Shown here piece after piece: positions 1-43,380 of a stretch of 43,380 bases of DNA. The translations under genes and the position numbers were made by a program. Positions within the stretch are counted from its first letter, which is position 1. Each line of letters begins with the position of its first letter. The notes under the pieces are model-generated. The model saw only the letters and a list, made by a program, of their open reading frames with translations. It was not told the DNA's origin and made no database searches. The DNA is from a virus. The DNA lies in the IMG/VR virus record IMGVR_UViG_3300045988_062151, one strand, 5' to 3'.

Positions 1-172
1 ATGGGTCTACGGTAATGCACGGGTCTACGGTAATGCACGGGTCTACGGTGATGCACGGGTCTACGGTGATGCATGGGTCTACGGTAATGCACGGGTCTAC
101 GGTGATGCACGGGTCTACGGTAATGCACAGGTCTGCGGTAATGCATGGGTCTACGGTGATCTGGACTATGCA
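1..172 (+). repeat. 18-bp tandem repeat, units 12b-18 plus one degenerate unit (continuation of 43171..43380)
   Basis: ggtRatgcaYRggtctRc repeats head-to-tail with only 3-4 variable positions per unit. Confidence 0.95.
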
Positions 173-391
173 ACGGTTGGAGGTTTTGGCAGTGAGCAGC
201 GGACAACTACATTTTTCCGGAAGAAGGACGGAACGGTAGGCGTTAAATGTGGATGCTTTTACGGAACACTGGAAGAATTCAGGGGAAAAGTTAAGAAAAC
301 GCACAAAGACAGCAAATACGCACAGGAATACCTTATGATCGCAGATCTGATGGAATTACATTTTGCAGGAGGCTGTGATGGGAATGATTAA
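1..391 (+). CDS. Hexapeptide-repeat (beta-helix-like) protein, C-terminal part; the gene wraps across the window ends and joins 43024..43380
   Basis: Frame +2 is open from nt 2 to TAA 389-391. It has no start in the window, so it is absent from the ORF track. It reads (G-N/D-A-x-V-Y)n and then DLDYATVGGFGSEQ...KCGCFYGTLEEFRGKVKKTH. It is in frame with ATG 43024 once the 40-nt end duplication is removed (43342-43024=318). Confidence 0.7.
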   Translation, partial: WVYGNARVYGNARVYGDARVYGDAWVYGNARVYGDARVYGNAQVCGNAWVYGDLDYATVGGFGSEQRTTTFFRKKDGTVGVKCGCFYGTLEEFRGKVKKTHKDSKYAQEYLMIADLMELHFAGGCDGND

Positions 392-551
392 AACAAGTCT
401 GGAAGTGTGTAAAAGCTGTAAATACGGCTTATACAATGGCACGAACGGAGGAGTCATCTGTGATTACATAAGCGTAACAAAGCATAGTCGTAAATGTCCG
501 GTAGGGCAGTGCGATAAGTATGAGGCGAAGCGGAGAAAGAGAAAGGAATAA
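378..551 (+). CDS. Small Cys-rich protein (CxxC ... CPxGxC), unknown function
   Basis: Track ORF 363..551. I moved the start to ATG 378, which is preceded by AGGAGG at 367-372. Confidence 0.5.
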   Translation: MGMIKTSLEVCKSCKYGLYNGTNGGVICDYISVTKHSRKCPVGQCDKYEAKRRKRKE

Positions 552-553
552 AA

Positions 554-1084
554 ATGAGTATTATAGAATATGCAAAATCTGAACTTGACCGTATTCCGAA
601 AGATGAAGATGGAATGCAGGAAATGATGAATCACAACATTTTGGAGATTCTTGAAAAATTTGCAGATCAGGGGCACAGCGGTTTTTCTGCAAGCTATGCA
701 ATTAACGTCTTGGAAAGACTGATGAGGTGGAAGCCTATTAGCCCACTGACAGGCGAAGAAGATGAATGGATTACAGTAAATGAATCAACAAAGCAGAACA
801 AGAGATGCTCTGGTGTATTTCTTAAGCAGGATGGAACGGCATATGACATTGATGGAATCATAGTAAGTGACAATGGAGGAATTACTTGGTTTTCAAGCGG
901 AAGATTCCGGAAAGAAATCACATTCCCATATATGCCACCTATCCATCCGGAGAAAGTGTATATCGAGTATACGGAGGATGTGCCGCCGGGATTTACCGGA
1001 GATAAATATGACATCATTACTGACGATAAAGAGCGGATCAAGGCGTTGTATGAGAGAAAAAGAAAAGAGTTTGACGGAGAGTAA
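554..1084 (+). CDS. Hypothetical phage protein
   Basis: 176-aa ORF tightly packed after the upstream gene, with coding-like composition. No motif recognised. Confidence 0.6.
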   Translation: MSIIEYAKSELDRIPKDEDGMQEMMNHNILEILEKFADQGHSGFSASYAINVLERLMRWKPISPLTGEEDEWITVNESTKQNKRCSGVFLKQDGTAYDIDGIIVSDNGGITWFSSGRFRKEITFPYMPPIHPEKVYIEYTEDVPPGFTGDKYDIITDDKERIKALYERKRKEFDGE

Positions 1085-1143
1085 ATAATCGAAAGGAGCC
1101 GAGACTCTGTCCAGAGTGAAGCATATGCGGTCTCCTTTGGAAT

Positions 1144-1839
1144 ATGTTAGATTTCGGATATTACAACATGGATTGTATGGCTGGGATGGCAGAGTTCCCG
1201 GACAAATATTTTGATCTTGCAGTCGTTGACCCGCCTTATTTTTCTGGACCGGAACGCAGAGGATTCTATGGGAGAAAAATATCTCCCATAGGCGTCCAGC
1301 GGATATATGAAAAATCAGAATGTTGGCAAGTGCCGGATGAAGATTACTTCAAAGAATTGTTCCGGGTATCAAATGAGCAGATCATCTGGGGATGCAATTA
1401 TTTTGAATACCAATTCGCACCGGGAAGAATTGTATGGGATAAGTGTAACGGCAATAGTGATTTTTCGGATTGTGAGATTGCTTACTGCAGTATGCATGAT
1501 TCTGTGAGATTGTTCCGGTACATGTGGAATGGGATGTTCCAGGGAAAATCCATAAGTGAAGGGCATATCCAGCAGGGAAACAAAAAATTGAACGAGAAGC
1601 GGATACATCCAACGCAGAAGCCGAAAGCTCTGTATGACTGGATTTTTGACAGATATGCAAAGCCAGGGCAGAAGCTATTAGATACTCACGTCGGAAGCGC
1701 AAGCAGCCTTATGGCAGCTCACGACGCAGGACTGCAGTATGTGGGATTTGAGAAGGATCCGCATTATTATGAACTGTCAAAAAAGAGGCTTGAACAGCAT
1801 GAGGCACAATTAAGTTTAAGTCAAATTAACTTAATTTAG
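1144..1839 (+). CDS. DNA methyltransferase (N6-adenine/N4-cytosine, beta-class, orphan)
   Basis: VVDPPYF (DPPY catalytic motif) lies near the N-terminus. HPTQKP and LLDTHVGSASS (AdoMet-binding-like) lie near the C-terminus, which is the N6_N4_Mtase motif order. No cognate nuclease is adjacent. Confidence 0.85.
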   Translation: MLDFGYYNMDCMAGMAEFPDKYFDLAVVDPPYFSGPERRGFYGRKISPIGVQRIYEKSECWQVPDEDYFKELFRVSNEQIIWGCNYFEYQFAPGRIVWDKCNGNSDFSDCEIAYCSMHDSVRLFRYMWNGMFQGKSISEGHIQQGNKKLNEKRIHPTQKPKALYDWIFDRYAKPGQKLLDTHVGSASSLMAAHDAGLQYVGFEKDPHYYELSKKRLEQHEAQLSLSQINLI

Positions 1840-1877
1840 CTCAATTTTAAGTCGACTGATGAGTTGGAGGATGGAAA

Positions 1878-2081
1878 ATGAAAGAACAGAGAACGTGGAT
1901 TCCTGTGAGTGAAAGATTGCCAAAACCAGAAGAAGAAGTCCTTGTAACGGCAGTGCGCCGGTACAAGGATATGGAATGCAAATATATGGACATATGGTGC
2001 AAGACAAGGGAAAAGGCAGATTTTGCAAAAATGGAAGCGTTTGACGAGGCAGAGAAAATCGTGAAAGGAGGAATAGTATGA
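1878..2081 (+). CDS. Hypothetical protein, DUF551-like N-terminus
   Basis: WIPVSERLPKPEEEVLV resembles the W..v.e.LP signature of DUF551 phage proteins. RBS GGAGG is upstream. The protein is short, possibly truncated. Confidence 0.45.
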   Translation: MKEQRTWIPVSERLPKPEEEVLVTAVRRYKDMECKYMDIWCKTREKADFAKMEAFDEAEKIVKGGIV

Positions 2082-2350
2082 GGCTGATTGATGCAGATCT
2101 GCTGATTGAGGGCAGAGTTGAGAATGATCCGGTAGTTATAGCTGCGAGATGCGCACCGACTGCCTACGATCTGGACAAGGTTGTGGAACAGTTGGAAGAA
2201 CGGACAACATTCCTGAAGGAATGCACAAAATATGGGAACAAGGATGCGGAACAGCAGGAAAAGTCATATGCCACCATGATGATGTATGAAGTTGCATACT
2301 TGGTAGATGATCTGCTGGAAATCGTGAAAGGAGGTGGAGTAGATGGTTAA
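2078..2350 (+). CDS. Hypothetical protein
   Basis: ATGA start/stop overlap with the upstream gene. RBS aaaggagg precedes the start. Confidence 0.55.
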   Translation: MRLIDADLLIEGRVENDPVVIAARCAPTAYDLDKVVEQLEERTTFLKECTKYGNKDAEQQEKSYATMMMYEVAYLVDDLLEIVKGGGVDG

Positions 2351-2570
2351 TTTTAGCGGATTCGATAGGGGTGTGATCGGGAAGCCGCTTCCGGCTGATT
2401 CTACGCTTAATAACATGAAAAAATACCAGCTGATCGAGCTATTGCATATTGCGGAGAGTAACCATAAGGTGCTGGTTGATGCCTATGACAATGCAGTTAA
2501 TACCAACAAGTGCAATAGCTGTCCAATTATGCAGGCGGCGAAAAAAATGAGGTGCGAAGATGAGGTTTGA
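2343..2570 (+). CDS. Hypothetical protein
   Basis: 75-aa ORF overlapping the upstream stop, with RBS aaaggaggtgg. Confidence 0.5.
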   Translation: MVNFSGFDRGVIGKPLPADSTLNNMKKYQLIELLHIAESNHKVLVDAYDNAVNTNKCNSCPIMQAAKKMRCEDEV

Positions 2571-2721
2571 CAGATTCGACTTTCTGGTTGATATACAAGA
2601 TGTATATATTCTTCCAACAATCAGAATAAGCACACAGTATGAAATGATTGATAAAAATTTCAACATTCAGATTCATTTTGCAGTATTTCATTTTAGATGG
2701 AGGTGGGTAGATGGCAATTAA
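2560..2721 (+). CDS. Small hypothetical protein (53 aa, below the ORF-track cutoff)
   Basis: ATG 2560 is preceded by GAGGTG. The ORF fills the otherwise empty 2570-2711 gap and overlaps both neighbours by a few nt. Confidence 0.4.
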   Translation: MRFDRFDFLVDIQDVYILPTIRISTQYEMIDKNFNIQIHFAVFHFRWRWVDGN

Positions 2722-3448
2722 ACAGATTCTGATGAGAACCGAAATGGTGAGAGCAATTCTGGACGGGCGGAAGACCTGCACACGGAGGATTGTGAAATCT
2801 ACACCATCTTTCTTTGAAGTGAATGAAAAACCGGTATATCTATATGACACGGAGCCATCAATGGGGAAAATTTATCCACCATGCCAGCCGGGAGATATCT
2901 TGTATGTCCGGGAAACATGGGGTATCAGCAATATGGACGATGAAAGCAAGATGGCCTATATAGTATATCGAGCATCTGAAGAGCAGGAAAACGAAGGCTG
3001 TCGAGAAGTGCATCTCCCAGATGAAAAATTTGAAAAGATGTATGAATCTATGGTGGAAAGTGAACCAGAATGGCGCCCATCCATCCACATGCCCAAAGAG
3101 GCAGCTCGTATCTGGCTGAAGGTTACGGATGTGAGGGTGGAGCGGTTGCAGGATATGACAGATGATGATGCAGAAGCAGAGGGAATGCCAGACAGCTTTG
3201 ATTATCCAGTTGATAAGGCATATTGCCCATTGTGCAAAGGGGAAGGAATAATCGGCACTGTAGATGTTCATTCGCTTGGACATATGGATGTTGACTGCCC
3301 GTACTGCGACAGCTACCGAAAGAGATTTGAAAATTTGTGGAACAGCATTAACCAAAAGTGCCTTGACTGCTACGGATGGGATGCAAACCCGTGGGTCTGG
3401 GTGATCGAGTTTGAGCGGTGTGAGAAACCGAAGGAGGTAGAAGAATGA
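2711..3448 (+). CDS. ASCH/PUA-like domain protein with a C-terminal double CxxC zinc ribbon
   Basis: The N-terminus LMRTEMVRAILDGRKTCTRR resembles the ASCH-type phage protein signature. CPLCKGEG...CPYCD lies near the C-terminus. Recognised from memory only. Confidence 0.4.
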   Translation: MAIKQILMRTEMVRAILDGRKTCTRRIVKSTPSFFEVNEKPVYLYDTEPSMGKIYPPCQPGDILYVRETWGISNMDDESKMAYIVYRASEEQENEGCREVHLPDEKFEKMYESMVESEPEWRPSIHMPKEAARIWLKVTDVRVERLQDMTDDDAEAEGMPDSFDYPVDKAYCPLCKGEGIIGTVDVHSLGHMDVDCPYCDSYRKRFENLWNSINQKCLDCYGWDANPWVWVIEFERCEKPKEVEE

Positions 3449-3696
3449 AATATACGATTGAGACAACGGAAGATGGATGGGTTGAAACGTTGGAGATCAG
3501 CGGTCATTCCTACGAGAAAAACTGGAAGAGGCGTAGCAGTGGTTGTTATCGGTGTGAAGAGGGAGATTTTACTGATCGCATAATTGCCGATGGATACGCA
3601 CCTGATTATTTGGGAGATGATCTGTATGAAGTTATTGATGAAAGCCCAAATGGGCTAGATATGCACAACTTAGTGCGTGATTATCTGGAGGAATGA
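3445..3696 (+). CDS. Hypothetical protein
   Basis: ATGA overlap with the upstream gene; acidic 83-aa ORF. Confidence 0.5.
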   Translation: MKYTIETTEDGWVETLEISGHSYEKNWKRRSSGCYRCEEGDFTDRIIADGYAPDYLGDDLYEVIDESPNGLDMHNLVRDYLEE

Positions 3697-4115
3697 CTAT
3701 GAAAGAGATTCTTTTCCGTGGTAAGCGGATTGATAACGGCGAGTGGGTAGAAGGTTATTATGTAAAAGCACTGGATATGTATGATAAGGAAATACATGTA
3801 ATTTTCGACACAACGGCAACTTTTTACTCATTTGGAGAAACATCTGGTTTTGAATTAGTTGACGCTGAAACAATCTGCCAGTGCACTGGATTGACCGATA
3901 AGTGTGGCAACAAGATCTGGGAAGGCGATATTATGCGAGAAATATATTGTCCGCATCATCCATACGAAGTTATTTGGGATGATGAACAAGGCGGATGGGC
4001 GTTAGGAATTGATCATGAGCCATTATATTACATTGGTAGCGAAAGCGGCGAGAAACACGAAGTAATAGGAAACGTATATGACAACCCGGAATTGTTGGAG
4101 AAAAGTAATGAATGA
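3693..4115 (+). CDS. YopX family protein
   Basis: The N-terminus ILFRGKRIDNGEWVEGYYV is the YopX-family hallmark as I recall it. Confidence 0.75.
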   Translation: MTMKEILFRGKRIDNGEWVEGYYVKALDMYDKEIHVIFDTTATFYSFGETSGFELVDAETICQCTGLTDKCGNKIWEGDIMREIYCPHHPYEVIWDDEQGGWALGIDHEPLYYIGSESGEKHEVIGNVYDNPELLEKSNE

Positions 4116-4620
4116 GAATGAAGTAGAAATCCTGTTGAGAGATATGCAGGAGTATCGTGAATTAACAAACCGTGTGAAAGCCATCTATGGAGATCAGATG
4201 ACTCTAAAAGATATGGTGGATGTAATGGAACGTATCATCCGGGAGCCGGGCAGAAAAGATCCTGTCAATGCCAGAATCCTTACATACGATGAAGCTGCCA
4301 TGTGGGATGAATACAGGAAAATCGGTACACCAGAAGAACTGAAAGCAGCATATAAGTATCTGCGACTGGTCAAGAAACATGGAACTGCAGGAAAAGCTAT
4401 TGATGCATGTGCAGAATATGAAGGAATCGGAACGGTGGAAGAATGCCGGGAAGCTATGGAGAAACAGAGAAGGAAGATTGTGAAAAATCAATATGGAACA
4501 AACTATGTTTTGAAAGCTGGATATTGCCCTGTATGTGGCTGCGGAGTTACAGCAAGATGGGATTATTGCCAGTGCTGCGGGCAGAAATTGGAGTGGGAGG
4601 AGACTGGAATTGAAGATTAA
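4108..4620 (+). CDS. Hypothetical protein with a C-terminal zinc ribbon
   Basis: Track ORF 4078..4620. I moved the start to ATG 4108 (GGAG 7 nt upstream). The C-terminus carries CPVCGC...CQCCGQKL. Confidence 0.55.
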   Translation: MNENEVEILLRDMQEYRELTNRVKAIYGDQMTLKDMVDVMERIIREPGRKDPVNARILTYDEAAMWDEYRKIGTPEELKAAYKYLRLVKKHGTAGKAIDACAEYEGIGTVEECREAMEKQRRKIVKNQYGTNYVLKAGYCPVCGCGVTARWDYCQCCGQKLEWEETGIED

Positions 4621-4930
4621 AGAGAAAATCAGGAAAGCAATTATAACTTACGCATTAGAGCATTACCCTAATGAGTTTCTTACACAGCCTAAAAATGTAC
4701 GGCGTGATACAGTTCGGGTAGAGACCGTGCAGGCAGTGACCGAAATGCCGAATGAAGTGTTCAAAAGTGATGAATACGTTATGTCAGAATGGCAAAAAAG
4801 AATTGTAATGGCAGAACTTACAGAAGCTCTTAAAGACTACATTACCATAACAGAATACGACGAGTTTAGAAAAGAAGGAAGAAAGAGGATTTTCAAAGCA
4901 AGTTTGAAGGTGGTGAGCGAAAAATGGTAG
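4610..4930 (+). CDS. Hypothetical protein (start uncertain)
   Basis: Track ORF 4535..4930 would overlap the upstream gene by 86 nt. TTG 4610 is preceded by GGGAGGAG at 4595-4602. Confidence 0.45.
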   Translation: MKIKEKIRKAIITYALEHYPNEFLTQPKNVRRDTVRVETVQAVTEMPNEVFKSDEYVMSEWQKRIVMAELTEALKDYITITEYDEFRKEGRKRIFKASLKVVSEKW

Positions 4931-5076
4931 ACAATACAAAGGAAGAGAAATACAGAGACTGGGACATCTGCGAGGAATGCGGACTGAACGGAGATGATAC
5001 CTGGGAGGATGAAAATGGAAATCAGGTATCGAATTGCCCATACTGCCCATATAACGGGAAAGACCCGTGGATGTAA
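4924..5076 (+). CDS. Small zinc-ribbon-like protein (50 aa; CEEC...CPYC)
   Basis: ATG 4924 overlaps the upstream stop. Two CxxC pairs are present. Below the ORF-track cutoff. Confidence 0.4.
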   Translation: MVDNTKEEKYRDWDICEECGLNGDDTWEDENGNQVSNCPYCPYNGKDPWM

Positions 5077-5171
5077 GGAGGGAAAAATGGGAAATGTGTT
5101 ACTGACAATTATTGTATTGGAACTGCTGGCTATATTCTCTAAGTTGGATGAACGAACGGGAGGAAAAAGGC

Positions 5172-5474
5172 ATGAGGACCAGGGAAATGACGTTACGGGA
5201 TCACGGAATGTGGCCGGAGGACGAGGAGAAGATCTATAAGTACTGCCGTAAGCTGAGCCAGGAGGAGGCGCTGGAGCTGTTTCAATGTTGCATCTCCTCG
5301 GCATATGGGATAGAGGTGGCCGTATATGACAGTATGACGACAGGGGCCGGGTACAAGACGCAGATCAACAGGGGGAGGTACATCCCGGTCAAAGCGGATG
5401 ACTTTTATGCATATCGGCGGAAGACAGCGGAGCAATTCTACCGGTTTTTACGGATGCATGGGAAGATGTGTTGA
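5172..5474 (+). CDS. Hypothetical protein
   Basis: Track ORF 5112..5474. ATG 5172 is preceded by GGGAGG at 5158-5163. Confidence 0.5.
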   Translation: MRTREMTLRDHGMWPEDEEKIYKYCRKLSQEEALELFQCCISSAYGIEVAVYDSMTTGAGYKTQINRGRYIPVKADDFYAYRRKTAEQFYRFLRMHGKMC

Positions 5475-5510
5475 CGGAGAGAGAAGAAAAAGGGGTGATA
5501 ATGTAATAAG

Positions 5511-5771
5511 ATGAGAAATCTCAATCAGATCATGAGGAAGTTGCAGAGAGCACTGCTCACAAAGCGGCTCCAGGTGAAGATAGACACACATCAGTTTTAC
5601 AGTGCCGAGCAGAAACGGATGATAACCGTGTATACCTTGACCACACCTACACTGGGGATGGTGAGAGGGGAATGGAAAACTAGGGATTATGAGATCATGC
5701 ACACGGCATCGCAATTCGATGTGGTGATGGCCTTGAAGGAGATTTGGGAAGCACTGGAAGACTGGGAATGA
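5511..5771 (+). CDS. Hypothetical protein
   Basis: 86-aa ORF immediately upstream of the terminase gene. Confidence 0.5.
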   Translation: MRNLNQIMRKLQRALLTKRLQVKIDTHQFYSAEQKRMITVYTLTTPTLGMVRGEWKTRDYEIMHTASQFDVVMALKEIWEALEDWE

Positions 5772-5787
5772 TGGCAGGTGGTGATGA

Positions 5788-7422
5788 ATGGCTGAGCTTA
5801 CGCCGAAACAGAAAGCGTTTGCGGATGAATACATAAAAAATGGCGGAAATGCATCTGACGCCGCAAGAAAAGCCGGATATTCAAAAAAATATGCGGGGAA
5901 TAATGCCCAAAAAGTACTAAAAAACACTAATGTTTCTAGGTACGTGGCTGAAAAGCAATCTCAAATTGAAAAAATAAAAGGCACGGACATTATGTCTTTG
6001 GCGGAAATCCAGCAACGACGCACTGTGATCGCAAGAGGAGAGGCGAAAGACTCATTTGGATTCACCCCGGAATTTTCTGTACAGCTGAAATCCATGAATG
6101 ATCTGGAAAAGGCTCTCACCATCAAAGAACAAAAGGAAGCGCGGCAAAAAGCAGAAGAAGCGGCCAGAATGGCAGAAGAGTATCACCTTGATCTCGATAT
6201 CATTGCCGATGTGTTCCACCCAATGGTCAGAGACATCCGGCGAGGGATGCACACAGAATATGTTTTACCCGGAGGGCGAGGCAGTACCAAGTCTTCCGGG
6301 ATTTCGTGCATTATCATCGAACTGCTAAAAAACAATTCAGATATGCATGCGCTTGTATTGCGTAAGGTCGGCAACACCATCAAGGATTCAGTGTATGCAC
6401 AGATCAAGTGGGCAATAGCCAAGATGGGTCTGGACGCAGAGTTCAAATTCAAAACCTCTCCTTTTGAGATAACTTACAAACCAACAGGGCAAAAGATCTA
6501 TTTCCGTGGAGCCGATGATCCGCTGAAAATCAAATCTATTAAGCCAGAGTTTGGATATATCGGTATCGTATGGTTTGAGGAACTTGACCAGTTTGCTGGT
6601 CCGGAAGAGATACGAAACATTCAGCAGTCGGCTATCCGAGGCGGTGACAAGGCGTACAGATTTAAGTCATTCAACCCACCGAGAAGTAAGAACAACTGGG
6701 CGAATGAGTACACAGAGGAAGCACAGGAAAAAGATCCGGATGCACTGGTAACGCATAGTACATATAAGGACGTTCCAAAGGACTGGCTGGGCGAGCAGTT
6801 CATCAATGACGCGGAACACCTGAAAGAGGTCAACCCGGCGGCGTATGATAATGAATACATGGGCGAAGCCAATGGAAATGGTGGTAATGTATTCGAATTC
6901 ATCGAGGAGCGAGAAATCACGGATGAAGAGATCGCCAGCTTCGATAGAATCTATCAGGGTGTAGACTGGGGATGGTTCCCGGATCCGTTTGCTTTTGTCC
7001 GTATCTATTATGATGCGGCCAGAGAGACCTTGTATTTCCTTGACGAACACAGAGCAAATAAGACAAGAAACAGTGATACGGCAGCAGAAATCAAGCGGCG
7101 CGGGTATGACGATTATGTAATCACCTGCGACAGCGCGGACAAAAAGTCAACCAGTGACTTCCGGGATGAAGGATTACCAGCTAGGGATGCGATCAAGGGA
7201 CCCGGAAGCGTGGAATACTCAATGAAGTGGCTCCAGGGGAAAAAGCTCGTCTTTGATCCGAGGCGGACACCGGAAGCACGGAAAGAGTTCAAAAAATATG
7301 AGTATGAGCGCGATAAGGATGGAAATATCATAAGTGGATACCCTGACAAGGATAACCATTTCATCGACGCGACCAGATATGCAACGGAGACATTATGGAG
7401 AAGAAGAGGTAACAGTGCATAA
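5788..7422 (+). CDS. Terminase, with a small-subunit-like HTH N-terminus fused to a PBSX-type large subunit
   Basis: Residues 1-60 (LTPKQKAFADEYIKNGGNASDAARKAGYS) look like a Terminase_2-type TerS. From about residue 150 there is a Walker A motif (PGGRGSTKSS) and a TerL-sized body. It is one uninterrupted 544-aa ORF. Confidence 0.85.
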   Translation: MAELTPKQKAFADEYIKNGGNASDAARKAGYSKKYAGNNAQKVLKNTNVSRYVAEKQSQIEKIKGTDIMSLAEIQQRRTVIARGEAKDSFGFTPEFSVQLKSMNDLEKALTIKEQKEARQKAEEAARMAEEYHLDLDIIADVFHPMVRDIRRGMHTEYVLPGGRGSTKSSGISCIIIELLKNNSDMHALVLRKVGNTIKDSVYAQIKWAIAKMGLDAEFKFKTSPFEITYKPTGQKIYFRGADDPLKIKSIKPEFGYIGIVWFEELDQFAGPEEIRNIQQSAIRGGDKAYRFKSFNPPRSKNNWANEYTEEAQEKDPDALVTHSTYKDVPKDWLGEQFINDAEHLKEVNPAAYDNEYMGEANGNGGNVFEFIEEREITDEEIASFDRIYQGVDWGWFPDPFAFVRIYYDAARETLYFLDEHRANKTRNSDTAAEIKRRGYDDYVITCDSADKKSTSDFRDEGLPARDAIKGPGSVEYSMKWLQGKKLVFDPRRTPEARKEFKKYEYERDKDGNIISGYPDKDNHFIDATRYATETLWRRRGNSA

Positions 7423-8867
7423 TGGGACTGATAGCAACAATTAAGAGGTGGTTCAGCATGATTTTCAAGAAACAGGCGGAAGAAGATTTCGCCGTAAACG
7501 TGATTTCTTCCCCAGAGATGGAGAGGATCATTAAGAATTGCTATGGAATATACGGAGGCAAGCCATATTGGGAAAGCGCGGAAAAGAGGATCAAGACGAT
7601 CAACTTTGCGAAGTCCATCTGCTCGGAAACGGCACGGCTGGCAACGCTGGCAATCGGAATTAAGATTGACGGGTCGGCAAGGGCAACATGGTTACAGCAG
7701 CAGATTGACGCTGTGTACTTCAAAATCCGGCACTGGGTGGAATATGGATGTGCATACGGTACAGTGTTTCTGAAGCCGAACGGTGAGAGCATCGACGTAT
7801 TCACGCCGGAGGATGTACTTCTGGTAGAGTATGATAACCTTGGAATCAAGGGGATCATATTCAAGGACAGTTATACGGAGAAAGACAGATATTACACACG
7901 GCTGGAATATCACAGATTCGTGGATCGGGAATATGATGGCCAGAAGGTGCGACCATATATTGTCAGTAACAAGGCATACGTCTCTAAATCCTCTGATTCA
8001 ATCGGTGATCCGATCTCCCTGGAGAAAACGAAGTGGAGTAATCTTCTGCCGGAGACTCCGCCGATTTTGAAAGCAGACGGAAGTCCTCTTGACGGTCCGC
8101 TGTTCGGTATGTTCCGGACACCTGCAGCAAACAATGTTGACATCAACACGCCGATGGGTCTCCCGATCTATGCAGAAGCCATTGAGGAGCTGCGGGATCT
8201 GGATGTGGCATACAGCCGGAATGCAGGAGAGATCTTCGACAGTGAAAAGATTATTTTGGCAGACGACCGGTTACTGATGCCACCTGGCGAGAAGATCGGA
8301 AAAATGACAACGGCGCAGAGACAGCGGACCGTTGAAGAGATGAAACTCCCGCACTATGTCAAGAATGTGTTCGGGAATGACGCGAAAGAGTTTTACGCGG
8401 AGATTAACCCGCAGCTTAACACGGACGTTAGGCTTGCGGGCATGAATGCCTTGCTGTCTCAGATCGGATACAAGGCAGGATTCAGCAACGGATATTTCGT
8501 ATTCAACGAGAAAACTGGCATGGTGACGGCTACGCAGGTAGAAGCAGACGACCGCCGGACAATCCAGCTGATTAAGGATGTCAGAGATAAGTTGGAAGAC
8601 TGCCTCAATGGTACGATCTATGCGCTGAATGTGTTTGCTGATCTGTATGGTCTGGCTCCGGTTGGTGCGTATGAAGTAACATACGACTTCGGAGACATTG
8701 TCTATTCGTATGAGGAAGACAAGCAGACGTGGTGGAAATATGTTGTGCAGGGATTGGTTCCGTTCTGGTATTATCTGACCAAGTTTGAAAATCTTTCAGA
8801 AGAAGAGGCAAAAGCTCTAGTCGAAGAGGCACAACCGAAAGAAAAGGGACTGTTTGAGGAGGAATAA
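7422..8867 (+). CDS. Portal protein (SPP1 gp6-like)
   Basis: 481 aa, with its start overlapping the terminase stop. Size and position are canonical. Confidence 0.7.
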   Translation: MGLIATIKRWFSMIFKKQAEEDFAVNVISSPEMERIIKNCYGIYGGKPYWESAEKRIKTINFAKSICSETARLATLAIGIKIDGSARATWLQQQIDAVYFKIRHWVEYGCAYGTVFLKPNGESIDVFTPEDVLLVEYDNLGIKGIIFKDSYTEKDRYYTRLEYHRFVDREYDGQKVRPYIVSNKAYVSKSSDSIGDPISLEKTKWSNLLPETPPILKADGSPLDGPLFGMFRTPAANNVDINTPMGLPIYAEAIEELRDLDVAYSRNAGEIFDSEKIILADDRLLMPPGEKIGKMTTAQRQRTVEEMKLPHYVKNVFGNDAKEFYAEINPQLNTDVRLAGMNALLSQIGYKAGFSNGYFVFNEKTGMVTATQVEADDRRTIQLIKDVRDKLEDCLNGTIYALNVFADLYGLAPVGAYEVTYDFGDIVYSYEEDKQTWWKYVVQGLVPFWYYLTKFENLSEEEAKALVEEAQPKEKGLFEEE

Positions 8868-8868
8868 A

Positions 8869-9051
8869 ATGGCAGTAAACATTAGATTGAAACCTTGTTG
8901 TTTTAAGTGTGAGCATTCTCGATTGGTTATTACAGACAAAGGTTGCAGAGACGATTATGGAAGGTTACGCGTTGACAGGCTGATTATATGCGATAACGAA
9001 CCAATATGCGCCGCGGCGGCAAATGATTCATCGGAGTATTTGAATGCTTAG
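8869..9051 (+). CDS. Small Cys-rich hypothetical protein
   Basis: Track ORF 8854..9051. ATG 8869 follows GGAGGA. The protein contains CCFKC and other Cys residues. Confidence 0.45.
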   Translation: MAVNIRLKPCCFKCEHSRLVITDKGCRDDYGRLRVDRLIICDNEPICAAAANDSSEYLNA

Positions 9052-10270
9052 TCCGGAATACCTCCGTGATGTGGCAGCCGGTAGTGAGAAGATAGCTTCC
9101 GACCTGCATGACTACATCATACAACAGATCGTAGAACGCATGATGTTGCGAATCGGGCGAGGAAAAGAATACCTGCTCACATCATCGGACAAGTGGCGTA
9201 TTAAGGTCCTGCAGGATGCTGGTTATCTACTGGAAGACATCACCAAAGAGCTTGCGACGTACACGAAACGGCAGAAATCAGAAATCAAGGCGGCAATGGA
9301 AGAGGCCGGGGTGAAAGCTATCAGCTATGATGATAAGATCTATGAGGCAGCGGGGCTCTCTCCTCTTCCCCTGTGGGAGTCACCGGAGCTTGTCCGGCTG
9401 ATGGAGCGCAATATGCTGGCAACAGGGAACGAGTGGAACAATTACACCCGGACAACAGCGGCGGCGGCTCAAAGTGCATACATCAATGCCTGTGATCTGG
9501 CTTACAATAAGGTCATGAGCGGAGCAACTGCATACTCGCAGGCGGTCAGAGAAGCCATAGACAGTATCGTGAGCGAAGGGGTAACAGTAACTTACCCTTC
9601 CGGTCATAAGGACACCATAGAGACCGCCACAGCGCGTGCGGTGCGCACCGGAATCGGTCAGGCGGCAGGTGATATTGCTCTGAAACGCATGATTGAAATG
9701 GAATGGGACATCATCCTTGTGTCTGCTCATATCGGAGCCAGAACCGGAGACGGTGGAGAGAATCCAGGTAATCATTTTTGGTGGCAAGGAAAGTACTATT
9801 CACGAACCGGAAATGATGATAGATTTCCGGAGTTTTACGGCGCGACCGGATACGGAACCGGCGAGGGTCTTTGCGGGTGGAACTGCCGTCACTCATTCGG
9901 AAGCGGAACTGGCAACGACGAGGATAACCCGTACAAGGAAATCCAGACTGAGGACAACGAACGGGTTGAAAAGGCAGAGAAGAAACAGCGGGAACTTGAA
10001 AGACGCATCAGAAAGACCAAGCGTGCGGTTATGGGATGGCAGACGGCGGTTGAAAACTGCACGGACGAAGAGACGCGATTCAGCCTGCAGCAGGAGCTTG
10101 ACCGGAAATCCTATCTCCTGCAGAAGCAGAACGCCGCATACAAGGAATTCTGCAGAGAAAATGACCTGCGTCCATTGAATGAACGCCTGCGGATTGCGAA
10201 GTGGAGTCGTGAACAGGCGGCAAAGGCTACGGCAGCAGCTAGACGATACAAAGAAGCGAAAGGAATATGA
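9044..10270 (+). CDS. Minor capsid / head morphogenesis protein (MuF / Phage_min_cap2-like)
   Basis: Position directly after the portal gene. The GWNCRHSF motif is typical of the minor-capsid-2/MuF group as I recall it. It has a charged coiled-coil C-terminus. Confidence 0.65.
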   Translation: MLSPEYLRDVAAGSEKIASDLHDYIIQQIVERMMLRIGRGKEYLLTSSDKWRIKVLQDAGYLLEDITKELATYTKRQKSEIKAAMEEAGVKAISYDDKIYEAAGLSPLPLWESPELVRLMERNMLATGNEWNNYTRTTAAAAQSAYINACDLAYNKVMSGATAYSQAVREAIDSIVSEGVTVTYPSGHKDTIETATARAVRTGIGQAAGDIALKRMIEMEWDIILVSAHIGARTGDGGENPGNHFWWQGKYYSRTGNDDRFPEFYGATGYGTGEGLCGWNCRHSFGSGTGNDEDNPYKEIQTEDNERVEKAEKKQRELERRIRKTKRAVMGWQTAVENCTDEETRFSLQQELDRKSYLLQKQNAAYKEFCRENDLRPLNERLRIAKWSREQAAKATAAARRYKEAKGI

Positions 10271-10271
10271 T

Positions 10272-10604
10272 ATGAGTTTTTCTGAATTTTGCACGGGGTT
10301 TCTCCAGATTTGCGCTGGTATAACTGCCGTCGGGGCGGCGTGTGGAGTGCTGCATAAACTGTACGCCGGAGCAAAGAAGCCGATGGAAGATATAGACAAA
10401 CGTCTTGACTCTATCGAGTCTGATATCAAGGATATAAAGGGAAAACTGAACCGGGATTACAATGAGATCAACCAGAACAGGGATGATATGAATCTGCTTA
10501 TGCGTAGTATGTTTGACCTGATCGAAAACAGGATCACCGGGAACAACGTCGAGGGTCTAAAAAAAACGAGGGACGACCTTGTAAAGGCATTAACCGACAA
10601 ATAA
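10272..10604 (+). CDS. Membrane-anchored coiled-coil protein, unknown function
   Basis: Track ORF 10179..10604. I moved the start to ATG 10272, just past the MuF stop. One N-terminal hydrophobic helix (FLQICAGITAVGAACGVL) is followed by a heptad-like charged region. Confidence 0.5.
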   Translation: MSFSEFCTGFLQICAGITAVGAACGVLHKLYAGAKKPMEDIDKRLDSIESDIKDIKGKLNRDYNEINQNRDDMNLLMRSMFDLIENRITGNNVEGLKKTRDDLVKALTDK

Positions 10605-10615
10605 GAGGGATCATA

Positions 10616-10816
10616 GTGAAAATATATGAGTTTACTGCACCGGAGCTGGAGAAGATACGACAGCTCGCGAATTTCACGCCAGAAGAAAGAGATCTGTTTG
10701 AACGGCGGGCACAAGGCGCGCCTCTGATACAGTGTGCAGAAAACATGAACATGAGCATAGGGTCCATTAAGAGACTTAGCGTTCGGGTGAACCGAAAGAT
10801 TATAAGGATCTGTTAA
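10616..10816 (+). CDS. Small sigma-70 region-4-like HTH protein (possible late regulator)
   Basis: GTG start. FTPEERDLFERRAQGAPLIQCAENMNMSIGSIKRLSVRVNRKI matches the region-4/ArpU-RinA-like HTH pattern. Confidence 0.5.
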   Translation: MKIYEFTAPELEKIRQLANFTPEERDLFERRAQGAPLIQCAENMNMSIGSIKRLSVRVNRKIIRIC

Positions 10817-10826
10817 GGAGGTAGTT

Positions 10827-11181
10827 ATGGGCGGACGTGGCGGAAAAAGCGGATTTTCCTCGAGGGGGGGGCGGAAGGACACCATTTGAAAGATCGGCTA
10901 CTGTAGCAATTATTGAGAATGGGAAACCTAGTCCATATGCAGGAACAGAATACGACAGTGAGTCAAATTATTATAAATTTCAGCTGTGGCAAAAAGACGG
11001 CATGAACAGAATCTATGTAAAAGATTATAAAAATAGAACTGTTGCATACATAGATGCGAACAAAGGAAATGAAGTTGTCACAGATTATGCAAAAGGACCT
11101 GTTGTTGAAACTACAAATTGGTTTTTGAAAAACTATAAAATACCTGATTATCAAAAAGAAAAAAAGAAGAAAAAGAAGTAA
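10827..11181 (+). CDS. MGGRG-N-terminus protein, frameshifted at a G8 tract as assembled
   Basis: ATG 10827 has a perfect AAGGAGG 6 nt upstream but stops at 10887-10889. The long ORF (track 10837..11181) is in the next frame. Removing one G from the G8 run (10864-10871) joins the two. Confidence 0.55.
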
Positions 11182-11188
11182 ACTTTTT

Positions 11189-11223
11189 AGAGACTTAGTT
11201 GATACCACTAAGCCTCTTTTTTT
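11189..11223 (+). terminator. Rho-independent terminator
   Basis: Stem agagacttagt / actaagcctct (10 of 11 bp), 7-nt loop, followed by a T7 run. Confidence 0.75.
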
Positions 11224-11275
11224 GTGCCATAATCAAGGTACAGAAGCAAAACAGCCTTGAAACGGAGGTATCAAT

Positions 11276-11713
11276 ATGAATATGTACCAACCTATGTATG
11301 GCATGGATGCAATGGCCGCAGAGCAGATGGCGTTGCAACAGCGCATCCAGCAGATGGAACAGCAGAGACAGCAATTCCAGTATCCGACACAGCAGATGCA
11401 GGCACCACCGGCACAAAATGTGAACTGGATCCATGTTGCAGGCATTGACGGCGCAAAAAATCAGATTGTGCAGCCAGGGCAAACAACATGGATGATGGAC
11501 AATAACAGTCCGTTTTTCTATGTCAAGTCCGTTGACAACATGGGAAGCGCAACATTAAGGGTATTTCAGTTTCAGGAGATACCGCCAGACGCGCTTACCG
11601 CTCCACAGACGCAGCAGAAAGACTACAGTGATAAGTACGTTACCCGTGAGGAATACAATGAGCTTTTGAAGCGTCTGGGAGAGAACACACAGGAGAAGGA
11701 GGGCAAGGCATGA
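11276..11713 (+). CDS. Q/M-rich N-terminus protein, unknown function
   Basis: RBS ACGGAGG is upstream. Residues 1-45 are low complexity (QQRIQQMEQQRQQFQYPTQQMQ). A globular segment follows (NWIHVAGIDGAKNQIVQPGQTTWMMDNNSPFFYVKSVDNMG). Confidence 0.6.
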   Translation: MNMYQPMYGMDAMAAEQMALQQRIQQMEQQRQQFQYPTQQMQAPPAQNVNWIHVAGIDGAKNQIVQPGQTTWMMDNNSPFFYVKSVDNMGSATLRVFQFQEIPPDALTAPQTQQKDYSDKYVTREEYNELLKRLGENTQEKEGKA

Positions 11714-11967
11714 ATCCATTAATGGGACTAATCGGCGGTATGGGTGGGAACAACCCTATGGCAGCTATGGCGCAGGCTATGAATATAATCAATCAGATTA
11801 AGCGAAACGGGAATCCGCAGGCGGCCATAAATGCAATGGCGCAGCAGAACCCGAACGTAAAAAAAGCAATGGAAATGTGCCAGGGTAAGAACCCACAGCA
11901 GGTATTTGAACAGATGTGCCGGCAAAACGGCATTGATCCGGCGCAGTTCACCGGGATGATAAAATAA
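11710..11967 (+). CDS. Small N/Q/M-rich helical protein, unknown function
   Basis: ATGA overlap with the upstream gene; 85 aa. Confidence 0.55.
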   Translation: MNPLMGLIGGMGGNNPMAAMAQAMNIINQIKRNGNPQAAINAMAQQNPNVKKAMEMCQGKNPQQVFEQMCRQNGIDPAQFTGMIK

Positions 11968-12024
11968 CGCTATCTCGCCGGAGTGCACACGGCTTGATAA
12001 ATATATGATAAGGAGATTACCAAC

Positions 12025-12714
12025 ATGACAGAAGGTATGTTATCTGCGGCTGATGTAGCAGCAGTGACCCGCAACAATGACAATAGTAATGACATGTGGG
12101 GTGGAAATTGCTGGATCTGGATTATTCTGATCGCATTCATGTTTCTTCCGATGATGATGGGCGGATGGAACCGTGGCGGCGTTGAGACTGGTGTTCAGGA
12201 CAATTTCATTTCTGATGAGTTCGTGAAACGTGACATCTTCAACACCAACCAGAATGTATCCAATACGGCATGCCAGACCCAGAGAGATGTACTGGAGAAC
12301 CGGTACGCAAACCAGCTTGGATTGCAGCAGGTACAGGCAGCACAGCAGAATTGCTGCTGCGAGACCCAGAAAGAAATCCTGCAGAGCCGGTATGATTCTG
12401 CGTTGATGGCGCAGACCATGCAGGCACAGATGGCGCAGTGCTGCTGTGACATCAAGGAGAGCATCCTTGCCGACGGTCAGGCTACCAGACAGCTGATTCA
12501 GGATAATACTATTCAGAATCTGCGCGACAAGCTGGCAGACCGTGACAGAGACCTGCAGACTGCTTACTGGCAGATTTCCCAGGTCAACCAGACGAAGAAT
12601 ATCGTGGATGCAGTGAGACCTACACCGATTCCGGCATATCTCACTTGTTCCCCGTACTTCGCATACAATAGCGCAGCCTACGGGAGCGGATGCTGCGGAG
12701 GCAACGTGCTGTGA
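12025..12714 (+). CDS. Single-pass membrane protein with a duplicated CCC-containing Q-rich repeat
   Basis: RBS AAGGAG is upstream. The TM helix is CWIWIILIAFMFLPMMMGGW. Two ~29-aa repeats are present (...RY...L..Q..QAQ..CCC.....IL). The C-terminus is GSGCCGGNVL. Confidence 0.65.
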   Translation: MTEGMLSAADVAAVTRNNDNSNDMWGGNCWIWIILIAFMFLPMMMGGWNRGGVETGVQDNFISDEFVKRDIFNTNQNVSNTACQTQRDVLENRYANQLGLQQVQAAQQNCCCETQKEILQSRYDSALMAQTMQAQMAQCCCDIKESILADGQATRQLIQDNTIQNLRDKLADRDRDLQTAYWQISQVNQTKNIVDAVRPTPIPAYLTCSPYFAYNSAAYGSGCCGGNVL

Positions 12715-12926
12715 GATATCAGGATCTAACGGCTATCGATCTGCTGAATCTGTTCGGAGTTCTTCTGCAGGTAATGAATTACCAAAGCGACCTATCGCAA
12801 GAAAGCAACGCAGATCTCGCAAAGCATCTGCAGGAGCAGGACAGCAAGTATCTGAGCCGGATTCTGGAAAATCAGGAAAAGATAATGAGCATGTTGGATG
12901 AATTGTCCATATCTACCAAAAGGTAG
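12690..12926 (+). CDS. Small helical hypothetical protein (start uncertain; GTG 12711 possible)
   Basis: The ORF overlaps the end of the upstream gene and is followed by a strong terminator. Confidence 0.45.
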   Translation: MLRRQRAVRYQDLTAIDLLNLFGVLLQVMNYQSDLSQESNADLAKHLQEQDSKYLSRILENQEKIMSMLDELSISTKR

Positions 12927-12934
12927 TCTTGCAA

Positions 12935-12969
12935 AAGAGGGTAGGCATGGCTTGCCCTCTTATTTTTTT
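12935..12969 (+). terminator. Rho-independent terminator
   Basis: Stem aagagggtaggc / gcttgccctctt (12 bp including G-U pairs), followed by ta-T7. Confidence 0.7.
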
Positions 12970-12986
12970 GAAGAGGAGAAAGAGAT

Positions 12987-13415
12987 ATGTTGAATGCTAT
13001 TGCAAGAGAGGCACAGCAGATCAGCGCTGGCCAGAATGTTATTTTTTCGTCTACCCGTGTGCGTTCCCGCCGGTGTACGTGTTCCAGCGGGTGGCTGAAT
13101 CATGTTGAAGGAAGTGGACTGTTCACAATTACGAACCGTAGCAATCAGCCTATGGCGGTAGAACTGCAGTATAACTGTAATGTTACTGCGTCAGCAGCAG
13201 GAGAGACGGCTCTGGTCATGGAACTCAATGGAGAATCCATCGGAGGAACCGAGATGGATTATACCGTAGCTACTGCAGGTGTGTTCCAGAATGTTGGTGC
13301 ATCCACATTGATTCCGATTCCTGCAGGTTCCGACCGGACTGTATCAGTCGGCAATATCTCTGCAGGAACAGTCCTTGTGAAAGACGCTAATCTCATCATC
13401 AAGAAGCTGTCATGA
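12987..13415 (+). CDS. C1q/TNF-like (BclA C-terminal-domain-like) jelly-roll protein
   Basis: The pattern QQISAGQNVIFSS...GSGLFTI...ALVMELNGESIGGTEM...TVLVKDANLIIKKL resembles BclA-CTD/C1q-type domains. This is by-eye recognition only. Confidence 0.4.
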   Translation: MLNAIAREAQQISAGQNVIFSSTRVRSRRCTCSSGWLNHVEGSGLFTITNRSNQPMAVELQYNCNVTASAAGETALVMELNGESIGGTEMDYTVATAGVFQNVGASTLIPIPAGSDRTVSVGNISAGTVLVKDANLIIKKLS

Positions 13416-13428
13416 TGGAGGTGATCTT

Positions 13429-14022
13429 ATGATTACCTTTAAGAGCAAAGAAGATGTGCAGACCATAGATGAAATCTATGCAGAGATCAATGCCCGGATG
13501 ATTGCGGCGCTTATGTTTCACAGCCAGATGGCGGATTACTTCGACTTCCTGGGCCTGCGCGGATATAAGCGCCTCCATGAATACCAGTATGTGTCGGAAG
13601 GAAAAGAGCGGCGTGAATTGAACCGGTATTACATCAACCACCATAACCGGATGATCCCAGATCGGTACGAAGGGTCTGTGCAGATGATTCCGGAAGGGTG
13701 GAAGAATGCAAACCGGATCAGTGTAGGTAAGTCCACAAAGCAAAAAGCCGTCGAGGATGGATTCAACGAATACCGCCAGTGGGAGTCTGACACGAAAGCA
13801 CTGTACGAAAAATATGCCGTTACTCTTCGGGATGGCGGTCATATTGCGGATGCTCTGCGCGTGGAAATGTTGGTTGATGATGTGGACGGAGAACTGAAAC
13901 ATCTGGAACGCATGTTGGTAGATCTCATTTCTGCCGGATATGACATGGTATACATCGTGGAGAGTCAGGACGCGATCCACGACCGCTACGAAAGAAAAAC
14001 GGCAAAAGTATGGGAGGTATAA
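13429..14022 (+). CDS. Ferritin-like four-helix-bundle protein (divergent)
   Basis: Helix-B-like GYKRLHEYQ...ERRELNRYYI, helix-C-like NEYRQWESDTKALYEKY and the C-terminal LVDLISAGYDMVYIVESQD align by eye with FtnA-type ferritin. The canonical ExxH motif is not evident. Confidence 0.4.
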   Translation: MITFKSKEDVQTIDEIYAEINARMIAALMFHSQMADYFDFLGLRGYKRLHEYQYVSEGKERRELNRYYINHHNRMIPDRYEGSVQMIPEGWKNANRISVGKSTKQKAVEDGFNEYRQWESDTKALYEKYAVTLRDGGHIADALRVEMLVDDVDGELKHLERMLVDLISAGYDMVYIVESQDAIHDRYERKTAKVWEV

Positions 14023-14024
14023 AT

Positions 14025-14456
14025 ATGCATGAATTACAAAAAGTGCTGGAAAAACAGCTTGAAACAGAAAGAAAAGAAGCCATAAACAAATTGACGTCGA
14101 ATAATCTGGATACGATTTTCAAGCTCACGACCGCAATCTGCAATATTAAGAAGCTGGAAGGTACGGAGCGCGAGCATTCGGCAGCACCTACGGCGGAGAT
14201 CGCGGAGGAAATCATCAGAAAATATTCCAATGGCCGGTATGACCACAACGTGGATGCACTCTACGATGCTTACATTGCCGCGAAACAGGCGTATAAGCAG
14301 ACCGGAGATCAGGGACACCGTGACAAACTCATGGAATCGGTTGGAAGACTGATGGTGGAAATCTATGATCTGTTATCTTCCATGATTGTAGACTCTGATT
14401 TTCAGGAAGAAAAAAAAGAGATCATGCACCGGATAAGGATGCTGTCTGAACAGTAA
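14025..14456 (+). CDS. Helical hypothetical protein
   Basis: Track ORF 14010..14456. ATG 14025 is preceded by GGGAGG at 14012-14017. Confidence 0.55.
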   Translation: MHELQKVLEKQLETERKEAINKLTSNNLDTIFKLTTAICNIKKLEGTEREHSAAPTAEIAEEIIRKYSNGRYDHNVDALYDAYIAAKQAYKQTGDQGHRDKLMESVGRLMVEIYDLLSSMIVDSDFQEEKKEIMHRIRMLSEQ

Positions 14457-14499
14457 TATATTATTGTAACGTGGGTACAGATACAATCTATCACCACAT

Positions 14500-14837
14500 T
14501 ATAATTATGTTGTAACGAAAGTTACACACAGGTGCTTTGTTCTATTCATTTGTTCCTCCTTTCTTAGGTAGCACGCGTCCTTAAAAGAAACCGGTGTACA
14601 TCCTCCAAAAGGTGCACCGGGAGGTTGAAAAGCGGATGCAATTTCCGGCTGTGCATTATCCGGTCGAAGCCCGAACCGGAGCGCTTGGCAAGCGTTATAA
14701 CCCACGGCCTGCATGCGCCGTTAGTCCTCCGGGATAGCATGCATAGCGAATGCCTTGCGCCAAGGCTGGCAGCTGGAAAGACAGCATCCCCCCACGCAAT
14801 CCGGCATAGACGACGAAACCTGCCGGATTGCAAACAT
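14500..14837 (+). ncRNA. Candidate structured non-coding RNA / long tRNA leader
   Basis: No ORF here has a credible RBS. A perfect TATAAT lies at 14500-14505. A chain of hairpins follows: 14511-14526 (GAAA loop), 14591-14620, 14659-14680, 14681-14696, 14710-14743, 14752-14766 and 14796-14831 (11 perfect bp). Confidence 0.45.
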
Positions 14838-14921
14838 GGGAAGATATACCGTAAGTGGAAGCGGGGCAGACTGTAAATCTGTTGTCTTCGGACTCGGGTG
14901 GTTCAACTCCATCTCTTCCCA
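14838..14921 (+). tRNA. tRNA-Tyr: tRNA-Tyr (anticodon GTA), type II with a long variable arm
   Basis: Acceptor GGGAAGA/TCTTCCC is a perfect 7 bp. Anticodon arm is GCAGA-CTGTAAA-TCTGT. The variable arm is GTC-UUCG-GAC. T arm is GGTGG-TTCAACT-CCATC. Discriminator is A, and no CCA is encoded. The D stem is CCG/CGG with an unusual 4-nt connector. Confidence 0.75.
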
Positions 14922-15013
14922 TTGCATTACATTGGTGACAATTCCGGAAAACGTTGTCAATATGCTATTGAGAACAAACTGGTGGTATTCATGATGCTGT
15001 CAGACGTTCGATA

Positions 15014-15088
15014 AGGTGCGTAGCTCAGTAGGCAAGAGCAACCTGACCATACGGAGGTGTGTCGATGGTTCGAGTCCATCCGTACCGA
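15014..15088 (+). ncRNA. tRNA-like element (degenerate or non-canonical tRNA; CAT at the anticodon position)
   Basis: The D arm is good (GCTC-AGTAGGCAA-GAGC) and so is the T arm (GATGG-TTCGAGT-CCATC). The acceptor stem pairs at 6 of 7 positions (A1-G72 mismatch). The anticodon stem does not pair canonically. Confidence 0.4.
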
Positions 15089-15166
15089 TTACCCCGCCAG
15101 TGGTTTATCTGGCTGAATCCATTACCGCCGACGGGCGGTTAATAATCACGTTTAGGAGGATTATGT

Positions 15167-15814
15167 ATGCAGAATTATGAACAGATCTTACAGGAGATCG
15201 GAATTGAGATCCCGGAGGACAAAAAGACTGATCTGAAACAGAAGATGGACGAAAATTATCGTACCAAATCAGATTACGACAAAGTAGTTCAGAAACGGGA
15301 CGAGTACAAAGCATCTCTTGATGGCGTGCAGACCAAGTTGGACGGGTTCAAAGACATTAATGTGGATGATCTGAAAGGCCAGATTACTACTCTGACTACA
15401 GAACTTGCCAATGAAAAAGCAGCAAGAGCGGCAGATGCCAGAAAAGTCGAGGTAGAAAAAACCGTCAATGAATTTCTCTCTTCTACAGACGAGAATGGCG
15501 AAAAGAGGTACGAATTTCTGAATGATATCACAGAGAACCACTACCGGGATGCACTCACAGCAGAACTGGACAAAGATTCTGCAAAAGGAAAGTCCATTGG
15601 TGACATTTTCAAGGGAATGATTACCGATAAGGACGGAAACCAGAAAACCGGAATCTTCATTGACAAGGAACAGGCGGCAGCTACGAAGAAAGCGGCAAAG
15701 TTTACAACTTCGCCGACGAATAAGCCGAAGCCTGACGGACAGAAATATACCATGTCTGAGATTATGAAGATGAAGAACGAGAACCCGGATCTGGATATCA
15801 AAGCGTATATGTAA
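15167..15814 (+). CDS. Scaffolding protein
   Basis: Strong RBS AGGAGG is upstream. The 215-aa protein is acidic, K/E-rich and coiled-coil, and lies immediately upstream of the major capsid gene. Confidence 0.7.
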   Translation: MQNYEQILQEIGIEIPEDKKTDLKQKMDENYRTKSDYDKVVQKRDEYKASLDGVQTKLDGFKDINVDDLKGQITTLTTELANEKAARAADARKVEVEKTVNEFLSSTDENGEKRYEFLNDITENHYRDALTAELDKDSAKGKSIGDIFKGMITDKDGNQKTGIFIDKEQAAATKKAAKFTTSPTNKPKPDGQKYTMSEIMKMKNENPDLDIKAYM

Positions 15815-15845
15815 CATGAAATAACCGGCAAGACATTTGGAGTTT

Positions 15846-15895
15846 TGCCGCTGACCCACATCCCTTTTAAAAGTTATGGGTAGAAAGGATTTTTT
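15846..15895 (+). promoter_or_regulatory. Conserved leader motif, copy A (upstream of the major capsid gene)
   Basis: tgccgctgacccacatcccttttaaaagttatgggtagaaaggattttttATG is nearly identical to 21237-21289. Confidence 0.6.
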
Positions 15896-17068
15896 ATGCC
15901 ATTATTTGACCAGAAAAATTTTAATGGTGAGGTATTTGGTGCGTATGTCGACACTGTACCGAAGCTTAAAAGAAATGAACTTCTGAAATCCGGTGCGATT
16001 GTAGAGAAATCACAGTATGCAACCATGCTGCCGGATCAGACTGGCGGTAATTACATTACCATTCCGATCAAAGCAAGAATTGGTGGAACGGCTGACAACT
16101 ACGATGGTAATACGGACATTACCGCAGATTCCCGCGAAACCTTTACGCACGGAAGAATTGTTGCAGGACGTTCTCACGGTTGGACGGAAAAAGATTTCTC
16201 CTCTGACATCACCGGAGAGGATTTCGAACCGGCAGCGCAGGAAGTGGCAGAGTACTGGGACGACGTAGATCAGGCTACTCTTCTGTCTGTCCTGAAAGGC
16301 ATTTTCTCTATGACTGGCACGGAGAATCTGAAGTTCGTGAACGATCATACCTATGATGTGTCTATGGCTGCAACTGAGACCGGATTTAAGGAGACTACTC
16401 TCAACAACGCAGTACAGCAGGCGCTTGGAGACAACAAGGCAAAATTTAGCCTTGCTATCATGCATTCCAAGATCGCAACTGATCTGGAGAACCTGAAGCT
16501 TCTGTCTTACATGAAGTATAACGATGGCGACGGAATCGAAAGAGACCTGACTCTCGCTACTCTGAACGGCAGAACTGTACTGGTTGACGACGATATGCCG
16601 ACCACAACCGTTGCTGCTAAGTATGTGAGAGCACTGTCTACTGATCCGGGAGCACTGAAAGTTACTACTGCAGGCACCGATTCCGGAGAGGTAGCAAAAG
16701 CTACCGTTGCTGCTGATATTACAGATATCGCAGAGAATGAGTATGTTGTTCTCCTTCCGGCTGGAACTGCTTATACGACTTACGTGCTGGGCGCTGGCTC
16801 TATTGAGTACACCAACTGCGGAGCAAAAACACCGTATGAGCTGGACAGAAATGCGGCAAAGAATGGCGGTGAGACTACCCTCTACTCTCGTCAGAGAAAG
16901 ATCTTCTCTCCGTACGGTATTTCCTTCAAGTCCGGTTCCATCATCTCCCCGACTGATGTGCAGCTGGCAACCGGAAGCAACTGGGAGCTTGCGAACAACA
17001 ACGCTTCTGGAACGAAGAAATACTTCCCGATCAAGGCTATTCCGATCGCAAGAATCATCACTCGATAG
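15896..17068 (+). CDS. Major capsid protein
   Basis: 390 aa, directly after the scaffold gene, with size and composition typical of HK97-fold capsid proteins. No homology search was done. Confidence 0.75.
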   Translation: MPLFDQKNFNGEVFGAYVDTVPKLKRNELLKSGAIVEKSQYATMLPDQTGGNYITIPIKARIGGTADNYDGNTDITADSRETFTHGRIVAGRSHGWTEKDFSSDITGEDFEPAAQEVAEYWDDVDQATLLSVLKGIFSMTGTENLKFVNDHTYDVSMAATETGFKETTLNNAVQQALGDNKAKFSLAIMHSKIATDLENLKLLSYMKYNDGDGIERDLTLATLNGRTVLVDDDMPTTTVAAKYVRALSTDPGALKVTTAGTDSGEVAKATVAADITDIAENEYVVLLPAGTAYTTYVLGAGSIEYTNCGAKTPYELDRNAAKNGGETTLYSRQRKIFSPYGISFKSGSIISPTDVQLATGSNWELANNNASGTKKYFPIKAIPIARIITR

Positions 17069-17079
17069 GAGAAAACGGC

Positions 17080-17577
17080 ATGGCATACGCAGATTACAAA
17101 TTCTATACAGAATCATACTTCGGCAATGTCGTGCCGGAATCTGATTTTCCACGAGTGGAGAGCAAAGCCAGTGACTTCGTGGATATTCTGACCCATGATC
17201 GTCTGGTGGATGGACTGCCTACCAATGAGCATGCTCAAATGCGCATCAAAAAGGCGGTCTGCTCACTGGCGGATACATTGTACCAGATTGAGCTTGCCGA
17301 AAAGCAGGCTCTTTCCGTTGCAGAATCCGGTTTTACGTCTTCATCCGGCGGAGCAGGGAAGACCACAGGAGTTGTGACCTCTGTATCTTCCGGCAGTGAG
17401 TCTATCTCATATGCCACTCCGCAGCAGATCGGCGCAGGTGCAAAGGAAATGAGCGCGCTGTATGCGGCGGCTGGAGATCCACAGAAAACCAATGACATTC
17501 TGCTCAAAATTGCACTTCCTATGCTTATGGGAGTGAGAACTGATGATGGTATTCCGATTCTCTATGCGGGGGTATGA
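17080..17577 (+). CDS. Head-tail connector/adaptor (gp6-like), by position
   Basis: It is the first gene after the major capsid gene. The N-terminus YADYKFYTESYFGNVVPESDF is typical of adaptor proteins as I recall them. Confidence 0.4.
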   Translation: MAYADYKFYTESYFGNVVPESDFPRVESKASDFVDILTHDRLVDGLPTNEHAQMRIKKAVCSLADTLYQIELAEKQALSVAESGFTSSSGGAGKTTGVVTSVSSGSESISYATPQQIGAGAKEMSALYAAAGDPQKTNDILLKIALPMLMGVRTDDGIPILYAGV

Positions 17578-17837
17578 GTATGATTTGCAATAAAAAAGCG
17601 TATCCGGATATGAGAAAAGATTGTGAAAATTGTTCTGAAAAGGAAGCGTGTTTTAACGGGTATGCCGTTGGAGCCTCTTACATGGAGAATGCTACTGAAA
17701 AGCTGGAACAGCCTCTTATGAGGGAAACAACCACGTTAAATGTTGGCGGAAATCTGGTACCAGTATACAAAGACGATCTGAGAAAAGAAATATACAAGGC
17801 GTTAAGAGAACCTTTTTCTTTGAGGTATGGAGCATGA
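17574..17837 (+). CDS. Hypothetical protein
   Basis: ATGA overlap with the upstream gene; 87 aa. Confidence 0.5.
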   Translation: MSMICNKKAYPDMRKDCENCSEKEACFNGYAVGASYMENATEKLEQPLMRETTTLNVGGNLVPVYKDDLRKEIYKALREPFSLRYGA

Positions 17838-18196
17838 ATATTTTGCAGGACTGTAGAATTAACATTTTAGGTTCCGAATGGAACATAAAGTTCGGAAACG
17901 AGGAACAGTATCCGAACTTAAAAAATATGGATGGTTATTGTGACCAAAGCACACGTGAAATTATTGTTGACAATATGGAAAAGTACCAGGAGCAGCTTGG
18001 CTCAAAAGCGGATCTTCCAAGCTATCGGAAGCAGGTTACCAGACATGAAATCATTCATGCATTTCTGTTTGAGTCAGGTCTTGATATAAGTTCGGTCAAA
18101 GCCGAAAGCTGGGCTACGAATGAAGAGATGGTAGACTGGGTTGCTATCCAGATACCAAAAATCATTGTTGCTATGGAGAAAGCTGGTGCTCTATGA
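17834..18196 (+). CDS. Putative small zinc metallopeptidase (HExxH)
   Basis: VTRHEIIHAFLFESG contains HEIIH, preceded by a SprT/WLM-like segment (DGYCDQSTREIIVD). Confidence 0.5.
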   Translation: MNILQDCRINILGSEWNIKFGNEEQYPNLKNMDGYCDQSTREIIVDNMEKYQEQLGSKADLPSYRKQVTRHEIIHAFLFESGLDISSVKAESWATNEEMVDWVAIQIPKIIVAMEKAGAL

Positions 18197-18333
18197 AAAT
18201 TCTGAAACGATTATTTTGCAATCATAAAAAACAGGTGCATGTCGGCACGTATTTGTCCGATGAACCGGATGGATCACGACGGACACGCCATATATGGCAG
18301 CGCAAAAACTGCGGAAAAATGATTTGGAGGTAG
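18193..18333 (+). CDS. Small Cys/His protein (46 aa)
   Basis: ATGA overlap with the upstream stop. The ORF fills the 18197-18337 gap. The protein reads CNH...H...CGK. Confidence 0.35.
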   Translation: MKILKRLFCNHKKQVHVGTYLSDEPDGSRRTRHIWQRKNCGKMIWR

Positions 18334-18337
18334 AAAG

Positions 18338-18604
18338 ATGGATTTAAGCTCATTGGGCAATTGCGTTCCCATTATTATGATCTGCTATGGTGTAGGGTTT
18401 GCGTGCAAGACCTTTCCTAAAATCCCGGATGAACGCATTCCGGTTATCATGCTGCTGGTGGGTGGTGTTCTCGGTACAATTGGTATGAGAGTTATCCCGA
18501 GCTTTCCGGCAACGGATTACATCACCGCTGTTGCGGTCGGTATGTTTAATGGCCTTACGGCTACCGGAATCAATCAGCTGTATAAGCAGAGCAAGAAAGC
18601 GTAA
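18338..18604 (+). CDS. Small multi-TM protein, holin-like
   Basis: RBS GGAGG is upstream. The 88-aa protein has 2-3 hydrophobic helices (VPIIMICYGVGFACKTF; IPVIMLLVGGVLGTIG; ITAVAVGMFNGL) and a charged C-terminus KQSKKA. Confidence 0.5.
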   Translation: MDLSSLGNCVPIIMICYGVGFACKTFPKIPDERIPVIMLLVGGVLGTIGMRVIPSFPATDYITAVAVGMFNGLTATGINQLYKQSKKA

Positions 18605-18610
18605 GAAGCT

Positions 18611-18994
18611 GTGGGCGGTCGGGGATCGTCCAGCGGTATGAGTGACAAAGGAAAACCGTATGGAAGTCAGTACCATTCATTATATGAATACGAAAATGTA
18701 AAGTTTGTTTCCAACATAGGAAAAAATTATGAGCCACTTATGGAAACTCGGACGGAAGGAAGAGTGTACGTACAGGTCGGAGGAAACGACATTATCAGAA
18801 TTGTATTCATGGATGAGCAGAACAAAAGAAATAAAGTCATTGAGCAGGACAAAAGGTCAAAAGAATGGCATGTTCATCATGGGTATTTTCACACAGAAAA
18901 TTCCGAAAAAGAACACGAGCCACTATCTGCTCAAGACAGACAGTATCTTGAAAAGATCAAAAGGATATGGCATAATCGTAGTAAGCAAACATAG
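18611..18994 (+). CDS. MGGRG-N-terminus protein, unknown function
   Basis: GTG start. The N-terminus MGGRGSSSGMS parallels that of gene 10827. A terminator follows. Confidence 0.5.
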   Translation: MGGRGSSSGMSDKGKPYGSQYHSLYEYENVKFVSNIGKNYEPLMETRTEGRVYVQVGGNDIIRIVFMDEQNKRNKVIEQDKRSKEWHVHHGYFHTENSEKEHEPLSAQDRQYLEKIKRIWHNRSKQT

Positions 18995-19057
18995 TTTAAG
19001 TCGGGGAAAACACTCATAAAATGAGAGTTCTGCGTTCAAATCGTCGGTGTTTGTGAG

Positions 19058-19097
19058 AGAGATGCTATATCAGAAATGATGTGGCGTCTCTTTTTTT
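19058..19097 (+). terminator. Rho-independent terminator
   Basis: Stem agagatgc / gcgtctct (8 bp, one G-U pair), followed by a T7 run. Confidence 0.6.
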
Positions 19098-19107
19098 ATG
19101 AAAAATT

Positions 19108-19749
19108 ATGGCAGATAAGACAAACAGTATTGCATACGAAAATCTGAATCGGCGTATATTTGACGGCGTTGGAGAATACGGCATACCGCAGTTGCTACCG
19201 GAAACATTCGCAGGTGACTGCGAATTTGTCGGTTTCAATTATGCCAGAGGTAATTGCTCAAACACCGATCAGAAAGCTGTTCATTTCTTTCTGGACGATT
19301 ACCAGTTCTATTCTCTTTGGAGAACACCGGACAGGTACGTGGATAAGTTGAGTAAATTCCGGTACGTTCTGACACCGGATTTCAGTACTTACACTGATTT
19401 TCCGAAAGCAATCCAGATATACAACCACTACCGCAAGCATTGGGTAGGTGCATATCTGCAAGAGTATGGCTGCCGGGTAATTCCAACAATCTCATGGAGC
19501 ACGCCGGATTCCTACGAATGGTGCTTTGACGGTGAACCGGAGGGCGGAACGGTGGCAATTAGTTCCGTTGGATGTATGAACGGCAAGGCGAAAAAGGAAC
19601 TATTCTTGTCCGGTTACAATGCAATGATCGAACGGTTACACCCGGAAAGCATCATCTTTTACGGAGCAGTACCGGAAGAGTGCAAAGGCAATATTGTTCG
19701 GGTAAAAGCGTTCAGTGACAGATTCAGTAAGGCAATCTGCGAGGTGTGA
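19108..19749 (+). CDS. DUF4417-like protein
   Basis: HFFLDDYQF...LTPDFSTYTDFP...IYNHYRKHWVGAYLQEYGCRVIPTISW matches my recollection of the DUF4417 signature. Confidence 0.55.
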   Translation: MADKTNSIAYENLNRRIFDGVGEYGIPQLLPETFAGDCEFVGFNYARGNCSNTDQKAVHFFLDDYQFYSLWRTPDRYVDKLSKFRYVLTPDFSTYTDFPKAIQIYNHYRKHWVGAYLQEYGCRVIPTISWSTPDSYEWCFDGEPEGGTVAISSVGCMNGKAKKELFLSGYNAMIERLHPESIIFYGAVPEECKGNIVRVKAFSDRFSKAICEV

Positions 19750-20222
19750 GCATGTATAACGACCATGTGACAGTATTCAACTTTTACGAATCTCCCACAA
19801 CCGGGGAGATAACGTGGTATCCGCATGTGCTTCAGATGTGTGATCTGATTACAGACCGCGGTGCGATTATCAAAAAATATGGAGCAGACAGCACCGATAC
19901 TGCACAGCTTCATGTTCGATGGTATGACGCAGATGCTGGAGATATATGCGTCATACGATCCAGCGGTGACTATTTGCCGTATCTTCCGCCGAAAGAATGG
20001 AAGAAGCAGACCAATGATAAGCTGGCGGAATCTATAACCTTTTCAGATAAAGATTTCTTCTGCAAAGGCATATGGATTGGGCGGGATGCTCCGATATCTG
20101 ATGATGATTACCGCGGCGGATTCTATCAGCATGTAAACAATCTCAATGACAATGTGTTTAAGGTTTCAAGTGTAGGAGGACCGTATACCGTGATCCCGCA
20201 TTTTGAAATCCTTGGAAAGTAG
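19746..20222 (+). CDS. Head-tail joining protein (A118-type 'minor capsid 1' position)
   Basis: Gene order and size in the connector block upstream of the major tail gene. Confidence 0.45.
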   Translation: MSMYNDHVTVFNFYESPTTGEITWYPHVLQMCDLITDRGAIIKKYGADSTDTAQLHVRWYDADAGDICVIRSSGDYLPYLPPKEWKKQTNDKLAESITFSDKDFFCKGIWIGRDAPISDDDYRGGFYQHVNNLNDNVFKVSSVGGPYTVIPHFEILGK

Positions 20223-20229
20223 GTAGCAC

Positions 20230-20721
20230 ATGGACAGAATGCAGCATTTTCCTTCATTTTCAATCGTATATGGAGACATTGATATTAAGCTCGATCTGTC
20301 CAGATTTGAGGAACAGTACAAGAAAGCACAGTATGAGCTTGACGGTAATGTTATGAACAGCATGGTTCCGTTTATGCCGCATTACAACGGCACGTTCATC
20401 CAGAACACCCGGGCGCATAGTGCTGCAATCCAGGGAACCGGAAAAGTGTATGCCGCATACGGTCAGCAGGGAAGATACCTGTACATGGGAAAAACGATGG
20501 TTGACGAGGAAACCGGAAGCGCATGGGCGAAACAAGGTAATAAGAAAGTTCTCGTCAGCCAGTACGGCGGTAAGACCAATGCAAAGGAAAACCTGTCATA
20601 CACCCATACACACAATCCGGCGGCGCAAGCTCACTGGTTCGATGCTGCGAAAAAGGCTGACGGAAAAAGCTGGATAAGGCAGGTAAAAGCAACGGCGGGA
20701 GGTGGTAAACGTGGCGGATAA
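20230..20721 (+). CDS. Head-tail joining protein ('minor capsid 2' position)
   Basis: Gene order. The NPAAQAHWFDAAKKADGKSW motif resembles head-closure/neck proteins. Confidence 0.45.
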   Translation: MDRMQHFPSFSIVYGDIDIKLDLSRFEEQYKKAQYELDGNVMNSMVPFMPHYNGTFIQNTRAHSAAIQGTGKVYAAYGQQGRYLYMGKTMVDEETGSAWAKQGNKKVLVSQYGGKTNAKENLSYTHTHNPAAQAHWFDAAKKADGKSWIRQVKATAGGGKRGG

Positions 20722-21217
20722 TCTGAAACCGATAGGCGTAGACGCTGATGGGTACGACATTTTGACAACAGCCATGAAAGCGTTGCTGAATCAGTATCCC
20801 GGATTACAGGCGGATGAAACCATCCGGTTTGAACAGCTGGAAGACGACAGCGGCATAGCTTTCTCCAATGACAACGGTGCACTGGTCTACTCCGAGAAGG
20901 AAGATGTGTGCGGAGTCATGCATCAGATCTGCCAGTATCCTTTTTTCGTCATATACCGGACGGCATCACTGCGGGAGAAACAAAAGATCAATGTGCAGGC
21001 ATTCCTTGACAGTCTCGGTAAATGGATATGCCGGGAGCCTGTAACTATTGATGGCGTGGACACCCGCCTCACGACGTTCCCGGAACTTTCCGGCGGACGA
21101 ATCATCAAGCGTATAACCCGTGACAATTCTTACGGCACAGTACCGCAGGAGAACGGTGTGCAGGACTGGGTTCTTCCTTTGACAGTCCGATACGAATACA
21201 ACTATGAAACGATATAA
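20711..21217 (+). CDS. Tail completion / neck protein ('minor capsid 3' position)
   Basis: Track ORF 20702..21217. GTG 20711 follows GGAGGTGG. It is the last gene before the major tail gene. Confidence 0.45.
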   Translation: MADNLKPIGVDADGYDILTTAMKALLNQYPGLQADETIRFEQLEDDSGIAFSNDNGALVYSEKEDVCGVMHQICQYPFFVIYRTASLREKQKINVQAFLDSLGKWICREPVTIDGVDTRLTTFPELSGGRIIKRITRDNSYGTVPQENGVQDWVLPLTVRYEYNYETI

Positions 21218-21236
21218 CCGACAGCAGAACAGATGC

Positions 21237-21289
21237 TGCCGCTGACCCAGAAATCCCTTTAAAAGCTATGGGTAGAAAGGACTTTTTTT
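21237..21289 (+). promoter_or_regulatory. Conserved leader motif, copy B (upstream of the major tail gene)
   Basis: tgccgctgacccagaaatccctttaaaagctatgggtagaaaggactttttttATG is nearly identical to 15846-15895. Confidence 0.6.
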
Positions 21290-21787
21290 ATGGCTGTAAC
21301 AGGAAAAATTGACCGTAAATACATGGCACATTTTCTCGATGCAGGCTCTCTGTGTGGTGGTCTTACTCCGAAGTATGAACGCCTCGGAAAAGATCTGGAA
21401 GAGTACAACATCGAACTCAACCCAGACACAGAGACCTCTAAGAATATCCTTGGTGAGACGACCTTCAAGCACAATGGTTATGAGGCTTCCTCCGAAGCTG
21501 ATCCGTTCTATGCGGAAACAGACTCCGATCTCTTTAAGGCTCTCCAGAAGATTGTAGACGAACGTCTAAAAGACGACAATCTCAAAACTAAAGTAGTGGA
21601 AGTGCACCTCTGGACAGAAGAAACCAGCGGAGCATATGAAGCATACCAACAGGAATGCTATGTTGTCCCGACCTCCTATGGCGGTGACACTTCCGGATAT
21701 CAGATTCCGTTCACTGTCAACTATGTTGGCGAGCGTGTGAAAGGAACCTTTAACCCGACAACCAAAGCATTCACTGCAGCAGAATAA
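21290..21787 (+). CDS. Major tail protein
   Basis: 165 aa, located before the chaperone pair and tape measure gene. It shares the high-expression leader with the capsid gene. Confidence 0.6.
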   Translation: MAVTGKIDRKYMAHFLDAGSLCGGLTPKYERLGKDLEEYNIELNPDTETSKNILGETTFKHNGYEASSEADPFYAETDSDLFKALQKIVDERLKDDNLKTKVVEVHLWTEETSGAYEAYQQECYVVPTSYGGDTSGYQIPFTVNYVGERVKGTFNPTTKAFTAAE

Positions 21788-21808
21788 GCGGAGTAAGGAG
21801 GACAACTC

Positions 21809-22222
21809 ATGGAAGAAATGAAACTTACAGTCGACACAGGTGCGGTGAATATCGCAGTACAGGAACCGGACGGCAGTGTAATCGGATCGTTCAAATTCAT
21901 CCCAACCGATATGGACATCATCAGGCGTTACGGGAAGGTAGTGGATTATTTCAACGGCATTACGTTCCCGGAGAACCCGACCGACGAAGAGTACATCAAG
22001 CTTGATGATGAAATCAGAGGACAGTTGGATTATCTACTCAACGGCAATGTGTCAGAGGGCGTATTTGCCAAATGTGCCCCACTGACCATGATCTCCAATG
22101 GTGATTTGTTCTTCGAGACAATCATTGATGGAATCGGAAAGTTGATTGAGAAGACCATGAAGACCCGAATTGATAAGAAAATGAAACGCGTGAAAGCAGC
22201 AACCTCCAAATACCACGGATGA
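21809..22222 (+). CDS. Tail assembly chaperone (gp14-like)
   Basis: Position. Small acidic protein upstream of Gp15 and the tape measure gene. Confidence 0.5.
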   Translation: MEEMKLTVDTGAVNIAVQEPDGSVIGSFKFIPTDMDIIRRYGKVVDYFNGITFPENPTDEEYIKLDDEIRGQLDYLLNGNVSEGVFAKCAPLTMISNGDLFFETIIDGIGKLIEKTMKTRIDKKMKRVKAATSKYHG

Positions 22223-22779
22223 TCGCGTGGGAATTACCTGAATCATTGTGTGTAGGTGGTCAAGAATGGAAGATCCGGACTGACTTCCGAGCCATTCTTG
22301 ATATTATCCGCTACTTTGCAGACCCAGAATATGAGGCAGACGAGTCGTGGCTTATCTGCCTCACAATTCTATATATAGATTTTGAAGATATGCCGCCAGA
22401 GATGTACCAGGAAGCCTGTGAAAAAGCTATTGAGTTCATCGACATGGGAATCAAGGATGACGGCAAGAAAAAGCCGCACACGATGGACTGGGAGCAGGAT
22501 GCACCCATTATTCTCCCGGCTGTGAATCGCGTTCTGGGGCAAGAGGTAAGAGCGGTTGAGCACCTGCACTGGTGGACGTTTCTCGGAGCTTACATGGAGA
22601 TTGGAGACAGCTTGTTTTCACAGACCATAAGTATCCGGAAAAAGAAGATGGAGGGAAAACATCTGGAGAAGTGGGAACGTGAATGGTACAAGCAAAACAA
22701 AGATCTGGTTGACTTGAAAAAGCGTTACACAGCAGAGGAAAAAGCCGAAATGGATCGGCTGAATAAGATCCTCGGATAG
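22219..22779 (+). CDS. Gp15-family tail assembly protein
   Basis: The N-terminus LPESLCVGGQEWKIRTDFRAILDIIRYF resembles the Phage_Gp15 family. It lies immediately before the tape measure gene. Confidence 0.6.
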   Translation: MIAWELPESLCVGGQEWKIRTDFRAILDIIRYFADPEYEADESWLICLTILYIDFEDMPPEMYQEACEKAIEFIDMGIKDDGKKKPHTMDWEQDAPIILPAVNRVLGQEVRAVEHLHWWTFLGAYMEIGDSLFSQTISIRKKKMEGKHLEKWEREWYKQNKDLVDLKKRYTAEEKAEMDRLNKILG

Positions 22780-22790
22780 GCGGTGAGAAA

Positions 22791-25511
22791 ATGGCTGGCC
22801 AGTATGACGGCACAATAATTATTGACACAGCAATTAAGACAAATGGAGTTGACAAGGGAACCAGAGACATTCAACAGAAGTTAAAGTCTGGAGCAAAAAA
22901 AACTGCTGTGACTGTCGAAAAGATTGGCCGAACACTGCAGGAGGGGGTGAGTAAATCCCTCTCAATCGGGCAGCAGGAAACAGGCGGCTTTTCTGGAGCG
23001 ACGAAAGAGGCCAGAGAACTGCAGGCGCAGATCGAGAAAACTTCATCAGCTCTGGAACTGGCCCAGAAGACAAAGGAACAATTTCTGGAAGCAGGCGGAT
23101 CACCGGATTCCAGTTACGTTCAGGATCTGGACAACCGGATACAGCATTTAACCGGGACACTGCAGGAAGGAAAGGGGAAGCTTGCAGAGTTTGGATTTGC
23201 CCAGCAGGAACCTGCTGCCGCAACAAAGAAGACTGGTGTGATTTTTTCCTGGGTAGGGAAAATCCTTGGCGGCTTGAAAAATGTCATGGTCAAGGTCGCG
23301 AAGAGCGGAGCAAAGCTTCTGGAGAGCGCATTGCGTGGCCTTGGAGAACGATCAAAGAAGTTGGCGGGAAATATCTCTAAGGTCATTCTTAAACTCCTGG
23401 GACTGAACAAGGAAAGCAAGAAGACAGGCTTTTCAATCTCCAAAATGCTAATGAGGGCATTGCTGTTCAGGACAGTATTCCGGGCATTGTCGACAGCGGT
23501 ATCCGGCATCAAAACCGGATTCCAGAATCTGGCTCAATATTCATCCCAGACAAATTCTGACATTTCATTGCTGATGTCCTCTCTTACTCAGCTAAAAAAC
23601 AGTCTTGCTACAGCATTCGCACCGATCCTTAGCGTAGTGGCACCGATTCTTAGCCGTTTCATAGGCATGCTCTCTTCGGCAGCAAGTGCAGTTGCTCAAT
23701 TTTTTGCAGCATTGACCGGAAAAAGTACTTACGTAAAAGCTGTTAAGGTTCAGCAGGATTATGCTGCAGGATTGAAAAAGACTGGTGATAATGCAAAAGA
23801 TGCAAAGAAAGAGCTACAGGGATACCTCTCGCCCATTGATGAAATCAACAAGAAAGAGAAGGAAAATGCAGAAACTTCGTCTGGTACCGGAGGTGGCGGA
23901 GTAAGTCCAGGGCAGATGTTCAAGGAAGAGGCTATCACCAATCCGATCAAAGGAATTGCGGATAAAATCCGAGAGTTATTTGCGGCAGAAGATTGGCAGG
24001 GTCTAGGAGCATTTATGGCGCAGTGTGTAAACGCTGCATTTGCAAAAATGTATCAGGCGCTTAGCTGGGAAAATGTAGGTCCGGAAATTGTACATTACCT
24101 GACTGCATTCATTGTGACGTTCAATTCCTTCATTCAGAATCTCGATTGGAATTTGATCGGACGCACGCTTGGAACTGGTATCAATACTGCAGTAAATACG
24201 TTATCCCTGTTGGTATCTGGAATTGACTGGGGAGCAATAGGCGCGGCTTTGTCTGTTGGATTGATGGGATTGGTCAACGAGGTTGACTGGAATGCCTTTG
24301 GCCTGCTGATTGGCAGCTATTTCATGATTAAGTGGGATATGCTGGTGAATTTTGTTCAGGGAATCGACTGGAGCAGGATTGGTGAATCAATTGGGCAGGC
24401 TCTGAACGGAGCGGTCCGGGCAATCGACCTTGCAACCATAGGAATGACTTTGGGACTTGCTATAACCGGCATATTCCAGACCGCCATTGATTTCGCAGCA
24501 ACTTTTGACTGGATTGGACTCGGAACCAACATAGCAAATGGAATTAATGCGGCTATACAAAATATAGACGCATCGACAATAGGAAAGGGACTTTCCGACT
24601 TTGCTGCAGGATTCTTGAACATGTGTGTTACTGCGTTAAGCCAGGTAAACTGGTTGGAACTTGGAAATAAAATTGGAGATTTTATTGTTTCTGTTGATTG
24701 GCTGGGTATTGCAGCACGTTTAGCAATTTGCGGAGTATTTTTAATAGAAGGACTGCTCGACGGAATTGTAGGAGCACTGGTCAGCATTGCATCTTGGATG
24801 AAAACGCATGTTTTTGATCCGATTGTGAACGGTTTCAAAAATTTGTTTGGTATTCATTCTCCATCTACTGTATTTGCAGAGTTTGGACATTTTCTGATCG
24901 AGGGACTGACCAACGGCATTAAAGATAAGATTAATAGCGTTTTACAGATTTTCCAGAATCTGAAAACCAATCTTACAACAAAGTGGAATGAGATAAAAGC
25001 GTCAGCAGAAACAACTTGGAAAGCTATTGGTGATGCAACACGCAATATCTGGCAGAACGGAATTGTAGGTGCTATCAAACAGTCAGTAAATTCCATTATC
25101 GGACTGATAAACCGGATGATCGAAGCGGTGACCGGCGGAGTCAATTCCATATTCGATAAGCTGAATACCTTCTCTATTGATATTCCTGACTGGGTCCCGG
25201 AGCTTGGCGGTAAGCATTTCGGCTTTGACTTCCAGCATTTCAAGGCGCCGAAGATTCCATATCTGGCAACCGGCGCAGTGATCCCGGCAAATGCCCCGTT
25301 TACGGCAGTCCTCGGAGACCAGAAACACGGCAACAATATTGAAGCACCGGAGGCTCTTATACGAAAGATTGTCCGGGAAGAGAGCGGCAGCAGAGGTGGA
25401 ACGTATCACTTTACCGGACAGATTAACCGGCGTGTGCTGTTTGACGAGTTCATCACCGAGGCGAAGCTCCGGCAGGATCAGACCGGCGTAAACCCGCTGA
25501 CATCGTTTTAA
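22791..25511 (+). CDS. Tape measure protein
   Basis: 906 aa with a coiled-coil N-terminus. It carries about nine periodic x-D-W-x-x-I-G motifs (NLDWNLIG, GIDWGAIG, EVDWNAFG, GIDWSRIG and others). Position is canonical. Confidence 0.85.
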   Translation: MAGQYDGTIIIDTAIKTNGVDKGTRDIQQKLKSGAKKTAVTVEKIGRTLQEGVSKSLSIGQQETGGFSGATKEARELQAQIEKTSSALELAQKTKEQFLEAGGSPDSSYVQDLDNRIQHLTGTLQEGKGKLAEFGFAQQEPAAATKKTGVIFSWVGKILGGLKNVMVKVAKSGAKLLESALRGLGERSKKLAGNISKVILKLLGLNKESKKTGFSISKMLMRALLFRTVFRALSTAVSGIKTGFQNLAQYSSQTNSDISLLMSSLTQLKNSLATAFAPILSVVAPILSRFIGMLSSAASAVAQFFAALTGKSTYVKAVKVQQDYAAGLKKTGDNAKDAKKELQGYLSPIDEINKKEKENAETSSGTGGGGVSPGQMFKEEAITNPIKGIADKIRELFAAEDWQGLGAFMAQCVNAAFAKMYQALSWENVGPEIVHYLTAFIVTFNSFIQNLDWNLIGRTLGTGINTAVNTLSLLVSGIDWGAIGAALSVGLMGLVNEVDWNAFGLLIGSYFMIKWDMLVNFVQGIDWSRIGESIGQALNGAVRAIDLATIGMTLGLAITGIFQTAIDFAATFDWIGLGTNIANGINAAIQNIDASTIGKGLSDFAAGFLNMCVTALSQVNWLELGNKIGDFIVSVDWLGIAARLAICGVFLIEGLLDGIVGALVSIASWMKTHVFDPIVNGFKNLFGIHSPSTVFAEFGHFLIEGLTNGIKDKINSVLQIFQNLKTNLTTKWNEIKASAETTWKAIGDATRNIWQNGIVGAIKQSVNSIIGLINRMIEAVTGGVNSIFDKLNTFSIDIPDWVPELGGKHFGFDFQHFKAPKIPYLATGAVIPANAPFTAVLGDQKHGNNIEAPEALIRKIVREESGSRGGTYHFTGQINRRVLFDEFITEAKLRQDQTGVNPLTSF

Positions 25512-25520
25512 GGAGGCTGT

Positions 25521-25901
25521 ATGCAGGATCGGATAAAAATTGAAGATGTTGTAATCTTGCAGCCGGACGACGACGGGTACCAGGCGGAGCTTGCAACGAC
25601 TTCCACAGAAGATTCAGACCGTGACATGGGACTGGATATGCACAACACGCCGATAGGCACGGTGTTCGGGTATAACCTTAAATGGACATCCCCACCGGCG
25701 AAGGAAGTATCAAAAATCCTCAAACTGGTACTGAATAAGAGCCAGTTCAAGATGCACTACTACGACATTGTAGAGGCGGCGTGGATGGACGGATATTTCT
25801 ACGCATCCAATTTCAGTTCCCCGTCGAGGTCACTGGAAGAGGATGCAGAGGTGTGGGATTCTCTGTCATTCAATGTCAGAAGTATAGGAGCGAAGAAATG
25901 A
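25521..25901 (+). CDS. Distal tail protein (short Dit-like), by position
   Basis: It lies between the tape measure and Tal genes. At 126 aa it is shorter than classical Dit. Confidence 0.4.
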   Translation: MQDRIKIEDVVILQPDDDGYQAELATTSTEDSDRDMGLDMHNTPIGTVFGYNLKWTSPPAKEVSKILKLVLNKSQFKMHYYDIVEAAWMDGYFYASNFSSPSRSLEEDAEVWDSLSFNVRSIGAKK

Positions 25902-28306
25902 GAGAAGGTAGCAGCGAGCTTCTCAAAGCTTATGAAACAAGCGCAAAATTCTATCAGACAGCACATTTTGTTCTGGCGAATGGCCAGACTCTGGATCTCG
26001 GAAAGGGTGATTTCTACCTTTCCGGGAACGGATTAAGTGACTCGGCAGGCAGTAGCACCTTTCCTCTGGGTGTAGCTCTTGAAAAACAGATCACTCTTTC
26101 CGTTGTCAATGACAAAGACCAGTATTCCACGTATGATTTCATCGGCGCGCGGATCACAGTCTACTGCAAATATGATCTTCCGGAGAGAGTGGAGTCATTC
26201 CTCTTCGGAACGTTCACCGTACGGGACCCGGAGACCTACGGAACGGTTATAACCATCACGGCGCTTGATGATATGTACAAGGGTGACGAGGATTACAGCA
26301 CTAAGCTGTCTTACCCCATGACTGCAGGTGAAGCTCTGCGGGACAGCTGCAGCACCTGTAATATAACTCTGGTAGATACAGTATTCGCCAACTCTGATTA
26401 CATCATCAAGGAAGCGCCTACCGGACTAACGCACCGCTCCTTCTGGGGACTGTGCGCGATGCTGGCGGGCGGAAATGCCCGGGTTGATGAGTATAACCGT
26501 CTACGTATCATTACCTATGATTTCTCAACGTTTGAGACTGACCAGGGATTATACGGCGGAGTGTTCGACAAAAGTACACCATATGCAACCGGAGACACGG
26601 CGGACGGTGGAACGTTCAAACCGTGGACGACCGGATATACATATGACGGAGGTAACTTCCACAACTGGAGCGGTATTCATCAGCTGTTCAAGGTGAAAAA
26701 TTTGAAAGTTTCCACCGATGATGTGGTTATCACAGGGATTCAGAGTGAAGTTGACGACACAACTTACACCAGCGGGCAGGAAGGGTACATGCTGAAACTG
26801 GATAACCAGTTAATCACAGGGAATGAGCAGGACGCAGTGAACCGTATCGGGCGGATCTTAATCGGCTTAAAATTCCGACCGTTTGAGATGGACCATGTAG
26901 CATATCCGTTTGCGGAATTTGGGGACCTGTGCTATGTGACGGACCGAAAAAACAATGTATATCAGTCTGTAATCACGGATGTGGATTTTCAGTTCTATGG
27001 GTATACGACGATCAAATGTACGGCGGAAAGTCCGATTCGGAACAGCTCCAATTACTATTCCGAAACAACCAAAGCAGTTATCAAGGCCAGAAGAAAAACA
27101 AAGATACAGCTTGATGAATACGACAAGGCCGTGCAGATGCTCACAAGCCTTATCACGCAGAGCTTTGGCGTATATAAAACAGAGGAAGTGTTGGAGGATG
27201 GCTCCACAATCTTCTACCTGCACAATAAACCTACACTGGCAGCATCCCGCACAATTTGGAAGATGACAGCCAATGCTTTTGCGGTCAGTACGGACGGCGG
27301 AAAGACCTGGAACGCCGGAATGAATTCTTCCGGTAACGCTGTTGTGAATGTTTTATCTGCTATTGGCATCAATTTTGACTGGGCAAGAGGCGGAACGCTG
27401 ACACTTGGCGGTCAGAACAATACGAACGGTCTGTGCCGGATCCTTGATGCATCCGGGAATGAGGTCGGAAAATTCAGCCTTGACGGAATCAAGGCTACAA
27501 AAGGGCAGATTGCAGGATGGAACCTCAATGCATCCGAACTTTCCAATACAAGCGGGAACACATCTGTTTTTCTTGCCAACGGAACCAACACGAACAAAGA
27601 TTTCCTCGTGGTTCGAGTCCTAAAAAATGGATCTTATGTATATCCGTTTTTCGTACGGGCGACTGGACAGGTGGGTATCAATCTTATAGATCAGCCAGCG
27701 GATACCCCTGCAATTACGATGGGAAACTCTGATGGTGGTTATATGCGAATGGGGGCAGATGGGTTTGAGGTTAATTTCGGTTCTCATTACGCAAAAATGT
27801 ACTACGGATCCGGCGGGTACGCACGTCTTACCCTCGGAAACAACGGCAATGAAAAAGCACGAATTGACTCTGACGGAATGCTACAAACCAAATACGGCAT
27901 TAAGGGAAGCGCCACGCCAAACGTACATATCAACAGTTCCGGAACGATCCTGGAATGTAGAAGTTCCAGCCGGAGATACAAAAAAGATGAGTCCACAGAT
28001 CTCGGAGATATGGACCCGACGAAGCTGTATGATGTCCCGGTAAAAACGTACTACTACAAAAGCGGATACCTTTCAGAAGAGGATCCACGGTATGGTGAAA
28101 AGTTCATTGGATTCATCGTGGAAGATTTTCAAGAAACATATCCCTGGGCCATCGACTATGACGATAAAGGACGCCCGGAAATGTGGAACAGCACTGTTCT
28201 CCTTCCGGCTATGTTGAAACTGATCCAAGAGCAACACAGCGAGATTGAAAATCTGAAAAATGAAATATCAGAGATTAAGGAAATGCTGAAAGGAGTGATA
28301 GGGTAA
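25898..28306 (+). CDS. Tail tip / tail-associated protein (Tal) with a C-terminal S74 intramolecular-chaperone domain
   Basis: Track ORF 25781..28306. ATG 25898 (AGGAG upstream, ATGA overlap) is the likely start. The C-terminus SSSRRYKKDE...FIGFIVEDFQETYPW...LLPAMLKLIQEQHSEIENLK matches the Peptidase_S74 pattern. Confidence 0.7.
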   Translation: MREGSSELLKAYETSAKFYQTAHFVLANGQTLDLGKGDFYLSGNGLSDSAGSSTFPLGVALEKQITLSVVNDKDQYSTYDFIGARITVYCKYDLPERVESFLFGTFTVRDPETYGTVITITALDDMYKGDEDYSTKLSYPMTAGEALRDSCSTCNITLVDTVFANSDYIIKEAPTGLTHRSFWGLCAMLAGGNARVDEYNRLRIITYDFSTFETDQGLYGGVFDKSTPYATGDTADGGTFKPWTTGYTYDGGNFHNWSGIHQLFKVKNLKVSTDDVVITGIQSEVDDTTYTSGQEGYMLKLDNQLITGNEQDAVNRIGRILIGLKFRPFEMDHVAYPFAEFGDLCYVTDRKNNVYQSVITDVDFQFYGYTTIKCTAESPIRNSSNYYSETTKAVIKARRKTKIQLDEYDKAVQMLTSLITQSFGVYKTEEVLEDGSTIFYLHNKPTLAASRTIWKMTANAFAVSTDGGKTWNAGMNSSGNAVVNVLSAIGINFDWARGGTLTLGGQNNTNGLCRILDASGNEVGKFSLDGIKATKGQIAGWNLNASELSNTSGNTSVFLANGTNTNKDFLVVRVLKNGSYVYPFFVRATGQVGINLIDQPADTPAITMGNSDGGYMRMGADGFEVNFGSHYAKMYYGSGGYARLTLGNNGNEKARIDSDGMLQTKYGIKGSATPNVHINSSGTILECRSSSRRYKKDESTDLGDMDPTKLYDVPVKTYYYKSGYLSEEDPRYGEKFIGFIVEDFQETYPWAIDYDDKGRPEMWNSTVLLPAMLKLIQEQHSEIENLKNEISEIKEMLKGVIG

Positions 28307-28887
28307 TGGCAATTCAGAACAGGCGTGGAAACTATGAAGACTTTCTTCCAGAGAAAATGCTTCCGGCAGAATGGGCCATTGTTCTTTCTGGTGATCCGGT
28401 CGTCACTGATGGAAAATCCGCATTCATTTGTTTTTCTCCGGGTGACGTAAAGAGGATTGCAACATATAACGATATGGTAGCTCAATTCAACGCCATTAAT
28501 GCAGGTCTAATCGAAGAACTCACGGGTGATGTCACCGACGCTGCGAATGCCGCGAACGTTGCAGCATCTGGAGCCAATACCGCAGCCGGAAATGCGCGGA
28601 CGCAAGCTACTGCTGCAGAAACAGCAGCCAACGAAGCAAGCAACGTAGCCGATATAATCCAGGGCAAGCTTGACGCTGGTGAGCTGAAAGGGGACAAAGG
28701 AGACAAAGGAGACAAAGGCGCTACTGGAGAAAGTGGCGTAACTGTTCCAATTTCTGGACTCTTCACTCTTGCTGTAGAAGAGGATACAGGGGATCTGTAT
28801 GTGTACTATGCTGATGGTAGCACACCGCCGGAGTTTGAGTACAACTCCGAAACAGGAGATTTATACTATGTCACACCGGAATCATAG
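28306..28887 (+). CDS. Tail fibre protein with a short collagen-like (GDK)3 segment
   Basis: The N-terminus IQNRRGNYEDFLPEKMLPAEWAIV resembles the conserved fibre/Mtd_N-type N-terminal motif. A GDKGDKGDKGATGESG segment is present. Confidence 0.6.
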   Translation: MAIQNRRGNYEDFLPEKMLPAEWAIVLSGDPVVTDGKSAFICFSPGDVKRIATYNDMVAQFNAINAGLIEELTGDVTDAANAANVAASGANTAAGNARTQATAAETAANEASNVADIIQGKLDAGELKGDKGDKGDKGATGESGVTVPISGLFTLAVEEDTGDLYVYYADGSTPPEFEYNSETGDLYYVTPES

Positions 28888-28902
28888 AAAGGAGATAACT
28901 TC

Positions 28903-29583
28903 ATGGCAAAAGTTAAAATCGGAAACGTAAAGGGACCGCAAGGTGAACAGGGACCGCAGGGTGAACAGGGACCGCAGGGTCCAACCGGTGCAACTGGAGC
29001 AACTGGACAGGTTGACGCAAGCACTACTATCGAATTTGAAGAGAACAGCAGTTACGCAAATATTGAAAGTGGAGAAAGCATAGCTACCATTTTTGGCAAG
29101 CTCAAAAAAGTTGTAGGTGGAATCCTTGCCGGAGCAGGCAGCACACTTCTCGGTGCAGATCTTACCGCAAACAGAGTGCTCCTGTCTAATGATTCTGGAA
29201 AGATTGTCGCATCCACGATCACCAGCACAGAGCTGAGTTATCTGGACGGACTGTCGGGAAATGTGCAGAATGATGTTGCATCCATGAAAAAAAGCATTAG
29301 TGAACTAACTGAAAAGTGTTCTGATTTTGAAAATGACTTGAAAAACTGTTTTAAAACAAAAAATACATTGGAAACATCTGCTGACTCTATAGGCGTTAAT
29401 GGAGCTTATAGGGTCCATGCTGATCATCCAGTAAACAATATTACCAATGGTGTTTTAATCTCATTCATTCCTACTGGCGGTGTTGCCTTTCAATTTTTGA
29501 CAGATTATCAAGCTTCCATTTCGTATATGAGAGTAAAGTGGTATGGTACGTGGTACGCATGGAGGATGATTACAATTAAATAA
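28903..29583 (+). CDS. Collagen-like-repeat tail fibre / receptor-binding protein
   Basis: GPQGEQGPQGEQGPQGPTGATGATGQ forms about 8.7 G-X-Y triplets at residues 11-36. The C-terminal domain is AT-rich. Confidence 0.55.
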   Translation: MAKVKIGNVKGPQGEQGPQGEQGPQGPTGATGATGQVDASTTIEFEENSSYANIESGESIATIFGKLKKVVGGILAGAGSTLLGADLTANRVLLSNDSGKIVASTITSTELSYLDGLSGNVQNDVASMKKSISELTEKCSDFENDLKNCFKTKNTLETSADSIGVNGAYRVHADHPVNNITNGVLISFIPTGGVAFQFLTDYQASISYMRVKWYGTWYAWRMITIK

Positions 29584-29587
29584 TTAT

Positions 29588-30094
29588 TTACTTTGCCATT
29601 GCAATCCAATATACAGATGTAGGCGTTCCATCACTTCGCTTAAAACATATTGCAAAATCATTTTCTGTACATTCAGCAACCGAACAATCACAAGTTTGAG
29701 GATAGGATGTTGCGGGTGTTGCTACGACAACCGGTATTTTTGAAAATGGTTTCTCAAAGGTTACTTTTACTTTAACAACATATCCTGCGTTCGGTGTTAC
29801 AGCAGCGTCCCCAAACTGAATTTCAGGCAAATTTTTGTTTACGCTGATAATATCCCCATTTAGCTTACTGTTCACCTTCGCCAGCGTGGTCTCTTCCCAC
29901 GCCGTCGCGTCCCAGGTACCAGTCGTTTCTTTAACCGCCTCGTAGATCTTACCGTTGTAAACGCACAGATTTCCTTTAGCATAAGTCTCTGCCGAATTAT
30001 ACTCATCAGAAATCATTGCCCGCGCTGCAGCGTCCTTGAACTGTACCGGCACCCCTCCAATATAAGCTCCTTTTGCATTTGCCATTTTATACAT
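29588..30094 (-). CDS. H-type-lectin-like carbohydrate-binding protein (reverse strand)
   Basis: It has its own RBS AGGAGG. The C-terminus VKVTFEKPFSKIPVVVATPAT...FAICFKRSDGTPTSVYWIAMA fits the H_lectin pattern (F..pF...P.V ... v.W.A). The N-terminal half carries a YNGKIYEA...W motif. Confidence 0.45.
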   Translation of the reverse strand: MYKMANAKGAYIGGVPVQFKDAAARAMISDEYNSAETYAKGNLCVYNGKIYEAVKETTGTWDATAWEETTLAKVNSKLNGDIISVNKNLPEIQFGDAAVTPNAGYVVKVKVTFEKPFSKIPVVVATPATSYPQTCDCSVAECTENDFAICFKRSDGTPTSVYWIAMAK

Positions 30095-30146
30095 CCTCCT
30101 GTTTTGTTGTTCCCATACTTATCAAAGTTAGTTAAGAAACAGAACC

Positions 30147-30177
30147 AAAAGGAGCGGGTTTTGTCCGCTCCTTTTTT
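30147..30177. terminator. Bidirectional intrinsic terminator
   Basis: aaaaGGAGCGGgttttgtCCGCTCCtttttt has a 7-bp GC-rich stem flanked by an A run and a T run. Confidence 0.7.
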
Positions 30178-30180
30178 CAG

Positions 30181-31197
30181 TTATATTGCCTGCACATACT
30201 TCCGAAATACTTCTTCTGAATCCCGTTGCGCTATATAATGTTTTTGAGTAACGTCTGATCCTTTGTGCCCTAGATAGCATCCAGCGTCGTACACAGTCCC
30301 CCCTCTCTTGATGACATTGGTAGCAACGGTGTGACGATATATGTGCGGGTACACGCGCTTGTTTATCCCGGAGTCAGCGGCTATGCGTTTGATCTCCGCA
30401 TAGATTCCTGATTTTTGTAACTTCTTCGTTTTATCCCCTCGGATATGTGTGAACAGAGGCTCATTGCTGCACAAATCTACTTTTCTATCCAATAAAAGAT
30501 ATTCTTTCAAATATTTCATTGCCACCCCGTCAATCCATACGTTTCTCCATTCTTCCGTCTTTTCCCCGTACATCAATAGTTTTCCGGTGTTCCAGTCAAT
30601 CTGATTGACTTTGACGTATGGAACCTCTCCTTTTCTGCTTGCGGTCGTCCGAAAATATTCCAACAATGCCCGATCTCTCCGGTTTTTACATCCTTCTTTC
30701 AGCTGTTCTATGTCTTCTGCCAGAAGATACTCTACTGGTTTTCGAACTTCCTTGTACCGGTCGATTTCTTCAACAGGGTTGAACTGAATGAACCGCTGCC
30801 TTTTCATCCACTCAAACAGTGCCAGAATCTTCCGCCGTTTGTTATTGAGAGAGGTTCCGGTGTTTCCCTCTTTTCGTTTCTGGTGTAGGTAGTGCTGTAT
30901 ATCATCAGCATCCATCATAACCAACGGTTTTGGCACGTATCGAACCAACTCCATTGCGGCTCCTATGTATGCCCGCATGGTGGACTCTTTGAGGACTAGG
31001 CTACGCTTCAACTCATACAGCTCTAAGATATATTCGTTAGAATTTTCGAACGTCGCAGGCAGTGTGGTGGCATCCACGATCTCGACCTGATACAGGCATT
31101 CAGAGAGTGTCTCGTCCAGCATGGCAAGCTCGTTCTTCCCTAAATGATAGCGCATTTTCATTACAATTTCGTTCTTTAATGTTTCCTTTCTGTTCAT
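30181..31197 (-). CDS. Tyrosine recombinase, XerC/D-like (second recombinase of the genome)
   Basis: It has a SAM-like N-terminal domain. RDRALLEYF...ASRKGEV, HIYRHTVATN, YLGHKG and QKHYI give the R...HxxR...H...Y catalytic pattern. Confidence 0.8.
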   Translation of the reverse strand: MNRKETLKNEIVMKMRYHLGKNELAMLDETLSECLYQVEIVDATTLPATFENSNEYILELYELKRSLVLKESTMRAYIGAAMELVRYVPKPLVMMDADDIQHYLHQKRKEGNTGTSLNNKRRKILALFEWMKRQRFIQFNPVEEIDRYKEVRKPVEYLLAEDIEQLKEGCKNRRDRALLEYFRTTASRKGEVPYVKVNQIDWNTGKLLMYGEKTEEWRNVWIDGVAMKYLKEYLLLDRKVDLCSNEPLFTHIRGDKTKKLQKSGIYAEIKRIAADSGINKRVYPHIYRHTVATNVIKRGGTVYDAGCYLGHKGSDVTQKHYIAQRDSEEVFRKYVQAI

Positions 31198-31286
31198 AGT
31201 GTTTCCTCCTCTAAAACGTGAAGATATGGTTATGAGAAAAGTGGGTTACACTTAATATAGTAATGGATTATACAGGAGGTTAAAAC

Positions 31287-32051
31287 ATGGTTATTGGAAT
31301 TAATGCCGGACACACGAAAACAGGTCCCGGATCTGGAGCCGTTGGAAGAATTAAAGAGTCAGAGCATACAAGATATGTGGCTGCTGCGCTGGAAAAATAT
31401 TTTCGTGCTGCAGGAGCAACCGTTCGGGATTGCACGATCGACTCGGCAAAGACCCAGAATGCATATCTGGCACAGGCTGTCAACTTGGCCAACGCGCAGG
31501 ATCTTGATTGGTTTGTGTCCATTCATTTCAACGCAGGCGGCGGACGCGGCGTAGAAGCATACACATACAACGGCAGACAGTATCAGGACGCAATCGAGAT
31601 CTGCGAGAATATTGCAGCTCTCGGCTTTAAAAATCGCGGCGTAAAATCCGGCAGTGGATTATATGTTATCAGAAAGACCAAGGCGAAGAGTATCCTGATC
31701 GAAGTATGCTTCGTGGATTCTGACGATGCAGAGCATTATCTGTCTGTAGGCGCGGATAAGATCGCAAAAGCTATCGCGGCCTCCCTCCTTCCAATCGCAG
31801 CACCGGAATTACCTGCACCGGAAGCACCTGCAAAGGCAGAAAAGAAAAAGATGGTGAAAGTGCTGGTTAATGAGCTGAATGTGCGAAAAGCAGCGTCATG
31901 GAATGCAAAAGATGTATGCGGAACTGTTTGCAAAAACGAGGTATTCACGGTCGTTGATACACTGACTGTAGGAAAGACGCCGATGCATAAGTTGAAGAGT
32001 GGATTGTACATCACAGCACATCCGGCATATGTGCATACATACGAAAAATAA
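31287..32051 (+). CDS. Endolysin: N-acetylmuramoyl-L-alanine amidase (Amidase_3) with a C-terminal SH3-like wall-binding domain
   Basis: IGINAGHT...SIHFNAG...IEVCFVDS are the Amidase_3 motifs. After an AP-rich linker, VKVLVNELNVRKAASWNAKD...YITAHPAYV resembles SH3_3. Confidence 0.85.
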   Translation: MVIGINAGHTKTGPGSGAVGRIKESEHTRYVAAALEKYFRAAGATVRDCTIDSAKTQNAYLAQAVNLANAQDLDWFVSIHFNAGGGRGVEAYTYNGRQYQDAIEICENIAALGFKNRGVKSGSGLYVIRKTKAKSILIEVCFVDSDDAEHYLSVGADKIAKAIAASLLPIAAPELPAPEAPAKAEKKKMVKVLVNELNVRKAASWNAKDVCGTVCKNEVFTVVDTLTVGKTPMHKLKSGLYITAHPAYVHTYEK

Positions 32052-32063
32052 AACATTAAAAAA

Positions 32064-32092
32064 GAACTCATCGCAAAGATGGGTTCTTTTTT
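32064..32092 (+). terminator. Rho-independent terminator after the endolysin gene
   Basis: Stem GAACTC / GGGTTC, followed by a T6 run. Confidence 0.6.
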
Positions 32093-32215
32093 GATTTTAG
32101 ATATTAACATTTTTCAATTCAACCGTACCAGACATTGGACTGACGGACACACAGCAATTCCATGTACTGCTGATAAAAATATTATAACAAAAATGGAAAA
32201 AATTGCAATGCCCTA

Positions 32216-32244
32216 TTGACTATTGGTACCAATAGTGATATGAT
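32216..32244 (+). promoter_or_regulatory. Near-consensus sigma-A promoter with a palindromic operator in the spacer
   Basis: TTGACT, 17-nt spacer, TATGAT. The spacer contains the perfect 12-bp palindrome ATTGGTACCAAT (32222-32233). Confidence 0.6.
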
Positions 32245-32282
32245 ATAACCATCAAAGGAAAACACCTATGGAGGTAATAAAA

Positions 32283-32633
32283 ATGGCAAAAAGAAAAATG
32301 AACAAAGCGTATGATCTGTATAATGGATTTAAAGGAGAAAGCACAGTAGGAAAAGTTTTTCGAAGAATTCCAGAGGAATTGATAGATGGATTAACCGCAA
32401 AACAGATTGCAATGGTTGCAGAAGTTATTGCAAAAGCATATGCAGATGGAAAAGAATCCGCAGGTGCAGAAATGATTGATAATAACGCAGTGTATATCAA
32501 TAGCCTTGACAGAGTCATTGAGTGGAATGAAGAAGGCGCACAATATGAAAGAGTTCAGGTCAAAGAACCTGGATGCACTGTGACCAAAAGCGTCAAAGTG
32601 AAAGATGGAATCCTCGTTCCTAGATTTTCATAA
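32283..32633 (+). CDS. Hypothetical cargo protein
   Basis: Track ORF 32268..32633. ATG 32283 follows GGAGGT. It has its own promoter and terminator. Confidence 0.55.
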   Translation: MAKRKMNKAYDLYNGFKGESTVGKVFRRIPEELIDGLTAKQIAMVAEVIAKAYADGKESAGAEMIDNNAVYINSLDRVIEWNEEGAQYERVQVKEPGCTVTKSVKVKDGILVPRFS

Positions 32634-32797
32634 AAAGAGAAAAAGCATGATCTATATGACCATGCTAATCTCTTTTGCACATAAGTTAATAAACAAACGC
32701 ACTTTTCAACTCAACGTCACCGGCAGGGCGGCAACGACACACAACAACCCCTTGCGCTGTCGATGTAATTAATATATCATAAATAAGGAATAATTCA

Positions 32798-32980
32798 ATG
32801 AAAAAAAATATCATAATTAACAAAGCTGGAGGCAATGCTAGCAAAAATTCTGTTGCTTATAAAATAGGATTGCCTATAGAAATGGTAAAAGCACTGGGAG
32901 TTACACCAGATGATCGCCTGGTAGATGTCAGTTTTGAAAACGGGAAAATAGTGATTTCAAAAATAAATAACATGTCCTAA
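32798..32980 (+). CDS. AbrB/MazE/SpoVT-type DNA-binding (antitoxin-like) protein
   Basis: YKIGLPIEMVKALGVTPDDRLVDVSFENGKIVISK fits the swapped-hairpin SpoVT-AbrB pattern. Confidence 0.5.
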   Translation: MKKNIIINKAGGNASKNSVAYKIGLPIEMVKALGVTPDDRLVDVSFENGKIVISKINNMS

Positions 32981-33034
32981 TTTTGTCCTTACGGCAGGCA
33001 AAGAGTGTTGATTTTACAGCAAAAATCAGTGTTT

Positions 33035-33086
33035 GAGCACTTGACTTTTAATCAAGTTGTCCGGGGTTCGAATCCCCGATGTCTCA
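33035..33086 (+). other. attP core: 3' ~52 nt of a tRNA-Lys(UUU) gene
   Basis: gagca-CTTGA-CTTTTAA-TCAAG-ttgtc-CGGGG-TTCGAAT-CCCCG-ATGTCTC-a gives a complete anticodon arm, T arm and 3' acceptor strand. The 5' acceptor strand and D arm are missing. It lies 190 nt from the integrase gene. Confidence 0.7.
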
Positions 33087-33276
33087 CTAAAAAAACCGTT
33101 ATTCAAGAATCCCTTGGATAGCGGTTTTTCTTTGTATTTTCAACGTTTTTCCGGTGTGCAATGTGGAAAAATCCTCTCAAAAAATGTACATCTGTGTATG
33201 AGTAAGTTGAACAAAGTAAATGTCCTTTTTCTGTCCTTTTTGGGTTCTTCCGAGACAAGATGTCCTTGTTTTGTCC

Positions 33277-34395
33277 TCAAAAACCGATCGCATTTTCCAC
33301 TGCTTCTCCCGCTTTTTCCTGTTCTTCAATGATATGGTCATAGACGCTCAATACCATCTTTTCTGTGTCTCCCATCAGCCGGGCAATTTTCTTAATGGAG
33401 ATCTTCGGGATCTGGTAGCATAGCTGCGTGCAGTAGTTGTGCCGGAACACATGCGCTGTCAGACCCGGTACCAGATTCACAGCTTCATTCCCTCCGGCTG
33501 TCACGTTGATCTTCCGGACAATTGACGCCCACATTTTCCGGTAGGCTGATTTCGTCATGACTCCGCCTCCCCGTGACTTCTGGATCAGGTATCCATCTAC
33601 TCCGTGTAGGTACTCCTGTAGGAATGTGTATAAGAAGTCCGGCATGGGAACATCTCTGTATCCGTTTTCACTCTTCGGACACTTCGACACAGGGTTGTTC
33701 TTGTCGAATACCACGGCGCTGTGAATACGTACAGACCGGCTTTTCATGGCTATGTCCGTGCGGCAGAGCGCCAGAGCTTCCTCCCGGCGCAGTCCCAGAC
33801 CGTAGATCAGGTACACGAAGCACCGCTCCCGATCAGTGAAGTCTGCTTCCTTAATAGCTTTCTTCTCCAATGCCGTGAGCGGGCGTTTGGTGGGACTTTT
33901 ATACTTTGCCAATGAAATACCGTCGCATATATCTTTGTACGCTGCATCGGGCAGCAGGCGGTCAGCAATGGCACTCTTGATAACCTGCCGGAACGTGAGC
34001 GCAATCTGTTCGCAGGTTCGTGGCTTGTCTATGTTTGCATTGAGCACCTGCTGGAAGTGTAACCGGCTTATCTCCTGCAGCTTCACGCCGGATAACAGAG
34101 TCAGCTTTTTCTCGATTACATTATCATACATGCTCCGTGTGTTCAGCTCCGTGGCACATTTGTAGGTCTTGAACCACTGCCGGGCGTACTCCACAAACAG
34201 GACATCATCCGTCCTGGTGATCTTCCGTTCTTCTACCTGCCGTCGAATCTCCTCGACCTGCCGTTCCAGATCCCGGCTGGACTTTGCACTCTTTACGTTG
34301 ATCCGGTGTTTCGTTCCGTCTTTGTTGTAGGTTCCGTCCCATACCTTTGTTCGGTAGTATCCGTCTTTCCCTTTTTGATACTTCTGTGTAGCCAT
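33277..34395 (-). CDS. int: Tyrosine integrase
   Basis: 372 aa. LRREEAL, HVFRHNYCTQL and VLSVYDH give the R...HxxR...Y pattern. It lies next to the tRNA fragment. Confidence 0.85.
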   Translation of the reverse strand: MATQKYQKGKDGYYRTKVWDGTYNKDGTKHRINVKSAKSSRDLERQVEEIRRQVEERKITRTDDVLFVEYARQWFKTYKCATELNTRSMYDNVIEKKLTLLSGVKLQEISRLHFQQVLNANIDKPRTCEQIALTFRQVIKSAIADRLLPDAAYKDICDGISLAKYKSPTKRPLTALEKKAIKEADFTDRERCFVYLIYGLGLRREEALALCRTDIAMKSRSVRIHSAVVFDKNNPVSKCPKSENGYRDVPMPDFLYTFLQEYLHGVDGYLIQKSRGGGVMTKSAYRKMWASIVRKINVTAGGNEAVNLVPGLTAHVFRHNYCTQLCYQIPKISIKKIARLMGDTEKMVLSVYDHIIEEQEKAGEAVENAIGF

Positions 34396-34551
34396 CCTTA
34401 TATCCTCCTTAAAATGGGTATAAAAAATACAGCCAGCAATAAAAATTGCTTGCGTGGCTGCGCTTCTGGTGGTACACTATATTTGTGATCGCACATCACA
34501 CAACAAATATATAGGCGTACCACGAAAAGACGCTTATTAGACAGTTTTGGA

Positions 34552-34580
34552 GTCCTCCTGTTGGCGCAGGGGGACTTTTT
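34552..34580 (+). terminator. Hairpin with a T run (oriented for the + strand) between the immunity operon and int
   Basis: GTCCTCCTG-ttggcg-CAGGGGGAC followed by TTTTT. On the minus strand it directly follows the stop of 34581..35561 but has no U run. Confidence 0.4.
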
Positions 34581-35561
34581 CTATACTTTTATCTTCTCCA
34601 TTAACCGGTTCAGTTCATCCCGATCCCATAAAAGAACATTGGTCTTTCCGGCCAGATCTATTGCAGATTCCGTGAAGTGCTGATTTGTCAGCACCACCGG
34701 TACATGGCAGTCATAGTATTTTGCACCGGCATAAGCTTCCTGTACAGCTTTATTACCGATGTCTGAAGCATACCTTTTGCACTGTATTCCGTATTTCACT
34801 TTGTGCTTATAAGCTATGATGTCTATACCTTGATCTCCGCTTCCGGGCGTCACCTCGACATCCTCGTATCCATCTTTTCTTAACAGATCCGCACAAAATT
34901 CTTCAAAATCATGCCCCTCCATTTGATCTACAAAGCTTCCGACTCTTCTTTCAAACAAATCTATGTAGAATGATCTGTTCGCTTGCAAATCCTTCAACAT
35001 TTTGGATGGAGGCACAGCAAAATCGAATAAATCTTCAACCTGTGATAATGAATAAAGTATCTGACTTAATTCATTCATTGATAAGAAAAGTTCTTTCTGG
35101 TCTTTGGTTGACGTAAGAATTTCCATTAATTCATTGACACGTTTTAATTGTTCTGAAGCTCCGCTATATACCATAGATGAAAGAACCATGTCTCTGTCGT
35201 CTTGATTTTTCTTGATATTTTGCTTTATAAGTTCTTTTTCAAAACGATTAGGTTCGCCAGCAGCAATAATATCTTTTTCTGATGGCATAGGTTCTTCTTT
35301 TGGCAAAGATGGATTTTTGTATTCAACAATTTTCTTTAGTCTTGGTAAAGGCTTTATCTCGAAAAAGTTTATAATTTTATTGATTAAAAATATAACAATC
35401 TCGGTTGGTATCACAAAGAACAGATAAAGCATAATCATCATTGCAATCCACTGCGAAAAAGTTATGCCGTCCTTTCTTGGAACTGCTGTAAACATTACCA
35501 CTCCCATAAATCCATAAAATATGGTAACGGGTAAATTATATATTTTCTTCAAAAATTTCAT
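34581..35561 (-). CDS. Membrane-anchored Mrr-cat (restriction-endonuclease-fold) protein
   Basis: It has two N-terminal TM helices. The C-terminus FEEFCADLLRKDGYEDVEVTPGSGDQGIDIIAYK...GIQCKRY...VVLTNQHFTESA...LLWDRDEL matches the Mrr_cat D...(E/Q)xK pattern. Confidence 0.65.
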   Translation of the reverse strand: MKFLKKIYNLPVTIFYGFMGVVMFTAVPRKDGITFSQWIAMMIMLYLFFVIPTEIVIFLINKIINFFEIKPLPRLKKIVEYKNPSLPKEEPMPSEKDIIAAGEPNRFEKELIKQNIKKNQDDRDMVLSSMVYSGASEQLKRVNELMEILTSTKDQKELFLSMNELSQILYSLSQVEDLFDFAVPPSKMLKDLQANRSFYIDLFERRVGSFVDQMEGHDFEEFCADLLRKDGYEDVEVTPGSGDQGIDIIAYKHKVKYGIQCKRYASDIGNKAVQEAYAGAKYYDCHVPVVLTNQHFTESAIDLAGKTNVLLWDRDELNRLMEKIKV

Positions 35562-36007
35562 AGTTTCTTAAAATTCAGTAGTCTCTCCGTACATCCTATC
35601 AATCGTGCCAGTTGTCCAATGGTCATGCCGGGGTTGTCCAATATCGCATTGGTCGGAATGAGCAACTCCGCAGCAAAGGCATTCGCCTGCATTTCCGCCG
35701 TATTCTTAGGCAATGATTTCTCCCAGCTGAAAAAATAATAGTCGTCTTCGTGCAGAACAGCATGTCCCAGTTCGTGCGCGGCTATGACATTTTTTGCACT
35801 GAACGGGCAGTCACTATTGATGTATATGAATTTGTTTCCTGCTATCCTTAAACAACACCCGGAGATATTCCCCAGGGGTCCTGTCTGGACATGAATGCCC
35901 AGATATTCCGCGATTCGGAAAGGATCTTCTGTATCGTATCGTTCCTTTAGCTCTCTGGCTATCCTCTTCGCATTTTCCATATATCTTTTACTCCTTGCTC
36001 TTCTCAA
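35558..36007 (-). CDS. ImmA/IrrE-family zinc metalloprotease
   Basis: HELGHAVLH motif. It lies immediately downstream of the XRE repressor gene, in the classic pairing. Confidence 0.8.
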   Translation of the reverse strand: MRRARSKRYMENAKRIARELKERYDTEDPFRIAEYLGIHVQTGPLGNISGCCLRIAGNKFIYINSDCPFSAKNVIAAHELGHAVLHEDDYYFFSWEKSLPKNTAEMQANAFAAELLIPTNAILDNPGMTIGQLARLIGCTERLLNFKKL

Positions 36008-36371
36008 GTAGAGCTATTGAAATCCGAACCTGCTGCAAAAGTAACTCAATGCTTTCTTTGTCCGCAGGCTTTCCATCAAAATATAGAGGCTTTTGTTTAC
36101 CACTCAATAAAAGTTTCTCTAAATTAAGATATTCCTCTTTTAGATCTGGGTCTTTTATTTCTGATACATTGGACTGATCCTCCTTTCCAGTTAGTAAATA
36201 CTCAACAGTTACGTGAAAATATTCAGCAAGCTTTTGCATTCTTTCCGGTGTAGGCATACTTGTTTTCCACTTTGAAATAGATCCATTTGAAAAACCAAGC
36301 TCTTTTTCAAGTTTTGCTTGCGATATTTTGCGCTCTTTACGAAGCGTTTCTATACGTTCGTATACGCTCAT
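35988..36371 (-). CDS. XRE/CI-like repressor
   Basis: I moved the start to ATG 36371 (RBS AAAGGAG). RKERKISQAKLEKELGFSNGSISKWK is an XRE-type HTH. The longer track ORF (to 36548) covers the promoter region. Confidence 0.85.
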   Translation of the reverse strand: MSVYERIETLRKERKISQAKLEKELGFSNGSISKWKTSMPTPERMQKLAEYFHVTVEYLLTGKEDQSNVSEIKDPDLKEEYLNLEKLLLSGKQKPLYFDGKPADKESIELLLQQVRISIALLEKSKE

Positions 36372-36392
36372 AGAAACTCCTTTCTGATTACC

Positions 36393-36548
36393 GAAAGTTT
36401 TCTGTAAAAAGTACTTGACAATTAGAAAGTATTCTGTATAATAAAGGTACAAGCACAGAAAACTTTCAGTAAATTTAAAGCAGATACAGAAACTATCGTT
36501 TATGTTTTGTGGTGATTTCATAATAGAATAGTTTCTACAAATTGTCAA
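36393..36548. promoter_or_regulatory. Lysis-lysogeny switch: divergent promoters plus 13-bp operator repeats
   Basis: GAAAGTWTTCTGT occurs at 36393-36405 and 36425-36437 and inverted at 36455-36467, with degenerate copies at 36486-36498 and 36526-36538. The + strand promoter is TTGACA (36415-36420), 16-nt spacer, TATAAT (36437-36442). The minus strand promoter is TTGACA (36548-36543), 17-nt spacer, TATTAT (36525-36520). Confidence 0.7.
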
Positions 36549-36591
36549 TAGGTTTACTGAATATTTTCTATATTTATAGAAAGGAGAAAAT

Positions 36592-36774
36592 ATGCTTTAC
36601 GACAAAATCAAACAGATTTGTAAAGAAAAGGGCATAAGCGTTCGATCTGTCGAAAAAGAAGCCGGATTGTCTAATGGAGCAATTTCAAAATGGAATGAAG
36701 CTACCCCAAAAGTAGACAGTATCCAGTCTGTAGCAAAAGTTTTGAAGGTCGATATTAAAAAGCTCTTATGTTAA
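36592..36774 (+). CDS. Cro-like XRE HTH protein
   Basis: 60 aa. GISVRSVEKEAGLSNGAISKW is an HTH. The gene is divergent from the repressor gene. Confidence 0.7.
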   Translation: MLYDKIKQICKEKGISVRSVEKEAGLSNGAISKWNEATPKVDSIQSVAKVLKVDIKKLLC

Positions 36775-36784
36775 GGAGGAAAAA

Positions 36785-36910
36785 GTGAAAGGGAACGATG
36801 CAGCTGTTCTTGCGGCTATGACAATTAAAGCATTGAATGAAGAAGTGAAAAAACTTCGGGAAGAAAACGAAAAATTGAGAAAAATGTTAGGAGGAAAACA
36901 GATTGGATAA
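36785..36910 (+). CDS. Small coiled-coil protein (41 aa)
   Basis: GTG 36785 lies 5 nt after AAGGAGG. Below the ORF-track cutoff. Confidence 0.4.
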   Translation: MKGNDAAVLAAMTIKALNEEVKKLREENEKLRKMLGGKQIG

Positions 36911-37631
36911 CTTAATCAATATTACTTACAACGAAGATCAACCGACAGTGTCAGCGAGAGAACTGCATGAGCAGCTTCATATCGGCACCAAGTTTACTAC
37001 ATGGTTTGATCGTATGAAAGAATACGGATTTACAGAAGGAAATGAGTTTTTCCCAAAAATGGGAGAAACCTCCGAGAACGGCGGCAGACCATCAGTTGAC
37101 TACGATATTACCGTTGACATGGCAAAACAGATTTGTATGATTCAGCGGACACCGGAAGGAAAAGCGGTGCGTCAGTATCTTCTCGATCTTGAAAAAGCGT
37201 GGAACTCTCCAGATCAGGTTATGTCCCGAGCTTTGAAGATGGCAGACCGCACAATCAACAACCTCAAAGAGACGAACGCAAAGCTTCTGGAAGATACGGC
37301 GCGAATGAAACCGAAAGAAATTTTCGCCGATGCTGTGAGTGCTTCTCATACATCTATCCTGATCGGTGCGCTGGCAAAGATTATCAGTCAGAACGGTGTC
37401 CAGATCGGACAGAACCGGTTGTTTGCATGGATGCGTGAGAATGGGTATCTGATTACCAGACGGGGCGCAGATTACAATATGCCGACGCAGAAATCAATGG
37501 AAATGAAGCTTTTTGAAATCAAAGAGCGGACGGTCAATAACCCGGACGGAAGTGTAAGGATTATACGCACGGCATTGGTTACTGGGAAAGGTCAACAGTA
37601 TTTCATCAACAAATTTCTGACCAAGGAATAG
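36903..37631 (+). CDS. Antirepressor (AntA-like N-terminus plus KilAC/ANT C-terminal domain)
   Basis: TTG start after AGGAGG. The N-terminus VSARELHEQLHIGTKFTTWFDRM and the C-terminus IGQNRLFAWMRENGYLI...MPTQKSMEMKLFEIKE support the call. Confidence 0.75.
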   Translation: MDNLINITYNEDQPTVSARELHEQLHIGTKFTTWFDRMKEYGFTEGNEFFPKMGETSENGGRPSVDYDITVDMAKQICMIQRTPEGKAVRQYLLDLEKAWNSPDQVMSRALKMADRTINNLKETNAKLLEDTARMKPKEIFADAVSASHTSILIGALAKIISQNGVQIGQNRLFAWMRENGYLITRRGADYNMPTQKSMEMKLFEIKERTVNNPDGSVRIIRTALVTGKGQQYFINKFLTKE

Positions 37632-37682
37632 AAAGGAAACAAGGAGGGTAAAAAGACGAGCGCTAAGAAAAAAATACGTAAG

Positions 37683-37874
37683 TTGGAAAAGAGAGTTGCC
37701 AGTCTTGAAACAACGGTTGCTCAGCTCCAGCTTGAGAGTGGCAAACAGCTTCTGGAGGATGTTGCTTCTGATGTTAAGAAAAACCCATCGTTCAAAAAGT
37801 TGGTAGGAAGTCGAATATCACTTGGCCGGAAAGCTGACTATGAGGGAGAAAAAGGAGAGGCATGCAGGAGGTAG
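37683..37874 (+). CDS. Coiled-coil hypothetical protein (start unresolved)
   Basis: The track ORF starts at TTG 37683. The open frame and the AAGGAGGG RBS (37641-37648) lie further upstream with no canonical start between them. Confidence 0.4.
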   Translation: MEKRVASLETTVAQLQLESGKQLLEDVASDVKKNPSFKKLVGSRISLGRKADYEGEKGEACRR

Positions 37875-38131
37875 GGTTAGAAAATTTACGCTGTGCAATC
37901 GTGATCCTGGCAGTACAGGATTACGCCGAAGCACTCCGGTACTTGCATCTTCCTGCACACAGGCAGGAGGAAGAGAAGTTCCGCAAGGCGAAGTACACCC
38001 GGGAAGAATGTGAGAGATTCTTCCAGTCTGACTGGTTTACGGTTCTGTCCGATATGGACGGTCCGCAGATGATGGAAGCGGTCAGAAAAAAAGCGTACAA
38101 TGGCAAATTCAACAAATTGAATTATCCATAG
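37862..38131 (+). CDS. Hypothetical protein
   Basis: 89-aa ORF overlapping the upstream stop. Confidence 0.5.
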   Translation: MQEVGLENLRCAIVILAVQDYAEALRYLHLPAHRQEEEKFRKAKYTREECERFFQSDWFTVLSDMDGPQMMEAVRKKAYNGKFNKLNYP

Positions 38132-38397
38132 GTTACGCAAAAGAAAAACCATAGGTTTTTAAAATGTAAAACCATTGGTTATGAGGTTTTGAAAACATGG
38201 TTTTTTAGATGTTTTCTGGAAGTGAAAAAGGAATTGAAAAGTGAAATTGTATTTTTGAGTTCTAAGAAAATGGTTACGAATAGCTAACCAAAAATGAGAG
38301 ATTCCAGAAAACGTTGAAATTACAGCATTTATCTATATTTTATCCGGTGGTTATTAACTGAAAAACCATAGGTTTTGAAAATAAAAAACCATAGGTT
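38126..38397. repeat. Iteron-like array of the dyad motif AACCATAGGTT
   Basis: Perfect CCATAGGTT at 38126-38134, 38149-38157, 38366-38374 and 38389-38397. Variants lie at 38170-38180 (aaccattggtt), 38193-38203 and 38268-38278. The context is AT-rich and ORF-free. Confidence 0.7.
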
Positions 38398-38494
38398 ATG
38401 CAAAGTTAAAACCTAATGTAAAGGAAAAGGAAAAGGTAAATGTAAAAGAAAAAGATAAATATATATTGTGCGTTTTGCGTGATTGGAGGGCGTA

Positions 38495-38689
38495 ATGCAG
38501 TACAAGAAAAAGATCATGAGAGCGTCGGAAATTGAGCAGGAATACGGCTATGCTAAGAGTAGTATATCCAGACTCATTCACATGCCGGGTCAGACGTTCG
38601 CATTCAAGCTCCACCCGGAGAGAAGGAACTCACCGGTGCTGATCGACACCGAACGGTTTGAGCGGTGGAGACAGAGGAATACTGGTTAA
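38495..38689 (+). CDS. Excisionase/AlpA-like HTH protein
   Basis: ATG 38495 follows GGAGGG. IMRASEIEQEYGYAKSSISRLIH and FERWRQRN resemble Xis/MerR-type HTH_17 proteins. Confidence 0.45.
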   Translation: MQYKKKIMRASEIEQEYGYAKSSISRLIHMPGQTFAFKLHPERRNSPVLIDTERFERWRQRNTG

Positions 38690-38863
38690 AACTCACGGAG
38701 CGGAGGAAGTAAAAGAGATTGAAAAACAGAGTAACTGAACAATGGGCGCCCCGGAGGTGATAGGAACACCATCCGGAGCAATGCACCCACATTGAGAACA
38801 CCAATGCGGATACAGGTTAATTTTAGCACATATCTCCTGTATCGGCAAGAACAGGAGGTTTAC

Positions 38864-39067
38864 ATGAAAAAAACACAAACGGATGAAAAAACAGTAAAAA
38901 CATTGGACGAGGTACGCGAAGTACTGGCCACCGAAGTAATCGGACAGGCGAGAAAGCAGACAAAACGCTGGATGATGGCATTTCTAGTGGCGCTGGCACT
39001 GCTGGTAAGCAGTAATGTGGCGTGGGCGTATGCGTACACCACATCAGTAGAACAGGAGGCGGAGTGA
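38864..39067 (+). CDS. Small single-TM protein
   Basis: ATG 38864 follows AGGAGG. The TM helix is WMMAFLVALALLVSSNVAWAYAY. Confidence 0.5.
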   Translation: MKKTQTDEKTVKTLDEVREVLATEVIGQARKQTKRWMMAFLVALALLVSSNVAWAYAYTTSVEQEAE

Positions 39068-39240
39068 TGAAGTTATATAAGATCCTCTACGGGATCGGGA
39101 TTTTCACGGCATTGTTCGGATGCATGACACTCTGCGGTGCAATCGAATGGCGAACCAGTCTGGTTCCGCCACTGGTTATCACAGCAGTAGGCGTGGCGTT
39201 TTTCCTGGCAGGTTACCGGGAGAGCGGCGGGTATTTCTAG
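39067..39240 (+). CDS. Small two-TM protein (57 aa)
   Basis: The ATG overlaps the upstream TGA by 1 nt. The hydrophobic helices are ILYGIGIFTALFGCMTLCGAI and LVITAVGVAFFLAGY. Confidence 0.45.
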   Translation: MKLYKILYGIGIFTALFGCMTLCGAIEWRTSLVPPLVITAVGVAFFLAGYRESGGYF

Positions 39241-39249
39241 GAGGCGGAC

Positions 39250-39336
39250 ATGAAATTTTTGAATGAAAACAAATGGCCAATCATGATGCTGGCGGGACTG
39301 GCATTCTGGTGGCTGATATGGAGGATTGGAGCATGA
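39250..39336 (+). CDS. Mini membrane peptide (28 aa)
   Basis: ATG 39250 lies 6 nt after AGGAGG. The peptide reads WPIMMLAGLAFWWLIW. Its stop overlaps the next start. Confidence 0.35.
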   Translation: MKFLNENKWPIMMLAGLAFWWLIWRIGA

Positions 39337-39572
39337 ATGAAAAACCTGAAATATTTGAGCTTAAAGACAGGATCATTGTAGATCAGTGGGAACATAACAT
39401 ATATGTGAAAATGCAGTACATGATTGACCTGTTCGACAGAATGAGCAGAGCAAAGAAGAGCATGAGCATTAACGATGCCAGGATGATTTTTGAGCTTGAC
39501 CCGCTCCCGGAAGAACCGGCACCACCGTGGGAGCAGGAATTTGACCCGGGCGAAGACCCGGAGGCGTGCTGA
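39333..39572 (+). CDS. Hypothetical acidic protein
   Basis: Track ORF 39273..39572. I moved the start to ATG 39333 (GGAGG upstream). Confidence 0.5.
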   Translation: MNEKPEIFELKDRIIVDQWEHNIYVKMQYMIDLFDRMSRAKKSMSINDARMIFELDPLPEEPAPPWEQEFDPGEDPEAC

Positions 39573-39736
39573 TGAACGGGTACAGATGTGACAGCTGCGG
39601 ACAGTATCTGAAAGACAGTGACGGGTTACTGTGTGAGAAGTGCCTGCGGAATATCAGAGTCAGGGTGCAGAAGGGCAGGAGGCTGGATGCACTGCTGATC
39701 GGGAAAGAGGAAAAACAGGAGGAGATCTGGGAATGA
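39572..39736 (+). CDS. Small zinc-ribbon protein (54 aa; CDSC...CEKC)
   Basis: The ATG overlaps the upstream stop. Two CxxC pairs are present. Below the ORF-track cutoff. Confidence 0.45.
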   Translation: MNGYRCDSCGQYLKDSDGLLCEKCLRNIRVRVQKGRRLDALLIGKEEKQEEIWE

Positions 39737-40218
39737 CGTTATATGAAATTGATGCAGAAATCATGGAGATTATCGAGAATGCGGTTGATCCGGAGACCGG
39801 GGAGATCATTGACGAGCTGGCAATGGCCGGTCTTGGAAAGCTGAATGAAGCAAGAGAAAAGAAGATCGAGAACATGTTACTTCTGGTGAAAAATCTGGAA
39901 TCCGATGCTGAGCAGCTGAAAGCCGAGAAGCTGGCATTTGATCAGAGACAGCGTGTGGCGCTGAATAAGGCGGAGTGGTTGAAAAAATGCGTGCAGAATT
40001 CGCTTGCCGGTGCAAAATTCACCACGCCAAGGGTGGCGGTCAGCTACCGGAAGAGTACGGCGGTGGAGTATACCGGAGACGTCAACAAATTACCAGAAAA
40101 TTGCATCAAACGTAAGGAGCCGGAGGTAGACAAGACAGCACTAGGAAAGCTTTTAAGAGGCGGGACAAAGATTCCGGGAGCAAGACTGGTAGAAAGACAG
40201 AATATGCAGATTAAGTAG
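39733..40218 (+). CDS. Siphovirus Gp157-family protein
   Basis: Track ORF 39640..40218. ATG 39733 follows AGGAGG. The N-terminus MTLYEIDAEIMEIIENAVDPETGEI is Gp157-like. Confidence 0.6.
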   Translation: MTLYEIDAEIMEIIENAVDPETGEIIDELAMAGLGKLNEAREKKIENMLLLVKNLESDAEQLKAEKLAFDQRQRVALNKAEWLKKCVQNSLAGAKFTTPRVAVSYRKSTAVEYTGDVNKLPENCIKRKEPEVDKTALGKLLRGGTKIPGARLVERQNMQIK

Positions 40219-40223
40219 GTGGA

Positions 40224-40976
40224 ATGATGGAGGAAAAGAACAAGAACATGCAGCTGTACAATCTGGGACGTGAAGTCCCGGAGGAAGCTAAAAAGGAGAT
40301 CAAGGGCGGCCGCATGAAGGGCATGACAAATATCAACGCCATGTGGAGAATCAAACGTCTCACGGAAATGTTCGGTGCATGCGGTGTAGGTTGGTATTAC
40401 AAAACTGTGAATCAATGGATGGAAAAAGCTGAGCAGGAAATAGCAGCATTCGTGGACATTGAACTGTATGTCAAGGTTGACGGAGACTGGTCGGCACCGA
40501 TCTACGGAACCGGAGGAAGTAAATTCGCGGCAAAGGAAAAAGACGGAATCTACGTATCGGACGAGTGCTACAAAATGGCAACTACAGACGCTCTGTCTGT
40601 GGCTTGCAAACAGTTGGGAATCGGTGCAGATGTCTATTTTGCTGAGGACAAAAACAAATACGACGTTGAGGTTCCGGCTGAGATTGAGCAGATTACCGCC
40701 ATTGATTACATGGCAGCAGAGTTGAACGTCAACCTGCCGAAGTTGTACCAGAAATATGGAATGAGCAGAGAGAATGTCACGGAGCGGATCGCGAAAAAGA
40801 TATTCCTCTCGCTGCTCAACGAAAAAAGAAAGCGTGATGTGAGTGCACACACTAACGGAGATCCAGAAAGTCCGCCAAACAAAACAGGGGACAGATCTGA
40901 TAATACACATACCAGATCTACAGCTGATGGAAATACTGACAGAAAAGAGAATCCGGCAGGCAGAAATAAGGTTTGA
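40224..40976 (+). CDS. Rad52/Sak-like single-strand annealing protein
   Basis: RLTEMFGACGVGWYY and TTDALSVACKQLGIGADVYF match the Rad52-family phage recombinase signature. Confidence 0.6.
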   Translation: MMEEKNKNMQLYNLGREVPEEAKKEIKGGRMKGMTNINAMWRIKRLTEMFGACGVGWYYKTVNQWMEKAEQEIAAFVDIELYVKVDGDWSAPIYGTGGSKFAAKEKDGIYVSDECYKMATTDALSVACKQLGIGADVYFAEDKNKYDVEVPAEIEQITAIDYMAAELNVNLPKLYQKYGMSRENVTERIAKKIFLSLLNEKRKRDVSAHTNGDPESPPNKTGDRSDNTHTRSTADGNTDRKENPAGRNKV

Positions 40977-41493
40977 TGATGGGAGGCATATCTCGATTGA
41001 GCAGAGAAAGAAAGCCTATGCTACGATCCGGGACATTGCCGCATACACCGGGTATCTTCCGGAAGAGCAGAAAGAGTGGCTTAAATACCTGCACATCGCA
41101 AGAACCGGATGTGAGTATTTTTCCCTCTCGGACTGCACGATGGATACGGCCAGAGAGTTCATTAATACGATTCTGGAGTACGCCATCACCGAAGGTGTGC
41201 CGCTGACGGACGCAGGAGCGGAAAGGACGGATGATATAGGCAAGTATCTGTATTTCTGTCTGAAAGCAAAAAAGTGCTGCGTATGTGGCGCTCCGGGCGA
41301 GATACACCACGTTGATGCAATCGGCATGGGTAACGATAGACGGACATATGACGATACGCAGTGCCGGAAGATGTGCCTGTGCCGGAAACATCACACCACA
41401 TGGCATCAGATGGGAGACGAAAGATTCCAGAAAATGTACAAAGTGTACGGAATCCTGATGCCAGAAGAAAAGTCCTCCTTGGCCGAGCAATAA
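40843..41493 (+). CDS. Putative HNH nuclease (HNHc_6-like)
   Basis: ISIEQRKKAYATIRDIAAYTGY, then CCVCGAPGEIHHVDAIGMGNDR...LCRKHHTTWHQMG. The GTG start overlaps the upstream gene by 134 nt, and ATG 40927 is an alternative start. Confidence 0.6.
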   Translation: MHTLTEIQKVRQTKQGTDLIIHIPDLQLMEILTEKRIRQAEIRFDDGRHISIEQRKKAYATIRDIAAYTGYLPEEQKEWLKYLHIARTGCEYFSLSDCTMDTAREFINTILEYAITEGVPLTDAGAERTDDIGKYLYFCLKAKKCCVCGAPGEIHHVDAIGMGNDRRTYDDTQCRKMCLCRKHHTTWHQMGDERFQKMYKVYGILMPEEKSSLAEQ

Positions 41494-41582
41494 TATATCA
41501 CAGTAATATTGTAAGCCATTGAGCATAGAAAATCCGATTGCTTTCTCATCCGGCGGCTATGACCGCCGGGGAAAGGAGGGGC

Positions 41583-41972
41583 ATGGAAAAAGCGAAAAAC
41601 ATTGCGCTGTTACGATTTTCAAGAATCGGATACGGAAAAGATAAGGCCTTGCGACGGCCAACAAATAAAAGTGTCGATCGGCAGTTACGAAAGCTGATAT
41701 CCAAGTGGAACATGGACGGCAATCATGACACGATTATAAACACAGGGGACGGGTATTACATCCCGAGAAAAGACAATCCTGCGGAGATGCTGGAGTACAA
41801 ACAGTACATAGCACAGGAGACAGCAAGAGCTTACATGGAACTGGACAAGGTCAAGCCTATGTGGGTGGCGTATGAAAGGATGGAAAAGAATGGCGGTAAA
41901 CAGCAGAACGAAGGGAGCAGCGGCGGAGAGGGAGGTTGCCCGGATTCTAAACAGCTACGGTTACAATTGTAG
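41583..41972 (+). CDS. Hypothetical protein
   Basis: Track ORF 41538..41972. ATG 41583 follows AAGGAGGGG. Confidence 0.5.
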   Translation: MEKAKNIALLRFSRIGYGKDKALRRPTNKSVDRQLRKLISKWNMDGNHDTIINTGDGYYIPRKDNPAEMLEYKQYIAQETARAYMELDKVKPMWVAYERMEKNGGKQQNEGSSGGEGGCPDSKQLRLQL

Positions 41973-42228
41973 ACGGGGGCAGCAGTATTGTGGCGCGAAC
42001 GGTGATGCTGATGTTGTAGGTCTCCCGGGAATCCACATCGAGGTAAAGCGACGTGAAAAGCTGAATCTCTATGACGCTATGGATCAGTCAAAAAGAGATG
42101 CAGCAGTAAGCGGCGGACTTCCATCCGTGTTCTGGCGGAAAAATAATTGTGAGTGGCTTGTGGTTATGACACTGGAGGACTGGATGCGGTTATACAAGGG
42201 CGCGCAGAATGGAGCTGATTGGCAATGA
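41890..42228 (+). CDS. Holliday-junction resolvase-like PD-(D/E)xK nuclease
   Basis: SRTKGAAAEREVARIL...DADVVGLPGIHIEVKRREKL gives the E...D...ExK pattern. The start is set to ATG 41890. Confidence 0.55.
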   Translation: MAVNSRTKGAAAEREVARILNSYGYNCRRGQQYCGANGDADVVGLPGIHIEVKRREKLNLYDAMDQSKRDAAVSGGLPSVFWRKNNCEWLVVMTLEDWMRLYKGAQNGADWQ

Positions 42229-42857
42229 GAGAGAGCTTAATATTCTACCAGAGCTTCGCCCGCGCCATCAAAAAACTGCCGGAATCCGAACAGCTGAAAG
42301 CCTTATGGTCCATCATTGACTACGCGCTGGAGGATAAGGAACCTGACGGTGACGGCATGTATATGGTCGTCTATGAGATGGCAAAACCACAGATTGATGC
42401 CAACGTGGAGCGTAAGCGAAACGGATCCAGGGGAGGAAGACCGACAAAAGTACCAGAGAAACCGAAGGAGCAGAAAAAAACGGTTGAGCCGGTGAAGAAG
42501 AAAGAGCCACCGCCGTATCAGGAGATCATTGATTATCTGAACGAGAAAGCCGGTAAAAGGTTCAAGGTTAACGACAAAACCAAGGCACACATTAATGCCA
42601 GAGTGAATGACGGATACACGTTGGCGGATTTCCGGGCGGTGATCGAGAAAAAGGTAGCGGAGTGGCGAGGAACGGAAATGGACAAATTTCTACGGCCGGA
42701 AACCTTGTTCGGCACAAAATTCGAGGGTTATCTCAACCAGAATGAGACGGTGAGGAAGAAAGCGAAGTCAACCGGATTCAGTAATTTTGAAGAGCGGAAT
42801 TACGATTTTGAAGAATTGGAAAGAGAGCTGCTGGGAGCGCAGGAGGGTGGGACATGA
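42219..42857 (+). CDS. Replisome-organiser-like protein with the conserved phage C-terminal domain
   Basis: IIDYLNEKAGKRFKV...INARVNDGYTLADFRAVIEKKVAEWRGTEMDKFLRPETLFGTKFEGYLNQ matches the conserved phage C-terminus (DnaD-like) pattern. Confidence 0.6.
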   Translation: MAMRESLIFYQSFARAIKKLPESEQLKALWSIIDYALEDKEPDGDGMYMVVYEMAKPQIDANVERKRNGSRGGRPTKVPEKPKEQKKTVEPVKKKEPPPYQEIIDYLNEKAGKRFKVNDKTKAHINARVNDGYTLADFRAVIEKKVAEWRGTEMDKFLRPETLFGTKFEGYLNQNETVRKKAKSTGFSNFEERNYDFEELERELLGAQEGGT

Positions 42858-43027
42858 ATGTAACTTACAACGTCACAAACACAGAGATCGGAACAGTTAT
42901 CATGCGGAACCGCACCATGCAGCAGATTCATGATCTACTTGGAACGGACATGGAGCGTATGCGCCGGATAACGCGATACAGCGGCATGATGGATGGAAAA
43001 TATTTGATAGAGAGGGCGAGAAAATGA
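42854..43027 (+). CDS. Small hypothetical protein (57 aa)
   Basis: ATGA overlaps at both ends. Below the ORF-track cutoff. Confidence 0.4.
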   Translation: MNVTYNVTNTEIGTVIMRNRTMQQIHDLLGTDMERMRRITRYSGMMDGKYLIERARK

Positions 43028-43380
43028 AAAAATTTGAACTTACAGCAGAATGCGTAACAAATATTTTTGGAAAAAAATTATTCAGAATCAAAGCACTGGT
43101 AGCATTTGGAGATGTGAAAGAAGGAGAACTGGGAGGATTCATAGAGAAAGAATCTAACCTCGCTAATGACGGTAATGCATGGGTCTACGGTAATGCACGG
43201 GTCTACGGTGATGCACAGGTCTACGGTAATGCACGGGTCTGCGGTAATGCACGGGTCTACGGTAATGCACGGGTCTACGGTAATGCACGGGTCTACGGTG
43301 ATGCACAGGTCTACGGTGATGCACAGGTCTACGGTGATGCATGGGTCTACGGTAATGCACGGGTCTACGGTAATGCACGG
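43024..43380 (+). CDS. Hexapeptide-repeat protein, N-terminal part (continues at nt 41 of the window; total 235 aa)
   Basis: ATG 43024. The protein reads MKKFELTAECVTNIFGKKLFRIKALVAFGDVKEGELGGFIEKESNLANDGNAWVYGNARVYGDAQVYG... and the frame is open to the window end. Confidence 0.7.
   Translation, partial: MKKFELTAECVTNIFGKKLFRIKALVAFGDVKEGELGGFIEKESNLANDGNAWVYGNARVYGDAQVYGNARVCGNARVYGNARVYGNARVYGDAQVYGDAQVYGDAWVYGNARVYGNAR
43171..43380 (+). repeat. 18-bp tandem repeat, units 1-12a
   Basis: Eleven full units of ggtRatgcaYRggtctRc plus the first 12 nt of a twelfth. Confidence 0.95.
43341..43380. repeat. 40-nt exact duplicate of nt 1-40 (circular-assembly overlap)
   Basis: atgggtctacggtaatgcacgggtctacggtaatgcacgg is present at both ends. 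Confidence 0.9.

Follow-up and report, generated by a model that had tools for sequence, protein, structure and literature searches.

A probable phage scaffold-capsid leader as a patchwork of small RNA modules, RAGATH-21 among them

Among the structured non-coding RNAs described so far in phages of Firmicutes, the large ROOL and GOLLD classes typically reside beside tRNA genes (PMC5737381; PMC12286853). ROOL (RF03087) is about 580 nt long and features multistem junctions and pseudoknots, while GOLLD exceeds 800 nt and features a conserved 3' domain. RAGATH-21 (RF03097) is a known orphan motif (Weinberg et al. 2017, NAR 45:10811). On the function of RAGATH-21, as on that of skipping-rope (RF02924), a literature search returned nothing beyond this 2017 discovery paper, whose main text does not discuss RAGATH-21.

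The region described here belongs to a virus sequence of 43,380 nucleotides (IMG/VR record IMGVR_UViG_3300045988_062151), referred to as the window, in which positions 14457-15166, just ahead of the capsid-scaffold gene, form a 710-nt stretch containing helices and no accepted ORF. The absence of any ORF with a plausible ribosome binding site (RBS) between 14456 and 15167, already noticed in the original prediction, holds: the plus strand offers only GTG/TTG frames of 27-83 aa, all overlapping RNA elements. One of these frames features an in-frame ATG at 15065, with GGAGG 7 nt upstream; it lies inside a pseudo-tRNA and is not conserved.

The same prediction had proposed that about 340-380 nt upstream of the tRNA-Tyr gene, or perhaps all 710 nt, could form one ornate RNA, related to ROOL or GOLLD or representing a new class. 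Rfam models for ROOL, GOLLD and other large RNAs were searched over positions 14300-15300, on both strands and up to E = 10, and none of them matched; the only credible matches in this interval are RAGATH-21 and two tRNAs. Separate Rfam searches with 14656-14836 and 15085-15175, at the same E-value limit, gave no credible match. The stretch is a patchwork of small RNA modules, and not one big new RNA: the suspected giant RNA resolves into a known orphan motif, the remnant of another motif, a tRNA and a pseudo-tRNA, a result which is mostly clarifying.

Of the structured RNAs found here, RAGATH-21 alone is widely conserved. The original expectation of a structured RNA upstream of tRNA-Tyr, allowed at the time to be "something else" than ROOL, was correct. 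It occupies positions 14570-14655 of the plus strand, where cmscan reports a full-length match to the covariance model (positions 1-76) of 72.6 bits, above the gathering threshold of 70.3, with E = 3e-12 against the whole window. The sequence forms the four-stem junction typical of the family. P1, of about 10 bp, is made by 14570-79 and 14647-55, with 8 of 10 pairs formed and one bulged C; P2, the variable hairpin of the family, coincides with a 9-bp helix (14591-14599/14612-14620) recognized beforehand; P3 (3 bp, GAAA loop) and P4 (3 bp, UGCAAUU loop) are identical to the consensus. The conserved unpaired segments CCUUAAnAGAAAC, GAGG, UGAAAAG and GGAUGCAAUUUCCG are all present in the window. 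The motif carries an invariant GGAGG/GAGG, the GAGG being located in junction J2/3.

Comparison with 103 unique relatives supports this structure. P1 covaries, at least two types of Watson-Crick pairs being found at 6 of its 10 positions, and positions 2-10 are paired in 94-103 of the 103 sequences; P2 is represented by 23 distinct base sequences. Because G-U pairs within P1 exceed A-C pairs (87 vs 25), the RNA can be assigned to the plus strand. Every relative tested, like the window, exceeds the gathering threshold of the RAGATH-21 model; the window copy scores lower than the others (72.6 vs 83-93 bits) because its P1 has lost one nucleotide from the 3' strand. Three features which travel with the motif are absent from the Rfam model, namely an upstream CCUCCUU box, a hairpin (H5) and a second box (box2).

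Several stems meeting in a compact junction, about 35 unpaired nucleotides that hardly vary in the Rfam alignment, and the location at an operon boundary beside tRNAs, typical of phage ribozymes, would suit a self-cleaving or otherwise catalytic element, which might split the mRNA of the upstream head genes from the transcript carrying tRNA, scaffold and capsid. The name RAGATH itself goes back to the finding of these motifs close to genes that accompany twister and hammerhead ribozymes. No Rfam ribozyme family, however, matches the locus, and the 2017 paper does not name RAGATH-21 among the ribozymes published separately (twister, twister-sister, pistol, hatchet and hammerhead variants). A catalytic role appears quite improbable.

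About 160 related loci from gut phages and prophages contain both RAGATH-21 and the pyrimidine box preceding it (box1). Their named hosts are mostly Lachnospiraceae, as matches in bacterial genomes suggest also for this phage family, and such prophages are carried by two cultured isolates, Enterocloster hominis CLA-SR-H021 and Blautia sp. MSJ-19. The same gene order, entirely on the plus strand, is found in about 120 viral loci: terminase, portal, minor head protein, a variable slot, scaffold, capsid and adaptor. In the window, the head scaffolding protein gene (PF06810, formerly Phage_GP20) spans 15167-15814, and the major capsid gene comes next, at 15896-17068. The slot is delimited by a shared 5' frame, made of a -10-like box, a 5' hairpin, the CCUCCUU box, RAGATH-21 and the further hairpin H5, and by a shared 3' frame, a covarying two-hairpin 5'UTR which fills the last 78 nt or so before the scaffold ATG. 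In 90 unique versions, 79-1230 nt separate RAGATH-21 from the scaffold gene, an interval which includes 0-3 same-strand tRNAs, the last of which always ends 73-92 nt (mostly about 75-80) before the scaffold ATG.

RAGATH-21 always comes first in the slot, the rest of whose content varies even among near-identical phages and includes, in various relatives, tRNAs, skipping-rope, ROOL and GP20-b. In the window a chain of hairpins, ending in the stump of a skipping-rope motif, is followed by tRNA-Tyr(GUA), a 91-nt spacer and a pseudo-tRNA resembling tRNA-Met. ROOL is found in three relatives: L055 features a full-length Rfam match of 375 bits, detected by the same search tool that found none in the window, and L060 and L081 contain, in the same slot, a homologous segment of about 548 nt. 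The phage and tRNA context that had first called ROOL to mind is therefore real, since in these relatives ROOL does fill this very slot, beside tRNAs. In Dulem virus 35, RAGATH-21 is directly followed by the scaffold 5'UTR, with neither hairpin chain nor tRNA, which counts against one large RNA. One large sister clade, represented by L131, maintains the frame and a hairpin-plus-box unit, and is devoid of both RAGATH-21 and tRNAs.

At the 5' side of the frame, the TATAAT at 14500-14505, reported beforehand and confirmed by direct reading, is a putative -10 hexamer of a leader promoter, with no recognisable -35 element. Among 106 unique relatives, 82 have a -10-like hexamer 60-135 nt ahead of P1, compared to 13% of background windows, and in 66 of the 106 it carries a TG extension (9% in the background). 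A scan for consensus sigma-70 promoters in the region called none, TATAAT included, and a scan for intrinsic terminators called none either. The 6-bp hairpin with a GAAA tetraloop at 14511-14526, which was confirmed, is probably 5'-terminal in the transcript; other clades have hairpins unrelated to it at this place. Other clades also feature, about 12 nt ahead of box1, a hairpin and U tract resembling a terminator, an observation which counts against the overall reading given below. For a boxA-like antitermination sequence, looked for by eye in the leader, the similarity is weak.

Box1 (CCUCCUUUCUU, 14555-14565) ends 4 nt before P1 and is an anti-Shine-Dalgarno-like pyrimidine box. Of 103 unique versions, 84 have a CCTCC in the 25 nt preceding P1, where shuffled sequences yield about 4, and none has GGAGG in this stretch; box1 is present also in the matches from bacterial genomes and MAGs. 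An extended pseudoknot between its UUUCU portion and the AGAAA of J1/2 was considered and is unsupported, because UUUCU is not conserved across clades; AGAAA is invariant.

The same box, read on the minus strand, could act as an RBS (AAGAAAGGAGG followed by ATG) for a small divergent protein, which in the window would be encoded by a 14-aa ORF (MNRTKHLCVTFVTT). In many loci a perfect Shine-Dalgarno sequence is indeed followed by ATG at 4-7 nt. The resulting ORFs, however, are mostly 1-36 aa long, with a few longer chance frames, and the frame shifts between near-identical relatives; the ATG is immediately followed by TGA in Dulem virus 35 and is missing altogether from several clades. Flanking genes and RNA genes, moreover, all lie on the plus strand, and box2 has no minus-strand start codon. 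Neither ATG nor frame being conserved, this exceedingly improbable reading was rejected.

Hairpin H5 (14659-14680), among those already noticed, directly follows RAGATH-21. In the relatives, the first 40 nt past P1 fold with a mean energy of -10.3 kcal/mol, against -6.3 +/- 0.3 for shuffled sequences, and 59 distinct hairpin sequences are found at this position. Box2, (A/C)ACCUCCUU, follows H5 directly on its 3' side in 45 of the 103 versions; the window has no box2 at this canonical place.

The boxes flanking RAGATH-21 are strand-specific, and represent a concrete and testable lead. They could belong to a cis-acting, riboswitch-like leader switch, in which the CCUCC boxes would serve as anti-Shine-Dalgarno sequences and the GAGG of J2/3 as a decoy (an anti-anti-Shine-Dalgarno), the state of the four-way junction controlling either the masking of the scaffold-capsid RBS or the stabilisation of the mRNA. 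The nearly universal box1, the box2 found after H5 in almost half of the versions and the invariant GGAGG/GAGG all point in this direction, as does the organization of Dulem virus 35 and of L032/L206, where a promoter-like box, RAGATH-21, a hairpin and, 79-92 nt on, a Shine-Dalgarno sequence compose a classic 5'UTR. Box1 variants are mostly C-to-U changes, still compatible with pairing to G, but the bias, 7 vs 3, is not significant. Box1 shows no covariation with the RBS of its own scaffold gene: the duplex between the two is predicted at -11.99, and that of cross pairs at -12.04 (permutation p = 0.95). The box-to-RBS distance, moreover, varies over the whole 79-1230 nt range, with tRNAs to be excised in between, the UUUCU of box1 is not maintained, and the L131 clade manages without RAGATH-21. 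Altogether, we regard such a switch as possible, though rather unlikely.

Alternatively, the leader RNA, once freed by tRNA processing, could act in trans, its hairpin-plus-CACCUCCUU units imitating the 3' end of 16S rRNA and binding either Shine-Dalgarno sequences or proteins and toxins which recognise that end, thereby reshaping host translation late in infection. A leader may contain up to three perfect anti-Shine-Dalgarno copies, found in the window at 14555-59, 14602-06 and 14726-30, outside the helices of the Rfam consensus. The arrangement of box2 directly after a hairpin recalls helix h45 of 16S rRNA with its anti-Shine-Dalgarno tail; the hairpin-plus-box unit survives in the clade devoid of RAGATH-21, and Rfam assigns RAGATH-21 the type sRNA. 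On the other hand, the tRNA-less loci feature neither a terminator nor any other defined 3' end, no target can be named, the window lacks a canonical box2, and its copy at 14726-30 is changed to CCUAC in L228 and L229. We consider a trans-acting role improbable.

Past H5, a fraction of the leader is restricted to few lineages. The hairpin at 14681-14696, with its tetraloop, and the GCAUGC helix at 14710-14716/14737-14743, both recognized in the original prediction, are confirmed, and the third CCUCC copy lies within the latter. The segment containing them, 14681-14751, is found only in L001, L122/L123, L228, L229 and L236, with about 94-95% identity, and its hairpins have no counterpart in the Rfam search of 14656-14836 up to E = 10. 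The next module, 14752-14787, consists of a hairpin with GCCUUG/CAAGGC stem, whose presence at 14752-14766 had also been correctly anticipated, and of a conserved 24-mer, GGCUGGCAGCUGGAAAGACAGCAU. In the L127 clade this module directly follows RAGATH-21, and its hairpin features compensatory changes; the 23-24-mer recurs in IscB omega-RNAs (HEARO), at their 3' end, and, elsewhere, beside tRNAs.

Taken as a whole, the 180-nt chain is not obviously junk. On the plus strand, positions 14656-14836 reach a folding energy of -73 kcal/mol (z = -4.16, none of 200 shuffled sequences folding as well), compared to z = -0.42 for the reverse complement, and substitutions between haplotypes fall mostly in loops and linkers, with one clear compensatory pair. 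The minimum free energy (MFE) structure involves long-range pairing; local hairpins were preferred, since the L127 clade contains 14752-14787 alone, as a local stem with compensatory changes. Homologues of the chain were searched by blastn against 50,697 phage records and about 200 loci, and by exact-pattern scans of viral and metagenome collections: the chain is known from six near-identical sequences, the 94-95% haplotypes mentioned above, beyond which only the sub-module formed by hairpin and 24-mer was found. The variation among these six is too small to sustain a covariance model of the chain.

The last helix of the chain, a perfect 11-bp stem at 14796-14806/14821-14831, was also seen correctly in advance, and its origin can be traced. 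At the homologous place L236 contains an intact skipping-rope motif (59.3 bits, gathering threshold 36.7) with the same outer helix, and its alignment to the window is interrupted by a clean 63-nt gap. The window maintains the outer helix GCAAUCCG/CGGAUUGC and the 3' terminal 23 nt or so of the L236 copy, but lacks 63 internal nucleotides, the conserved core among them. No skipping-rope match, even up to E = 10, is found in the window, where the internal hairpins and the core of the family are missing, and alignment to L236 identifies 14796-14831 as a skipping-rope remnant rather than a member. Within the stem, the G14803-C14824 pair is replaced by A-U in L122 and by A.C in L001.

These observations bear on the hypothesis of one large ornate RNA. 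Dense helices, the strongly negative plus-strand z-score, the phage context beside tRNAs and the real occurrence of ROOL in this slot in L055, L060 and L081 would all fit it. Neither ROOL nor GOLLD, however, matches either strand; the modules are conserved independently of each other, the 11-bp helix is a deletion stump, and the chain is confined to haplotypes almost identical to each other. A single RNA of about 340-380 nt is not supported, and the reading, very improbable as it stands, is largely refuted.

Downstream of the stump, the tRNA-Tyr gene, first placed at 14838-14921, is borne out by ARAGORN, which calls tRNA-Tyr(GTA) at 14837-14922, and by the Rfam tRNA model (14840-14919, 30.7 bits, threshold 29). 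Its MFE structure is a cloverleaf with GUA anticodon, including the hairpin of the long variable arm, and tRNA-Tyr is frequent in this slot among relatives. The following spacer (14923-15013, 91 nt) has essentially no blastn coverage in 120 loci.

The tRNA-like element at 15014-15088 was correctly perceived as such, since it matches the Rfam tRNA model with 40.4 bits, but it receives no ARAGORN call and is better described as a pseudo-tRNA derived from tRNA-Met(CAU). The acceptor, D and T arms have remained intact, and the MFE structure keeps these alone; the anticodon arm is disrupted. The anticodon region reads ACCUG-ACCAUAC-G-GAGGU, with a C at position 33 in place of U33, and a 12-nt insert state replaces the loop, so that a 5-bp anticodon stem with a 7-nt loop is not formed. 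The offset of the element is the one at which L039 and others have tRNA-Met(cat), and tRNA-Met is also closest to it in sequence; by both position and sequence comparison, it qualifies as a homologue of tRNA-Met. Truncated T-arm remnants are found at the junction, for which reason recombination seems to take place at the T arm of tRNAs.

The scaffold 5'UTR (15089-15166), recognized by blastn in about 100 loci, contains hairpin A (15096-15113), hairpin B (15124-15139) and the Shine-Dalgarno sequence AGGAGG (15154-15159). Both hairpins covary (e.g. G-C/U-A and C-G/G-C): of 11 positions, 10 are paired in no fewer than 56 of about 58 sequences, the exception being the last pair of B, with 46.

Taking all of this together, the region is probably an untranslated leader of the scaffold and capsid genes, within the SPP1-like head module of a gut phage, which offers a slot for co-transcribed small-RNA cargo, processed by RNases P and Z. 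Judging exclusively from strand, gene order and tRNA architecture, a rightward transcript, starting near 14512, would cover the whole stretch and continue into scaffold and capsid. Its cleavage by the host enzymes RNase P and RNase Z, at the tRNA and also at the tRNA-like element with its intact acceptor and T arms, would release tRNA-Tyr and a free leader RNA of about 325 nt containing RAGATH-21, and leave a scaffold-capsid mRNA with a hairpin-protected 5' end. The tRNA-Tyr may supplement translation late in infection.

Within this leader, RAGATH-21, being widely conserved and yet dispensable in one large sister clade, is best seen as an accessory RNA, and not as part of a larger ornate one. 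Its invariable first place and the near-universal CCUCC boxes hint at a specific, possibly cis-acting role, for which the notion of cargo does not account. We tentatively envisage, as a minority possibility, that RAGATH-21 and the CCUCCUU boxes constitute a new leader device, either a switch between Shine-Dalgarno, anti-Shine-Dalgarno and decoy sequences or a mimic of the 16S 3' end released by tRNA processing, which would govern translation of scaffold and capsid or of host mRNAs, and would mark an orphan-RNA slot of gut Lachnospiraceae phages.

RAGATH-21, skipping-rope and ROOL are thus found to share, with tRNAs, one precise and hypervariable niche, the scaffold-capsid leader of a large family of human-gut phages. 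Natural near-isogenic variants, in which each RNA is either present or missing, with one clade devoid of any, and the two cultured prophage carriers make the roles of these orphan RNAs experimentally approachable.

Compared to known systems, the locus combines features of several. HEARO, the IscB omega-RNA (RF02033), shares with it only the 24-nt motif at 14764-14787, found at the 3' ends of the HEARO copies in L218 and L230; the window itself contains neither a HEARO match nor an IscB gene. GP20-b (RF03003), a cis-regulatory motif located upstream of GP20/scaffold genes, occupies the same position in L032 and L033, as a hairpin about 25 nt before the scaffold Shine-Dalgarno sequence and directly after RAGATH-21; in contrast, the 78-nt two-hairpin 5'UTR of the window does not match its model, or any other Rfam family, when 15085-15175 is searched up to E = 10. 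ROOL and GOLLD share the niche of the window, but the candidate region is a third of the length of ROOL and a mosaic of independent modules. Phage tRNA islands resemble the locus in that their tRNAs share the orientation of the flanking late genes, close relatives differ in the set of tRNAs they carry, and some copies are degenerate; what sets the window apart is that its island is built into the 5' leader preceding scaffold and capsid, with a conserved RNA frame on either side.

No credible coding frame was found in 14457-15166, bounded by a 148-aa ORF (14010-14456) and the scaffold gene (15167-15814), as stated by the original prediction, whose helices were all found in place along with a TATAAT at 14500-14505. 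ARAGORN calls the proposed tRNA-Tyr(GTA) at 14837-14922, and the tRNA-like element at 15014-15088 is matched by the Rfam tRNA model with 40.4 bits. The hairpin chain at 14656-14836 folds on the plus strand with -73 kcal/mol (z = -4.16, equalled by 0 of 200 shuffles; z = -0.42 for the reverse complement): the region is structured beyond chance expectation.

The observation is thus confirmed, while its interpretation as a large GOLLD/ROOL-like non-coding RNA is partly supported. The region was scanned with all 4227 Rfam families at gathering thresholds, and then at E <= 10 on both strands. A structured RNA is indeed present, RAGATH-21 (RF03097, 14570-14655; 72.6 bits against a gathering threshold of 70.3, E = 3e-12), the sole non-tRNA match at gathering thresholds, but neither ROOL nor GOLLD, nor any further credible family, was found on either strand at E <= 10. 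Known kinds of elements largely account for the finding, its comparative by-product being moderately interesting.

The window holds a new RAGATH-21 member, in which the predicted 9-bp helix (14591-14599/14612-14620) is stem P2, and where all conserved junction nucleotides and GAAA-capped P3 and P4 are found. Its modest score, compared to 83-93 bits in close relatives, comes from the loss of 1 nt from the 3' strand of P1. Here (14576 / 14647-14655) one G present in all close relatives is missing (GGC-TGTGCA vs GGCGTGTGCA), leaving a bulged C; this could be a true mutation or an assembly error. P1 is rich in covariation, and the excess of G-U over A-C pairs, 87 versus 25, fixes the plus strand. 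In our literature search RAGATH-21 was unmentioned, and no function was given for skipping-rope RNAs.

Searching phage records by blastn identified L001, a near-identical scaffold from the human gut, and Dulem virus 35 (L002). An exact-pattern scan of IMG/VR for the RAGATH-21 core produced 119 loci, rising to about 160 with further scans; the extended motif occurs among them in 103 unique versions. Matching bacterial genomes are chiefly Lachnospiraceae (Enterocloster, Blautia, Faecalimonas, Marvinbryantia, Lachnoclostridium, Mediterraneibacter, Eisenbergiella), plus a MAG of Ruminococcus; a few other MAGs, assigned to Bacteroidales, Odoribacter or Akkermansia, probably reflect mis-binning of phage contigs. 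All relatives share one gene order, encoded entirely on the RNA's own strand: three small genes, RAGATH-21, scaffold (~210 aa; PF06810, formerly GP20), major capsid (~390 aa) and adaptor. In the window the module comprises, in this order, terminase, portal, an SPP1-gp7-like minor head protein, unknowns, the variable slot described below, scaffold, capsid and adaptor. Its 544-aa ORF at 5788-7422 matches both the terminase small-subunit domain PF03592 (residues 4-126) and the large-subunit domains PF04466 and PF17288 (residues 158-534), which may mean that TerS and TerL are fused or that a frameshift was missed. Elsewhere, 33023-33078 gives a partial Rfam tRNA match (29.5 bits, model positions 9-63) with no ARAGORN call, and may be a tRNA fragment, such as an attachment-site remnant.

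Three features outside the Rfam model accompany RAGATH-21. A pyrimidine box, CCUCC(UU), lies 2-12 nt upstream of P1 in 84 of the 103 unique versions (about 4 in shuffles), GGAGG being found at this position in none of them. A hairpin of unrelated, covarying sequences, H5, follows P1 (mean MFE -10.3 vs -6.3 kcal/mol in shuffles), and a second box, (A/C)ACCUCCUU, comes after H5 in 45 of the 103. Further upstream, 60-135 nt from P1, a -10-like hexamer, often TG-extended and followed by a 5' hairpin, is found in 82 of 106 versions, compared to 13% of background windows. A role of the boxes as minus-strand ribosome-binding sites was rejected, neither ATG nor reading frame being conserved: the minus-strand ORFs are mostly 1-36 aa, in Dulem virus 35 the ATG is immediately followed by TGA, and from several clades the ATG is missing altogether. 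The boxes, anti-SD-like in sequence, do not covary with their own scaffold RBS; possible partners are the invariant GAGG in RAGATH-21 J2/3, the scaffold SD, SDs in trans, or proteins recognising the 16S 3' end.

On the opposite side, the final ~78 nt before the scaffold ATG (15089-15166) are conserved in about 100 loci, and two hairpins, 15096-15113 and 15124-15139, both covary with clear compensatory changes. This 5'UTR, which matches no Rfam family, is an unannotated conserved structured leader.

Between these two frames lies the slot. In the window, H5 (14659-14680) is followed by lineage-restricted hairpins (14681-14751), found only in L001, L122/L123, L228, L229 and L236 at ~94-95% identity, and by a module of a hairpin and a 24-mer (14752-14787), which in the L127 clade directly follows RAGATH-21 and shows compensatory stem changes. 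The 24-mer (14764-14787; GCUG[A/G]CNGCUGGAAAGACAGCAU, 23-24 nt) is near-invariant across unrelated contexts in L218, L221, L227, L230, L225/L235, L217 and L238: after RAGATH-21 in phage leaders, twice around one tRNA, ahead of U-runs, and at the 3' end of IscB omega-RNAs (HEARO), 20-30 nt upstream of the IscB start. Being conserved yet forming a stem of only 4-5 bp, it is suggestive of a recognition site. The perfect 11-bp helix (14796-14831) is a skipping-rope remnant. The closest relative, L236, carries at the homologous place an intact skipping-rope RNA (59.3 bits, gathering 36.7) with outer helix GCAAUCCG/CGGAUUGC; relative to it, 63 internal nt have been cleanly lost from the window and its haplotype group, and the outer helix survives, lengthened by 3 fortuitous pairs. 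One of the pairs in this helix varies: G-C here, A.C in L001, A-U in L122. Next comes tRNA-Tyr(GUA), an ordinary phage tRNA with normal cloverleaf and long variable arm, and a 91-nt spacer that none of the fetched loci matches. The tRNA-like element is a pseudo-tRNA, lying at the offset of the relatives' tRNA-Met(CAU) and nearest to it in sequence: it has preserved acceptor, D and T arms, the anticodon arm is scrambled (4-bp stem, oversized loop, C at position 33), and ARAGORN rejects it. Within it a GGAGG is followed, 7 nt on, by the ATG of a 25-aa frame (GGAGG plus frame, 15053-15142) stopping just 5' of the scaffold SD; conserved nowhere else, this frame is probably fortuitous.

Across relatives, the RAGATH-21-to-scaffold interval varies from 79 to 1230 nt (90 unique versions), and contains 0-3 same-strand tRNAs (Met/Ile2-CAU, Ile-UAU, Tyr, Asn, Val, Thr, Ala, Gln, Ser, Leu), degenerate tRNAs, skipping-rope RNAs (L018 group, L236) or ROOL. 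In locus L055 (3622-4900) a full-length ROOL (375 bits, 4213-4771) lies between tRNA-Met and tRNA-Ser, and L060 and L081 contain a homologous ~548-nt segment; near-isogenic phages with and without ROOL therefore exist. In L032 and L033 the scaffold gene is immediately preceded by GP20-b. The distance from the end of the last tRNA to the downstream scaffold ATG is always 73-92 nt, in most cases ~75-80, and truncated T-arm remnants at this junction suggest tRNA-mediated recombination. In a sister clade (L131-L196, ~60 contigs; 31 unique versions of the L131 type) the 247-nt intergenic region (e.g. L131 2935-3184) has no RAGATH-21 and no tRNA, and retains the -10-like box, a hairpin with AGCCUCCUUGUAAG, a T-arm remnant and the conserved 5'UTR; RAGATH-21 is thus dispensable there.

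Taking composition, order, strand and conserved parts as observed, we infer that the leader would be one transcript running on into the scaffold and capsid genes, given the shared strand and order, the -10-like box with its 5'-terminal hairpin, no terminators being called in the leader region, and the fixed spacing from last tRNA to 5'UTR. Cleavage by host RNase P and RNase Z at the tRNA and the tRNA-like element would release tRNA-Tyr, a ~325-nt leader RNA with RAGATH-21, and a scaffold-capsid mRNA with hairpins close to its new 5' end.

The window region is not a member of ROOL, GOLLD, HEARO or GP20-b; its scaffold 5'UTR is analogous to the latter by position, but not by match to Rfam models. 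ROOL and GOLLD, RNA nanocages by cryo-EM, of unknown function, are encoded near tRNA islands (PMC12286853), and Weinberg et al. suggested co-transcription with tRNAs as the reason for their closeness to these genes (PMC5737381). What is new here is comparative: a common hot-spot slot for orphan RNAs upstream of the scaffold gene, together with the conserved anti-SD-like boxes and hairpin H5 that flank RAGATH-21.
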